Below are positions 1 through 64,000 of a stretch of 64,000 bases of DNA, piece by piece. This DNA comes from Alloascoidea hylecoeti (Eukaryota). Location: NCBI GenBank assembly GCA_001600815.1, contig BCKZ01000009.1:584194-648193 (forward strand), in the 5' to 3' direction. Under the pieces are notes generated by a model, which worked only from the letters and a program-made list of their open reading frames with translations, searched no databases and had not been told where the DNA came from. Numbering within the stretch: the first letter of the stretch is position 1; each line of letters opens with the position of its first letter. The translations under genes were made by a program, and so were the position numbers.

Positions 1-746
1 TTTATCTTGAAACTTGTTTACCAGCTCTTGGTGATGTGTATTGTATTCAAGAATCTTTCAGAGCAGAAAAATCTCATACTAGAAGACATTTAAGTGAATA
101 TACCCATATTGAGGCTGAATTAGGTTTCCTCACGTTTGATCAATTATTATCGCATATTGAGCATGTCATTGTCAAGACTGTTGAATACATTTTGGCAGAT
201 CCAGTTGCTGGCCCCTTAGTAAAGGAATTGAATCCTACCTTTAAAGAGCCTTCTTTACCTTTTAAGAGAATGGAATACATTCATGCTCTAGAATGGCTTA
301 ATGAACATGGCGTCAAAAATGAAGATGGAGAGGAATTCAAATTTGGTGATGATATCGCTGAAAAAGCTGAACGTGAAATGACTGATACGATCGGTGTACC
401 AATTCTGTTAATGCGTTTCCCATTAGAAATTAAGTCTTTCTATATGAAACGATGTGAGGATGACCCAAGAGTTACCGAATCTGTTGATGTTTTGATGCCT
501 AATGTCGGTGAAATTACTGGTGGTTCTATGCGTATTTTTGATACAGAAGAATTATTACAAGGTTTCGCAAGAGAAAAGATTGATCCTGCCGCCTACTACT
601 GGTTTGTTGATCAAAGAAGATACGGAACTTGTCCACACGGTGGTTATGGGCTGGGAACTGAGCGTATTTTAGCGTGGTTGTGTGACCGTTTCACTGTTAG
701 AGATTGTTCATTATACCCCAGATTCACTGGAAGATGTAAGCCTTAA
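1..746 (+). CDS. DED81: Cytosolic asparaginyl-tRNA synthetase, 3' part (starts upstream of the window)
   Basis: Frame open from base 3 (YLETCLPALGDVYCIQESFRAEKSHTRRHLSEY). Class II aaRS motif 2 FRAE and motif 3 HGGYGLGTER; C-terminus YPRFTGRCKP as in yeast Ded81. Confidence 0.95.
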   Translation, partial: YLETCLPALGDVYCIQESFRAEKSHTRRHLSEYTHIEAELGFLTFDQLLSHIEHVIVKTVEYILADPVAGPLVKELNPTFKEPSLPFKRMEYIHALEWLNEHGVKNEDGEEFKFGDDIAEKAEREMTDTIGVPILLMRFPLEIKSFYMKRCEDDPRVTESVDVLMPNVGEITGGSMRIFDTEELLQGFAREKIDPAAYYWFVDQRRYGTCPHGGYGLGTERILAWLCDRFTVRDCSLYPRFTGRCKP

Positions 747-875
747 GTCTCAAGATTATATGGGAGAAGACAGTAGTACTTTTATATAAACTTATAATAA
801 TTAGATAATTAGAACTTATAAAAAAAGCAGATGCATATTTTCTCTTGGTAAAAACTATATACTCATGATCATATT

Positions 876-3800
876 TCAAAATCCAAAACTAAATGCACTC
901 ATATCGGGTTCCTCAAACATGGTGGGAGGAGGTTTTAATGATTTAACTTGATCTTTTTCTGAATCTCCTGTAATATTTCCTAAAGGATTGGAACCAAAAA
1001 CTGAAGATTTTCTCTGTAATGTTCTAAACTTTCTCTGTAACTCTTGGGCTTCCAACTCACTAATCTCATTATTATCATCAATTTTCTTAATTGGTTTTAT
1101 AAATTCCCAGTTCTTAATCAAATCGAGAGCCAAGAAATCGCAGCCCATTCTATCATAAATACCTGCTACATTAAGCACAGCATTGAATTCTAATTCCTGG
1201 GTGATGGTCTCCTCTTTTAATTTATAGAGAACCTTATCCCTTAAAGTTTTATAAAGCATGATTAAAACAGGATCTGCCTCCAAGAAATATTTGCTAGATC
1301 TGACAGCAGTATAAACCTCAACCTCATCAGGCGAAACAATAAGCGCCCTCACACCAAGTTCGGATTTCCCTAATTTCCAATAAATCCAACTAGTAGTCCA
1401 TCTATCACCGTCAGCAACCGCTTTCTTCAATATGGTATCTTCGAGCAATGATTTAAAACTTTCACTGTCATCACCTCCGTAAACACGAGCAACAGCTACT
1501 GCTAATGGTATATCATTGAGCTGTTTTATTATAACATTAACAGCGTCTTTCAATGACCCTGCTAGCAAAAAGAAACTAGCAGCGTACTCAGGTCGATGCT
1601 TGCTTAATAACACAAATGCATTCTTCAAAGCAGCTGATCTCCATCTTGGTTCTTCAAAATCATTCGCAAGAAATTTAACCATCTTAGCATGTTCTGGATT
1701 CCAACTGCAAGTCTTCCATAAACCTAAAAGAATTGACTTCTTTTTCAAAGCCATGTAAAATAAACTACAGTTTATTGGATCCCGCTTATCATCCATAGTA
1801 AAACTATTCCTTGCTACATTTTCTATCTCAGTTTTCAAAACATTTTCATCGAGCCAATAAGGAAGACCAGATTCCTTTGCAATGGTCCAAGTTAACTTAT
1901 AGTTAGTTGATGTTTTAACAAGGTCAAGCAAAATTTCTTTTGAATTACTGTGGAATGCCCAATTAATGTCTCTCATAGTGACACCAGTTTGTTTTCCTCT
2001 ATGAATTTGAAATAGTTTAAACCCAAGATAAAATTTAATACCTGCTTCATCTAAGGATCTTTTATTTTTCTCCACTTGACTCATAGCTTCTACAACACTT
2101 GCTAATGAAATCTGTTGATGTCTTGTTAAATAAGGCATGACAATATTTTTGATATTCTGTTCTATTAATTGACTAGACTTTTCATTGAACTCATGATAAA
2201 CTTCATCTGGAATCACATCTTGTTCAAAAAGACCAGAGTATCTTCTTTTATTAAAACCATTTGTCTTCTTATTATTGGGTTTGTCATTAAAACCTGAGGC
2301 AAATAATGAAGCATGAGCAAGGCCTAGATCACTATGAATATCAGCTAAGGTTTTATGAGGATCAAGATTCACCTCTCTAAAAGCTTGCAACAAAGCTAAC
2401 AAGATTTTTTCAACGGCTGTAAATTTCCCGGCAAAAATTAATTGTGTTAAAAACTGAGGATGAAAATATGGTAAAGGACCATTTAAAACATCAACGATAT
2501 CAAAAATACTTTTCGCATTGACTTCTCTTGATCCGATTAAATGTTGTGTTAGTGAATCATTCTGTTCAACTTTCTTATCTTGAACAAAAAATTGATTTCC
2601 GGCAGCAACAACCAAAGTTCCCTCTTTCATCCAAATAGAATCTCCTATATGATGTGTTGTATAATGAGATACATCTACTCTTTTGAATGCCGCCCAAGAA
2701 GGTGTTTCATTGGTGTAATCATATCGTAATTGGGTGTATAATAAAACTTCAGTGGGGAATCCAATTGCTAGAATGCTTTGAGATGATGGTGAACTATACC
2801 AGTCTAAATCTTGTATAGTTTGATCTTTATTAAAACTCTCGGTAAATTCTAGAAATGATCGTTTTGTATCATATATTGATATGGTAGTATTGTTGTCACT
2901 GACAATAGCTACTTTTTTAGTTGATGCCCCACTAAGTTTTGAAATATTGTTTAGTCCAGTAGGAAATTTACAGGATTCCAACCAAGTGACCTGTCTCTTA
3001 ACAGGATCAAAACTTGCTGTCCAGCATTGAAGCAATCCATTTTTTGAAATTGTTGTTAAAACATCCCTTTGGTAAACATCTAATTTTGATGAAATTGTCG
3101 AATTCCAACCAACTGGATCCATAGCCACCACCTTATATAAATCCTCTTCAATAGGTAAATTTGAAACCTTGATTTCTAAAATGTAGTCTTTATGAGTGTA
3201 AGTTGCTGTTGCAAATTCCCAGGCGCGAATTTTATGCTCATTATAGATTGCCACAATATGTTGCGGGTCATGATCTGATGTTGCCTCAGGTAAATGTAAA
3301 AAACATATTGGATCTTCTCCCTCATCAATTGTAAAAGTAGCTAATTGTAGAGCAATTTCTTTTTGTTTTCCATCCCATAGTATTAATTCATTACTAGATA
3401 ATGTCACAATAAGATGACCTTTGCGTATGACAACTGCTTGCAAAACTGGATTTGGAGTTTTAAGAACAGATTTCTTTTGCAAAGTCAATCCAGTATGAAT
3501 GTGTTTAAGCGCCCAAACAGCATTTTCTGTGTATCTACTTGCAGATAAAGCTGCTGTTCCATCTGCTGTTCTAATGAGTCGTTGAACAGATTTATTATGG
3601 CCGGCAAATACATGCTCCAAATATAATCCATCACAGAATATTTTATTTTTATTGGTAAGAGATGGTATGAATTCTTCTAGTTTAATTGTGAAATGTTTCA
3701 AAAGTCCTCTGTAATCATGAATTAAAACCGATAAGCCCGATTTTTCAACATCAACACTATCTGGGAAATGAAAAGTAAGATATCGGGATTTTGGTGTGAA

Positions 3801-5083
3801 TATCATTGGTGATATTTTGGTTCTAAATAATTTAGATATTTTAAGTATTTTTGGTGGTAACGATTCAGTATTTTCTAATGAGTATGCAACAAGATTATTT
3901 CCTGAATCAAAGACTATTATCGTTGCTGGATTTTTGTTTGCAGTGTGAGTCAAGCATTTTAAATTTTCTATGCTCATAGCATCTGGTAAGGATTTTAATG
4001 TATACTCCGTAGCTCTTGATAATATATGATTATCAATTATACCTGCAAAACGGTAATCATTTTTCGATAATTTCGGCATATCGAGGTATAGATCTAAACT
4101 TGCGCTTAACTGAATTGAAAACTGGCCATCAATTTCCAGTGCAGACCATACCCGTAAGACCCCGTCTCTGGCGATCGTATATAAAATATTGTAGGGTGAC
4201 TCTAAATCATGGAAGTTGCGCCTCCATCTTGCATAAGTAACAGGTTCAGGGTGAGGTAAATAGCTGAAATCAAAAGCGACAGTGTCATGATCAAACGAAA
4301 GACGTTTCCAGACCTTAAGCAGCTTATCATATTTTCCATAACTAGCTAATAGAGTCGAGTCCTGTGAAAAACTGGCGTATTGGGCGGAATTGGCTAATCT
4401 ATTGCGGCCTTTGTTAGTACTAGCTAATATAGATGCATATGTCTTTCAACCCTCGATAAACTTACTTTTGGTGCCAGATAATTTTGGAGGAAAACTCACC
4501 AAAGACATCAAAAACTCCCCAAAGTGTAAGATATTCTGAAGCAGCCATTATCTCATGTTGATTGCTCCATGAAATATGTTGAATTTTAGAACTATCGAGT
4601 TCATTGTCTATCTTCAGTATGAGATTCCACTATTTATTATTCATCTAGTCAGTCGCTGTGTGATTGGAAAGGGGTTGAGTATAAATACTTACTGTTGGAT
4701 GTTTAGCCAGCTCATTTTCAGGAGAATAGACATATATTCTATTTTCTACTGCCACAGCTATCTAGCAACTGAAGTATTAGCTTCTTGCACAAGATTTCAC
4801 TCTATATTTATTTGAACATACTCGACCAGAAACCTCATCTATATTCAATGCCAATGCATCTGCGTCCAAATAAATTGTTTGTAAATAATCAGCATCCCCA
4901 GTCAGGATAATCAGATTGTTCCCTGAGCAGTAGGCCTGTAGAATTATCAGGGTTAGAACTATGTAGTTGTTTCTTAAGAACGTGAAATATACTACATACC
5001 ATCACCGTGTGACGCTTCCAGTGAGTCCACGATACGGCCTGTCCCTGGCTGTTTGGTTCACCTGGTAGATAATTTATGGGCAT
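876..5083 (-). CDS. RAV1: RAVE complex subunit Rav1 (WD40 + Rav1p_C), about 1317 aa, 5 exons
   Basis: ATG at 5083 (MPINYLPGEPN). Introns 4936-4999, 4762-4821, 4630-4692 and 4399-4465 (GTATGT/GTAAGT...CTRAY...YAG) keep one frame into the 876-4079 ORF. Motifs AALKNAFVLLSKHR, YAASFFLLAG and C-terminal FEEPDMSAFSFGF. Confidence 0.92.
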
Positions 5084-5195
5084 TTGTCTAAGAATCTGAA
5101 AGTTCAAATTGCAAGAAGCTTAAGTTATTTGGTGTGTATGGGTGTCATCTATAAATTTCGTTCGATTAATATTGTAAATTCACCATCAGACAACC

Positions 5196-5699
5196 ATGGG
5201 ATCAAGGTGAGAACAACTGAAAGCTTAAGCTTAGAAGAAACTTCATTAACATTCAAAATAGTTGCACGGATCTGAGAAATGCAGTGGCTCTTTGCCTTCA
5301 AAGATCTCCTTGCGTGATGATCGAAAGACACACACCTCATGAATGTCTTCATGATAAAGAACTGGTAAAAGAAATGCCAGAATTGTGTAGAATGCAAATG
5401 AAAAGTTTTTTAGCGTGCAAGTGTGTATTTTTTTTGTTTGTATTATACTGGAAACTACTAACAATTGTTTTAGACAAGGAATGGTTGATATGAGGTGAGA
5501 TTTATAAAGAACCGTTTGTAATTAAATCTGGTGAAGCTTTACGAATTCTAACCATTCTTTCAGGAAACGATTTCGGGGAAATGGACCTTTATCGACTGGT
5601 AAATACGATGAGGAACTCAAAAAGCTTTCAACTGGTAACTTTGATGCTCATGCAGAACTTGCACGATTAGAAGGTTTATCCAGTGAATCAAAAAAGTGA
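5196..5699 (+). CDS. PET191: Cytochrome c oxidase assembly factor Pet191/COA5 (twin-Cys IMS protein), 4 exons
   Basis: Exons 5196-5206, 5262-5420, 5474-5494 and 5564-5699 give MGSSCTDLRNAVALCLQRSPCVMIERHTPHECL...FLACKQGMVDMRKRFRGNGPLSTGKYDE, closely matching yeast Pet191 (CLQRSPCVMIERH, PLSTGKYD). Confidence 0.93.
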
Positions 5700-5869
5700 A
5701 AATTATTTTTTTATAATGACAACAATTATTTCGATATAATTAGAACCGAAGTCATCAACAACTATAGATATATATGTATATAGGTCTATCGATACAGACT
5801 AATTTTCTAATTTATAAGTTTCAAAATTCTATATATTCTTCAACTTTAATGTGATACAAGCGATTAAAT

Positions 5870-7482
5870 TCATTTACTCCCCGCCTTTTCAATCGCACTG
5901 ATAAGTTGATCAATTGTATCGCTTGTCAAACTATAAATGATATTTTGTTAGTGTTTCCAATAAAATAACTATTGCAATTTGATAAAAAATTGTAACTTAC
6001 ATTGGTGAGTTAAAAACAACTCTAAAGAATTCTCCTCTGGATTGTTCTCCAGCCTCAGGTGCATAATCAACTAGGAATTGACCACTGCTATGCAAATCAT
6101 GAGCAATAGTTCTTGTGATTCGAGTGTTTTCTTCCTTTGATGCTGATAGATCGCCACTAGGAGAGTAGAAGAAGCATACTTGAAGACATGGAGGAGGATT
6201 GCTTGATATTAGAGTAAAACCTTTTCTAGATTCAATACTAGTACAAAAATATTCAGCAATTTCAAAAGCATGATCAACTCTATCTTCGTATCCTTTACGA
6301 CCATACCAAAGGAAGCCAAGATAAAGTTTCAAGGCATCGGATCTTCTACCACAAAGCATAGTTCCATCTGCTAAATCATAGTTTTCATCCTTATTTGTAG
6401 AATTATGAAATAAGTAAGGGGCATTCAAAGAATTGGATTGTTGTAAAACTCTCTCATCTGGAAGGAGTAAAAATGAACACTTTTTAATAGTAATATGTCA
6501 GTTAGTTAAAATAATCTTATATCCAGTCATTAATAGAACTTACAGTACATGGAACTCCTAACATCTTATGAGGATTGACGGTAATACTATTAGCTAACTC
6601 AACCCCTTTTAATTTGTGTGCTTGCTTTTTAGAGAACACAATATTGCCACCCCAAGATCCATCAATATGAAGCCAGATTCCATGCTTTTTAGCAATCTTA
6701 GATATCTCTTCAAAGGGATCATACGATCCATAAACAGTGGTTCCAGCAGTAGCATTCACATATAAAGGAGTATAACCTTCAGATTTGGCTTTTAAGATTG
6801 CTTCTTCAAGATTGGTAGGTATCATTGCTCCATTATTATCGACTTTCACTTTGAACAATGCATTGCTACCCATTCCACAAAATATGGCAGCCTTTTCAAC
6901 ACTATAGTGGGAATGTTCACTTGAAAACAAGGCAAATTTATAAGTGCCATTGCCATGTAGTTTAGTATCTGGGTATAGCATACTTCTTGCAACAGTAACA
7001 CTCGTAGCATTTGAAGCGGAACCACCCGGGAAGGTCAATCCACCAGAGTGTGTTCCAGTAAAACCAAAAAGTTGAGCATATTTATGGCTTATTTCCTTCT
7101 CGATAATTGACAATGCTGGTGATACCGTATAAACATGAGAATTGGTATTTAAGACGGAAAGCAATAAATCTGCTCCAACACCAACCGGATTATTGGAAGC
7201 ATACAATTTATCTAAAAATCCAGGATGCCAAGTAACAACAGAATTCTCCAAAATCTGATCCATAACTTTTAAAAATCCAGCTTCTCCTTTGCCATCTTCT
7301 GGTAGTTGAACTTCTAAAATTTTAGATAAATCTTTCGGTTCAATTTTGGGACCAATTGAACTACCAGGCTTTCCAGCTTCAGCCACATATTCAACAATTC
7401 GATCACTAGCTTTATTAAGCAGCGATTTTAGTTCGGAGACTCTGTTGGCCTCTAAGTTAGATTTTATGGTTAGTTGCGTCAT
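5870..7482 (-). CDS. Group II PLP-dependent decarboxylase (CSAD/GAD-like), 3 exons
   Basis: Likely ATG at 7482. Introns 6480-6543 and 5931-6000 join two ORFs and a last exon ending in TGA at 5870. Motifs HYSVEKAA, ATAGTTVYGSYDP, WLHIDGSWGG and PLP-lysine NPHK. Confidence 0.88.
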
Positions 7483-10332
7483 GATGGCCAGGTATGATGT
7501 TAAAATTTTCTGTGTGGGTGAGCACTGGTATTGTTTCATGTATATGCATGTCAGTCTCTGTAAGCAAGAATACTCCAAATCAAATTTTGAAAAATCGGTT
7601 TCACCGAAAAAGATTTTGTGGGGTATGGAGAAACTATAATTGTGGATAATCATTGAAATTTCAAGTTTATTTAAATCACTCAAAAAATGGAAAGAGTCTA
7701 AAGTCATATTGATTGTGATAATTTTCAAAACCCGCTCCATCAAACGTAAGTTTTTAATTCTTTTATAATTAGATATTAATTTGATGATTAGGCCCATTGG
7801 TGCAGGAAATATAACACAAGCTTCAAAGATTTTAATCAGACTTCAAGTTCAAGTCATTAATTATACAGTGATTCCACTTAATTTCGGTCATTTTGGGACT
7901 AAATATTTTACCAGGTACACTAAAATTTATCAACATGGCCAAATATTAAATCCACTATATGACCACTATTAAGTAGAATCTCTGTACTTTTTTGATGTAA
8001 GCGAAATTATCATTCGTCATATATGAAATCGATATAATTAGGAGGAGACGGTTACTTCTGAGACTTTTCAACTAATTTCAGTGCCATATAGTCGCGGTGT
8101 GATACTAAACAGAAACAAAGCCATTTTTCAGATGTGATGAGAATAATAATTGGACCAACACGAACACTATGTAAATGGGCCAAATATGGTAGCATTATTC
8201 ACGATCTACAATTAGTAAATACATATTTATAATTATAATAGTGCCACCAACCCTGCAGCTGTCAATTCAATAATTAGATGCAATTGTCTAATATTAGATA
8301 CAATAAATTATAATTTAATAAGCGCTGGCAGCCACAGATTAATATCCCATTAACTATTATAATTAGTCTTTAATTTAATTCACAGCAAACATAAACATAT
8401 AAATTTATTTTCCATCGTAAAAATACGAAGTATTACGAACCGTTGATGCTAAAATTAATTATTTGAGATAGTTATAACTGTCAATTGCAACTGCATTGGA
8501 GCATCCAGCAAAAGCATGCCCAACGATCTACAAGGGAAAACGAAAATTTATAACAAACGCAGCTAATAGACTTCTAGAGGGAATGAAAGGATCATCAAAT
8601 ATATGTAAAGAGATGATTCTCTTGTATGACCTGCGGTGATCATTATGGTAGCTCACTCTCCACCGATATAAAAGAGCAGAAAAATTCAATATTTAGTATT
8701 TCATTTATCATCTTATAATTAGTTTTGGGTGGATGTTCTCAAGCCAAATTCTAGGTCAATTTTTCGCTCTTTTTTCTTTCTTTTGCTAAATATTTAAATT
8801 GTAATTGCAACCAACACGATCCAAGAAGTCACATACAATAATTGATATAATCTTATAATTACAGAACTCATTATCTTATATGCATAAAGATATTATCAAT
8901 CATGATGCATATGGTACGATCATGGATTCATCCTATCATGAAAACTTAATTAAAAATGAAATATATTGCTTTTCAGACCCCATTTGATTTTTGAAACAAC
9001 TTAATATTGGTACTAATGTCAACTTTTATGTTATTTGGTCCATTTTTAGGACAGGAAACTTGTTGAATTCACGGCTAAAGGAATTATTTACTAAATTATT
9101 TAGATTTATTTGAAATTGACAATTGACAGTGTAAATGGCTTCATGGTTATCTAATTTGTGAAAGTTTAAGAACCTATGATATAAATAAATGATGATAAAT
9201 CCAGTCTTTATTATTATACAATCGATTAAGACTGTCACAGCACTATATATTCTTGAAGATTATGCTGAGATACTTTTGGTCCATGCATAATCAACGTTAA
9301 AAATGGTTCATATGCGTATTTATGTGTGTACAGCCTATCATCAGTGATTATAATTAACTTTCGCTTTTTTAGTGGAATGGATACGTACTAAAAAATTCTC
9401 ATTTGTCTATACTGGTGTAAATGAAGGAAAGAATATTCATTTTAAAAAACATTTGACTAGGTAGGAGGTACTATAATAAACTAACTTTTCATATGCATAG
9501 ACCTTCGTATATTGTTATGTATATTCGAAAGTGATTAATATTCTAGATTATATCTTGGATATTTTCTTTCCGTGCTGACGTAGATCCAGAACTGTTTTTG
9601 TTTATCTATAGTTCTTAAGCTTAGATTTAAATCACTACGGCAGGTGCAGAAATTTGGAGTTCCAGAGTCTAAAAAACACTATGGTCAATTACAAGCTTTC
9701 CTAGATCGGTGATCAATCATTTAAGTTTCTGTCACGTTCCGCAAGCGTCAAATATATTTCAGTCTACAAACAAACAGCCCCAATAGCTGTTTGAAATATT
9801 TCACAATACAGTCAATATGACCAAGTAAAAGATGCAAACAGTATCATGGTAGATCCTATTTAGCTAGTTGGCTATATTGTATGCAAATAGTTGATGAGAA
9901 GAATATTAGATGCACCCGTACATGTCAACCTTAATGTGTAGCATTTACAAATCAGTTAATTATAATCATATTCTTATTCGTTGTAGAAAACCGCATCTTC
10001 AGTTTTAACTTTTCAGGTGACTTTTTCTGCTGAATCCTTTTTTTTTTTCCCACTCTTTTCACTTAGCCTCTCACACTTGAGTATACCTTGAGTATAGGTA
10101 TTTGTTTATATTTTCGACCAGAAAATTAAACCCCGTTTTTCATTTTTCATTTTGTTAGGTCGTCTTTTCACCCAGATCACATATAAATAACAATATAAAA
10201 TCATACATTTCAACATACTGTCACTGTTACGTAAACAGGGCTAAAAACACATTGCTCCAATTATAATCTCCCGAAGAAAATTATTAAACGGCTTATATTA
10301 TATAAAAATATATATAAAATATATACAACTAT

Positions 10333-12276
10333 ATGGTAAGTAACTGCCTAACGCCTACTATGCTTAACACCAGTCATGACCCCGAAACGGTTTGCTCAAA
10401 TATTAATTCCATAATAAACAAAAGCAATGAAGCCAATATAAACAATAACAATTCCGATACAGTTACAGATGAAATATCTACAATTCAATTGCCGTTGCAA
10501 ATTATTTCACCTTCAGAGCAAAACATTATTCCTACAGCTTTGGTTATTAAAAATATTTGTTTTTCAGTTACAAAAGAGGAATTGCTTAGTACTATGCAAT
10601 CTTTATTACTTCCTCTTCCTTATGCTTTGAATTATCATTATGACCATGAAACTGGGAATTTTCACGGATTGGCTTTTGCAAATTTCAACTCTTCATATGA
10701 AGCAAGTCTTGTGTTTAGAATTTTGAGTGGGAAAAAACTACAAGGTAGAAAGTTAAAAGTAGAATACAAGAGAATGTTGACGACGGAACAGCGCAAAAAA
10801 TTGGAAAAAGTTAAAAGAGAAAAGAAATCCAAAAAATCAACGAATAGAAATACAACTGCAAATACAAATACTAACACTAATGCAAATGTTAATATTAATG
10901 ATAAAGGCGGTGCAAATTCCATCCCAAAAACAAACCAAGAAAGAGAAATGGCAACGCATCAGTTACAACATAATCGGCAGACACAAAATGCGCATTCTGT
11001 AATAAATAATAATATTGGTAACGATAACAACAATCACTCTTCTTTTCTTAACGTTCCTCACACAGATGTATCTTCTTCTGGAAATACAATTTATCAAAAT
11101 TCTGCTTCAGGCTCATTGTTCTCTAACACAACTCTAAATACAATGCGTTCATCCTCTCCATTGTCTAGTTCATTTACTGGTCCTGTTACGAATGAGACTT
11201 CTCCTATGGTTAATGACCCAACTGGTGTAGCTTTCAGCAGCAACCTCAATCAGTCCCAATATGTGGGTGGAGGTGGATATAATGATCAAATCTCAATACC
11301 TCTGTCTCAATCCGATTCATTCAAAGTGGATCCTAATGACCCTTATGCTTTATCAGTTTATACTCAGTTAGTAGTATTCAAGAATGATGAAAAACGTCCA
11401 AGTTTGATTTTTCCAATTCAACAAGATCCTTCAAATGGTAGTGCTCAGTCAAGTATGGATCGAATTAACCTTATTCTATCACTTGCTACTCATTTTGGAT
11501 TAATTGCTACATTTGAAAGAACAGACTTGGAATGCTATGTTTATGTGAAAAGATTGGAACCTATCCAATCTCGATTTAATGATTTTGAAATTAATAATTT
11601 GACAAAGACTTTTGATAATATCAACTTAAGAAGAGAACCATCCTTTTCAAATAGTAACTACCGCCAACAATTTAATGGGTTTGGTGTTAATACTTCTAGA
11701 TCTTTATCTGAGTATGGATCTCGTTCAGCATCACCAACTCTTTCTTCCATCCCAAATCTCTCGATTTCATCGTTATCAGCTTTGAGTAACCCAAAGGGTG
11801 ATTTCTTATCTCAAGGATCTCCATTAATATCCTCACTCCATAATACTTCTCGCTCATACGCAGACTTACAAACCTTCTCCGGCTCCTCAAATTTAATGAA
11901 CCAGTTCTCAAATCCTTCTAGCGCTGCAATGCATACCTCACTTGGGAATCAATTACCACAAACCTTTTCTAACGGTAGTAATATACCAGTTGGAAGGCTT
12001 GGTAGTTCTCTTAATTGCTCACAATCCGCTTCAAATCTTACAGCATCTGCTCGCAATCCCAACTTACGTGCTCAAAGTAGTTTTAATTCTTCTATTTCAA
12101 ACTACAACCAAATGCAACAGTTTCTTCCAAAACAAAACAATGAAATTCAATATCCATTGTATACAAATGATAATTTTGATTTGAAGCCATCTGACATCAG
12201 AGAGCGTAGAGTGTTTTCGGATAACCGTGGCATAACACAGAATCAATATGATCAATTTCGAAGAGAAAGATTATAA
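10333..12276 (+). CDS. PIN4: RRM + R3H-like RNA-binding protein (Pin4/Cip2 family)
   Basis: IPTALVIKNI...PYALNYHYD...FHGLAFANF...GRKLKVEYKRML RRM typical of Pin4/Cip2; degenerate R3H-like segment; N/S-rich low-complexity regions. Confidence 0.75.
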   Translation: MVSNCLTPTMLNTSHDPETVCSNINSIINKSNEANINNNNSDTVTDEISTIQLPLQIISPSEQNIIPTALVIKNICFSVTKEELLSTMQSLLLPLPYALNYHYDHETGNFHGLAFANFNSSYEASLVFRILSGKKLQGRKLKVEYKRMLTTEQRKKLEKVKREKKSKKSTNRNTTANTNTNTNANVNINDKGGANSIPKTNQEREMATHQLQHNRQTQNAHSVINNNIGNDNNNHSSFLNVPHTDVSSSGNTIYQNSASGSLFSNTTLNTMRSSSPLSSSFTGPVTNETSPMVNDPTGVAFSSNLNQSQYVGGGGYNDQISIPLSQSDSFKVDPNDPYALSVYTQLVVFKNDEKRPSLIFPIQQDPSNGSAQSSMDRINLILSLATHFGLIATFERTDLECYVYVKRLEPIQSRFNDFEINNLTKTFDNINLRREPSFSNSNYRQQFNGFGVNTSRSLSEYGSRSASPTLSSIPNLSISSLSALSNPKGDFLSQGSPLISSLHNTSRSYADLQTFSGSSNLMNQFSNPSSAAMHTSLGNQLPQTFSNGSNIPVGRLGSSLNCSQSASNLTASARNPNLRAQSSFNSSISNYNQMQQFLPKQNNEIQYPLYTNDNFDLKPSDIRERRVFSDNRGITQNQYDQFRRERL

Positions 12277-12372
12277 AATCCTTCCATTTGCCTTTCGTAT
12301 TAGCTATACAGCTGAATAGTTATAGAAGTTTTGAACAGATCTTTATAAAGTTGATTTTACAGTGATCATATG

Positions 12373-12397
12373 AAAAAAAAAAAAAAAAAAAAAAAAA
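12373..12397 (+). repeat. Poly(A) tract of about 25 nt
   Basis: Uninterrupted A run downstream of the PIN4-like stop codon. Confidence 0.9.
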
Positions 12398-13226
12398 CTG
12401 TAACTCCTTAAAAGAATAATGTTTTCCTGATGATACATATACATATATATATTGCAAAATCCTTTTTTCTAGTTTTGTTTTTATTTCATTAGTTTCACTA
12501 TGTCTTATTATATATTTGGACATTATAGTACTCTCTTTGTTACCTTTCGAATTCATATTTTAAATCAATGTAATGAATGCTTCTGTTGTCTTTATTTTCC
12601 TACACTTTCTTATTATATATACATAGATAGCCCATGGCATATACATATTGTTTTATTTGGGGTTTATCTTATGCGCTAGATTTGAATATTATAATACTTA
12701 TAAATTATATACTGATAGAATATACCTTTAATATGAATCTTTAAAAGTTTTTTATAGTTCTCCCTATATTAATCTTCCTACTAGTATGAATTTATGATTG
12801 CAGTCGTCTATAATTATATTTATATTTAAAGGTATGTGGAAAATTATCTACAAGCTAACTTGAAGTATAGTTAGATAGTGCCCATCGTAAACCATACGAT
12901 GAAGCTATATAACTAGCTAATATAAAATTATAGTGAAATAAAATACTGATATGATCAGTATCAGTTACATTTACATATATATAAGTTATATCTTATATTA
13001 TGTAAGCTTATATGATTTATTTATGAACATCAACAAAAAAGAATATAACATAACGTTAAAAATCGATAAATTGCAACAAAATCAAATGAATATGGTGTAC
13101 CAAGCTTAAGAGTCCCCCGTAGCCGTTAGTTTAAATAAATAATTAGTCAAATTTCAAAATGCACACAGAATGCAACAGAAAAAACACGGCAAAATGAATG
13201 TAATTAATATAGAATATGCAATTTTT

Positions 13227-14249
13227 TTATAGACTTTGAAAAATTGTGCTTATTGGAGGTAAAATAACTCTAGATTTTTCGTGACAAGTTAGATTTATGA
13301 AATTTGGAACTGCAATTGAATTTCTTCCGGAATTCATATATAATCCCCCAAAAATGGAGGAGCTTCTGGAGCTGTTGTTTGAGCTAGTGGATGATGTTGT
13401 ACGATCAAAAATATTCTCATGGACATTGTGTGAATAACTGCTATCAATGGAATTGGTTCTTGATTGTCCTGGGGATATAAACCCTTCAAATTGTGTAGGG
13501 GTTGGCAAGAGTAAAGGTGAAAGAGGGCATTTTCTTGAATTTTCTTCTGGGTTACTTTGGGCTCTTCTTAGAGTTTGATTAAATTTAGGAGACTCAGGTA
13601 TCGTTTGTGTGTTTATATCATGAGAAACACTAGATCTGCAGATTTTCGAAGGTTGCATAGGCAACTTTATGCACATGGGAGGGTTAGACTCTTCTGAGGT
13701 CAAATACTGAATTCTGACTGGAATTTCTCTCTCTGACTTTGATGAAAGAATTAACGAAATTCTATGAATATCAATGTTTTTCTCATGTAAAGATAACAAG
13801 AGATTATCCTCTTCAAGTGTCCAGCCATCTGCATTTTTATTGATGTTTACTGGTGATAATCTAGTATGAACTTTAAACTTATTCGAATTCCCAGATGATG
13901 CAGAGTTTTCCAAACTGTTTTCAAAAACGAGTCTTCTCCACCTGAATTGACATGCATGTGGAGTCCTAGTTTTAAAAAAAGATGAAATTTCTTTCCAGCC
14001 TAGTCTTTGTTCCTCTTTGAGATACCTTAATAAAAGATCATCTTTTGGCTTCCAGCATGTATTGGTTGATCTATTAATTACAATTTCTTAGTATATTTGT
14101 AAACAAGTAATAAGTTGACTAATATATATTATGATTATATCTTACCTTTTCTTAGTGATTTTTGATAGAGGTTTATCAAACTCGGCTGTAGTCCTACTTT
14201 CGTTTTTAATTGAAAGAGAGTAATCACAGTTGGAAGAAAAGCTAGTCAT
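13227..14249 (-). CDS. DOT6: Myb/SANT transcriptional repressor of Dot6/Tod6 type, about 315 aa, 2 exons
   Basis: ATG at 14249; intron 14071-14145 (GTAAGA...TACTAAG...TAG). Exon 2 encodes WKPKDDLLLRYLKEEQRLGWKEISSFFKTRTPHACQFRWRRL (Dot6/Tod6 Myb), a second Myb-like repeat WTLEEDNLLL, RxxS sites and C-terminal LPPI. Confidence 0.8.
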
Positions 14250-15261
14250 TATCTAATATTATTGAGTATGAAATTAGATTATCTTAATGTTTATTGTTTA
14301 CTTTGAGAGAGAGTAGGAATATTTCAGTTTATTTATATAGTAAGAACAAGGTGAGTATAGTTACATCAAATTTTCAATTGAAGCATGAATACTTCTGTTC
14401 CTTGTTACATCCATATATATCGCTTGAAGGATGGCCCTGAATTCTTATCCTTGTAAACTTAGCGCAACCAATCTCTGTATAAGTAAGTAAAGAAATAAGA
14501 GCCCGCCGTACATGCAAGAATTCGAGCTTTTCTTTCATGATATCATCCTCATCAACAACATCATCAACATCATCGTCAAAATGAAGGCAGGCTGCAAGCA
14601 TAAATTAAGACAATAATCCCATTCAATTATTAACTACATGTTTTATATATTAAATATAAAAGTTTAATCTAACTAGATATTTATCTTAATTTCAATCAAA
14701 AGTTGAAGTATTACACTCTGAAATTCTGTTGATGAAATTTCATCCTTGGATTCATTTTATTCATCTGTTTAATGCTAATAGTATTAAAGTATAAGATTGA
14801 TGGTACTATATGAAATTACTGTGAAAAGTTAAAAAAAAGTTTTTGTTGAGAAGGTTTTCAGTGAGAAAGTTTTCAACGAGAAAGTTTATATTCAATTTTT
14901 CCGTAAATCTAGAGTTCAACATAAAATTATATATAATAAAGGGTCGCTAGACTCTGGATTTAATAACAAAGTTCTATATAATCTTCGAAATAGCAAGATG
15001 AAAGAAATAAAATGCACCAACGTTGCTACCTGGGACATTATGCAAAGTGCAGGGTACTTCATTTCTCGCACCTGCATAATTAACATTAAATGCACATATA
15101 TTTCCTCACGATATTATACTGCGTAAACTTGGTGGGATATAAGGATCAGCTGCAGGACTAGGTCCTTCATAGCAGTTGTCCTGTTGTTTGTCCTGTTGTA
15201 CCCTAGTTCTAATTCTAATTATTCACAGCTCTAATTTCTAGTTCTCTAATTAAGTATTTCT

Positions 15262-15292
15262 CCTGTTTCCTGTTTCCTGTTTCCTGTTTCCT
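15262..15292 (+). repeat. Heptamer tandem repeat (CCTGTTT) x about 4
   Basis: cctgtttcctgtttcctgtttcctgtttcct. Confidence 0.85.
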
Positions 15293-16496
15293 ATTCATTG
15301 TGTAGGAGGTTTAGAGTATGCTTAACCTTATAGACATCATTATAAATTTATAATTATAGGCCCTACATATAGTTAGTATAATGAGCATTGAGCATTGTGC
15401 CTTGGGCATATGCATATAAATAATACGTAACGTTATTTACATATTATGCACAATTAAATTAATTAACACTTAACCTAACAACTAAATGAACTCGTCACAG
15501 CATCTTCTTTCTTTATTTCTCCTTCTTATATGAAATGCACTATCATTAGCGAAAAATTTTACTCGTGGGATGCGACATTATTATCAGTTCATTCTCACTA
15601 CGGATTATACCGATATACCACCAATTTGATCACTCAGAACTTCAGTCAGAAGAGAGGTTCCTACAAGTAAAGAGTGTTGAGATAGTTGATTCTTCTAACT
15701 ATGACTTTACTAGTAGGACAAAGAGCATGACCATAGATGATAGATGTTGAGTGCCTATACCTTTAAGTTTTGATGGCTAGTTAACTATGTAATTGATATA
15801 ATTAGAGATAAAATATGACCATTTTTTATTGTCCTTCTATACCGGTATATCATATGATTTGATGCTTCTTTTACCAGGTTGTATTTTTAAAATAGTTTTG
15901 CTTGCGATGTATGCACTTCCCCGTAGACATAATATCTTAATTAATTACGTAGTTTGTAGCGCTATAGCTTATAGTATAAAAGTTATCTACAATTCATAAT
16001 TGTAGACTGTTTAGTATTATTTTTATCTACGTTCGGAATACCCCACATGCAAGATTATAATTGCAAGCTTTAATCACAATTAATTTATATTTTTTCTTCT
16101 AGAAATATTAATATAATATTTGACAGGGAATTTAATATCATGTGATGAGTGTATTTTAAAAGCCGTTATTACTTTCCAATGACTTCAATTGGCCATGCCA
16201 GATGTCCAACTACTCTAATGTTATATAGCTAAATATAGCTTTAAGTGGTTGAATCAATTTGGGATGGATTTTTGATGTTCCCAGCCAATACGCATAATAT
16301 TGGAAAATGTGATACCTCAAGATTCAAGAGTCAGTCAAGACTCAAGACTATCTTAGAAGTACTATACATAGTATTTATTTGAACCTTTATTATCACTATT
16401 TCTCCTTCTATGCATGTACATGTTATAACTTATAAGTTATACACAACAGAATTATACAGTTATTAATTACTGTCAACGTTATAATAAATACCTATA

Positions 16497-17571
16497 AGGG
16501 TTGTTCCATTGTTCTTGACAGGCCCAGAGCAGCTGGCCCCGTCTCAAAAACGTTTGCAGCTACCTCGTTTTCCTTTTCTCACACTCCACATTGTCCACAA
16601 CCACCAACAATGGAAAAATTCATAACATCTTCAGATCACTCGCACAAAAAAAAGGCAGTGAGACTACTGAACTCTATCCTAAGTGGTTGTCTTGAACCAA
16701 ATAGTGTGGTTGGCTTTCTAAAACGAAATCCTAGAATCTCTATCAAAAAAACAAAGGGATTGGAGGTGTATCATTTCCCCAGCACTAAAGAACAGGACAT
16801 TAAGAGAACTAACAAATCTACGGGTGTCGTAATGACCCTATCAACCGGAGTTAATCTACAATGGGAAATTTCATCTGGGGGAAACAGCAAATAGCTGGAA
16901 CTGCTTTTTACACACAGAGGGCCTGTTTATTCTCAAATGGATAGAAAATGGCGTTTCACAAGTTCAATAAAATATCCTGTACTCACCAAGTTCAAGTTAC
17001 CGGGCGCTTCAAAAGAAGTTTATACAGGTGCTAATCCATGCAAGGAGTAAAACATTAACTTTTGTTATCATCTAGGAATTCAGGAAGACTGGGATTTGGC
17101 CGTTTGAAGCATTCGAAAGATGATTTTCCAATATAGATAAATCGAGAGAATTTGATTGGAAACTATATCTTTTGGAGGGAACAGCCGAAAACATAATATG
17201 CATATGTAGAGACCAGTTCAATTATCACCTCTAAATATCGATATCTGGAGATCTTGGAAAAGAAAAAGGAACAAATAAGGGTAGAAGAGACAGGATAAAC
17301 ATTCTGAATAATGAAGATATAACAGTTTGTGATAGCCCGGAAATAGGAAAACTTGTTGCACTCGAGATGAACAAGACCAAAAACAGGAAGAAACTCTCCA
17401 ACTTAGAACTGAAAACAAAGGAGAAAGTAAAGATATGCATGAGAATGTATTAGTAAAAAGTAGTTTATATATAAGTACACAATATCAAGTGAATATTTTG
17501 GTGATGTTAGTGATTGCTTTAATAAACACTTATCTTTAAATTAGGATGGTCAGTAACGATGGAACATCCTG
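16497..17571 (+). mobile_element. Decayed, internally deleted Tc1/mariner-superfamily DNA transposon (pogo/Fot1-like)
   Basis: 23-bp imperfect TIRs at 16497-16519 and 17549-17571 (17/23 match), flanked by TA at 16495-16496 and 17572-17573. Broken ORF from ATG 16610 contains GFLKRNPRIS (end of CENP-B-type HTH) and, in another frame, FRKTGIWPF (17079-17105), typical of the region just after the DDE_1 domain. Confidence 0.78.
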
Positions 17572-18096
17572 TATTGAATAAACACACGAATTCTAACACA
17601 TACCATGCGCCTAATTTTTACAGACTATTGAATCCTTGACATGGGTGAGAACTTATGTATATATTACCTAAATTTTTAACATAATAATACTGCAACTGAT
17701 AACTATTTTTACCAAGAATATTAATCATTTTCAGCCACAGAGATCTAAATAATAGTAGAGACACCTATTCCACCTAATTTCTGCTACCTTTAGAACTAAA
17801 TAATCACCATGATCATATAAGTAGTCTTCATTTGGTCAATTATTTAGTTCAAAATGTGGCGGAAACTGAGTATAATATCAACAGATGTTATATTTCAGTT
17901 TTATTCGTATTCATATTCTTAATGGTGTGTTATTACATCCATTATAATGTTAACATCATATATAGCATGCCCTGTTCAGTCAAAAGTTTTTGTTTCCTGA
18001 TAAATAATAATAAGTTTTAAGTATTCTTCAAAAAATTAGGGTTGAAAGATCTGCGGTTGAAATATATAATGACAACAATATGAATGTTTAAACTTT

Positions 18097-18522
18097 CTTA
18101 TCTTGTAATTACTTATCTCAGAAAGAATTAAATCTGATTGGCTTAAAGTTAGTGATAATAACTATAAATGTGTCTTGAACCCATTTTTTACACAGGTGCT
18201 GTTGGTAATATAGTATGAGACAAGTTAAAGACATAATCAATTGCAAATGTTATCTTCTTTTGGTATATGAGGAGAATAATTAATAGTAATCAAGTCGGAT
18301 TTATGGTAAAGAAGCCCCAAAAGAGATTTAGCTTTTAGTTGTGGATGTAGAATTGTGTTTGTTTAAGTTTACGAAACGTTAAATATATGCATATCTCAGG
18401 TTAATGTTGCAGATACGAAGAAGCATATAATAGGGCACGAATGTTGTCTAATAGATAAAACAATAATTGACATACCGGCTTAATTCCATATAAATAAAAG
18501 GGCATCTTCATTTTCATTATCA
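18097..18522. promoter_or_regulatory. Cluster of GATA elements upstream of MEP2 (nitrogen catabolite repression)
   Basis: CTTATC at 18097 and 18112, plus GATAA/TTATC near 18154, 18250, 18454 and 18517. Gln3/Gat1 control of MEP2 is established in other yeasts. Confidence 0.55.
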
Positions 18523-18571
18523 TTTTCAGGTTTCTTCCCCTTCTTTTTTTACCAACCCATAGATATTAGGA

Positions 18572-20005
18572 ATGTCAACAGCTCTGCCTTCCGGACTCAC
18601 TGATACAGGAACAGGGGGTGATTCCACTAAGGTTGACCTTAACAGTCGTTACGACCTTGCTGATCTAGTATGGGTTATGACTTCTGGGGTACTAGTTTGG
18701 ATTATGATCCCGGGAATTGGGTTATTATACTCCGGACTCGCAAGGAAAAAGCATGCTTTATCATTATTATGGGCATCAATTATGGCGGCCTCCCTGGTTA
18801 GTTTCCAATGGTTTTTTTGGGGCTACTCCCTAGTTTTTGCTCATGATGCTTCAGTATTTTTAGGCACATTGGACAACTTCTGTCTTAAAAAAGTTCTGGG
18901 AGCTCCATCAGTAGGCTCAACACTGGTTCCAGATATCGTATTCTGCTTTTTTCAGGGTATGTTTGCTTCTGTTACCGGCATTCTTGTGATCGGCGGTGCA
19001 TGCGAAAGAGCGAGACTAGGTCCTATGATGGTATTCCTTTTCATTTGGATGACAGTTGTATATTGTCCAATTGCAGAATGGACATGGAATGCTAAAGGTT
19101 GGCTGTTTACTCTTGGAGCTTTAGATTTTGCTGGTGGTGGTCCAGTTCATATGTCAAGTGGTGCGGGTGCATTGGCTTATGCTCTATTTGCAGGTAAAAG
19201 GCATGATCCAACAACCAGTAAAGGAATGCCCAAATATAAGCCGCATTCAGTTACTTCAGTTGTTTTTGGAACAATATTCCTATGGTTTGGATGGTTTGGA
19301 TTCAATGGAGGTTCTTCAGGAAATGCTACGATCAGAGGATTTTATGCTGCACTTAACACCAACTTGGCTGCTGCATGCGGTGCTTTAGCTTGGGTGTTTC
19401 TTGACTATTATAGATCAGGTAAGAAATGGACGACAGTTGGAATGTGTTCAGGAGCTATTGCAGGACTCGTTGGAATTACACCAGCAGCGGGATTTGTACC
19501 CGTTTTCTTTGCTGTACCAATTGGTGTTCTCACTGCCATCGCTTGCAACTTTGCTGTTGACTTGAAAAAGGTGATTCATATTGATGATGGTATGGATGTT
19601 TTTGCTTTGCATGGGATTGGAGGTTTTGTTGGTTCCACTCTTACAGGACTTTTTGCAGCTGATTATGTTGCTGCTTTGGATGGTTCTACCGTCATCGCGG
19701 GAGGTTGGCTTAATCATCACTACAAACAATTAGGGTATCAATTAGCTGCATCTACTTCGACTCTGGCATGGTCCTTTACCGTATCCTCTATTATATTGTT
19801 TGCTATGAACAAAATTCCATATTTGAAGCTTAGATTGAGTGAGGATGAACAACATTTAGGGACTGATTTTGTCGAGATCGGTGAGTTTACATATATGACC
19901 GATACTGGTGCTTTGGAGTTTGGCCCGCTTAAATCCAGGTCAGAACCAGCTAAACCAGTTGCAATTATTGCATCTAATGATAAAATAGCTTTGGATAGTG
20001 TCTAA
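18572..20005 (+). CDS. MEP2: High-affinity ammonium transporter (Amt/Mep/Rh family), Mep2 type
   Basis: N-terminus GTGGDS..VDLN, LDFAGGGPVH, WFGWFGFNGGS; both conserved histidines present (PVH, ALHG). Confidence 0.92.
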   Translation: MSTALPSGLTDTGTGGDSTKVDLNSRYDLADLVWVMTSGVLVWIMIPGIGLLYSGLARKKHALSLLWASIMAASLVSFQWFFWGYSLVFAHDASVFLGTLDNFCLKKVLGAPSVGSTLVPDIVFCFFQGMFASVTGILVIGGACERARLGPMMVFLFIWMTVVYCPIAEWTWNAKGWLFTLGALDFAGGGPVHMSSGAGALAYALFAGKRHDPTTSKGMPKYKPHSVTSVVFGTIFLWFGWFGFNGGSSGNATIRGFYAALNTNLAAACGALAWVFLDYYRSGKKWTTVGMCSGAIAGLVGITPAAGFVPVFFAVPIGVLTAIACNFAVDLKKVIHIDDGMDVFALHGIGGFVGSTLTGLFAADYVAALDGSTVIAGGWLNHHYKQLGYQLAASTSTLAWSFTVSSIILFAMNKIPYLKLRLSEDEQHLGTDFVEIGEFTYMTDTGALEFGPLKSRSEPAKPVAIIASNDKIALDSV

Positions 20006-23000
20006 GCTTAATAAAATCAACAAGTTTCATTAATACACGTGAGCATGATTTATAATTAATAAGTAGTTTTGTTTTAAAAAATTATATTAACTATAACAGC
20101 TGAACACTCCGTATTTCGAACGTTTAGTTTAACTGATCTAACTGTAGTAATAGGCTAAAACTAAAACTACTACAATTTGTTCCATGTCATGCCCATATGG
20201 ATGATTTGTAGTTGTCCGCACTCATTCCACTTACTTTCGGCTACCTATTAATTATAGGCTACTCACTTCACTAATTACCTTTTTTTGTATAGGGCTAGGG
20301 TTTATAGAGAGAGAGTAGAAAATCTTAATTGGCGTATAGGCGGCTGAAAATCAGCTGTATAAATACGATGAAAATGTTACTATATTCGGAAGTTACATAA
20401 GGTATTAAAGCATATTTCTAACTGTAAGATATAGGCAAGGGTGATTCAATTTGCCTTTACTAAATCCTTTATAAGTTTGCAACTACTAATATATAAGGTT
20501 AAATTACAATATACAGTTTTAGTTATGTTAGTGGATTGTTAAATGGCAGCTGACCATAAATAAATAATCACAGCTGGTTCAATAATCTTTTCTGATTACT
20601 ACACTCCATTTGATTTTATCCATATGATAATCAGTCAGTTGCAGTTGACCTAGGAATCTCTTCATGACCAATTCATGATCTTAAGAATTTCAAGCTGATA
20701 CAGCTTTAGTAGGAAACAAAGATGGAGTAAGTATACAGGAGGTTGAATGCTAATTGATTATAGTATGTGAATCAATTTAAAATCTATATGTTCTTTATTT
20801 TAAATACCTTAAATGGAATTAGATTATATTAATATATTTATACGGTCAAATACTAATCATCTACATGGACATGATATGTACAAAAATTGTAGGTTGTGCA
20901 TTTAGTTATAATCTAATTATAAGTTTCATTATATGAGGTTAAGCATAACTATAGCTATAAGATCATTAATTCTAACTCCTCCCAAGATGTTAATTGCAAT
21001 GAAATTTCAGGTAGATGCATTCATGCATATTAAACCTTCAGTTATAAGGTTAACACAAATAACATTAATAAATCAGTTTTAAAACCCTTTTCTATGAAAA
21101 CCTTTACAGTTGGAACAAGTAAATGATGTGCATAGTAGAAGATGTGGTATTGGAATCACCATAGTAGTAATAAAGAGTATTTTATGTTTAAAATGAGTAC
21201 ATGGGTATCCAGACTTTAATGTGACTGTTTAGCATCGGTCATTATGGCCCCAACATGTCTTATAATACACGTTGGTATCGCCCGCTTCCTTCAAGCCGAA
21301 CACTGGATTACTGGCCATGTCAAATCCAGTAAGGCACTAAGTCGGGAACCAACAATCACAGACAACCTTAAAAATATAAAGACAAACAGATATTAATATC
21401 AAGGATCACCATTTTCGGGCCAGAAAAGTGTGAGTAAAAAGACAAAGAAATAACCTTTGCAGATTGAGTCTTATAAATGCAATTCAATTGAATTTCAACT
21501 ACAAACATCTTTATAATTATATAAAGAAACATTATAAGAAAGCTAACTTTAAACCCGATGACATTGCAGTATATCCTGATAAAAAGATCTTATTGAATTC
21601 AAACTATTTATGATTACATATTCTCCAAGATCAGTCCTAGAATAGCTAAAAGCTAATAAATAAGATTCAATATCATTATATGACACACATCTGAAAATAT
21701 ACACCCATTGCACTTAAATTCGGCCATGATGACTACTAAATTTAGGCCATCTCCACAGCTAAGTTTCGGCCGAGTTATCACGTGATGTTGTTTTATATCC
21801 CTGCATATCAACGGATACCGGTCATAATGCGGCCGAAAGGTATTTATGAGGGGCCTATAATTAGACATGACGATAATAAGGAATAAGCAGGAATGGATAA
21901 ACAAATAGGAATGGACAGGATTGATAAATATTATAAGGTCAAACAATAAACATGCATATGGAAAGAACAAATTTTAATAGGAAGGGAATGAAAGTGAAAA
22001 TGAATAATAAAGGAATTCGAATGATAGGGATGGCGGGTGCACAAATCAAATAAGTTTTTATTACTTTCTAATTTTCAGGAATATATCGGGTACTGATCAG
22101 GTCGAATTGCAATGAATTATAAACCTGTGACACATTTGACAAATACATGTATAGCCATAAAATTAATGGAAATCATTACTACAATTACAAAGGACGTCAA
22201 TTAATTTGAAACCCAATTTATCTGGAATAACTACAATGGGGTGATAAACAGCCATATAAGGTTGAAATCTTGGGATGTGCTCTCAATTGAAACGAAGACG
22301 TTGAACTATAACTAAAAAATTTAGGATTATATGCTTTGTCGACTAACCGATACCACATAAATATGTACCCAAACCTTTTTTAAGATTTAACAAAATTATT
22401 TATTGTCTATATTTAAAATGTAAACATCTTTAATGAGACAGAGAAGATTCTGGTAGTTATTTTTTTTATGGATTTTAGAATTATTTGGCGTTTCCCACTA
22501 TTTGGCAAGTCCCGTAAAGATGGTGTCTCATCAAGATTTATAATTACATTTTATACCGTTATAGGTAGTAAATAATTCCAAAAAGGTTTTCATGCATATC
22601 AGTGGTGGACTGTATATGAGTATTTTATAAATAATTGTGCTGAAATACTACAGGAAAACATAATGAATAAATAAATGAATAAAAAATAAAATAGTATAAT
22701 ATTATTGATAAGCTGAATGATAACTCATGTCGAGAGTATTTAATCGAGCCCTTGATCAGTTAACTAAACTTACTATGCATATATAGTGTATGTTGTAATC
22801 ACAATAGGACAAACCATTTATATACAAGGAGAGGGCACAATTAATTACATCATAACTGGTTATACTAGTTATTGCGTCCCTATAAATTATCTTAGTTTTA
22901 ACTAATTTAGTATCAATAATATGAAGGCTTGATGTTACTAATATAAATGCCTAAAAAATCTTTCTCTAAAATACACCAACCTATATCTTGAAAAATTGCT

Positions 23001-23954
23001 AATAGCTATTACTCCCACTTCTGACGGGTCTCCTGAAGAAATGAGGGTACTATCATATAATTTGATGCTCTTATATAACGGCAGGTTTCCGATATGATTG
23101 CTAATTAGAAGGACAAACAAATAAATTATGTAAGACTTATATTTGTTGCTTCATAGTAGAAAAATATGTAAGTCTGACTCCATTCACACAAGCTAAAATT
23201 ATCAAAGAATATCAAATAATTAGCTATTTAACACACACCATTCCCGTTCAGAATAACTATAATCAATACAATATTTTAAATCTACAATATTACAAATAAA
23301 CATATTTATATTGATATATATATTTCAAATAACTATATATATATCTAATATATTTCAAATTATTAATACAAAATTTCAAATAAATATAATTAATATATAA
23401 ATCACTTCGATCCACCATCATTAATACAATACGTGCTAATGGATCAAAGCAATATAGAAGGGGAAATGAAATACTTGTTGCCAATATTCGTGCACGAATT
23501 GTCGAAGAAAATATTAGTTAGTGAACCATTTAAGCATCGATGCGATTGCTACAAATCCAAAATCTCAACATACACAGCCACAGGTGGCTTATTAATACAT
23601 AATATTAGTTTACGTTTGCCTTAAAGAGAAATAAAGAAAAAGAATGCATACAAAACTAAGATTACACAATCTAAATTTATCGTTTGCCCTTAAAAAACAA
23701 TGTGCATGCAAAACTATGCATACAGACCCCTGTCACAGAACTATTAGTATTTGCCACAGAATTTCGATAGGCATACAACATACAAACAATTGTGGAAATA
23801 GCGGAGAATCTGACACCAAATAATTATATACGAATTCAACACTTTTCTAGTGCGTAAAAACAGAAAAATTCATATATAGCTATAAATAAGGGCAATTTTT
23901 CTTGTAATCTTATCTTCATTAAATTAGTTGAAATAACATAAATTTAAAACAAAT

Positions 23955-24761
23955 ATGACTACAACTGAAATCAAGAATCCGAAATTTATTCTTTACGATT
24001 TACCATCAAAACTGGAACCTAAACCATATTGGTCTTCAAATACTCTGAAAACAAGAATTTTGCTTAACTTTAAGGGAATTCCATTTGAGACTAAATGGGT
24101 TCACTTTCCAGATATCAAACCAACCTTAGAAAAACTTGGTGTTGCTCCTCTTCCTGGTGATAGTTCAAAGGGTCCATTGTATACTTTACCAGCACTAACT
24201 CATGAAAATAAGACTATCATGGGGAGTGAGAGTATACAAGATTATTTGGAAGAAATTTTGCCCTCACCTTCTGTTTTCCCAACAGGAACTAATGTTTTCA
24301 CAAAACCAATTGGGGAATACAAAGCCGTTCTCCAAGACAGTATTGGGCCAGCTATGAAGTCTGTACTTCCAACGGTCCTTGGTGACCGTGATCTAAAATA
24401 CATAGCCGAAACTAGAAAGAAATGGTATAATGTTGATGTTACAGCAGCTGATTCGACATTTTCAAAAGAATTCCTGGAATCTATTAAAAATAAATTAGAG
24501 GCTGAGCTAGAAACAAACTCATTATTAAATTTGGAGGGAGTAACAAATGATAATACTGGTTTAAATTTTAAATTCAAATCAGGCAAATATTTATTTGGCG
24601 ACGAATTATGCGAGGCTGATATCAATTTTGGTTCATTTTTATATCTTGTTGACGTATTCTTTAATTTTTACTACCGCAAGTTAGATATAAGCGATGAGAT
24701 ATTCCAATTCGATTCATGGACTAAAGAATATTTGAATACAATGAAACAATTTATTGCTTAA
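23955..24761 (+). CDS. Glutathione S-transferase-like protein (fungal GST_N, etherase/LigE-like class)
   Basis: ILYDLPSK...WSSNTLKTRILLNFKGIPFETKWV.FPDI, YTLPAL, ESIQDYLE, YLFGDELCEADI. Confidence 0.8.
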   Translation: MTTTEIKNPKFILYDLPSKLEPKPYWSSNTLKTRILLNFKGIPFETKWVHFPDIKPTLEKLGVAPLPGDSSKGPLYTLPALTHENKTIMGSESIQDYLEEILPSPSVFPTGTNVFTKPIGEYKAVLQDSIGPAMKSVLPTVLGDRDLKYIAETRKKWYNVDVTAADSTFSKEFLESIKNKLEAELETNSLLNLEGVTNDNTGLNFKFKSGKYLFGDELCEADINFGSFLYLVDVFFNFYYRKLDISDEIFQFDSWTKEYLNTMKQFIA

Positions 24762-26506
24762 ACAAATGTTTTAAATCTGAATGTGGGTTTTTCAACTATA
24801 TATACTAGCTTATGATTAAATATACATGAATAATATTAATGTTAATCTATTAATTTTCATAATATGGATTTCCAATCGACTTAATATATCTTTATGTTAG
24901 CTAGTTATGCTTATATGTTAATTATCTTGAGCTCAATTCTTAAATTTTTATAAACTCCTCAATGTCCTAATATTAATATATTAATATATATTGATAATGG
25001 CATTCTATGGCTAATTAACTTCAGAGTTATCTATACACTTAGCTTCAATTTATACTAGTTACAGACTTTGGACGTACCAATATTATGATAATTGATCATA
25101 GGGGCCATACTTATTATCAGAATCTTTGTTTTGACGAAGGTAATCTATAAAACATTAAAATAGAAGCATTTAAAAAGAGAAGATGATTTGGATTAAGTGG
25201 GATATTTTCATTTATTAATTATACAAAAGGAACGGGAGTTCAGAAGCGAAATCCCGAAACGGAAAAATTATATAGTTATAGAGTTTTCTAGTTATGAATA
25301 TCTACCTTCACAATCTCTAACCTGAATTTGGGAAAATAAAAAGGGTGAGGTCTGTTAGCCTTGACGTCTATCAATTGCAAAGGGTCCTCGACAATATATG
25401 AGTCTGAAGTCTTTTAATTATTTCGAATATAGCTCTACACAATATAATCATATAACTGTCTAGTTCATAATAGCGTGAATAATACATCTTATACTATTAT
25501 AAAAATATCATCCTCCTTGATATTAATACCCCAACACTATGCATATGGCTTCAATTGCAATCAACTCGCACTGACGATTTTAGAATACACGAGCTGCATG
25601 CACAATATCATAATAGGAATTATTTATTTTTTGAGCTTTCTGCATCTTCCACTTTGAGAATTACCAGAATACGACACTGCCCATTAATAAATGATATCAA
25701 TACTAGTGTTTATAATACCAAAAAGTTAATTAATTATTCATCTGCATGGATTGATCTTATAAAATTGATTTATATAGGTTTGACCTAAATCTGTATGAAA
25801 TATTGAATCTGTCTCAGCTTTAGTAGACTTTAAATTCACTTTCAACAACAAGCACATGTCAAACTTATTAGGAAGAAACTGTTTATTGAGGTTCTCAACC
25901 TTTTATTTACCTCAGATTTGAATACTTCAAAATGTGAAATGAGGGTATTTGCTGTTGTTCTATTAGATTATTATCTAAACAAAGACAAAAACAAACAATA
26001 AACTTCAACGTGGTATAAATATTAGTTATAGATATACATGTTAACGCTTAATTTTTGAATTCAAATCTGGAATATCAAATGCAATTGTATTAATAGTGAT
26101 TTTCAAGTTATATTTTCTCGGAGTATATTAAAGATACCTATGTGCTACCGTTTTTCAATCGGTTTACGGAAACCATGCATTTCAAGAGAAACTCAATCTT
26201 TTTATATTCGAAGGCCATACTTCAAGCACTTCTTACTTATTAATATTAAGAGAGTCATATATCAACTATAAAGCTTACTTAATTGTTATCCGCCCTAAAT
26301 CAAATCACCCAGATATTGGGCGTTCGTTGTTTTTTGTACATTGAAACAAGTATTCAAAAATTTTAACAGACAGCCTTTAGTCACCCGCCAACAGTTATCG
26401 GGTACTGACTTCATTCAGGCAGCTGTTTATACTAGTTAAGTTGGCTTAGCAGCAAAGAAGATCAATAACTTTTTTTGCATTCACTAGTGCACACCTTTAA
26501 TTCATC

Positions 26507-27226
26507 ATGTGTTTCTCAAACTGTTTCGGTTGATATAAGCCCAGAGACCAGAGATTACATAGTTACTATCGATTGATGCCCATATGACAAAAGTCATCGG
26601 TGCGATGTGGGGAATCTTCGAATATCCTGATTTGCTGCCCGAGATTACGCATCGGCACAAACCACGGAGTACCAATGAAGAGTATTATATTGTACGGGAA
26701 TTGGAAGGATCTGGTCTGTTTTACTATAAGAGGAATTTATTGGAGAAAGGCAGTTAATCTAAAAAGTCTCCAGGATTTTTTTTCTTTAGCTACTAAACTC
26801 AACCACCGAACAGGAAATGATTTCCTATATTGTACAAACACTCAAAAGAAGGTATATCAAACAAAACAATTTAACAACCGGGTAGTAGACTTTCCCAAAC
26901 ATTGCAGTTATTCCTGTCGACATCGCTCCAGATATTCTTGCTTCCACTATCGGTGTGATGTGAATAGACTATTGATGATGGAAATGATTTACTATCTCAA
27001 AGAATTATTCCTGGAGTTGTTATGTCAAGTTCAAGAAAATTGAATCATTATCAGAAAAAGCAGCTTTCGAGGAGGAGATTCTAACTGATGAGGTTCAAAA
27101 GGTAGTTCCAAAATTCTACCCTTATTGTTATATACAGGCTCAATAGCCATCAATCTAGGAATATTTCCTTTTTCAAATGGATTAATTTCTTATACATCTT
27201 CAGATGATGATGATTTATTGAACTAA
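26507..27226 (+). pseudogene. Decayed coding-like sequence of unknown family
   Basis: GC-richer than its flanks; protein-like stretches in alternating frames (IDAHMTKVIGAMWGIFEYPDLLPE; FPNIAVIPVDIAPDILASTIGVM; IESLSEKAAFEEEILTDEVQKVVPKF) interrupted by stops and frameshifts. Confidence 0.4.
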
Positions 27227-27833
27227 AACTTAAATTTAATTAGATTAATAAATTTTCTGTAATACCTCTAAATTTGCAATTGTTACATATTCAATATACC
27301 AAAAATAAAACTATTTGTATATGTATCATAGTAACAATTTTGTAGACATAAGAGAGATTCAAATTCAAACAGGTGGAAAGAGTGCCGAAATTTTATGAGA
27401 ATGGGGGAGTACTAGACAATTATAACGGGTATTAGATGAGAGAAATAACAGGACGTTGAATAGAAATTTAGAAAGCAATATTAATAATTGTGAAGAAATC
27501 ATGATTTCATATAAATATATCATAATATTAATTTCAATTGAGAACGAAATAGAAAAGCGTAATGTTAATACTGCTCCTATATACAGTGTGAGATATCAAA
27601 GATAATTATATATGTGAATATGAATAAATACAAAAAGTATGCACAATATGAGGTGGATCGCTCTGATATTAATTAATTGGTATAAAATTATTATCTACAA
27701 ATTGAAGATACTAAGATACATGGCCATGATCAGGAAAAAATACATTTCGGTGCATATTATATGATATTAAACTCTTCTTATTGAACAGGAAAGGTAATAA
27801 CAAGAAATATATAATGTGATATACAACATTAGT

Positions 27834-28541
27834 TTAACGATTAGATTTGGCGACACGTTCTAACTCATCCTTCTTCTTAATAGCATAAGAATTAGATGAA
27901 CCCTTGGCTGCATTAATCAATTCTTCGGCAAGACATTCTGCAATTGTTTTGATGTTTCTGAAAGAGGCTTCACGGGCACCAATAGTGAGTAGCGAAATAG
28001 ACTGGTTAACTCTTCTCAATGGGGAGACATCGACGGCTTGTCTTCTGACTGTACCACTTGATCCGATTCTTGTTGAGTCTTCTCTTGGACCTGTATTGAT
28101 AATAGCATCAACAACAATTTGTAATGGGTTTTGATCGGTTGTGATATTAATAATTTCCAAGGTGTGCTTTACAATTTTGACGGCCTTTAATTTTTTACCG
28201 TTGTTACGACCATTCATCATCAAAGAGTTTGTCAAACGTTCGATAATTGGGCACTGTGCTTTTCTGAAACGCTTAGCAGCATATCTTCCAGCAGAGTGGG
28301 ATGTGAAAACAGGCTGTCTAATTTGAATGTAGTCTGTAAGAGAAATGTCTTTGATAGTGACATCCTCAAAGGTCCATTCGTTGAACAATTTAACGCTTCC
28401 TGCAGCGGCCTTAACATCTTCTGGAAGAGTAGTAGCAAGTTGAACTTCTGGAAGTTGTTCTTCTTCAAATTCTTCGACTTCTTCGACTTCTTCGACTTCC
28501 TCGACTTGCTCGACAGGGGTGGTCTCTTCAATATCGGACAT
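27834..28541 (-). CDS. RPS5: 40S ribosomal protein S5 (uS7), intronless
   Basis: [28 protein letters not shown]...[10 protein letters not shown]; acidic VEE-repeat N-terminal extension. Confidence 0.98.
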
Positions 28542-28589
28542 TTTGTTTGTTTGTTGGAACGGAAAGAAGCTCTGTTCTTCAAAGTGTAG

Positions 28590-28689
28590 TGCGTCGCGCT
28601 TCTCGTTGTGACTGCATTATACGAATTAGCCCTAATATATAACACGTGCTTTAATACACGTAACATCCGTACATCCGTACATATGTACG
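28590..28689. promoter_or_regulatory. RPS5 upstream element cluster
   Basis: GACGCA on the - strand (28590-28595), TGTGACTG (28607-28614), TAGCCCTAA (28627-28635), CACGTG (28643-28648), and two overlapping ACATCCGTACAT (28663-28674, 28671-28682). Confidence 0.7.
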
Positions 28690-28765
28690 CCATAGTTATT
28701 TGGTATATCGAATTATTTTATTTTTTAATACATGTATATACAAACGTTATTTACTTAAACTACTC

Positions 28766-30193
28766 TTATCTACTTCTTTGATCAATATCCCAAAAAAACA
28801 AGCCCATCCCAACATCAAGTAAGATAGAGAATAACCCACCGATAGGAAAAGCAATTGCTAATCTACCAGATTCTGCTAATCTACCAGTTAACAATGGCCC
28901 AATGCACCTCGCAAATGTCTTTACGATATTAACAATTCCAAGAACTTTTGTTAATTCATTTTTCTTCACCAAAGTTGTCATTAGCACTTGTCTTGGTACG
29001 ACATCCATTGTTGACAATGATGAATTTAAAAGTAAAAAAGTTAACGACAGTGGTAAAGAAGAAGTTGAAGATATCAAAGCTCGGAAAATATTGGATGGTG
29101 CATGAGTAAATATTGTCGCTTTAACTGGGCCTATCTTTTTTGTAAGATAAGAAGATGGAAGAGATGTGCAAGCATCGAGAATATTTGTACTAAAAAATAT
29201 TGTACCCAAAGCTCCTGCTGAAGCGTCAAATTTGATTTTAAAAAAGTAAACGACCCATGATTGGGGTATAACTCCATATCCCAAAGAATCTAAAAAGAAT
29301 AATATTGAAAGCCGAAATACAGTCCTTTTAGTTTCTGGACTGAGACCTAAAATTGGTACATTAATATTGTCTCTAATTTCTTGGGCAGTAGTATTTGTTC
29401 CAGTTACCGCTTCCGAACTCTTTTTTGGTAATAAAGCTTGGGTTTCATCGACTATGGGAGCTTCTCGTCTATCATATGTTGTAGATGATGAATAAACATA
29501 TGCATCTGAAATTGATGATTCTGTTGCCGTTATCACATTAATATTTGAATTCCCTTCGATCTCATTGTCTTCTGCGTCCAATTCACAATTCGCCGAGAGG
29601 AATAACATCGTAATAAATTTAATAGCGGCTATTGCGGAATATAATAAGAATATAAACCTATATGAATTGTCACTACTCCATGATCTATTTTGTAGAAGTT
29701 GTAATATCCATCCTCCGGATAGTGAGCCTATTGCCCCACCGATGGTCCCAGACAAGTTGTACCAGGCATAAACATCAGCACGCAATTCATATATTGTCAG
29801 GTGGGCAATAGCAGCTTCTTCAACAGATTTAAACGGACCAGTCTCATCACCACTAGGAGATATAACGCCAATTGTCGCAGCTATCAATAGAATCCAAAAA
29901 TTATCGCTGAAGTAGAAGATGAGACCACTAATAAACATCAAGAAAGCTCCCAGAAGCATAACGTTCCGCCTACCTATATTATCAGCATACCATGTGAGAT
30001 AGTAACTTATTGCGACATCGCCGACTAGAGTGAGAGTCATGAAAAGGCCAACTTGGGACTCCGAGACCGTTGGAAAAGCCGTGAGAAAAAGAGTTAGGAC
30101 TAGAGTCGTTTGACTATAGGCAATCATTCGCAAAAGCCGCGAAAGTATAAGAATGTAAACATCTAGAGAAATCGTTGAAACCGGCGGTAACAT
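28766..30193 (-). CDS. MFS transporter, YJR124C-like
   Basis: Multiple hydrophobic TM segments; GLFMTLTLVGDV, TWYADNIGRR and GVISPSGDETGPFKSVEEAAIAHL match the YJR124C family. Confidence 0.85.
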   Translation of the reverse strand: MLPPVSTISLDVYILILSRLLRMIAYSQTTLVLTLFLTAFPTVSESQVGLFMTLTLVGDVAISYYLTWYADNIGRRNVMLLGAFLMFISGLIFYFSDNFWILLIAATIGVISPSGDETGPFKSVEEAAIAHLTIYELRADVYAWYNLSGTIGGAIGSLSGGWILQLLQNRSWSSDNSYRFIFLLYSAIAAIKFITMLFLSANCELDAEDNEIEGNSNINVITATESSISDAYVYSSSTTYDRREAPIVDETQALLPKKSSEAVTGTNTTAQEIRDNINVPILGLSPETKRTVFRLSILFFLDSLGYGVIPQSWVVYFFKIKFDASAGALGTIFFSTNILDACTSLPSSYLTKKIGPVKATIFTHAPSNIFRALISSTSSLPLSLTFLLLNSSLSTMDVVPRQVLMTTLVKKNELTKVLGIVNIVKTFARCIGPLLTGRLAESGRLAIAFPIGGLFSILLDVGMGLFFWDIDQRSR

Positions 30194-30911
30194 TATCAGA
30201 AGTAAGAAACCCGAAGGTTATTAATGAAAAATCTGGAAAGAAGAGACTAATTTATTAATAGAAACTATAATCGAAAAATATTAAAACGCTCTAAACAGAA
30301 CCAAATGATAATTTTGAACTTTGAAATCTGGATATAAGGCCTTATTTTTATTAGAGATTACGAATTGAGAAATTAAATGATGCAATTTAAGAAATATCTG
30401 TCCAAACGACTCGAAAGAAAAAATTCTTTCGTCAAAGGGAAAAATATGAAAAAAAAAAAGCAGAAATCAAATATGCGGAAAACCATTAAAACACGATTTT
30501 CTCGACACAAACGCTAACAAATATTACGAAATTAGATATATATTAGTTATGTCTATTCGAGAAATATAATCTAAAAAAATTCTGTTGAAAGGAAATAAAA
30601 AACGGGTATAATAAGAGCAAGATGGGGTTTATTGATGCATGGTTATTATTATTGTCTTATAAGCTTTTAATAAGATACGGGATATTAATAAAATAATTTA
30701 TACCCAATCAACAAATACTATTATAATTAATGTTAATCATAATCAAATCCTGTGCTTTTTCATGATCAATAAAGCTTGAAGGTTTTCTGCTCATAATTGC
30801 AAGTCTACAATAGTAATCAATGCATATGCATGGCTATTTTTTTTTCACCCATACTAAAATTAAAATGTGACCTTTCTTGCCTTCTTGTAACTACTTCATT
30901 TTGCTACCTTC

Positions 30912-33900
30912 ATGAGTAATAAACAACGCCAGCTGCTGGTGAAAGATTCTATTTCTCCTGCTTCCAATGGCCCTATATCTCCATCAGTACCAGAAGTTAA
31001 AACAGAGAAGAAATATTATAAGGATACCGCAGTCCATGGTAAACCAAAAAAGATCGCATGTGTAGAATGTCGACAGCAGAAAGTAAGATCATCAAGTACT
31101 TAAGGGTTGCTCTAGCCTTGTATAAAAAGTTTTAACCGAATAATTAATAACTAGGCTAAATGCGATTCTCATGAAAAATATCCAAATCCATGCTCCCGAT
31201 GTCAGCGGAAAGCAATACATTGTGAAATACACACAGGCTTTAAAAGAACTTATAAGAGAGCGTATGTTATAATAAAATATGATATATTGAAGAAATAAAA
31301 ATCGTATAAAATTTATTTCCTAACTTATTCTACCATATATAGCCGAATAGCAGAGATCGAAAAAGAAGTTCATGATCTACGAAAGACTCTATCAAATTCA
31401 GCTGAGTTTCTTCAACTCCAACAGCAACAACAGGCAAGACAACTTTTTCAAGCACAAACACAAACACAAACACAAACACAAACACAAACACAAACACAAA
31501 CACAAACACAAACACAAACACAAACAGGCCCTCTTTTTTTACAATTACCGGCTCCAGTATCATCCAAAGACTCACAATCCCCAGTACCTTATCAGATAAT
31601 ACCAGATCACACCACTTTAATCTCATCACAATATTCACCCACGATTCCAATATCATCTTCTCAAAGTACTAAATCTTCCAACCAGTATTCCTTATTGCCA
31701 CAAGGTAGTTATCTAGCGGACAAGCCAGCTCCAGAAGCTTGGTCCCATCCTCAGCATCAACCTCAGTTTCAAACACAAACACAAACCCGATCAGTTATTC
31801 CCAGTACCCCTCTTACTCAACTTTCGCCCAGTCAATTTGAACTACAAACACCAATATCTTATGCGTGTACACCAAAGACGCTAGGCGAAGTTACACTGTC
31901 CTCCGAGCAAATTGAAGAACTGTTTCGTGAATATGCTACAAAGTATTATCCTTTATGGCCGTTAGTTAATATGACAAAAGGCCCAGAAAAAATATATCAA
32001 CAATGTCCATTATTATTTTGGACGATTATTTCTATAGCTTCAAGACGATACAAAAGGGACGAATGGTTGATGCGAAAGCTTGTCCCGTTAATAAAATCAT
32101 GCTTAGCTGAAATCGCAATAGCTCCCATAACACGGTTTGAGTCAAATGAAGTTAATACTCCAATTTTAAATGTAGCCTCAGTCTACTCTGTACAAGCTTT
32201 ATTAATTTATACTATTTGGCCCCCGGTTACATCATCATTGAGTGCTGATTCTTCATGGAATACCATAGGAATAGCCATATTTCAAGCAATGAGAATTGGT
32301 CTTCATTGTCCTGGATTCACGAATGACCCACAATCTACCGATAAATCTGATATTAATACTGATCGCCTAGAAAATATTTCGGAACAAGTCAAGACTTGGA
32401 CTTGCTGCAATATAATTGCACAAAATATAGGTAGTGTCTTTGGCTTCCCTTCATTTGCTACGTTTGATCCCATTATAGTGAATGCTTGCCGACCACATTC
32501 AAATTATCATATACCATTACCTGTCAAACAAATAATGGAGATTGCTAAATTAGAAGATCAAATCACAAAAACTATGAATTCAAACCCGAGAGATCAATTA
32601 CAATTATGTGAACCATCAGAGAGATTATCTTTAATTCAAATCTTATCGCAACAATTACATGATTTAGAAATGAATCAATCACTTGCGATTGCAGATACAA
32701 ATAATAAGAATGGTGAATATTACTTTGAAAGTCATAGAAAATTTAGAATAAATGCTGCAAGAGTTCATTTATACACATATTACTGCCTTGATAACAATAA
32801 GTTCAGTCCAATTGATTTAAAACGAGGGTTAGTTCAATTATATAATGCATCACTAGCATTAATATCCCACGTTTCTGAAGCCCAGACGAAAAATGAAGAT
32901 TTCATGAGATATTTACCAGGTGTTAATGTAATAACGATCTGGCAAACCTCATTTATAATTGCTAAATTATCTCACTCTGGTCTTGAATTCTTAGATGTAG
33001 AAAAAGGTAAACAATTGTATGCTATAGCTATAGATTGTGTTGCGAAGGCATCAATTCTAAAACACGATATGGCATATAGAGCTTCAGGGTTAATGAAAAA
33101 TATGTGGCAATTGTTCCATGTTTTGCAACAACAACAAAAAACAACACTAACAACCCAAATTAGAACAAGAATGGCAGCTAGTGTTTTCTTTGATTGTCTA
33201 TGGATTTTACGGGAGCAGGCCGGTATGATTAAATTAGCCCCTAGGGGATTACTAAGCTTAAATGATGAGCAGGCAATTGATGATGATGATGACAGTAGCG
33301 AGGATAATGGTAAGACACCTAACCCCCGTAAAATGAAAAGATCTCTTTCAAATGTTAAGAATCCAGGATCAGCAGTAAGGAGAATTATACAAACTATTCC
33401 ATTAGATCCTCAACCAATTTCGTTATCTGGTGATGGAGAATCATCTTTGTCAAACGCTTCTAGTCCCGCTTCGAATAGTACAAATGGAGGACATATCCAA
33501 CTTCCTGGATTTCTCTCTGCCATTATTAATAGATCGCCAGAAAATACAAGTAGTAGTTCCATTGCTTCAAATTCTCCCAGAGGGGCATCTGACCCCGTGA
33601 AAACAACAAAAGAAAAATCTCGACATCAGTCAGCAGAAACTTCAAACAGTGAGAATCAAAATGGAAGAATCTCACCAGCTAAAAATATAAACAGAAAAAG
33701 AAAGTTTCTCGAAACGAGGGCAAAAAATACGAATATAATGTCTCCTCCCACCCGTGGATCAATGGGTATGGCAAAACAAACAACAAGCCTCAGTAATAAC
33801 CAGCAACTTTATACCTCACAATCACCATCTATGAACCCTTCAGTCCAAGGACAATATTCTAATATAGGAGGTCAACCTATGAACCAAATTCAGCAAGAAC

Positions 33901-34076
33901 AATACATTCCTCCAAATTCAGTTGCCGCTCCTAACTCATTTAATACAACCGCGATGAGTAATGATTTCACTACCGCTGGAAATGCAGATTTTTGGCCTGG
34001 TTTAGATTGGGATTGCGATACCATTTGGAAGAATATAGATAGTGTAATGAATGGGTTTGGATTTCGTGTGGACTAA
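30912..34076 (+). CDS. LEU3: Zn(II)2Cys6 regulator of branched-chain amino acid biosynthesis, 3 exons
   Basis: Introns 31083-31154 and 31262-31342 rebuild ACVECRQQKAKCDSHEKYPNPCSRCQRKAIHC...FKRTYKRAR. Leu3 motifs SILKHDMAYRASG, SVFFDCL, TIPLDP and the C-terminal activation segment are present. Confidence 0.92.
31455..31526 (+). repeat. (CAAACA)x12 microsatellite encoding (QT)12 in Leu3
   Basis: Perfect hexamer repeat, in frame with LEU3 exon 3. Confidence 0.92.
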
Positions 34077-34421
34077 AACTAAATCATATTCCACAACGTA
34101 ATTAACATATATGTTTGATTTTTATTCGCTAAGCTCCGAGCATCTGTATATATAGAAACGAGAGCTGCAAACTAATATATATATATATTATCTTATATGT
34201 AATTATTTTATTCCAGAAATAAAGTGGACAGTATCCATCTCAAGAGTCACGTTTAGGGGTGGTTCATCCTTCCCCTTATGCGACTCAGATTCCATAATCA
34301 CCATATAATGTTGCGTAAATACAGTCACACACAGTATAACTGAGAACGTTCTTTTTTCTGAAATTGGATGAAAAATTCGATCTCACAAAAAGCGTCATTA
34401 CTTCAAGTCATAAAATACAAA

Positions 34422-36049
34422 ATGTCAGATTTACAAGACGCAACCCCCGATATTGTGATCAACGGTAACTTCAACGAGGAAGATCTATATGAGCACGATG
34501 ATCACAGTGCTGATGAAGCTGAAGCTCATGAAGAAGAGAAGAAAACAGTTACTTTTGCAGGATTGGAAGATGATGGTGTCGCTGCTAAGGAAGAGAGAGA
34601 ACGGGAATTCGAAGAAGGTGGTGGTCTTCCTGAACAGCCAGACAATCCAGACTTTTCAAAATTGACACCAATTAGTCCTGAGATTATTAATAGGTAAGAT
34701 TTAAAATTAACGGAATCCCCTCCATGAATGACTCTAACATTCGTATTAGACAAGCTACGATCAATATTGGTACGATTGGTCATGTAGCCCACGGTAAAAG
34801 TACCGTCGTTAAAGCAATATCTGGTGTTCAAACTGTTAGATTTAAGGATGAATTAGAGAGAAATATCACAATTAAGCTTGGTTACGCTAATGCTAAGATT
34901 TACAAAGTAGATGATCCAAACTGCCCTGAACCAGACTGCTATAAATCATTCCCATCTGATAGAGAAGTATCTCCTAAATGTGAACTTCCTGGATTTGAAA
35001 AGGCCCGATACAAGTTGGTCCGACATGTTTCCTTCGTTGATTGTCCTGGTCACGATATTTTAATGAGTACAATGTTGTCAGGAGCAGCTGTTATGGATGC
35101 TGCTCTATTGTTAATTGCTGGTAATGAATCATGCCCTCAACCCCAGACTAGTGAACATTTAGCAGCTATAGAAATTATGAAATTAAAACATATTATCATA
35201 TTACAGAATAAGGTTGATTTAATGCGAGAAGAATCTGCTCTAGAACACCAGAAATCCATTTTGAAATTTATTCGCGGTACTTCTGCCGATGGTGCTCCTA
35301 TAGTTCCTATCTCAGCACAATTGAAATATAATATTGATGCTGTTAATCAGTTTATATCTACAAAGATTCCTATCCCTTTGCGTGATTTCTCTGCTAGTCC
35401 ACGGCTTATCGTCATCAGATCTTTTGATGTTAATAAACCAGGTGCGGAAATTGATGATCTCAAGGGAGGTGTTGCAGGTGGTTCTATTTTAACTGGTGTA
35501 TTCAAACTAGGAGACGAGATTGAGATTAGACCTGGTATTGTTACTAAAGATAACAATGGTAAGATTCAATGCAAATCTATTTTCTCTAGAATTGTCACTT
35601 TATTCGCAGAACATAACGATTTAAAATTTGCCGTTCCTGGTGGTTTGATTGGTGTTGGTACAAAAGTCGATCCTACATTGTGCCGTGCTGACCGTCTTGT
35701 CGGACAAGTTGTTGGTGCTAAAGGGCATTTACCTTCCGTTTATACAGACATAGAAATCAATTATTTCTTACTACGACGTCTTTTGGGAGTCAAAACTGAA
35801 GATAAGAAACAGGCTAAAGTTCGTAAGTTGGAATCAGGCGAAATTCTTATGGTGAATATTGGTTCTACTGCTACTGGTGCTAAAGTTATAGCTGTCAAGT
35901 CCGATATGGCTAGATTACAGTTGACTTCTCCTGCTTGTACTGAAATTGGTGAAAAGATTGCCTTATCTAGGCGTATCGAAAATCATTGGCGTTTAATTGG
36001 TTGGGCATCTATCAAAAAGGGAACAATTCTAGAATCATTACAATCATGA
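34422..36049 (+). CDS. GCD11: Translation initiation factor eIF2 gamma, 2 exons
   Basis: ATG at 34422 (MSDLQD...[11 protein letters not shown]). Intron 34694-34749 joins EIINR to [23 protein letters not shown] and NKVD GTPase motifs. Confidence 0.97.
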
Positions 36050-36273
36050 ATGTATTAGAAGTAGAAGAGAAAAAAGAAAAAAAATATTATAAAAATCTTC
36101 CTGTCATGTATTTTTGTAGCTTTTCCTTTTAAAATCTGTAATTGCCATATATTTATTCCAAATTGTATTTATATAAGAAAGCGCTAGCTGTGATTTAAGC
36201 TTCATATACTATTCTACCTACTCTACTAAGTTCCTATCAAGTTTACATCTGTATCTATATAATTATGCTAAGA

Positions 36274-38427
36274 TTATCGATGAATAGATTGTTGGTATAT
36301 CTCCGACGTTAAAAACTTTGGTAGTGAATCAATCTTCATCAATTTGTAAATATAATTTTTGGCATTATTGAAAGGCTCTGTGATGGCTTCAAGAAATTCA
36401 ATTTCTAAGGTAAGATCCTCTTCATAAGTATTAGATCCAGTTTGTTTACTAAAAGAAGCATCCTTAAGGTCCTCATGCTTCGTTTTTGTGGTGCCTATTG
36501 TTGCAGATTTCTCCAAGATCCGCCTTCCTTCAGGATATATATTCAAATTTGGATCAATTATTTGGAATGATTTTACAAGTGGTTTGTCTGGTGAATATAC
36601 TTTAGCTGGATATGTAATAAATGTGTCTACCATATTATTATCTTTATTGTGCGATTTGCTTTTCTTGGATTGCATTATTATATGGTCAATATTCTTTTTC
36701 AACTCATAATCAATATTTAATTCGGAGGGGGAACCTGACGCAAGGAATGTCCCATAGATGTTGAAAACAAGAGAATGAGTTTTATTAACTGCCTTATCTA
36801 TGCTTTTTTTCTTTTCCATTATTTTATCTACCGTCTCACTATTGTAGTGCTTTTTCAGTTCCTTCTTATCATGTTCTCGATCATTTATCATAGTGATTAA
36901 GTGATTCATATAATTGGAAAACTTTTGAAACTCTAAGTATCCTTCTAAATTCTCAAGGCAAAATTCTTTTTGTAAATGTGATTTGAAAAGGAACTTCATA
37001 CCAGGATCTAATAGAATCTCATCGAGACTCAAACTTAAGTCGGCTGATTTATCAGGGTCTACGTTTAATGAGTTCACTGCTGTGGTTGACATTGAATCAT
37101 CTAGAGAATTCAGTTCTTCAAATGTCTGGTCATTGACATTAAGAGTTGCATTGTTATGATCGATGTTGTGCACATCTGTCACCTTTCCGTTTATATTATG
37201 AGTAATATCTGGAGGTGGAGATCTTTTTGTGCCTTTTATTATTGGATTTTCACCGACAATTTCTTTGATATCATCTAACCAAGGTGTTATATCGAGTCCT
37301 TTAGCGGTCAATGTATATAACACATCCTTTGAGGGCACAAAGTGACAAGACTTACTGCCAGAAACTGGCTTGGGGATTGGTGTAATCAGATCATATTTTA
37401 AGGTAAGGAAAAAACTAGCCAAATCAATTGCTTCCTGTCGATTTAAAATATTTGTACAATCCATTAACCATTGGAAAATGGACTTTCCGGTAAATGAAAA
37501 CGTAACCTCCCCTATTGTCTCATCTTCAAAATCTTTATTTTTGAAGATTCTAATACCTTTATTGGAAATAAAGTACTGAGATAGTGAGTCTGAATCAGGA
37601 TGACTGCAATAAGAAAGATAGTAAGGAGATTCCATAGTTTTTTGAGAATTAGTTGGTAGCTTCAATGAAAATAACTGTTTCTGCTGAATTCCATCCTTTT
37701 TTATAGTTGATGACTGTTGTTCTTTAATAGTCATAATACCCGAAACTAGCCTTCTGTCGATTCTTCGTGGGATTGGATCTGGTGGACTGGTAGGTGTATA
37801 AACGTTTGGATAAGTGCCCATTAATCTTTTGAATAACACAGCGAATAATAGATTTTCTGAATACACAATCTTGTCATTTTTCTCATTACGCTCCAATGTG
37901 ATCAAATCCATAGAATTGAAAGGAGAATTAAGAATATCTGGTAGATTTGTTTCTTTAATACCCATCGAATCACAGAACTTTTGGAGCATGGCAACACCTT
38001 TGGCAGTTGGCTGTAAAAGAACTTGATCTTTTGGCTCCACTCTTGTGCGATCCACTGGACTATGAATTAAGTGAGAAGACATGAATCTTATCAATAAACC
38101 TTTTCCTAGTAATGGCTTCACTCCACATGACATGATTTTGGTGGTCTTCTGAGATCCAACTTCAACCTTCATGTTCATCATATGCTCTATTGCCGTTTCG
38201 GGTAAAAAGGAATATGGATAATACTTGTTGCTGAATAAAATACTTTTCCTTTTCGGTGGCTGATCTTTTAAATCCAAAGATACCATTAACATGGCAAATA
38301 TGTCTGTCAATTCCTTCAATACAATCTTAGAATATGCTTTATTATATAGTGCATTAAATAAACATACCTCGCTAGAGAACTTGCCATGCTTGGTGTTTGG
38401 TTTTCCTGCATGTGTTTCGTGGTCCAT
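36274..38427 (-). CDS. SST2: DEP + RGS regulator of G-protein signalling (Sst2/FlbA family)
   Basis: First ATG at 38427. YPYSF, QPTAKGVAML, FSFTGKSIFQWLMDCT (DEP); DPGMKFLFKSHLQKEFCLENL, FLASGSPSELNID, LMKIDSLPKFL (RGS). Confidence 0.8.
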   Translation of the reverse strand: MDHETHAGKPNTKHGKFSSEVCLFNALYNKAYSKIVLKELTDIFAMLMVSLDLKDQPPKRKSILFSNKYYPYSFLPETAIEHMMNMKVEVGSQKTTKIMSCGVKPLLGKGLLIRFMSSHLIHSPVDRTRVEPKDQVLLQPTAKGVAMLQKFCDSMGIKETNLPDILNSPFNSMDLITLERNEKNDKIVYSENLLFAVLFKRLMGTYPNVYTPTSPPDPIPRRIDRRLVSGIMTIKEQQSSTIKKDGIQQKQLFSLKLPTNSQKTMESPYYLSYCSHPDSDSLSQYFISNKGIRIFKNKDFEDETIGEVTFSFTGKSIFQWLMDCTNILNRQEAIDLASFFLTLKYDLITPIPKPVSGSKSCHFVPSKDVLYTLTAKGLDITPWLDDIKEIVGENPIIKGTKRSPPPDITHNINGKVTDVHNIDHNNATLNVNDQTFEELNSLDDSMSTTAVNSLNVDPDKSADLSLSLDEILLDPGMKFLFKSHLQKEFCLENLEGYLEFQKFSNYMNHLITMINDREHDKKELKKHYNSETVDKIMEKKKSIDKAVNKTHSLVFNIYGTFLASGSPSELNIDYELKKNIDHIIMQSKKSKSHNKDNNMVDTFITYPAKVYSPDKPLVKSFQIIDPNLNIYPEGRRILEKSATIGTTKTKHEDLKDASFSKQTGSNTYEEDLTLEIEFLEAITEPFNNAKNYIYKLMKIDSLPKFLTSEIYQQSIHR

Positions 38428-38713
38428 TATTTCAGATTTCAAATTTAATATCTTTTCCTTTTATAAGTAAAAATAAAAAAATATCATTCCCCAGAAATCT
38501 TAGTTGTTACTAGAAGTTTTGAAATATGGAGGAAACTGAACTTCTTAAGGATAAATTTAACATTGGATTGGAAGTCATTTTAATATGCAAGTGGACGTTT
38601 TTAGAATAATACCTTTCATTAACAACCCGATTTAGAAAACAAAAAGAACTTTAATTATAAAATATAGTATAATATGATGAAATTTATATTAAATGAAATT
38701 CGTGTCGATAGAA

Positions 38714-40978
38714 CTACAATTTAGTCCAAGATGCTAACATACCAGACCGAACTATCTTATTTAGATCTACCAGATCAATTTCAATATTCATCATACGCAA
38801 TTCATCACTAACAAACCTGGAAAAAGATCTATTGTTTCTCTTAGTTGAAGCAGTTTTCTCGGTACCATGAATCAAATTTAAATTTTCCAAGGCTTCCCAA
38901 GCTTCTTTGGCAATCCCCTTTGGCCATGTCTTAAATCGAGGCGCAAGACCACCACTACTATAACTGAAAGCAGATGATTCTGCTTTCTTTTGTTCATCCA
39001 CTTTTCGTGCCTGAGCTCTATATTCTTCATAAGCAAGATTGAAATTGATCAAAACAGACTCTAATTTTGCTTGAATCCGAGCTCCTGAAATTAATAGGGC
39101 GAGTTGAAGATCTGTGAGTGACTCTACTAACATCTGTGTTTCTGGATTGGATTGTTCTTTCTGAAGAGAACTAAAATATGATTGATCGGGAAATGGAGAT
39201 GCATTTGCAACTGCCATAATACATTTACTGTGGAAGAGTGCTACATCCTTAGTTGAATAATAAATTCTGTTCAATAAATTGTAAAAAGACGGTGCTTTCA
39301 AATTGAATAACTGATCTAGATAATCATTCCAAGCATTCGCATAATCTATTGCTAGTAGTCGTTGGGAAATAGAGAAATGCTTTGGTAATAAGTTATCCAG
39401 TTCTTTCTCTTCAAGATCAATTGTGAGACCAGCTTTGCAAACGTTCCAAAAATCTTTAATTTCATTTGGTCTAGAGACATAGATAATTCTTTGACTAAAT
39501 CTACTCTTCACCCTCTTTTCTAACATTTCCCGTGCTGTGATTCTAGAAGTGACACCGATGACTGCAACAGGAGCATTACTATTCATTGCAATATCAAATA
39601 GGTTATATAATAAGGTTTGCCGGGGATGCAAGGCAAATTTTTCAAAATCATCAAGTATAATAATTAAGGCCATGGATTTTTGTTTTGTATTTTCAATTTC
39701 ATTATCTCCATTTTCCCCCTTGGTTACTTCGCCTAGCTCTAAAGGATTACTTTCTAAAACTTGTAGAAATGAAGTCAAAGTATCAGAAATTGATTTTTTC
39801 TCCAAATAATCGTATTCTTCAACTTCTTTAGTTTCATTGCTAACATTTTTATTTTGTGCTTTTGAAAATGCCTTATCCATTTGTCTGGCGAGTTCTCGAA
39901 TGGCCATTTTATCATCTGTTTGAGCTAAACCTGTAAGATTCAATGTTATAAATTGATGTTTGTATTCTTCCTCTAAATTATTAATTGCAGTATTAACTAA
40001 TAATGATTTTCCTGATCCGCTTGGCCCCAGCACTAAACATGAATTTCCTTCCCCATCTTGAATAGTATGTTGTAGCAACTGATAAATAATATCGTATTGT
40101 GAATCTAGACCTATAACTTTGGTGTCTTTTTTATGAAATAACTTAGAAAGAACATGGTTTTTTGCGATGTTGATGATGCTTTCATCAAGCTTACTAAACT
40201 TTTCAAAACCTTTTGGTATTATATTTACACTTTCATCATTAATTACATTATCAAATTCATCATCATTAGATTTATCAGATAAATTAGACTCATCTGGTGT
40301 TTCTGTTCCAGTTTCTATGGAGTTCTGCTTTTCTTCGGGGCTCAGTTTTTTCTTGAGGACTTTAATATTCCATTGGTTACGCCTCTTTCTGTTGTTTGGC
40401 TTAACGATATCATCAACTTTATGATGTTTTCCATTTGAATGGGAATTAGATATCTGGGGGCTCGAGTCATTGAGGTTACTTTCACTATCGCTTCGATCTT
40501 CTTCACTGTCAGAATTAGAATTAGTATCACTCTCACTTTCACTAGTATTTTCGCTTTCATCAGAACTTTCACTTTCATGTCCGTTTTCTTTGCTGTTTTC
40601 GGTATGCTTGCTTGTTTCATTAACTTTGTTTGTTCTATTGTGTGTTCCATTAACTTTGTAACCATTTCTTGTTAGATTTCTACCAGAAGAATATTTGTTA
40701 ATGATTTTAGGGATTGAACGCGTCCTTCTCTGTAGAACAGTAGGAGAGTTCACTTTTTTGGACTTGGGTGACGTTGACCCTTTCCTAGAAGATTTAATTT
40801 TTCTTTCAACAGTAGAATTGGGGGTTGGTCTTTTATTTAACCTACTAGAAGCTGCATTTGTAGTAGCTTCTTTGGGTATTTGTTGTGTTTGTGTACTTCG
40901 TCGAACTCTTTTCCCAGAAACCTGAAAGGTCTCGACCATATCTATCGCCTTCAACCTCGACAACTCTCGTTTTGACAT
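38714..40978 (-). CDS. ORC4: Origin recognition complex subunit 4 with long low-complexity N-terminus
   Basis: GEGNSCLVLGPSGSGKS (Walker A), IILDDFEKF (Walker B), RQTLLYNLFD, LEKRVKSRFSQR, NFNLAYEEY. Confidence 0.93.
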   Translation of the reverse strand: MSKRELSRLKAIDMVETFQVSGKRVRRSTQTQQIPKEATTNAASSRLNKRPTPNSTVERKIKSSRKGSTSPKSKKVNSPTVLQRRTRSIPKIINKYSSGRNLTRNGYKVNGTHNRTNKVNETSKHTENSKENGHESESSDESENTSESESDTNSNSDSEEDRSDSESNLNDSSPQISNSHSNGKHHKVDDIVKPNNRKRRNQWNIKVLKKKLSPEEKQNSIETGTETPDESNLSDKSNDDEFDNVINDESVNIIPKGFEKFSKLDESIINIAKNHVLSKLFHKKDTKVIGLDSQYDIIYQLLQHTIQDGEGNSCLVLGPSGSGKSLLVNTAINNLEEEYKHQFITLNLTGLAQTDDKMAIRELARQMDKAFSKAQNKNVSNETKEVEEYDYLEKKSISDTLTSFLQVLESNPLELGEVTKGENGDNEIENTKQKSMALIIILDDFEKFALHPRQTLLYNLFDIAMNSNAPVAVIGVTSRITAREMLEKRVKSRFSQRIIYVSRPNEIKDFWNVCKAGLTIDLEEKELDNLLPKHFSISQRLLAIDYANAWNDYLDQLFNLKAPSFYNLLNRIYYSTKDVALFHSKCIMAVANASPFPDQSYFSSLQKEQSNPETQMLVESLTDLQLALLISGARIQAKLESVLINFNLAYEEYRAQARKVDEQKKAESSAFSYSSGGLAPRFKTWPKGIAKEAWEALENLNLIHGTEKTASTKRNNRSFSRFVSDELRMMNIEIDLVDLNKIVRSGMLASWTKL

Positions 40979-41142
40979 ATTTTATATTTAAGTTACTATT
41001 TTTCATCAACTTTCGTATATGTTTACCTTATTTATTTTTCATTATAAAATATTAGGAAGAGGGTGACTGGATGTGAGTGTGAAACCTTTAAGATTAATTA
41101 CCATTTCTTTTCAGCCAATTACAAACACAATTACAAATACAA

Positions 41143-41733
41143 ATGTCTTCTTTACCAAATTCAGTGAAACAGTTACTCCAAAATGGGAAATTTCTACATT
41201 TAGGAACATCGTATAATGATTTCCCTCATGTCAGCTTGATGAATTACCTTTACCTCGATACAAATGAAGCTACTCCTTATGAATCCGACCCATGCATTGT
41301 TATCTCAAGCCCTAAAAATACAACTAAATATGATAATATATCACATAATTCTAAAGTAAGCGTCTTGATTCATGATTGGACCACGACGAACGCGTTGGGT
41401 GTTCTAGGAGGAAGTGGAGTTAATGGGAATGGATCCACGGAAAGGGCATCACACACTAGATCCGGATCTGGTGTTGAAGAATCTCATTTGTACAATTTGC
41501 TTCAATCAATAAATCAGGCCGAATTTTCAAATCTGAGCGTTACTTTATCTGGAGAAGCGACAGTAATATCAGATGAAGATAAGGAAAAAAATGAATTTTT
41601 CAAGAATCGATTGTTGAACCTTAATGGAGACGCAAAAGTGTTTTTGGACTGCGATAATTCAGCTATAATCCTAATAAAAATTAAGTCCGCTAGGGTTGTG
41701 GACAAAGAGAATAATGTTTCTAATTGGAATTAA
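41143..41733 (+). CDS. Pyridoxamine 5'-phosphate oxidase-like FMN-binding protein (YPR172W/YLR456W family)
   Basis: FLHLGT, PHVSLMNY, TKYDNISHNSKVSVLIHDW. Confidence 0.82.
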   Translation: MSSLPNSVKQLLQNGKFLHLGTSYNDFPHVSLMNYLYLDTNEATPYESDPCIVISSPKNTTKYDNISHNSKVSVLIHDWTTTNALGVLGGSGVNGNGSTERASHTRSGSGVEESHLYNLLQSINQAEFSNLSVTLSGEATVISDEDKEKNEFFKNRLLNLNGDAKVFLDCDNSAIILIKIKSARVVDKENNVSNWN

Positions 41734-41946
41734 TTTGAATTCTTTGTTTTGATTAAAATATTTGGATTATCATACTTAAACTACACAAATGTATCAATCA
41801 TTAGTAAAACTTCTTATTTCCTTCGAGCGTTATAATTAATCTATTTTTATTTTTGATGAATAATATAAATTGATTATGTATAAATCAAAACTCATTAAAC
41901 AGTCCATTTCATAGTTATAATATACTATTATAATATACTATTATAA

Positions 41947-43382
41947 CTAATTTCCCTCTTGACCAAAATCATTAGTAAAATCTATATGTTTCTTAATATC
42001 ATCATCATTGACGGTTGGTTTTGTGTTCTTAATCGCTCTGATGAAATCTTTAATGGTCAAAGCAGGTATCTGTAATTCATCACTTTCGATATCCATAATT
42101 TTCATCTCCTCTGCCCCTTTATCACCGGGAGAGCATGCTTCATACATCTTCTTTTTCGTCGTTGTTCCATCTTCATTTTCCACCTTAACTAAAACTGGTT
42201 TGAAATGAGTAGCCGTTCGTAATTTACGTATTGGTTGCATTAGCGCATCTCGAACAGCAACAGCAACATCATGACCGGAATATCCAGGAGTCATCTCAGC
42301 CAAAGTCCGATAATCCTGTTGTGTTAATGTACAAGGTGTGTCACCGACATTCAACTTGAACATTGTGACACGGGCTTCAACTCCAGGTAAAGCGATATAT
42401 ATTCTCTTTTCAAAACGACGTCTAATAGCAGCGTCTAGTTGCCATGGGATATTGGTGGCACCTAATACCAAAACTCCACTTGGATCATTTCCAACACCAT
42501 TCATCTGTACCAGCAATTCAGTTTTGATTCTTCTACTTGCTTCGGATTCCCCTTCTCCTCTGGGTCCACATAGAGCATCTACTTCATCTATGAAAATGAT
42601 AGATGGCTTACTTTCTCTGGCCATATTGAACAATTGTTTGACCAATCTTTCAGACTCACCCATCCATTTAGAAACCAAATCGGACGAACTAACACTAAAA
42701 AAAGTCGAGTTTGCTTCTGTTGCCACAGCTTTGGCGAGATAAGATTTACCAGTACCTGGTGGACCATATAATAGAATACCACTTGTCGGTTTCCGCTTTC
42801 CTTGGAAAAGATGGGGGAATTTCACAGGGAGAATAACAGCTTCTTTTAAAGCATCTTTTGCCCCTTCAAGACCAGCAATATCTTCCCATTTAACATTGGG
42901 TTTTTCGGAAAGAATTGCTCCTGCCAGAGCACCACGTAGTTTCTTAGTTTCTCCATCCTCGTCATTATCATCACCAGCACCTTTCCTAAAAAGGATAAGA
43001 AAGCAAAGGTTAGCCATCTAAATAAAAGAGATACATCAAAGCACACATACTTTTTGAGAGATCCATTGGCTGAGTTCTCAGTATGCTTTTCTTTTGTTTT
43101 CTCAAGATGTTCTTTCAATTGCTCAGCCCTTGTCAAATACTCTGTAACTTTAGATCGAATTAACTCTTTGCTTCTAGCATTTTTCTCATCTATATACTCG
43201 TTAGATAGGAAACAATCTAAATCTATAATTGTTTGTTGATACTTACATTTAATAGCAGTCATGAAATAGTCTAAAGCATTGAAATACAACTTATAAGCTT
43301 CTTCATATTTGGCAGCAGTATCAGCCTCAATAGCCTTCTGAACCAAATCGATCCCTTTTCCGAGAAAATCGCTCGCGGCCAT
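41947..43382 (-). CDS. VPS4: ESCRT-III disassembly AAA-ATPase, 3 exons
   Basis: MIT domain; introns 43190-43246 and 42986-43050; [29 protein letters not shown]-terminus FGQEGN. Confidence 0.97.
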
Positions 43383-43773
43383 TTTATGATACTAAAGGTC
43401 AAATATGGAATTCTAAGATGAAAATGAGGTGTGATTGTGTGAGCGTGCCACAAAGTACGGTAAACAAACAAATACAGCGTATTATCCAGCATAGCATTAT
43501 ATACGAAATAATGGTATAATTTATATAGTCGACACAAAACAAGGCAAAAGAAATAAAAACAAATTCACCCGTAGCCCAGAGTTAACATAAACGTAGCATA
43601 CAAAATAACATAAGCGACCGATAGCATATTACACAAATAACTCTCCCATGACCGTTAAAAAAGAACACAAAATAAAAGAAAAAAAATCAAAAATCAAAAA
43701 GTTGGTACTACATTTCTCATCATAAATATCAAAGTGTTTGATGCTCAGTAGACCTTTTAATGTCCTACTGAAT

Positions 43774-45009
43774 TTAGGTCCCTTTAAGTGTTTTAAAGGC
43801 ATTTTTTTGCCCTGCTTCTGAGGAAATCGCATCCAGTTCGTTCAAATTTCCACTATCCATTGATTTGGAACGTTGTTTCATATATTGCAGTTTAGTCCTT
43901 AGCGCAAAACTGGACACATTACTGTATCGAAAGCTAAACGCTTGTTTTTCATGTCTTGAACCCGTACTTGATGACGCACGTGGTGGTGTAAACAATGAAG
44001 ATGTTACCAAGTTTTGTGTATCAATTGGGTTAGGTGGGGATAGAACTTTATCTAGACTACAATTCCAAGTAGCTGACTTGATCATCACTTGATTACCTCC
44101 ATTTTTCACAATGTTTTTGTCGAATTTGTAAATATTCGAAGGAGATGGTTTCGATTGATCATTAGAAACTGAGACGTCTTTGTCATTCAAAGGCTTCCAG
44201 ACTTTCTTTAATGTTTGTTTAGAAGAAGAAGTACTTTCAAAATACCCAGGAAATTCTTCAATGCTGCGCTCTCCGAACGGAACACGTGCATATTTTGGTA
44301 AGGGGCCGTGAGCTTCTGGATCTAGTAGTTCTGGCTTTGAAGGTGAAGGAGACCCTTCGACTGATGGAGCAGGTGTAGCTTGTGAAGAGGTGGAAGACTG
44401 GGGTGGATTTCCAATTTCAGCTTCAATCGACCCTGCATTTTCTTTGTCGTCGTCGTCCAATTCGTGTATGTCTTCATTTGTTGTATTAGTTTCCATAGTA
44501 AGTTCTTCATTGACTGGCATTTCGTCCTCTTTCTCGTCTCTCAGAATATCATTGAAAATTTCAAAACGCTTCTCTTTTTTGGCAGACGATAGTATCCCCC
44601 TAACGGGTGATATCAATCCAAATTTGGTAGTTGAAGCTTTAGGTCTGGTATTTGTAGTTAAAAATGGTGAACCGGATGTGCTCTTTAAAGTAGTTGGATG
44701 ATCACGCTTAATCTCCTTTTTAGAGTCATCAGTCTTCCGCTTATGCTGGGCCTTTGAACTTGTTACAGCTTGCATATTATTATTCTTTTCAAGTAGGGTG
44801 GTCGTGGCTCTATGTGATCGAAAAGGTGTCATTGGATTTGAATTTCTGATTTGAAGACCTGGAAGAGGAGACGAATTGAATATATTTAGATTACGTGGTT
44901 CCTTCTTTTTCATTTTACTTGTAGAGAATAAATCATTCTCCTGATTTTCTGAAATAGCATGTTTCCTGGTCCAGGAACGGGTGTGTCTTCGCATTGTGTT
45001 TTCCTCCAT
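43774..45009 (-). CDS. Acm1-like APC/C-Cdh1 pseudosubstrate inhibitor (disordered protein)
   Basis: Motifs in Acm1 order: ABBA-like FEIFND, KEN box (DKEN), D-box region RVPFGERSIEEFPGY (compare RIALKDLSVDEFKGY), FTPPR CDK site, RSKSMD. Many SP/TP sites. Confidence 0.65.
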   Translation of the reverse strand: MEENTMRRHTRSWTRKHAISENQENDLFSTSKMKKKEPRNLNIFNSSPLPGLQIRNSNPMTPFRSHRATTTLLEKNNNMQAVTSSKAQHKRKTDDSKKEIKRDHPTTLKSTSGSPFLTTNTRPKASTTKFGLISPVRGILSSAKKEKRFEIFNDILRDEKEDEMPVNEELTMETNTTNEDIHELDDDDKENAGSIEAEIGNPPQSSTSSQATPAPSVEGSPSPSKPELLDPEAHGPLPKYARVPFGERSIEEFPGYFESTSSSKQTLKKVWKPLNDKDVSVSNDQSKPSPSNIYKFDKNIVKNGGNQVMIKSATWNCSLDKVLSPPNPIDTQNLVTSSLFTPPRASSSTGSRHEKQAFSFRYSNVSSFALRTKLQYMKQRSKSMDSGNLNELDAISSEAGQKNAFKTLKGT

Positions 45010-45217
45010 CAAAGATGTTTAATAAATCATATATATTTGTTTAATGTCCAACTGAGAACAAAAAGATGTACGGGTGTTATAGGACATCACCTGATGCATA
45101 ACCGTCCAGGATGTTGTCTCCAGATCTGCCGTGACAACCGGCCTCCCAGATAACAAATAAAACTCACCTCTTTTTTTCCTTCTCTTCACACTTCATTTGG
45201 TCACTTTTGCTGCTGAA

Positions 45218-45362
45218 TTCGCGTAATCAGCCACTCTGCTTTTAAAATAAATTTGATTTTGCTGCTTATTTATTTAATAGAATACTTGGCTACATTTTTC
45301 TATTTTGATCATATTAAGAATTGATCTACACAAACAAAATTTAAACACAAACGCGTCGCGAA
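45218..45362. promoter_or_regulatory. MCB/SCB-like elements in the divergent Acm1-like/MCD1 promoter
   Basis: TTCGCGT 45218-45224; ACGCGT 45351-45356 followed by CGCGAA 45357-45362. Confidence 0.6.
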
Positions 45363-45389
45363 TTAAAATTTCCTGGGAACTAATCTATA

Positions 45390-47066
45390 ATGTTTTATTC
45401 CGAAGCCTTACTATCCCGTGAAGGACCACTTGCTCACGTCTGGCTGGCTGCCAATCTGGAACGACGTTTATCCAAAAATCAATTACTTGGCACAAATATT
45501 CAAAAATCTGTCGGTGCTATTGTTGATGCCGAAGCAGCTTTAAGATTATCTGGTACTTTATTATTTGGTGTTGTTAGGATATATTCAAGAAAAGCCAAAT
45601 ATTTATTGGATGATTGTAATGATGCTTTATTAAAATTGAAAATGATTTTTAAACCTGGCAAAAATATTGAATTACCTACTGAAAAGACAATATCAAATTT
45701 AACCGCATTAACATTACCAAATACAATTACAGAATTTGATTTATTACTTCCCGAACCATTAGATTTAGATGCTGATATTACCTCAACTAATCAACAACAA
45801 ACATCTGCTGCCGATAGAGCTAAAATTTCATTACCGGATCTTGATGCCTCAATTGAAATTCCCCGTGCTTTTGAAGAGCACGATGATCTTGCAGGATTTA
45901 GAGACACTGAAGATTTTGAACTTGATTTAGGGTTGGATGATGAGCTACAGGAGGATAAAGCTCCCAAAGGTGATATGGAACTCGATTTAGATTTGGACTT
46001 AGATAATAGTGTTGAAGTTGGAAGAGCCGGGACATCACCCATTCCGGAAGAGCCAAGTGATTTAGTTATGGGCTCATCCCCTGCTCCAGAAACTGGCGGC
46101 GATTATGATTTTGATCTTGGCCCTGCAACACCCGAGCCAGTCGAACAAGAACAACCAATTTCTCCGTTGACTCCAGTTGGGGACATTGAGGTTGAACACT
46201 TACCTCTCACACCAGCAGAATCTCCAAAACGGCCACGTGTTAGTGCTACAAGAAAGCCTGGTAAGAAAAGACTAATGATTGACGAAGCTACTGAGCTAGA
46301 TGGTTCATTTATTAAACAATTACAACAAGATAGATCTCAAATTTTAAAAAAGTATCCACATTTATCTGTTTATCAATACTCACAAACAAATTTGGATTTT
46401 AATCAATTGAGTTCCAACCCTGAAGAGTTCTTCAGATTAGTGAATCAACCACCATCATTCATAGAAAACAAAGCCGGTAATGACTTATTAAATCCTGATA
46501 ATGTTTTAGCTTGTTTAGCCAGAAAGAAGAGAAGAATTTCCAAAGATGATGAAATTGAACAAATTCCATCACCCGTTGGTGAGCTTGATCATGAAACAGC
46601 TGAACCGGGTACAGAAGATGCTCAAGAGACTTTTGTTACAAATGAAAGTAATCAAGATAAAGACTATGATCAAGGTTTTGACTTGGGTGGATTTGAAGAA
46701 GATATTATTGTTGAAGGGGATCCTGAAAAGGAAGCTACTGCTGAGTTTGTATCAAGTCCTCATAATGATGAAGAAGAGGAAGAAGAATCCTCATCAAATG
46801 GTATCTCCAAGAACACTTTAAGAGTAGCAGGTTTATTAAGGGACGAATTTGCATTGAAAGAATCTACATCATTAGATTCTATTCTTGAAAGACAATTTAC
46901 TTCAAACGACATTGCCAAACCAAACACCAAGAAACAAGCTGTTAAGACGTTTTTTGAACTTTTAGTTTTGGCTACTGGTGATGGTATATCATTACAACAA
47001 GAAGATACTTTTGAAGAAATAAAAATTGAATCAAGACAGAAATTGTTTGAAAAGTTTGTTGTTTAA
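45390..47066 (+). CDS. MCD1: Cohesin kleisin Mcd1/Scc1/Rad21
   Basis: MFYSEALLSREGPLAHVWLAANLERRL...ALRLSGTLLFGVVRIYSRKAKYLL; separase-type sites SIEIPR and SVEVGR; C-terminal AVKTFFELLVLAT. Confidence 0.95.
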   Translation: MFYSEALLSREGPLAHVWLAANLERRLSKNQLLGTNIQKSVGAIVDAEAALRLSGTLLFGVVRIYSRKAKYLLDDCNDALLKLKMIFKPGKNIELPTEKTISNLTALTLPNTITEFDLLLPEPLDLDADITSTNQQQTSAADRAKISLPDLDASIEIPRAFEEHDDLAGFRDTEDFELDLGLDDELQEDKAPKGDMELDLDLDLDNSVEVGRAGTSPIPEEPSDLVMGSSPAPETGGDYDFDLGPATPEPVEQEQPISPLTPVGDIEVEHLPLTPAESPKRPRVSATRKPGKKRLMIDEATELDGSFIKQLQQDRSQILKKYPHLSVYQYSQTNLDFNQLSSNPEEFFRLVNQPPSFIENKAGNDLLNPDNVLACLARKKRRISKDDEIEQIPSPVGELDHETAEPGTEDAQETFVTNESNQDKDYDQGFDLGGFEEDIIVEGDPEKEATAEFVSSPHNDEEEEEESSSNGISKNTLRVAGLLRDEFALKESTSLDSILERQFTSNDIAKPNTKKQAVKTFFELLVLATGDGISLQQEDTFEEIKIESRQKLFEKFVV

Positions 47067-47347
47067 ATAACTCAGTTTATTGTTTTTTTTCCCCTTATAA
47101 GTGGTATCTCTGATCTCATATGCAATTATTGTATTTTAATGACTTTTTATTATTGTTTTGTCTTTATTTTATCTGCGTTGTTGGTTTTTTGCAGTATATA
47201 AGTTATATAGTGTTTATATATGTAAATTTAGAACTATGCCATTTTTATATTGGTTCTAAATAATATATTTTATTGAAAACTAAAACACTCCATAATTAGT
47301 TATATGAATATATAATATCAATTGTAACCAATTTTTATTTTAAAGTT

Positions 47348-49609
47348 TTAAAATGATTCAAGGTATTGTTCCTGGTTTAACACACCATCCAACTTTTGCC
47401 AATTGTCTACAGATGGTGTTGATAATTCATTCAAATTAACATCAAAAATTGTTAATACACCATTTTCACCACCAACAGCTAATTTATTCCCTGTTTGGGT
47501 CTCCCATCGTAATTTATTTAATGCTTTTCTAGATTCAATTGATGGTTCTTGTGAAGTGGTAGTTGGTCCTGAAGATGATGATAAAGAACTATAATTTGGT
47601 TTCGTAGAAAACATTGGCATTTCTGAATCTTTTAATAAGTCCCATATTTCAACATTCCCTGAACCATCGACACAAGACCAAACACCGGGTAATTGAGGAT
47701 GCCACGACACATCAAAGACTGTATCGTCTCTGTAGAATTGCATTAATGGTGAGATAGTTTGAGATTTAACAGTTGCACCAGTTGGTCCACTTTGACCTAA
47801 TAACGAAGCACTTAAATCAGATAACCTTGTTGATGTATTTAAATCAGATGTAATACCATTCGAACGAAATGCATCAGAGTTGAAATGTGATGTTTTCCAA
47901 AGTTTGATTGTCCAGTCATATCCACAACTAAGCATTAAATCATTATACTTTGATCTAAACTGATCACTTGAAGATGAACTGTTAAAGCTATAATTAGCAA
48001 TATTATTGATGTAGTTATTATTTGGATGAAATGTGATTCTGTTTACTGGACCCATATGACCTTTATAAATTCCTCTCCAATCAACTCCTGCTCTAGCACC
48101 TGCTTGATCAAACCTATTACATTGATAAATGTTACCATCTTCTGCGCCAAATAAAAAGCAATTACTATCATTATTCATTATATCTATTGTCACTGGAGCA
48201 AGATCATCATATAATGTTGGTGGAATTGCTTTTAAATGTAATGATTCTTGAGGTTTTGCTAATAAATCGGAAGCCCAAGCACAAACGGTACCATCAGTTG
48301 AAGCTGTGATGATACCATTTGCATTTGTATTTGTAGTAGCAGTTGATGATAAATTAATATTTGCTAGAGTAAAAACAGGATGTGTATGACATTCTTCATT
48401 TAAAGGAGATCTTAATATAGGACCATGTGAATTATTGTTATCTAATCTCATATCCCATGCGAATATTTGACCTGAATAACCACCACCAAATATGATTTGT
48501 GGTTGATTAATAGCAAAACATGCAGAAAGAATATCTGTTTCTGCAGTAAATACATATTCTGGTTTTCCTTTCATATGTTGATTCCAAACTTGTATAATAC
48601 CTTTTGGTTCACTAATGGCATGTTTTGCATGATTATAAGAAGCCAATATTAACTCCGGGTATTTGATTGACCAATCAATATCTGTGATTGATCTTAAATG
48701 AGACCATTTAGGAGAATATAGTTGGGAAGATTGTTTTAAAATGAAATTTGTATCATGAGTTGGTTCATCTGATTGATTTAAATTATTAAAAACAGAATTA
48801 TAATCTGTTAATACATCATAATCATCTTCTATTGCTCTTTCAACAACTTTTAAAGATTTATCAATGAATTGAATAAAAGATTCATTATTCAATAAATTTG
48901 GATCATGTGTTTCAATTTTATCATCTGTACCATCAATATTTTTATCAGTTGTAGGAATATTATTAACGGTTGTTTTTTGATCTATTACTTGTTTAGTTCC
49001 TTGTTGTAGTAAAGTGGCATATTTCTCTTCAAATTCCAGTTCTAGTTTTTTCCGTAATTCTTTTTCTAATTTTGATATTAGAACTTGTTCATCATCAGGA
49101 TCAATTTTATCATTATCATCATCAGTTTGAATAGATTTGCCATATGTTATTATTTCAGGAGCCGATGGTGTTGCTGTACTTGGATCTAGTTCTGGTTCAA
49201 CTGTAGTTGTCACTTCTTCAGTTGATTCTTGAGATTCGTCTGTTTGAATACTAACTGACACTAACCGACTTTAAATGAAGTATTAGCATGGATATTAATA
49301 TATGATGGAGGTCGAAACTTACACTTCATATGGAATGGGACTCGGACTTGATCTTTCTGATCCCATCACACTTCTAACGATATCATCAACATTTCCTCGA
49401 TGCTATGTTCAAAACCTGTCAGTAATCTGATCCATTTTTTGTATTTTGTTATGATTGTTACATACCGATACGCTAACATCTCTTTTAACCTCAACAGCTG
49501 TATTTTCAAGAAGTTGACTGCTTCTTTCCCTATTTTTTTCCCGTGAGGCTCTTAAAGCTCTCAACCTGTTTATTTTATCCTGTAACTCCCGTTGTCTTGC
49601 CTCTGACAT
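47348..49609 (-). CDS. PAC11: Cytoplasmic dynein intermediate chain, 3 exons
   Basis: N-terminal coiled coil; introns 49403-49465 and 49269-49322; two LC8-binding IQT motifs (SVSIQTD, KSIQTD); WD40 repeats (RSITDIDWS..YPELILASY, DWTIKLW). Confidence 0.88.
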
Positions 49610-50401
49610 TTCTTTAAATACGCGTGCGTGGCGCGTTTCGTGGAGAGTTTTGGGTTACAGTGAGTAGTTTATTTCAGATTTGGTGGTGAGTAAAACCTCC
49701 TACATTTTAAATCCTATTAATCAACTTCTATAAAACTTTAACATAATATAACCTAAGACAAAAAAACAAGATAAAAGTATATTGAAAAAAAATAAATACA
49801 TAGCTATATATATTTAATTTAATTTAGTTTGGTCGTTCAACACATTTCACATCAGTTACTAATAAATAAAAAAAAAAAAGACAGAAGATTGAGAATATTT
49901 GACAACACTTTTTTTATTATAAAAAGTTTCATCATGATTGATGATATGATATATATTCTTCAAAGGATAGGTAAAAGAGATAATTATAGATAGAAAATAT
50001 GTTACTTCTTTCAACTAATCATATTAAATTAAAAAATCTTAAAAAATTTGAAAAAAAAAGGTTTCTTAAAAAAAAACATATACAAAAAACAAAATTTTTA
50101 AAAAATTTAGTAATTTAATTTAAATTAGTATTTCCATAAAAATAAAAAAAAATTAAAAAAAAGATGAAATAATAATAAGTTAATGAAAATGAGCTTTGAA
50201 GTTTTCTCCATGACATACACTTAAATAGCTAGCTAGAACGAAAACTTTAAGAAATCAAATATCAAAAATCAAATTTATTCAATTCACAGGGTTTTTGACG
50301 AGGAGTTAAAAAGGAAAAAAAAATATTTAAGGAAAGATAGGATAGTAATATGATGTTTAGAGGAGGCGAAAGATATGTATATGAAATAAGAATCATAACA
50401 G

Positions 50402-50460
50402 ATAATAATAATAATAATAATAATAGTAATAATAATAGTAATAGTAGTAATAATAATAAT
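50402..50460 (+). repeat. (AAT/AGT)n trinucleotide microsatellite
   Basis: ataataataat...aatagtaat run in the intergenic region downstream of the La-motif gene. Confidence 0.85.
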
Positions 50461-50772
50461 GTATGATCGATTTCAATTTTTCATTGTAAATTTTTTTGTG
50501 GATTTTTTGTTTTTGTTTTTTGTTTTTTAGTTTTTTTTTTTTTTCATTTGAGGGGTTTGGTGTGATTTAATTCATATACATCTAGTCTAAAAGATTCCAT
50601 CTCTCATTATATACGCTTATGATATGAATTTTTAATTAAAAAGAGGAAAAGTATAATGGCATGATATTTTTGATGTTTATTTGTTCTCTTGATTATTTGC
50701 TTCTTTTTGTATGAACAAAATTTTTAAATTTAAATTTTAATTTAAAAGTTAAAGATAATGAAATTAAATTAA

Positions 50773-52821
50773 TTAATCTGATGATTCAACAGGTGTTGTT
50801 GTTGATGATGGAACAAATGAAGTAGCATGAGCAACGTCAAATTTCTTTATCGTGTCATTATTTGAAGATGGTGATGTAATTTGTGAACTTAATGAATTAT
50901 CTTCATCTTTTAAATCATTATTATTATTATTATTATTATTTTGAACTTGCAAACTTGTTTTTTCAATATTATTTGATATACTTGGCATTTCATTATCAAT
51001 AGAAACATCAACAACATCATCATCACGTGATTCTTGTGGCAATATCCAAACATTCCAACCATTTCTCGTCCTTATACCATTACCTTGAATTTCTAAAGTT
51101 GGACACCATTTCAAAGCTTCTTTAAAAAGTTCAAAATCACCACCAGTTAAAGATTTAACTCTATTAAAATTAGCCAAAGTTTCCAATTTTACAAAACCTT
51201 GAGAATTCATTTTTCGTCTTAAATAAACATCTTTACATAGATTTTCAACACTGAAATAATATTCAACTTGTTGTACAATTAATGCAAAATTTTCAGGAAT
51301 TGAAGGTATTGGATAATAAGGTTGGAATTGTGGTGGTTGATTTGTAAAATCCATTGGTAAATGTCCATAATATAGATTTTTGGGATCACTATATATTTGT
51401 TGAGAATGTCTTCTACCATCTTGAGAATATGGAAGATAATGGGTAGGATTATAACCATTTGGTGCAGCACCATTTATTTGATTGTTTCGCTGGGTATGAC
51501 TATGACTGTGATAATGATTATTATAATGATAATTATTATGACCTTGATAATAAACATTTGGGACAGAATTATTATGACGGAAACGTCGACTTTTATAGTT
51601 GTTATTGTTGTTTTGGTAATTTAAATGACCATTTGGTTTAGCATGGCCATTTTCTGCAAGAGCATTTCCATTTCCATTTCCATTTATGATCGGATTTGGA
51701 GTTGGAGTTGAATTTTGATTAGTAATGCTTTGTGTAGCATCAACAGGTACATCTTTCTTGTCAACAATTTCAGAAGATGTTGGAATAGAGGGTAATGATG
51801 ATTGAGGAGAAACTGAACTAGTAGAATCATCTTGTGACTTCAAATCAGAAGTATCTTTTGAGTCCTTAGTTAAAGGTACATCTTTTGTGTTAGAAGTTAC
51901 ATCTTTCTTAGCCTTTGAAATATTTACATCAGTTTCCTTGGCATCAGATTCCTTCTTTTTCTTTTGTTGCTGTGGTTTATTTATTTTCTTATCATCTTTT
52001 ACGTTATTATTTTCTTGGTTTTCTTTTTTTAAGTCTTTTGAACTTGGGTTTTGGTTTTGGTTTTGGTTTGTAGTTGTAGTTGTAGTTGAATTTGATTCTT
52101 TGTCTTTAAAATCACGATGCTTATGATGATGGCGACTTTTCCTCTTTCCACCATTATTCGAATTAGCAAATTTTCCTTTTGTAGAAGGCATAACAATAGC
52201 GGCTTTATAAGGAACCCATTTTTCTTTCCCCCTTGGAGCCTGTGGTTTGGCAGGTAAAGGTTCATTAACGGTTGTTGGTTTAGTGGCAATAGAAGCAACT
52301 TCAGGAGCAGGCCAATGTTTAGAATCTAAAGGTTTTTCACTATTTTTACTAACTGAGGAAGAAGAAGATGGAGTTTCAGACATTGATGTAGAAGAAACTT
52401 GTTCTGTTGGAGGGGTTTGTTTTGAATCAGATGGTGAAGAAGTTATTGGCGAATCGGATTGCGATCTGACTTTCCATGGGTTTACGGAAGGTAAAGGAGC
52501 AGGAGCTAAAATAGCTTTTTCCTTTGAAATTTCCTTTTGATCTTTTTGATTTTCCTTATTTTCTTTATTTTCAGAAGGTGATTTTGAGTCCAAATTTGAA
52601 TTTATATCTTTTTTTGGAGATTTTTTATCATGGGATTTATCATGAGGTAGGTTTTTAGACTTTTTCTTTAAATTTTCAGTTGAAGCAGGACCTTTTGGAG
52701 TTTTTTGGCTATTTTGAGTATTTTGAGTAGTCTCTTTAATAGAAAGCTCAGGTTCAACATCATTTTGAAGAGGGGAAGAAGAAGAACCTGCCGCAGCAGT
52801 TGCGTATGAAACACTCGACAT
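50773..52821 (-). CDS. SRO9: La-motif RNA-binding protein (Sro9/Slf1, LARP1 family)
   Basis: ATG at 52821. LAPAPLPSVNPWK, HWP, GKEKWVPY and La motif QVEYYFSVENLCKDVYLRRKMNSQGFV...FNRVKSL. Confidence 0.82.
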   Translation of the reverse strand: MSSVSYATAAAGSSSSPLQNDVEPELSIKETTQNTQNSQKTPKGPASTENLKKKSKNLPHDKSHDKKSPKKDINSNLDSKSPSENKENKENQKDQKEISKEKAILAPAPLPSVNPWKVRSQSDSPITSSPSDSKQTPPTEQVSSTSMSETPSSSSSVSKNSEKPLDSKHWPAPEVASIATKPTTVNEPLPAKPQAPRGKEKWVPYKAAIVMPSTKGKFANSNNGGKRKSRHHHKHRDFKDKESNSTTTTTTNQNQNQNPSSKDLKKENQENNNVKDDKKINKPQQQKKKKESDAKETDVNISKAKKDVTSNTKDVPLTKDSKDTSDLKSQDDSTSSVSPQSSLPSIPTSSEIVDKKDVPVDATQSITNQNSTPTPNPIINGNGNGNALAENGHAKPNGHLNYQNNNNNYKSRRFRHNNSVPNVYYQGHNNYHYNNHYHSHSHTQRNNQINGAAPNGYNPTHYLPYSQDGRRHSQQIYSDPKNLYYGHLPMDFTNQPPQFQPYYPIPSIPENFALIVQQVEYYFSVENLCKDVYLRRKMNSQGFVKLETLANFNRVKSLTGGDFELFKEALKWCPTLEIQGNGIRTRNGWNVWILPQESRDDDVVDVSIDNEMPSISNNIEKTSLQVQNNNNNNNNDLKDEDNSLSSQITSPSSNNDTIKKFDVAHATSFVPSSTTTPVESSD

Positions 52822-53079
52822 TATCTGCAGAGAAGTAAGAAAATGGGGATTTTTTTTTTCGGTGGACAACAATGGATCAGCGAAAAAGGCTAGTTGTTGG
52901 GGAAAAGGAGCAGCAGCTGGAAAAATCGACAGACACAAGAAACAGTAAAAGTAAACGGATCCGAAAAGAGCAAAACAGGCGAAATTCAGAAGAAACTAAA
53001 TCGCGAAATACTCGAAGTTTGGTTGGCGGGTGCTGAAAGAAAAACTGATTGGTGAAAAGTGGAAAAATTGAATGTATGC

Positions 53080-53242
53080 GGGGCCGGGTAACCGCGCCCG
53101 GCTTACGTCAGCAGCCCAAAATGTGACTGCCATTGCTGTGCCCACATCTACGCCCGCGCCTATGCACACCTCATACCGTGCACCCACACGCCCCCACACA
53201 CACACCCGCACACCCGGGGATCGGCCTCGGTTACCCGGCCCC
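53080..53242. promoter_or_regulatory. GC-rich divergent promoter core bracketed by a 15-bp inverted repeat containing Reb1 sites
   Basis: GGGGCCGGGTAACCG (53080-53094) and CGGTTACCCGGCCCC (53228-53242); interior TTACGTCA, TGTGACTG, TGCACCC and ACACCCGCACACC. Confidence 0.75.
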
Positions 53243-53289
53243 CCGTCTGCACTTATAAAGTAAGAGTCATCGTCTGGAAACATGAAGAT

Positions 53290-55164
53290 ATGAAGATTTC
53301 TGAAAAACTCCTCCAGGCCCACAAGGGTTTCTGCCATGCCCCTGACAATGACGTTTATGACCTGCCAACCTTCTCCTTCGAGTTTTTCCCTCCCAAAACT
53401 TCCCAGGGTGTGCAGAACTTGTACGATAGAATTGATAGAATGTACTCCTTGGGCCCTCTTTTCATCGATATCACCTGGAACGCAGGAGGAAGAATGTCAA
53501 ACCTCACAACCGAAATAGTAAATACAACACAGTCCGTTATTGGCATTGATACTTGTATGCATTTAACTTGTACGAAAATGCCTTTGAAAAGTATTGATGA
53601 TGCTCTACAGAAAGCATATCAAGCTGGTTGCATGAATATTTTAGCGTTAAGAGGTGATCCTCCAATTCAAAATGGTACTTGGGAACAGATAGATGGTGGT
53701 TTCAACTATGCAACTGATTTAATTAAATATATCAGAAAAAAATATGGAAGCTATTTTAATATTGGTGTTGCTGGGTACCCTGAAGGTCATCCTGAAGAAT
53801 CAAATGTTGATGTATTAATTGATCATTTAAAATTAAAAGTTGATGCAGGCGCTGATTTTATTGTTACCCAAATGTTTTATGATGCTGAAAATTTCATTGA
53901 TTGGTGTAAAAAATGTCAAAATGTTGGTATAAATATTCCAATTATTCCTGGAATTATGCCAATTTCAACCTATGCTTCATTTATGAGAAGAGCAAAATGG
54001 TGTGAAATTAAAATCCCTGATCAATGGTATGAAAAATTAGATCCAATAAAAGATGATGATATGAAAGTACGACAATTAGGTACTGAATTAGTTGGTGAAA
54101 TGTGTAGGAAAATCATTTATGCAAAATGTGGGGTTAATCATTTACATTTTTATACCATGAATTTGGAAAAATCAGTAATGATGCTAATTGATAATTTAGA
54201 ATCAAATTGGCCAAAGAAATCTTCTCAAATTGATACAATTAATTCAAATTCTAATATTGATTTACCATGGCGTCAATCTCTTGCTTTAAATAGACAAAAT
54301 GAAACTGTTCGTCCAATATTTTGGAAAAATAGAAAATTTTCTTATATTTCAAGAACTCAAGATTGGGATGAATTTCCAAATGGTAGATGGGGTGATTCAA
54401 GATCTCCTGCTTTTGGTGAATTAGACTCTCTTGATACTCAAATCTTAATTCGTTTAGGCCCTAAAAAGGCAAGAGAATTATGGTCAATACCAACAACTGT
54501 TACTGAAATTGGTAATATTTTTATAAAATATTTAAAAGGTGAAATTTCTTCTGGTTTACCATGGAGTGATGGTCCAATTACTCCTGAAATTGATTTAATT
54601 AAATCTCAATTAATTGATTTAAATTCTCGTGGTTTATTAACTATTAATTCTCAACCGGCTTTAGATGGTATTAAATCAAATGATAAAAATCATGGTTGGG
54701 GTCCAAATAATGGTTATGTTTATCAAAAAGCTTATCTTGAATTATTTGTTCCCCTTGATATTTTAAAAACTTTAATTGAAAGAATAAATTTATATAATGA
54801 AAAAAATGGTATTGATACAATTACTTATCATGCTGTTAATATTGATGGAAATTTATTAACAAATACTTCAAATGATGGTCCAAATGCTGTAACTTGGGGA
54901 ATTTATCCTGGTCGTGAAGTTTTACAACCAACTGTCGTTGAAAAAATTTCATTTTTAGCTTGGAAAGATGAAGCTTTTAGAATTGGTTTAGAATGGGCAA
55001 ATATGTTACATGATGATAATAATAAAGATTGTACTAATTGTGGTAAGGGGAAAAAATTAATAACTAATATGATGCAAACTTGGTATTTGATTAATGTAGT
55101 TAATAATGATTATAAAAATCCTTTTGGAATTTTTGAATTATTTTCTGGATTACATGTTGAATAA
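53290..55164 (+). CDS. MET13: Methylenetetrahydrofolate reductase
   Basis: MKISEKL, SFEFFPPKTSQGVQNLYDR, CMHLTCT, NILALRGDPP, WDEFPNGRWGDSRSPAFGEL; N-terminus resembles Met13 rather than Met12. Confidence 0.92.
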   Translation: MKISEKLLQAHKGFCHAPDNDVYDLPTFSFEFFPPKTSQGVQNLYDRIDRMYSLGPLFIDITWNAGGRMSNLTTEIVNTTQSVIGIDTCMHLTCTKMPLKSIDDALQKAYQAGCMNILALRGDPPIQNGTWEQIDGGFNYATDLIKYIRKKYGSYFNIGVAGYPEGHPEESNVDVLIDHLKLKVDAGADFIVTQMFYDAENFIDWCKKCQNVGINIPIIPGIMPISTYASFMRRAKWCEIKIPDQWYEKLDPIKDDDMKVRQLGTELVGEMCRKIIYAKCGVNHLHFYTMNLEKSVMMLIDNLESNWPKKSSQIDTINSNSNIDLPWRQSLALNRQNETVRPIFWKNRKFSYISRTQDWDEFPNGRWGDSRSPAFGELDSLDTQILIRLGPKKARELWSIPTTVTEIGNIFIKYLKGEISSGLPWSDGPITPEIDLIKSQLIDLNSRGLLTINSQPALDGIKSNDKNHGWGPNNGYVYQKAYLELFVPLDILKTLIERINLYNEKNGIDTITYHAVNIDGNLLTNTSNDGPNAVTWGIYPGREVLQPTVVEKISFLAWKDEAFRIGLEWANMLHDDNNKDCTNCGKGKKLITNMMQTWYLINVVNNDYKNPFGIFELFSGLHVE

Positions 55165-56469
55165 TCTACCTTTTTTGAAAAAAAAAAATTAATAAAAAAA
55201 AAATTCAGATTAATGTTACATGTTGATTCATGCTTATGTTATTGTTTATGTTTATGCTTTTCTACTTTTTTATTTTGATATTGTTGATTGACATCAACTG
55301 TCTATCTATCTTAATTGTATAATATCAAAAAATGATTTTTCTATCCTTTCTTTCTTTCTTTTTTTTCCTTTTTTCCTTTTTTCCTTTTTGCCGTTCTTTT
55401 GGAATTGGATTTGTTACAAAAAATAATTTTGAATTTCTCATTTTGCTTTCTTCGATTTGTCTTGCCTGGTCAAAACGCTCTTACTACATTTTTTAACTAT
55501 AGATTATTCCTTTTACACTTTTTTTTTTTAAAAATATTTTCTTTATGCCCATCACTGAAAACTCATTATATTAATATTGTATTTCAACAATTACAATCAT
55601 GACATAAAAAAAACCCCCCATTTCACCCTTAAAAAAAAAGTTTTTGATTTGAATAATACATATATACTCATGTTAAATGAAACTTATTTTCTTCAACATT
55701 GATTCATGAATTGTATTTAATATGTATTTAAAAAGAATAACAGGTGTGATAAATGTGTATACAAATTTTAAATGTCATAAAATCTATGAGTATTCATAGA
55801 AACATTATGTAAACATTCTCAACAAGTTTAACGTTAACTTATTTCTTAAACTTACTCCGATAATTTGTTATTCCTAATATTCAGATCTATTAAAATACAT
55901 CATTTACTATGACGTTGATTCGTTAAATTAGTTTCGTATGATTTAATCTCCTTAATTAAGTTAAGTAGTAGCCCCATAAATTATGTGCTCGTTACAGTCA
56001 GGATCAGAAGGATTAACGGAGCGAATAGAGGATCGCCCAAAATTGTGAATCATTTCAAGTTTTCAACCATGGTTCACGGATTTAAAATCGACCAACAAAT
56101 ATAAATTATTGAAAATCTTATAATCTCATAATTATGATAGTTTATTTTTGATAGTTTATTTTGTAAATAATGTTGCAATTGTGGTATGAGCGTTCTTCTA
56201 TAATTTAGCTAATTACCAATATTAAATTGCAACTCCAATCTTAAAAGGCAATTTCAAGCATGCCAAAGCTTAGCAGAAAAACCGCCATATGGGCATAATA
56301 AGATGCCTCTATGTTCATGGAACAGTTCAATGTCTCTTTAATGTAAGCGCCGTAGTGAAGAATGAGAATTGGTGAGATCTATAAATTTGTCTGACCCACT
56401 ACAAAACGTTAAAAAGTTGCTATAAAGTATTATACTCAAAAATTCTTATTCTTATTACAATCACCAAAC

Positions 56470-57310
56470 TTATCTCTGGTAATTGAACATCTTTAAGTTC
56501 GTCCACTTGGTAGATTAGCACGAGAATAATTTCACCGAAAAGAAATGATTCTCTCTGCTTTTAATAAGAAAGAGTTTGTTCATCGATTATTGATTTGGTC
56601 TTAAAATGATTTTACGGATATTTTAACCAACTCTCGTGGGCTGGTTAATGAGTTAATTGTGGAGAGTCCGAAAAACGATATCCATCTTAAAATTTTCAAT
56701 GAAAAGCTCGTCAACGAAGCATAATTGTTTTAAGATTTATCATAAAATGGTAATTGAAAGAGATCCCTTACTTGTCTATCAAAGATACGAGAAAAATGGA
56801 TGCTTATGGATTTTACCACCACTCTCGGACTTGTCAGCTCCGCTTCTTTTTCACTGAAAGCCGAACAAATAACGACATTACCGGTAATTATGTGGGTACT
56901 AATTGGGTGGAAGAAGACTTTCTCAAGAAGGGATTAGACGTATATTAGTTTCTTAATGAAGACGACCTTGTAATTGAGCAATAGTATAAAGCACTGAGTA
57001 CCTTAATGACCGAATGTCATTACCAGTTGGCGTGTATTATTGTGATAAAACAGCTGCACAAGCTTTCAGCTGGGTGAGACAGCGGATATCTAGTATCGTT
57101 TTTTTTAGCCTATAGATAGATCAGCTCATTCTCAACTGGGTTCTATAACGATCAAACACTTCAAATATCGAAAGATCAAAATCAACAAGCCCAATCAGTC
57201 TATAAACATCTGGAAATTGAGATAGCATTAATACAAAAATCTCAATCCATAACTACTTTTCAGCTATGGATAATATTACAATACCACTAATGGCGGAGTG
57301 TGTTATTTAA
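56470..57310 (+). pseudogene. Decayed coding-like sequence of unknown family
   Basis: Follows TATAAA at 56421. Long codon-like stretches (MILSAFNKKEFVHRLLIWS*NDFTDILTNSRGLVNELIVESPKNDIHLKIFNEKLVNEA*; NYVGTNWVEEDFLKKGLDVY*FLNEDDLVIEQ*) broken by stops. Confidence 0.4.
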
Positions 57311-57968
57311 TTATACATCTTGGATTCACTTTTAAAGACAGTCTTTCTACCCGTTATTGTAGATTGAACTAAAATGGATCTCAAACGGTCCTTATATATA
57401 TTCAATTGCAATTATATAATCTCGTGGATTCTTTCCAACTCAATTATCAGTTATAACTGTAACGTAATTAAATTACCTTCCAAAAATTGATGAGAGACTT
57501 GCAATTCTTATGATGGGGACAGTTATAAAATTGATTTTTTTAACTCCGCCCGGCTATAACTATACTATGCACACGTACCCGGTATATGGCTTACTAACAA
57601 CAAAAACTTCTCGATTCTGGTGAAGCTGCATTCATAAGGTTTCTACTAACTTTACTTTTAACCTTTAATTAACCATATGGAGTTTCTTCAACCACAAAAA
57701 TGAGACTAGTTGCTAATCATTGATTCCTAACATAACCTGATCTTCTATTTTAATCATCATAATACTTACCTTCCCATGAATCTCACATCAGAGATATTGG
57801 CAACGTCTACAATACTTCTGAATATACTTAAGTGAGAACGTTATTATCATGGGGAGCTCCAATGTATGCGTGTAAATCTGAGAACAGAGTAGAGTGTGCA
57901 AACCTCCAAAAATTTATAACTTACCAAATTCGCAGTTTCCTTTTTCTAGAAGTAACTTATAAACAACA

Positions 57969-58756
57969 ATGTCTGCTGGTATGTATTGGTACTTTAATCT
58001 CAGGGATAATAAAAAGGGGGGAAACTAACTGTTATCTTGTTTTAGCTGTCGATTTCAATACTCTGGCTGGTATGTTCGCGTCTAGTCTGTCTGGATTGAG
58101 GTTTGAGGATTGTGATCGGTCAATTTTCACTACGTTTTTAATCAAAACGAAGGGACACAAAAAATGGATTGAGTTCTAGGATAGAAACTAACACTAAACT
58201 TCAGAGCAATTCACCAATTTCTATTATCAACAGTTTGATTCCGATAGAACTCAACTTGGAAATCTCTATGTATGTTATTGTTTATCGATCGTCGAAATAA
58301 TAAACATTACTAACATTTTTTTTTCTTTTTTGGTTCTAGAGAGATCAATCAATGCTCACTTTTGAGACTTCCCAAGTCCAAGGTGCAGCAGCCATCGTTG
58401 AGAAATTGACCGTAAGTATCAAGCAATATTTTTTTTGGATACTAAACCCTAATCTAAACAATCCTCTTTCATTTTAGTCCCTACCATTCCAGAAGGTTGG
58501 TCATAGAATCACCACATTGGACGCTCAACCGGCATCACCAAACGGTGATGTTCTTGTTATGGTCACTGGTGATCTTCTCGTAAGTGACAATCAATTAATT
58601 AATCAACTTTCAAAATTAAACACAGAAAACCTAACATACACATAGATCGACGAAGAACAGAACCCTCAGAGATACTCTCAAGTTTTCCATCTTCTCCCCG
58701 ATGGAAACAGTTACTACGTCTTCAATGATATTTTCAGATTAAATTATAGTGGTTAA
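57969..58756 (+). CDS. NTF2: Nuclear transport factor 2, 6 exons (missed by the ORF track)
   Basis: Exons 57969-57978, 58046-58069, 58205-58269, 58340-58411, 58478-58579 and 58646-58756 give [42 protein letters not shown]...[42 protein letters not shown]...[11 protein letters not shown]. Confidence 0.96.
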
Positions 58757-59242
58757 GTTATTCCTATTACTTAAGCTGAATAATATATTGGAATAGATTT
58801 GATGCTTTTTAATTGTGGTCGTATAGTAGTATAATATTCTTTACTTGTTGATAAATGCCACTTTATACTTCATTTATCAACACTAATAACTAATACTTAA
58901 TATATATTGAGACGTGGTGAAGATTATTCATCTTTTTCGTAAAACTATTAACAGGTTGAGTAGATCAAAATTGACAATCACGTCAGTGCTTCCACTTAAT
59001 TATCGGCCAAATGATGGGGTAAATATTCGCTGCATGCGACCTTTTCACTTTAGAATTCTAATCCGTCAATTAAATCAATCTATTTACCATAATTTATTAT
59101 CTGATCACGGTCGATCGGGGTATAATTCCAATTGTGGATCCAAAGACTCAACCTGGGTGAAATATTCATACCAAACTACCAAAAATACACATACAGCTTT
59201 TATCGGAAGTTCTTATTTTTAAATAGTAAGTATGTGTATTTT

Positions 59243-59451
59243 GAATAGAGAATTCAGGATATCAAAATTTTCGTCTATGAGTGAAATATTTAATCTATTA
59301 AGGGTTCTTCTTAGAGTGGCATTCAAGAAAACTTAGTAACTTAAATTTTTACTCGGCAGCTATAAGGCTAACTAGTGTAAGATCTTAAGATATATGGAAC
59401 ACAGAATTCAGGACATCAAGTTTTTGGTCTACAAGTGAAATATTTGATCTA
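59243..59451 (+). repeat. Imperfect 55-bp direct repeat, 2 copies, period 154 bp
   Basis: 59243-59297 versus 59397-59451, 46/55 identical by hand alignment. Confidence 0.85.
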
Positions 59452-60178
59452 CAATAAATTATAACATTGCAGTTTAAAACTATACCCTGTAGAGACTCCT
59501 TATAAAAAAAGAGGTAGCCAAAACTACATAATTAGAATTAAACAAGTTTTAAAAATTAAATTGATCACACGATAATTAGCTATTTGCATTGAGTATCCGT
59601 TACCATTATATATAATTATACTGTGAATAATGCGTTTAATTTCTATAATTTTTTTTTTCTTTTTTTTTTCTTTTTTTTTTCTTTTTTTTTTTCTTTTAAT
59701 GGTTTAATGGTAGTTAGTTTAGTTCATAATTAATTAGTTAGTAAGTGTTTTACGAAGAAGTAACCGTAAAGAAAAATAAATCAAAAAAAAAAAAAGAAGA
59801 ACTAGATTGGTAATAATCAAAAACAATTGAAAGTTATAATCATAAACCATTTTGACAAAAATTATTAAGTAAAAGATACAAAGAAAGAAAAGAAGAGTAA
59901 TAAAAATTTAAAAACCAAAGCCATAGAAGAGAAAAAATAAATAAATAAAGAAGAAGCGCCATATCCAGAGGATAAGAAGAAAGGAATGTTAATGTTAATG
60001 TTTTGTTTTAAAATAAAAAAATAAAAAATAATGATCAAAGGTAAAAAAGGAATCTTTTTTTTATAAACAGTTATTCAAATTAATTAAATTAAATTAAATC
60101 CATGATTTTCTGTATCACGTAATAAACATTTAATTTTAAAATTGAATTTTGGCATTGAAAATTTCAATGTTTATATTA

Positions 60179-63100
60179 TTATTTTGCCAATAAATCTTTT
60201 GAATTACTAGAATGTAATGATTTTTCATACCTTGAAGCAGCCGTTCCAGTACTTGTACCAATCATAGCGCCAGTAGCAGATCCATTAAGATATCTACTTG
60301 AAATATAATCATCTTGTTCATCGTCATCAGTCTTTGGAGTTGAAACATAATTTAACATATTTGCTTTTGGACAAACTTCCATCATAATTTTATGTAATTG
60401 ACTACGACGTATTGGTTTTGATAAAAAACCAATCATACCTGCTTCTTTACATTCTTTAACATTACTTTCATCAGCAAAAGCAGTTAAAGCAACAATTGGA
60501 AAATTACAATTTAATTCATTTCGAATTTTTTGTGTTGCAGTTATACCATCCATTTTTGGCATTTGAACATCCATAAATATTAAATCAAAATGATTATTTG
60601 TTTCAATTGCTTTTTTAATTTGTAAAATTGCTTCTGATCCATCACATGCTAAAGTAACATCAGTTATACCTTCTAATCTTAACATTCTTTTAATTACTTC
60701 TTGATTAACATTATTATCTTCTGCTACCAAAATTCTTATTAATTGTGGTGATGATAATCTACTACCATTTGAATTTAAATATGAAGTTGAATTTGAATTT
60801 GAGTTTGAATTTGAATTTGAATTTATTTCAATATCATTTATAATATTATCATCAACATTTGAATTTGATATTATTTCAGATTGTTGTCTTCTATGTCGTA
60901 CTAAAGCAATATCAAAGCCTGATAAGTTTTCACTTGTTGTTGAGTCAGGAATTACCAATTCTTTAATATTATGTTTTGCAGTACTTAAAGAAGCTTGTCT
61001 TATTATTGAAGCAGGATCATTATAAATAATATTTTCATCATTCATATCATTTTCATCATCAATTTCAATTTTTATTTCACTTTCATTATCATTATCATTT
61101 CCATTTTTAGGTGAAAAAGAAGGAATATTATTATCAAAATCATCATCAACTAAAATAATTTCTCTTGTTTGTTTTAAAGGAATTCTTAAAGTAAATTTTG
61201 AACCAACACCAACAGTTGATATCAATTTAACATCACCTTTCATCATTTTAGCAAATTGTTTACATATTGATAAACCAAGACCTGTACCACCATGGGATCT
61301 AGATAATGTTTGATCACCTTGTACAAAAGGTTCAAATACTTTTTCTTGTAAATCAGATGATATACCAGATCCAGTATCTTCAACTTCAAATTCCATAACC
61401 CAAATTTTTTCTTCATTTAATGGTTTTGCAATTGATTTTTGATGTGGATGTTTTTTATTAATTAATTTTTTTTGATTATTATTTTCATTGTTATTATTTT
61501 CATTGTTTTCATTATTTGAATTTGAATTAAATTCTAATTCATTTGGAGTTAATTCATTTTGATTTTCTTCATCAAATAATCGATCATCATAACTTAAGGT
61601 TGAAAAAGTTCTTATACTTTTAAAATCATCTTCCTTTAAATCAACAATTTGAAATTTATGATCAATTGCAGTTGTATCATTACTTGAATCACCATTACTA
61701 TGACTAGTTGAACTATCACTTGATAAGCTTTGATTTCGAGTTTGATTTGAATGATATTTTTTAACAATACATTGGGTAAAATCAGTTGCTTCAGAAGCTT
61801 CTTTATCATATTCACCAATTAATTTCATTTTAACATTAACATCACCATTTTCAGGAGTAAATTTTAAAGAATTTGAAACTAAATTCATAACAACTTGTAT
61901 AATTCTATTTGAATCACCAAATAAAATCATTGATTGAATATGTTCAGGCATTAATTTAATTGATAAAGAAATTTTTCTATCATTTGCAACTTTACTAAAA
62001 ATACTTTTAATTTGCATTGCAATTTCATATAAAACGAATTCACGTTCTTTAATTTTAACTCTATTAACTTGATTTTTACTAAAAGTTAATAATTCAGTTA
62101 AAATATGTAATAATAATTCACCACTTCTAAAAATTAATTTTAATGATTGTCTTATTTTTGTTTGATCTCTTTCAGCCATTGCAATTGCAGTCATTCCTAA
62201 TATACCATTTAATGGAGTTCTTAATTCATGACTTATATTTGCAATGAATACAGTTTTTGCTTCATTTGCAGATTCAGCTTGAACTTTAGCTAATTCTAAT
62301 TCTCTTGTTCGTTCTTTTACTCGATCTTCTAAATGAGTATATTGTTTATATAATTCATCAGTCATTAAATTATAAGTATCAGTTAAATCAGATAATTCAT
62401 CACGAAAAAAGACATTTGATTGTGGGATTCTTTCAGGTATTTTGAAATCTTCAGCAGTATCAGAAAAAGTGCTATATCTTTTATTTTGATTAAATGAATC
62501 AGAATTTTGAATTTTTGATTTCCTTCGACGAAATAAATTATGAAAGAAATGATTTGATGAATGATTTGGTAAACGACTTTCGGGATCAATACCAGTTACA
62601 ATTATTTTTTCAATTTCATTTGAAAGATTATCATTATCATTTACATTGTCATGTAAAGAATTATCATTATCATTTGAAGGATCAGGAACATTTTTTGAAT
62701 TTGCACTTAATTTTCGATGTAAAGTAGTTTGTTCAGTAGCTTCTCTTAATTTTGAAATTGGTCTTACAGCAAAATGAGCAATTGGGAAAGTTATTAAACA
62801 CATAAAACCAGCAACACCTAAAACACAACCAATTATTAAATTTCTTAAACTTACAGAAGGTTGATTAAATTGTTTCATTTTTTGTTCAACTAATATACCC
62901 CATGCAGATATTCCAACTTCAGATTGGGAATAACCAGTCGCTACTTTTGTATTGAAAGGATTAACAACGTTTTTAATTGTATTGGGGGAAGATTTTGAAA
63001 GTAATGATTGATAAGCGGGAGCATAGGTACTTGCGGCATAAGAAGTATCATCAGAGCCAAATACATAATCAAAATCCCAATCTTCTTGTTCTTCTCTGGA

Positions 63101-63931
63101 ACTTTCTTTGGAAGAATTAACAGTAGAGTTGGAGTCATTATAAGAGGAGGAGGACGTAGAAGAATAGGCATTTCCAAAAGTTGAATTTTTAACAGCATAT
63201 AAAAAGATTTGATTATTTGTGTCACTGACAGAAGTTGCATTCATTACCGAGTACAAAGTGGAGGCACTCATTGATACGGTGATGAAACCACCGGGAGTTG
63301 GCTTCCCCACGGCATTCGATACGTTTAAAGTGATGGGAGCAGTGACTGACATTATATATGAACGATAGTCGGGAGAACCAGACAGATATGGGTCCAAATC
63401 GTTTGTTGAGTTGAGACACGGGCCGGAGACCAAATAACTTGTTTGAAGAGCACTCCAGGTTGTGTTAGGGTTCTTGCCGACGGGAAACAGTTGGGTTTGG
63501 ATGGAGGATGAAGAATATCCACCAGTCAGGTTGTTGCTCAGTTGGATGACATTTTTCAGGGAACGGGAATAAACCCGAACTTCGAGGTAGGTGATGGAGG
63601 AGGATAAGTACTGCTGGATGGAACTTTTGGCGGACGAAAACACATCGCTGGAACGGTCGCCGGCGTAGTAGCGAGCGAGGGCCTGTTGGAGAACGTCCTT
63701 CCCGGCCAGCCAGCGGACCTGGTAGAACAGCGACTGGAGAGCCTGTTCCATCTGGGAGGCCTTGAGCTGGGCGATGACTTCCAGCCGTTCAGCTCTCAGG
63801 GCCAGCACGTTGTTGGAGTTGTATACGCCCGTGACGATGGCGAGGATCATCAGCGACAACAGCACCGTGGTACAGACCAAACCGATCAGCTGCTGCCGGA
63901 TTCCCAGCCGGATTCCCAACGGTATCCTCAT
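60179..63931 (-). CDS. SLN1: Osmosensing hybrid histidine kinase
   Basis: Two TM segments; H-box FIANISHELRTPLNG; N-box NLVSNSLKFT; G boxes DTGSG and GTGLGL; receiver domain ILVAEDN...FMDVQMP...FLSKP. Confidence 0.93.
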   Translation of the reverse strand: MRIPLGIRLGIRQQLIGLVCTTVLLSLMILAIVTGVYNSNNVLALRAERLEVIAQLKASQMEQALQSLFYQVRWLAGKDVLQQALARYYAGDRSSDVFSSAKSSIQQYLSSSITYLEVRVYSRSLKNVIQLSNNLTGGYSSSSIQTQLFPVGKNPNTTWSALQTSYLVSGPCLNSTNDLDPYLSGSPDYRSYIMSVTAPITLNVSNAVGKPTPGGFITVSMSASTLYSVMNATSVSDTNNQIFLYAVKNSTFGNAYSSTSSSSYNDSNSTVNSSKESSREEQEDWDFDYVFGSDDTSYAASTYAPAYQSLLSKSSPNTIKNVVNPFNTKVATGYSQSEVGISAWGILVEQKMKQFNQPSVSLRNLIIGCVLGVAGFMCLITFPIAHFAVRPISKLREATEQTTLHRKLSANSKNVPDPSNDNDNSLHDNVNDNDNLSNEIEKIIVTGIDPESRLPNHSSNHFFHNLFRRRKSKIQNSDSFNQNKRYSTFSDTAEDFKIPERIPQSNVFFRDELSDLTDTYNLMTDELYKQYTHLEDRVKERTRELELAKVQAESANEAKTVFIANISHELRTPLNGILGMTAIAMAERDQTKIRQSLKLIFRSGELLLHILTELLTFSKNQVNRVKIKEREFVLYEIAMQIKSIFSKVANDRKISLSIKLMPEHIQSMILFGDSNRIIQVVMNLVSNSLKFTPENGDVNVKMKLIGEYDKEASEATDFTQCIVKKYHSNQTRNQSLSSDSSTSHSNGDSSNDTTAIDHKFQIVDLKEDDFKSIRTFSTLSYDDRLFDEENQNELTPNELEFNSNSNNENNENNNNENNNQKKLINKKHPHQKSIAKPLNEEKIWVMEFEVEDTGSGISSDLQEKVFEPFVQGDQTLSRSHGGTGLGLSICKQFAKMMKGDVKLISTVGVGSKFTLRIPLKQTREIILVDDDFDNNIPSFSPKNGNDNDNESEIKIEIDDENDMNDENIIYNDPASIIRQASLSTAKHNIKELVIPDSTTSENLSGFDIALVRHRRQQSEIISNSNVDDNIINDIEINSNSNSNSNSNSTSYLNSNGSRLSSPQLIRILVAEDNNVNQEVIKRMLRLEGITDVTLACDGSEAILQIKKAIETNNHFDLIFMDVQMPKMDGITATQKIRNELNCNFPIVALTAFADESNVKECKEAGMIGFLSKPIRRSQLHKIMMEVCPKANMLNYVSTPKTDDDEQDDYISSRYLNGSATGAMIGTSTGTAASRYEKSLHSSNSKDLLAK

Positions 63932-64000
63932 TTGTGTCGTGTATATGGTGTGTGTGTGGAAGTTTCGGTGTGAAAATATTCTGGAATTATTACGTAAAGG

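Follow-up and report, generated by a model that had tools for sequence, protein, structure and literature searches.

The rewiring of ribosomal protein (RP) genes from Tbf1/Cbf1 to Rap1, a textbook case of transcription-factor substitution, raises the question of how a stoichiometric regulon can traverse a mixed state, and the RPS5 promoter of the yeast Alloascoidea hylecoeti is considered here in that context. The original prediction, made from the letters of a 64-kb stretch of this genome (the window, 64,000 nucleotides), placed five motifs known from different fungal RP systems in one promoter, namely Homol-D, a Tbf1 site, a Cbf1-type E-box, two overlapping Rap1 boxes and an Fhl1-like GACGCA, and suggested that they may preserve a redundant intermediate of the rewiring, with Rap1 sites present earlier than usually assumed. 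Here we place this promoter within its own regulon and compare that regulon with the known systems.

Organism, gene set and controls

The A. hylecoeti genome measures 24.8 Mb, and the window has a GC content of about 33%. RPS5 and VPS4 are at most ~88% and ~82% identical, respectively, to those of named yeasts of any clade, the two 99% RPS5 matches being the organism's own paralog RPS5b. In an RPS5 tree (35 rows, midpoint root), A. hylecoeti comes out with the crown group on one side and the early clades (Lipomyces, Tortispora, Nadsonia, Yarrowia and Dipodascales) on the other, with the flanking splits supported at 96/93 and 98/94; this placement comes from a single gene, and a quick VPS4 tree left the position unresolved. 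We take the position to be that of the Alloascoideales/Sporopachydermiales. Both orders are described in the available part of PMC11182611. On the one gene, the lineage lies outside the Candida+Saccharomyces split. The standard code ascribed to this yeast agrees with both VPS4 CTG codons aligned with leucine (2/2, a thin sample), and its description as intron-rich with introns in many RP genes. In several of these the start codon itself is split by an intron (A/TG or AT/G; loci L039, L042, L043, L062, L063, L151 and L051, including 5'-UTR cases), and 5'-UTR introns occur in RPS22, RPS26, RPL32, RPL40 and RPL43. Many RP genes are duplicated (RPL30, RPL8, RPS4, RPL14, RPL26, RPL27, RPL35, RPL23, RPL40, RPS9, RPL18 and RPL13), and RPP1 and RPP2 have three copies each.

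An RP promoter was taken as the 300-bp stretch ahead of the start codon or, in genes with a 5'-UTR intron, ahead of the first 5' splice site. Seventy were collected, 21 by protein family, three as neighbours, 30 via Tbf1 patterns, 13 via the E-box-Tbf1 composite and two via the Rap1 box, in addition to RPS5. The gene names were mostly assigned by recognising the translations, with 17 Pfam-checked besides RPS5. The RPS15 and RPL24 genes were omitted from the counts because their promoters are common with counted genes. As controls served 114 promoters of similar GC content above ORFs of at least 150 aa, taken from the window and from regions sampled evenly to a total of 400 kb, after removal, before counting, of probable downstream exons, RPS5 and an RPS5 shadow frame. 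Genome-wide motif counts were compared with reversed-pattern controls.

The RPS5 promoter

A motif scan of the spacer 28542-28765 recovered all predicted motifs at their sites (Table 1). The cluster, which had been placed within about 95 bp, 50-140 bp above the ATG, is real but slightly wider, spanning -49 to -148. On the gene strand, the order from distal to proximal is Rap1 boxes (-141 to -122), E-box (-107), 8 bp, Tbf1 half-site (-93), Homol-D (-73) and ATG, and the Rap1 boxes lie 84-103 bp from the stop of the tandem transporter gene.

Table 1 Features of the RPS5 locus (positions in the window)
Feature	Position	Strand	Remarks
RPS5 (uS7) coding sequence	27834..28541	-	235 aa, intronless (Pfam PF00177 Ribosomal_S7, E 2.7e-40)
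RPS5 promoter	28542..28765	-	224 bp; shared with the tandem MFS gene as its 3' region
GACGCA, Fhl1-like	28590..28595	-	-49..-54 from ATG; probably chance
Homol-D box TGTGACTG (CAGTCACA on gene strand)	28607..28614	+	perfect Rrn7-matrix match; 21 bp downstream of Tbf1 site
Tbf1 site	28620..28635	-	TTAGGGCT half-site of the local palindrome TAGGG-N5-CCCTA, whose second half is degenerate here; TTAGGGCTA at 28627-28635
E-box CACGTG	28643..28648		separated from TAGGG downstream by exactly 8 bp; Cbf1-type part of a composite with fixed spacing
Two overlapping Rap1 boxes ACATCCGTACAT	28663..28682	+	oriented opposite to RPS5; score 13.2 and 11.1 of 14.8 with the Rap1 matrix
14-bp palindrome CGTACATATGTACG	28676..28689		no sign of separate function
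MFS transporter gene, tandem, upstream of RPS5	28766..30193	-	Pfam MFS_1

When the spacer was shuffled 20,000 times, at most two of the five motifs came together and three were never reached; likewise none of the 114 control promoters carries more than one of the five, and none of the other 69 RP promoters more than three. This makes RPS5 the extreme member of its own regulon. The genome has a second RPS5 gene, RPS5b (L061, contig 31; 231 aa, identical to protein P0004), whose promoter keeps the same element order, CATGTG-N8-Tbf1-Homol-D, and has no strong Rap1 site (matrix score 4.8).

Two components of the cluster look like chance. GACGCA, put forward as an Fhl1-like regulatory site, occurs in 1/67 RP promoters vs 5/114 controls and was discarded as a regulon feature, and the 14-bp palindrome, one of 14 perfect palindromes of this length in the window, was rejected as a functional part. 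Compared with the 114 controls, RP promoters showed no enrichment of the Hmo1/IFHL motif (2/50 vs 4/114), the Fhl1 matrix (3/50 vs 8/114), or the Dot6/PAC and Sfp1/RRPE motifs, and a motif scan of the RPS5 promoter found no Homol-E.

Homol-D and Tbf1 sites across the regulon

The enrichment that had been proposed as a check was seen for Homol-D, which is specific to RP genes across the regulon: the 7-mer GTGACT[GT] lies in 16 of the 21 family-found RP promoters vs 4 of 114 controls (p 4e-13), exact CAGTCACA in 8/21 vs 0/114, and the 6-mer in 19 of 24 motif-blind RP promoters, while the match quality of the RPS5 copy to the Rrn7 matrix is equalled in none of the 114 controls. Thirty RP promoters have both elements; in 28 Homol-D is the downstream one, and in 26 it lies 10-60 bp from the Tbf1 site. 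Its median position, counted from the start codon or the first 5' splice site, is -116. It is present in 11/12 Tbf1-less and 27/55 Tbf1-bearing RP promoters. Judged by these matches, Homol-D is the common proximal element of the RP promoters, and de novo k-mers in RP promoters returned at the top only Homol-D and Tbf1 motifs.

The Tbf1 site claimed at RPS5 likewise represents an RP-specific motif, TAGGGCT being found in 8/21 family-found RP promoters vs 1/114 controls, but at RPS5 it is only a half-site, with two mismatches in the second half. Genome-wide, TAGGGCTAWWNCC has 18 matches vs 3 for the control, 16 of the 18 at RP genes, and the palindrome TAGGG-N5-CCCTA has 67 vs 34, with RP genes at 30 of 48 loci. 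The N6 palindrome, the form of C. albicans, stays below its control (27 vs 40) and was rejected as the Tbf1 site of A. hylecoeti. Genes for a Tbf1 protein with TRFH and Myb domains (L119) and for Ifh1/Crf1 are present.

Among metagenome RPS5 loci, of which 46/80 had enough upstream DNA, N5 was seen at one locus identical to Geotrichum candidum and at two of probable filamentous ascomycetes, and N6 at two of CUG-clade-like yeasts and two more distant loci; with one promoter per organism, these counts are indicative only. N5 is probably the older Tbf1 spacing, shared beyond A. hylecoeti, as these single promoters suggest.

An E-box at a fixed distance from the Tbf1 site

The E-box had been attributed to Cbf1, and a Cbf1-type E-box is indeed a regulon-wide RP element as part of a fixed-spacing composite, though not as a bare hexamer. 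The RPS5 hexamer is missing the leading T of Cbf1's consensus, tCACGTG, its matrix score (6.7 of 10.2) is equalled by 18 of 114 controls, and bare CACGTG is not enriched (10/50 RP promoters vs 13/114 controls); its presence was therefore rejected as a regulon feature, the spacing alone being informative. CAYGTG lies exactly 8 bp before TAGGG in 5/37 non-query promoters (1/20,000 in a jitter test), and this composite has 27 matches genome-wide vs 1 for the control, 19 of the 27 at RP genes. Out of sample, RP genes were found at 13 of 21 new loci, six of those 13 being Pfam-checked.

As at RPS5, the second Tbf1 half has at least two mismatches in 15 of the 19 composite RP promoters. These sites are mostly half-sites beside an E-box, which suggests that a bHLH factor makes up for the missing Tbf1 half. 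The same CACGTG-8 bp-TAGGGC half-site composite also stands upstream of a metagenome RPS5 orthologue of a CUG-clade-like yeast (L213). Three non-RP loci (L176, L177 and L181/L133) resemble one another in a stretch with an E-box, TAGGGG and then a second AGGG..CCCTA, and this stretch is possibly a small repeated element or a non-coding RNA promoter.

Rap1 boxes and Rap1 proteins

The two RPS5 boxes (28663-28674 and 28671-28682) form an 8-bp tandem duplication with a 4-bp overlap and probably correspond to one occupancy. The claimed Rap1 box is a real promoter motif genome-wide, its exact 12-mer having 28 matches vs 1 for the control, mostly in promoter regions, but it is not regulon-wide: scored with the published matrix of Sorrells 2018 (supplement 4, PMC6173580), sites of at least 9 occur in 10/63 RP promoters vs 10/114 controls (p 0.12), those at the 6.0 cut-off in 15/50 vs 23/114, and strong sites in the later, larger RP set in 12/67 vs 10/114. 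Only four of 27 exact-box loci are at RP genes (RPS5, RPL43, RPS18 and RPS9a), the other 23 not being RP promoters, and a strong site is present in ~9% of control promoters vs ~1% of shuffles. A fixed order and spacing, also suggested as a check, was seen for Rap1 and Tbf1 in sample (5/37; 1/300 motif shuffles) and failed out of sample: the Rap1-then-TAGGG composite has 7 matches vs 1 genome-wide, with RP genes at none of the three new ones, and a fixed Rap1-Tbf1 distance was rejected as unconfirmed.

The proposed check of the protein turned out in favour of a DNA-binding-type Rap1. The full-length gene (L030:754-3132, contig 10) encodes BRCT_2, Myb_Rap1, Rap1-DNA-bind and Rap1_C (= RCT) domains in Pfam, and both Myb stretches match structures of S. 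cerevisiae Rap1. RAP1 is duplicated, the short copy (L029:997-1995, contig 7) having the double Myb only, without BRCT and RCT, and being 70% identical to the full-length protein over the 155 aa of the double-Myb domain. A Rap1 homologue search returned a single identical protein. A connection of the Rap1 box with telomeres was also considered, and no telomeric array was found at the 20 ends of the 10 largest contigs.

Tbf1 or Rap1 upstream of Homol-D

Strong Rap1 sites are unevenly distributed over the RP promoters. A matrix score of at least 9 is reached in 7/12 Tbf1-less but 5/55 Tbf1-bearing RP promoters (p 4.9e-4 in a post hoc test with only 12 Tbf1-less promoters, RPS9a being omitted as found via its own Rap1 site; p 3e-3 at cut-offs of 7.4 and 11). 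Against the controls (10/114), the Tbf1-less promoters are enriched (p 1.2e-4) and the Tbf1-bearing ones are at the control rate. Within the first 21 RP promoters alone the split gives p 0.046-0.20, and of the three Tbf1-less neighbours added after the idea had formed, two have a Rap1 score above 11. Among the 24 motif-blind RP promoters, 12 have Tbf1, eight have Rap1, one has both and five have neither. Paralogs also differ: RPP0a/b, RPL27b/a and RPS9b/a each split into one copy with Tbf1 and one with strong Rap1.

Taken together, the RP regulon is likely a gene-by-gene mosaic of Tbf1 or Rap1 on a shared Homol-D, in which RPS5 supplements the standard module with a Rap1 site and would rank among the few promoters that hold both inputs. 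The predicted redundancy, with old and new regulator sites together at most RP genes, is not borne out, given the single motif-blind promoter with both Tbf1 and Rap1. As a preserved intermediate of rewiring, the regulon fits in so far as Rap1 sites mark a subset of RP genes outside the Candida+Saccharomyces split, but it is not uniformly redundant.

Several further arrangements were observed at RP loci. The two RPP0 copies are near-identical and inverted, ~3.5 kb apart (L040/L041, contig 6:357547-364300), and alike up to ~120 bp above the ATG; farther up, a Tbf1 palindrome stands in one copy and a Rap1 site in the other, with Homol-D following in both. The divergent pairs RPL30-RPL24 and RPP2-RPS15 (L033/L035, L039/L043) each exist in two copies, and the RPL30-RPL24 spacers contain Homol-D and a Reb1-like TTACCCG without Tbf1 or Rap1. 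Mcm1-type sites (matrix score of at least 6) are enriched at RP promoters (21/67 vs 8/114, p 2.7e-5), for example at L051 (RPL43), L055 (RPL23a), L058 (RPL2), L146 (RPL42), L188 and L195 and not at RPS5, and eight promoters that lack Homol-D have them 17-39 bp downstream of the Tbf1 palindrome. These are possibly another gain of Mcm1 sites like those of Sorrells 2018.

Alternative explanations

That short motifs came together by chance in a spacer richer in GC holds for GACGCA and the palindrome; as an account of the cluster it is extremely improbable, and for Homol-D, the Tbf1 site, the E-box and the Rap1 box it is refuted by the shuffles and by the genome-wide enrichments over reversed-pattern controls. 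A redundant intermediate, with every system present in RP promoters as a rule and each motif able to replace the others, is decidedly unlikely. RPS5 with all five motifs would fit it, as would the 15/50 RP promoters that show three motif classes at lenient matrix cut-offs and the five other RP promoters with Tbf1 and strong Rap1, but Tbf1 and Rap1 coincide in so few motif-blind promoters, Rap1 is no more frequent beside Tbf1 than in controls, and Fhl1 and IFHL/Hmo1 are not enriched.

A more serious contender, though in our view rather doubtful, is that the Rap1 boxes are real but serve no RP regulation, acting as a nucleosome displacer or as a roadblock or insulator against MFS read-through, with the regulon being plain Tbf1/Cbf1 and Homol-D. 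The exact boxes are indeed mostly at non-RP genes, strong sites exceed the shuffles even in controls, the RPS5 boxes occupy the spacer's distal edge and are missing from RPS5b, and the Rap1-Tbf1 composite failed out of sample. This leaves unaccounted for the excess of strong Rap1 in Tbf1-less RP promoters, including the later-added neighbours, and the paralogs that split Tbf1 vs Rap1. Finally, the elements could be read by other binders, with another bHLH factor on the E-box, the short Rap1 paralog on the ACATCC box and a factor other than Rrn7 on Homol-D. The E-box often lacks the Cbf1 T and a second, double-Myb-only Rap1 exists, yet many composite matches read TCACGTG or CACGTGA, and a Tbf1-Cbf1 partnership at RP genes is established for C. 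albicans in the available parts of PMC2834713 and PMC2607300, which makes this reading unlikely. We favour the Tbf1-or-Rap1 mosaic.

Discussion

We propose that the cluster serves RPS5 as its upstream activating region and adds a Rap1 site to the usual RP-promoter grammar of A. hylecoeti. In this grammar, the upstream slot usually holds either Tbf1, as TAGGG-N5-CCCTA or as E-box-N8-half-site, or Rap1. If the factors act as they do in C. albicans and S. cerevisiae, Cbf1 would bind beside Tbf1 and stabilise it on a weak half-site, and Tbf1 or Rap1 would open the promoter and tether Fhl1-Ifh1, while the Homol-D factor, Rrn7 in S. pombe, would position initiation or set the core promoter. At RPS5, where the Tbf1 half-site is weak, the Rap1 boxes may supply further activation, or they may stop transcription running on from the MFS gene; roadblock termination by Rap1 is known in S. 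cerevisiae.

The RPS5 promoter resembles the C. albicans Tbf1-Cbf1 module placed on a Homol-D core, and by its motifs it belongs to none of the pure systems. With the Rap1-Hmo1-Fhl1-Ifh1 system of S. cerevisiae it shares an RPG-box-type Rap1 site ~130 bp upstream of RPS5, but Rap1, found there in most RP promoters, is present in only about one third of those of A. hylecoeti (8/24 motif-blind, 12/67 overall), and IFHL/Hmo1 and Fhl1 are not enriched. Redundant intermediates with Homol-D and Rap1 were reportedly proposed by Tanay, Regev and Shamir in 2005, and the co-occurrence of Rap1 and Homol-D is alike. As in C. albicans (Lavoie 2010, PMC2834713), RP promoters have enriched, palindromic Tbf1 sites and an adjoining E-box coupled to them (putative Cbf1), and a Tbf1 protein is encoded; the available part of that paper describes a required TTAGGG-N6-CCCTAA, no Rap1 at RP promoters and the tethering of Fhl1-Ifh1 by Tbf1, whereas A. 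hylecoeti has an N5 spacer, frequent half-sites beside the E-box, Homol-D, and strong Rap1 in 8/24 motif-blind promoters. CAGTCACA is, as in Schizosaccharomyces (Diao 2014, PMC4138321), the most widespread RP element, and the accessible text of that study reports Homol-D enriched in five non-fission species as well; unlike in Schizosaccharomyces, it has a partner in A. hylecoeti 10-60 bp upstream, either a Tbf1 palindrome or a Rap1 site.

Another parallel is Hansenula (Ogataea) polymorpha (Malyavko 2019, PMC6510891), a standard-code yeast outside the Saccharomycetaceae with duplicated RAP1, a near-identical Rap1A motif and a Cbf1 motif. According to the available part of that paper, Rap1A/Rap1B occupy about half of the RPG promoters by ChIP, a state termed intermediate, with ancestral recruitment proposed; Tbf1 sites are lacking and Homol-D is not among the motifs listed there, whereas both dominate in A. 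hylecoeti, whose second Rap1 differs in having neither BRCT nor RCT. Sorrells 2018 (PMC6173580), in the text available, has Rap1 RPG sites gained once, in the ancestor of all Saccharomycotina, and Cbf1 as older; in agreement with our data, Tbf1 and Rrn7 (Homol-D) are pre-existing RPG regulators there and Mcm1 sites were gained near Tbf1/Rrn7. The genome list in this text includes Sporopachydermia and not Alloascoidea, and the text lacks the per-gene Tbf1-or-Rap1 split and the 8-bp E-box-Tbf1 composite. The idea that Rap1 arrived earlier than usually assumed thus agrees with Rap1 sites in an outside lineage but is not new, having been published already (PMC6173580, PMC6510891). Early Rap1 and mixed promoters are a known idea, and the mosaic architecture is a variant that, like the 8-bp composite and the N5/N6 contrast, was not found in the literature searched, although some of it may appear in Tanay 2005, in Hogues 2008 or among the Sorrells 2018 figures.

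The 8-bp composite and the N5 vs N6 spacing lead to predictions on Cbf1-Tbf1 cooperativity and Tbf1 dimer geometry, and RPP0a/b, RPL27a/b and RPS9a/b, near-identical in their coding sequences and different in their upstream motifs, offer natural test pairs for interchangeability. In a broader reading, which we consider possible and put forward tentatively, A. hylecoeti would keep a long-lived split regulon just outside the Candida+Saccharomyces split, in which Tbf1 (with Cbf1 at a rigid 8 bp) and Rap1 are interchangeable in one slot upstream of a shared Homol-D, trading places from one gene to the next and even within paralog pairs, and in which Mcm1 comes in as a further partner; the circuits of C. 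albicans and S. cerevisiae would be opposite sortings of an ancestral mosaic and not a one-way substitution. Mixed states are suggested to be unstable and transitory in the available part of Lavoie 2010 (PMC2834713); if the split-regulon reading is true, it would argue against this instability, and RPS5 would be a promoter caught with both occupants.
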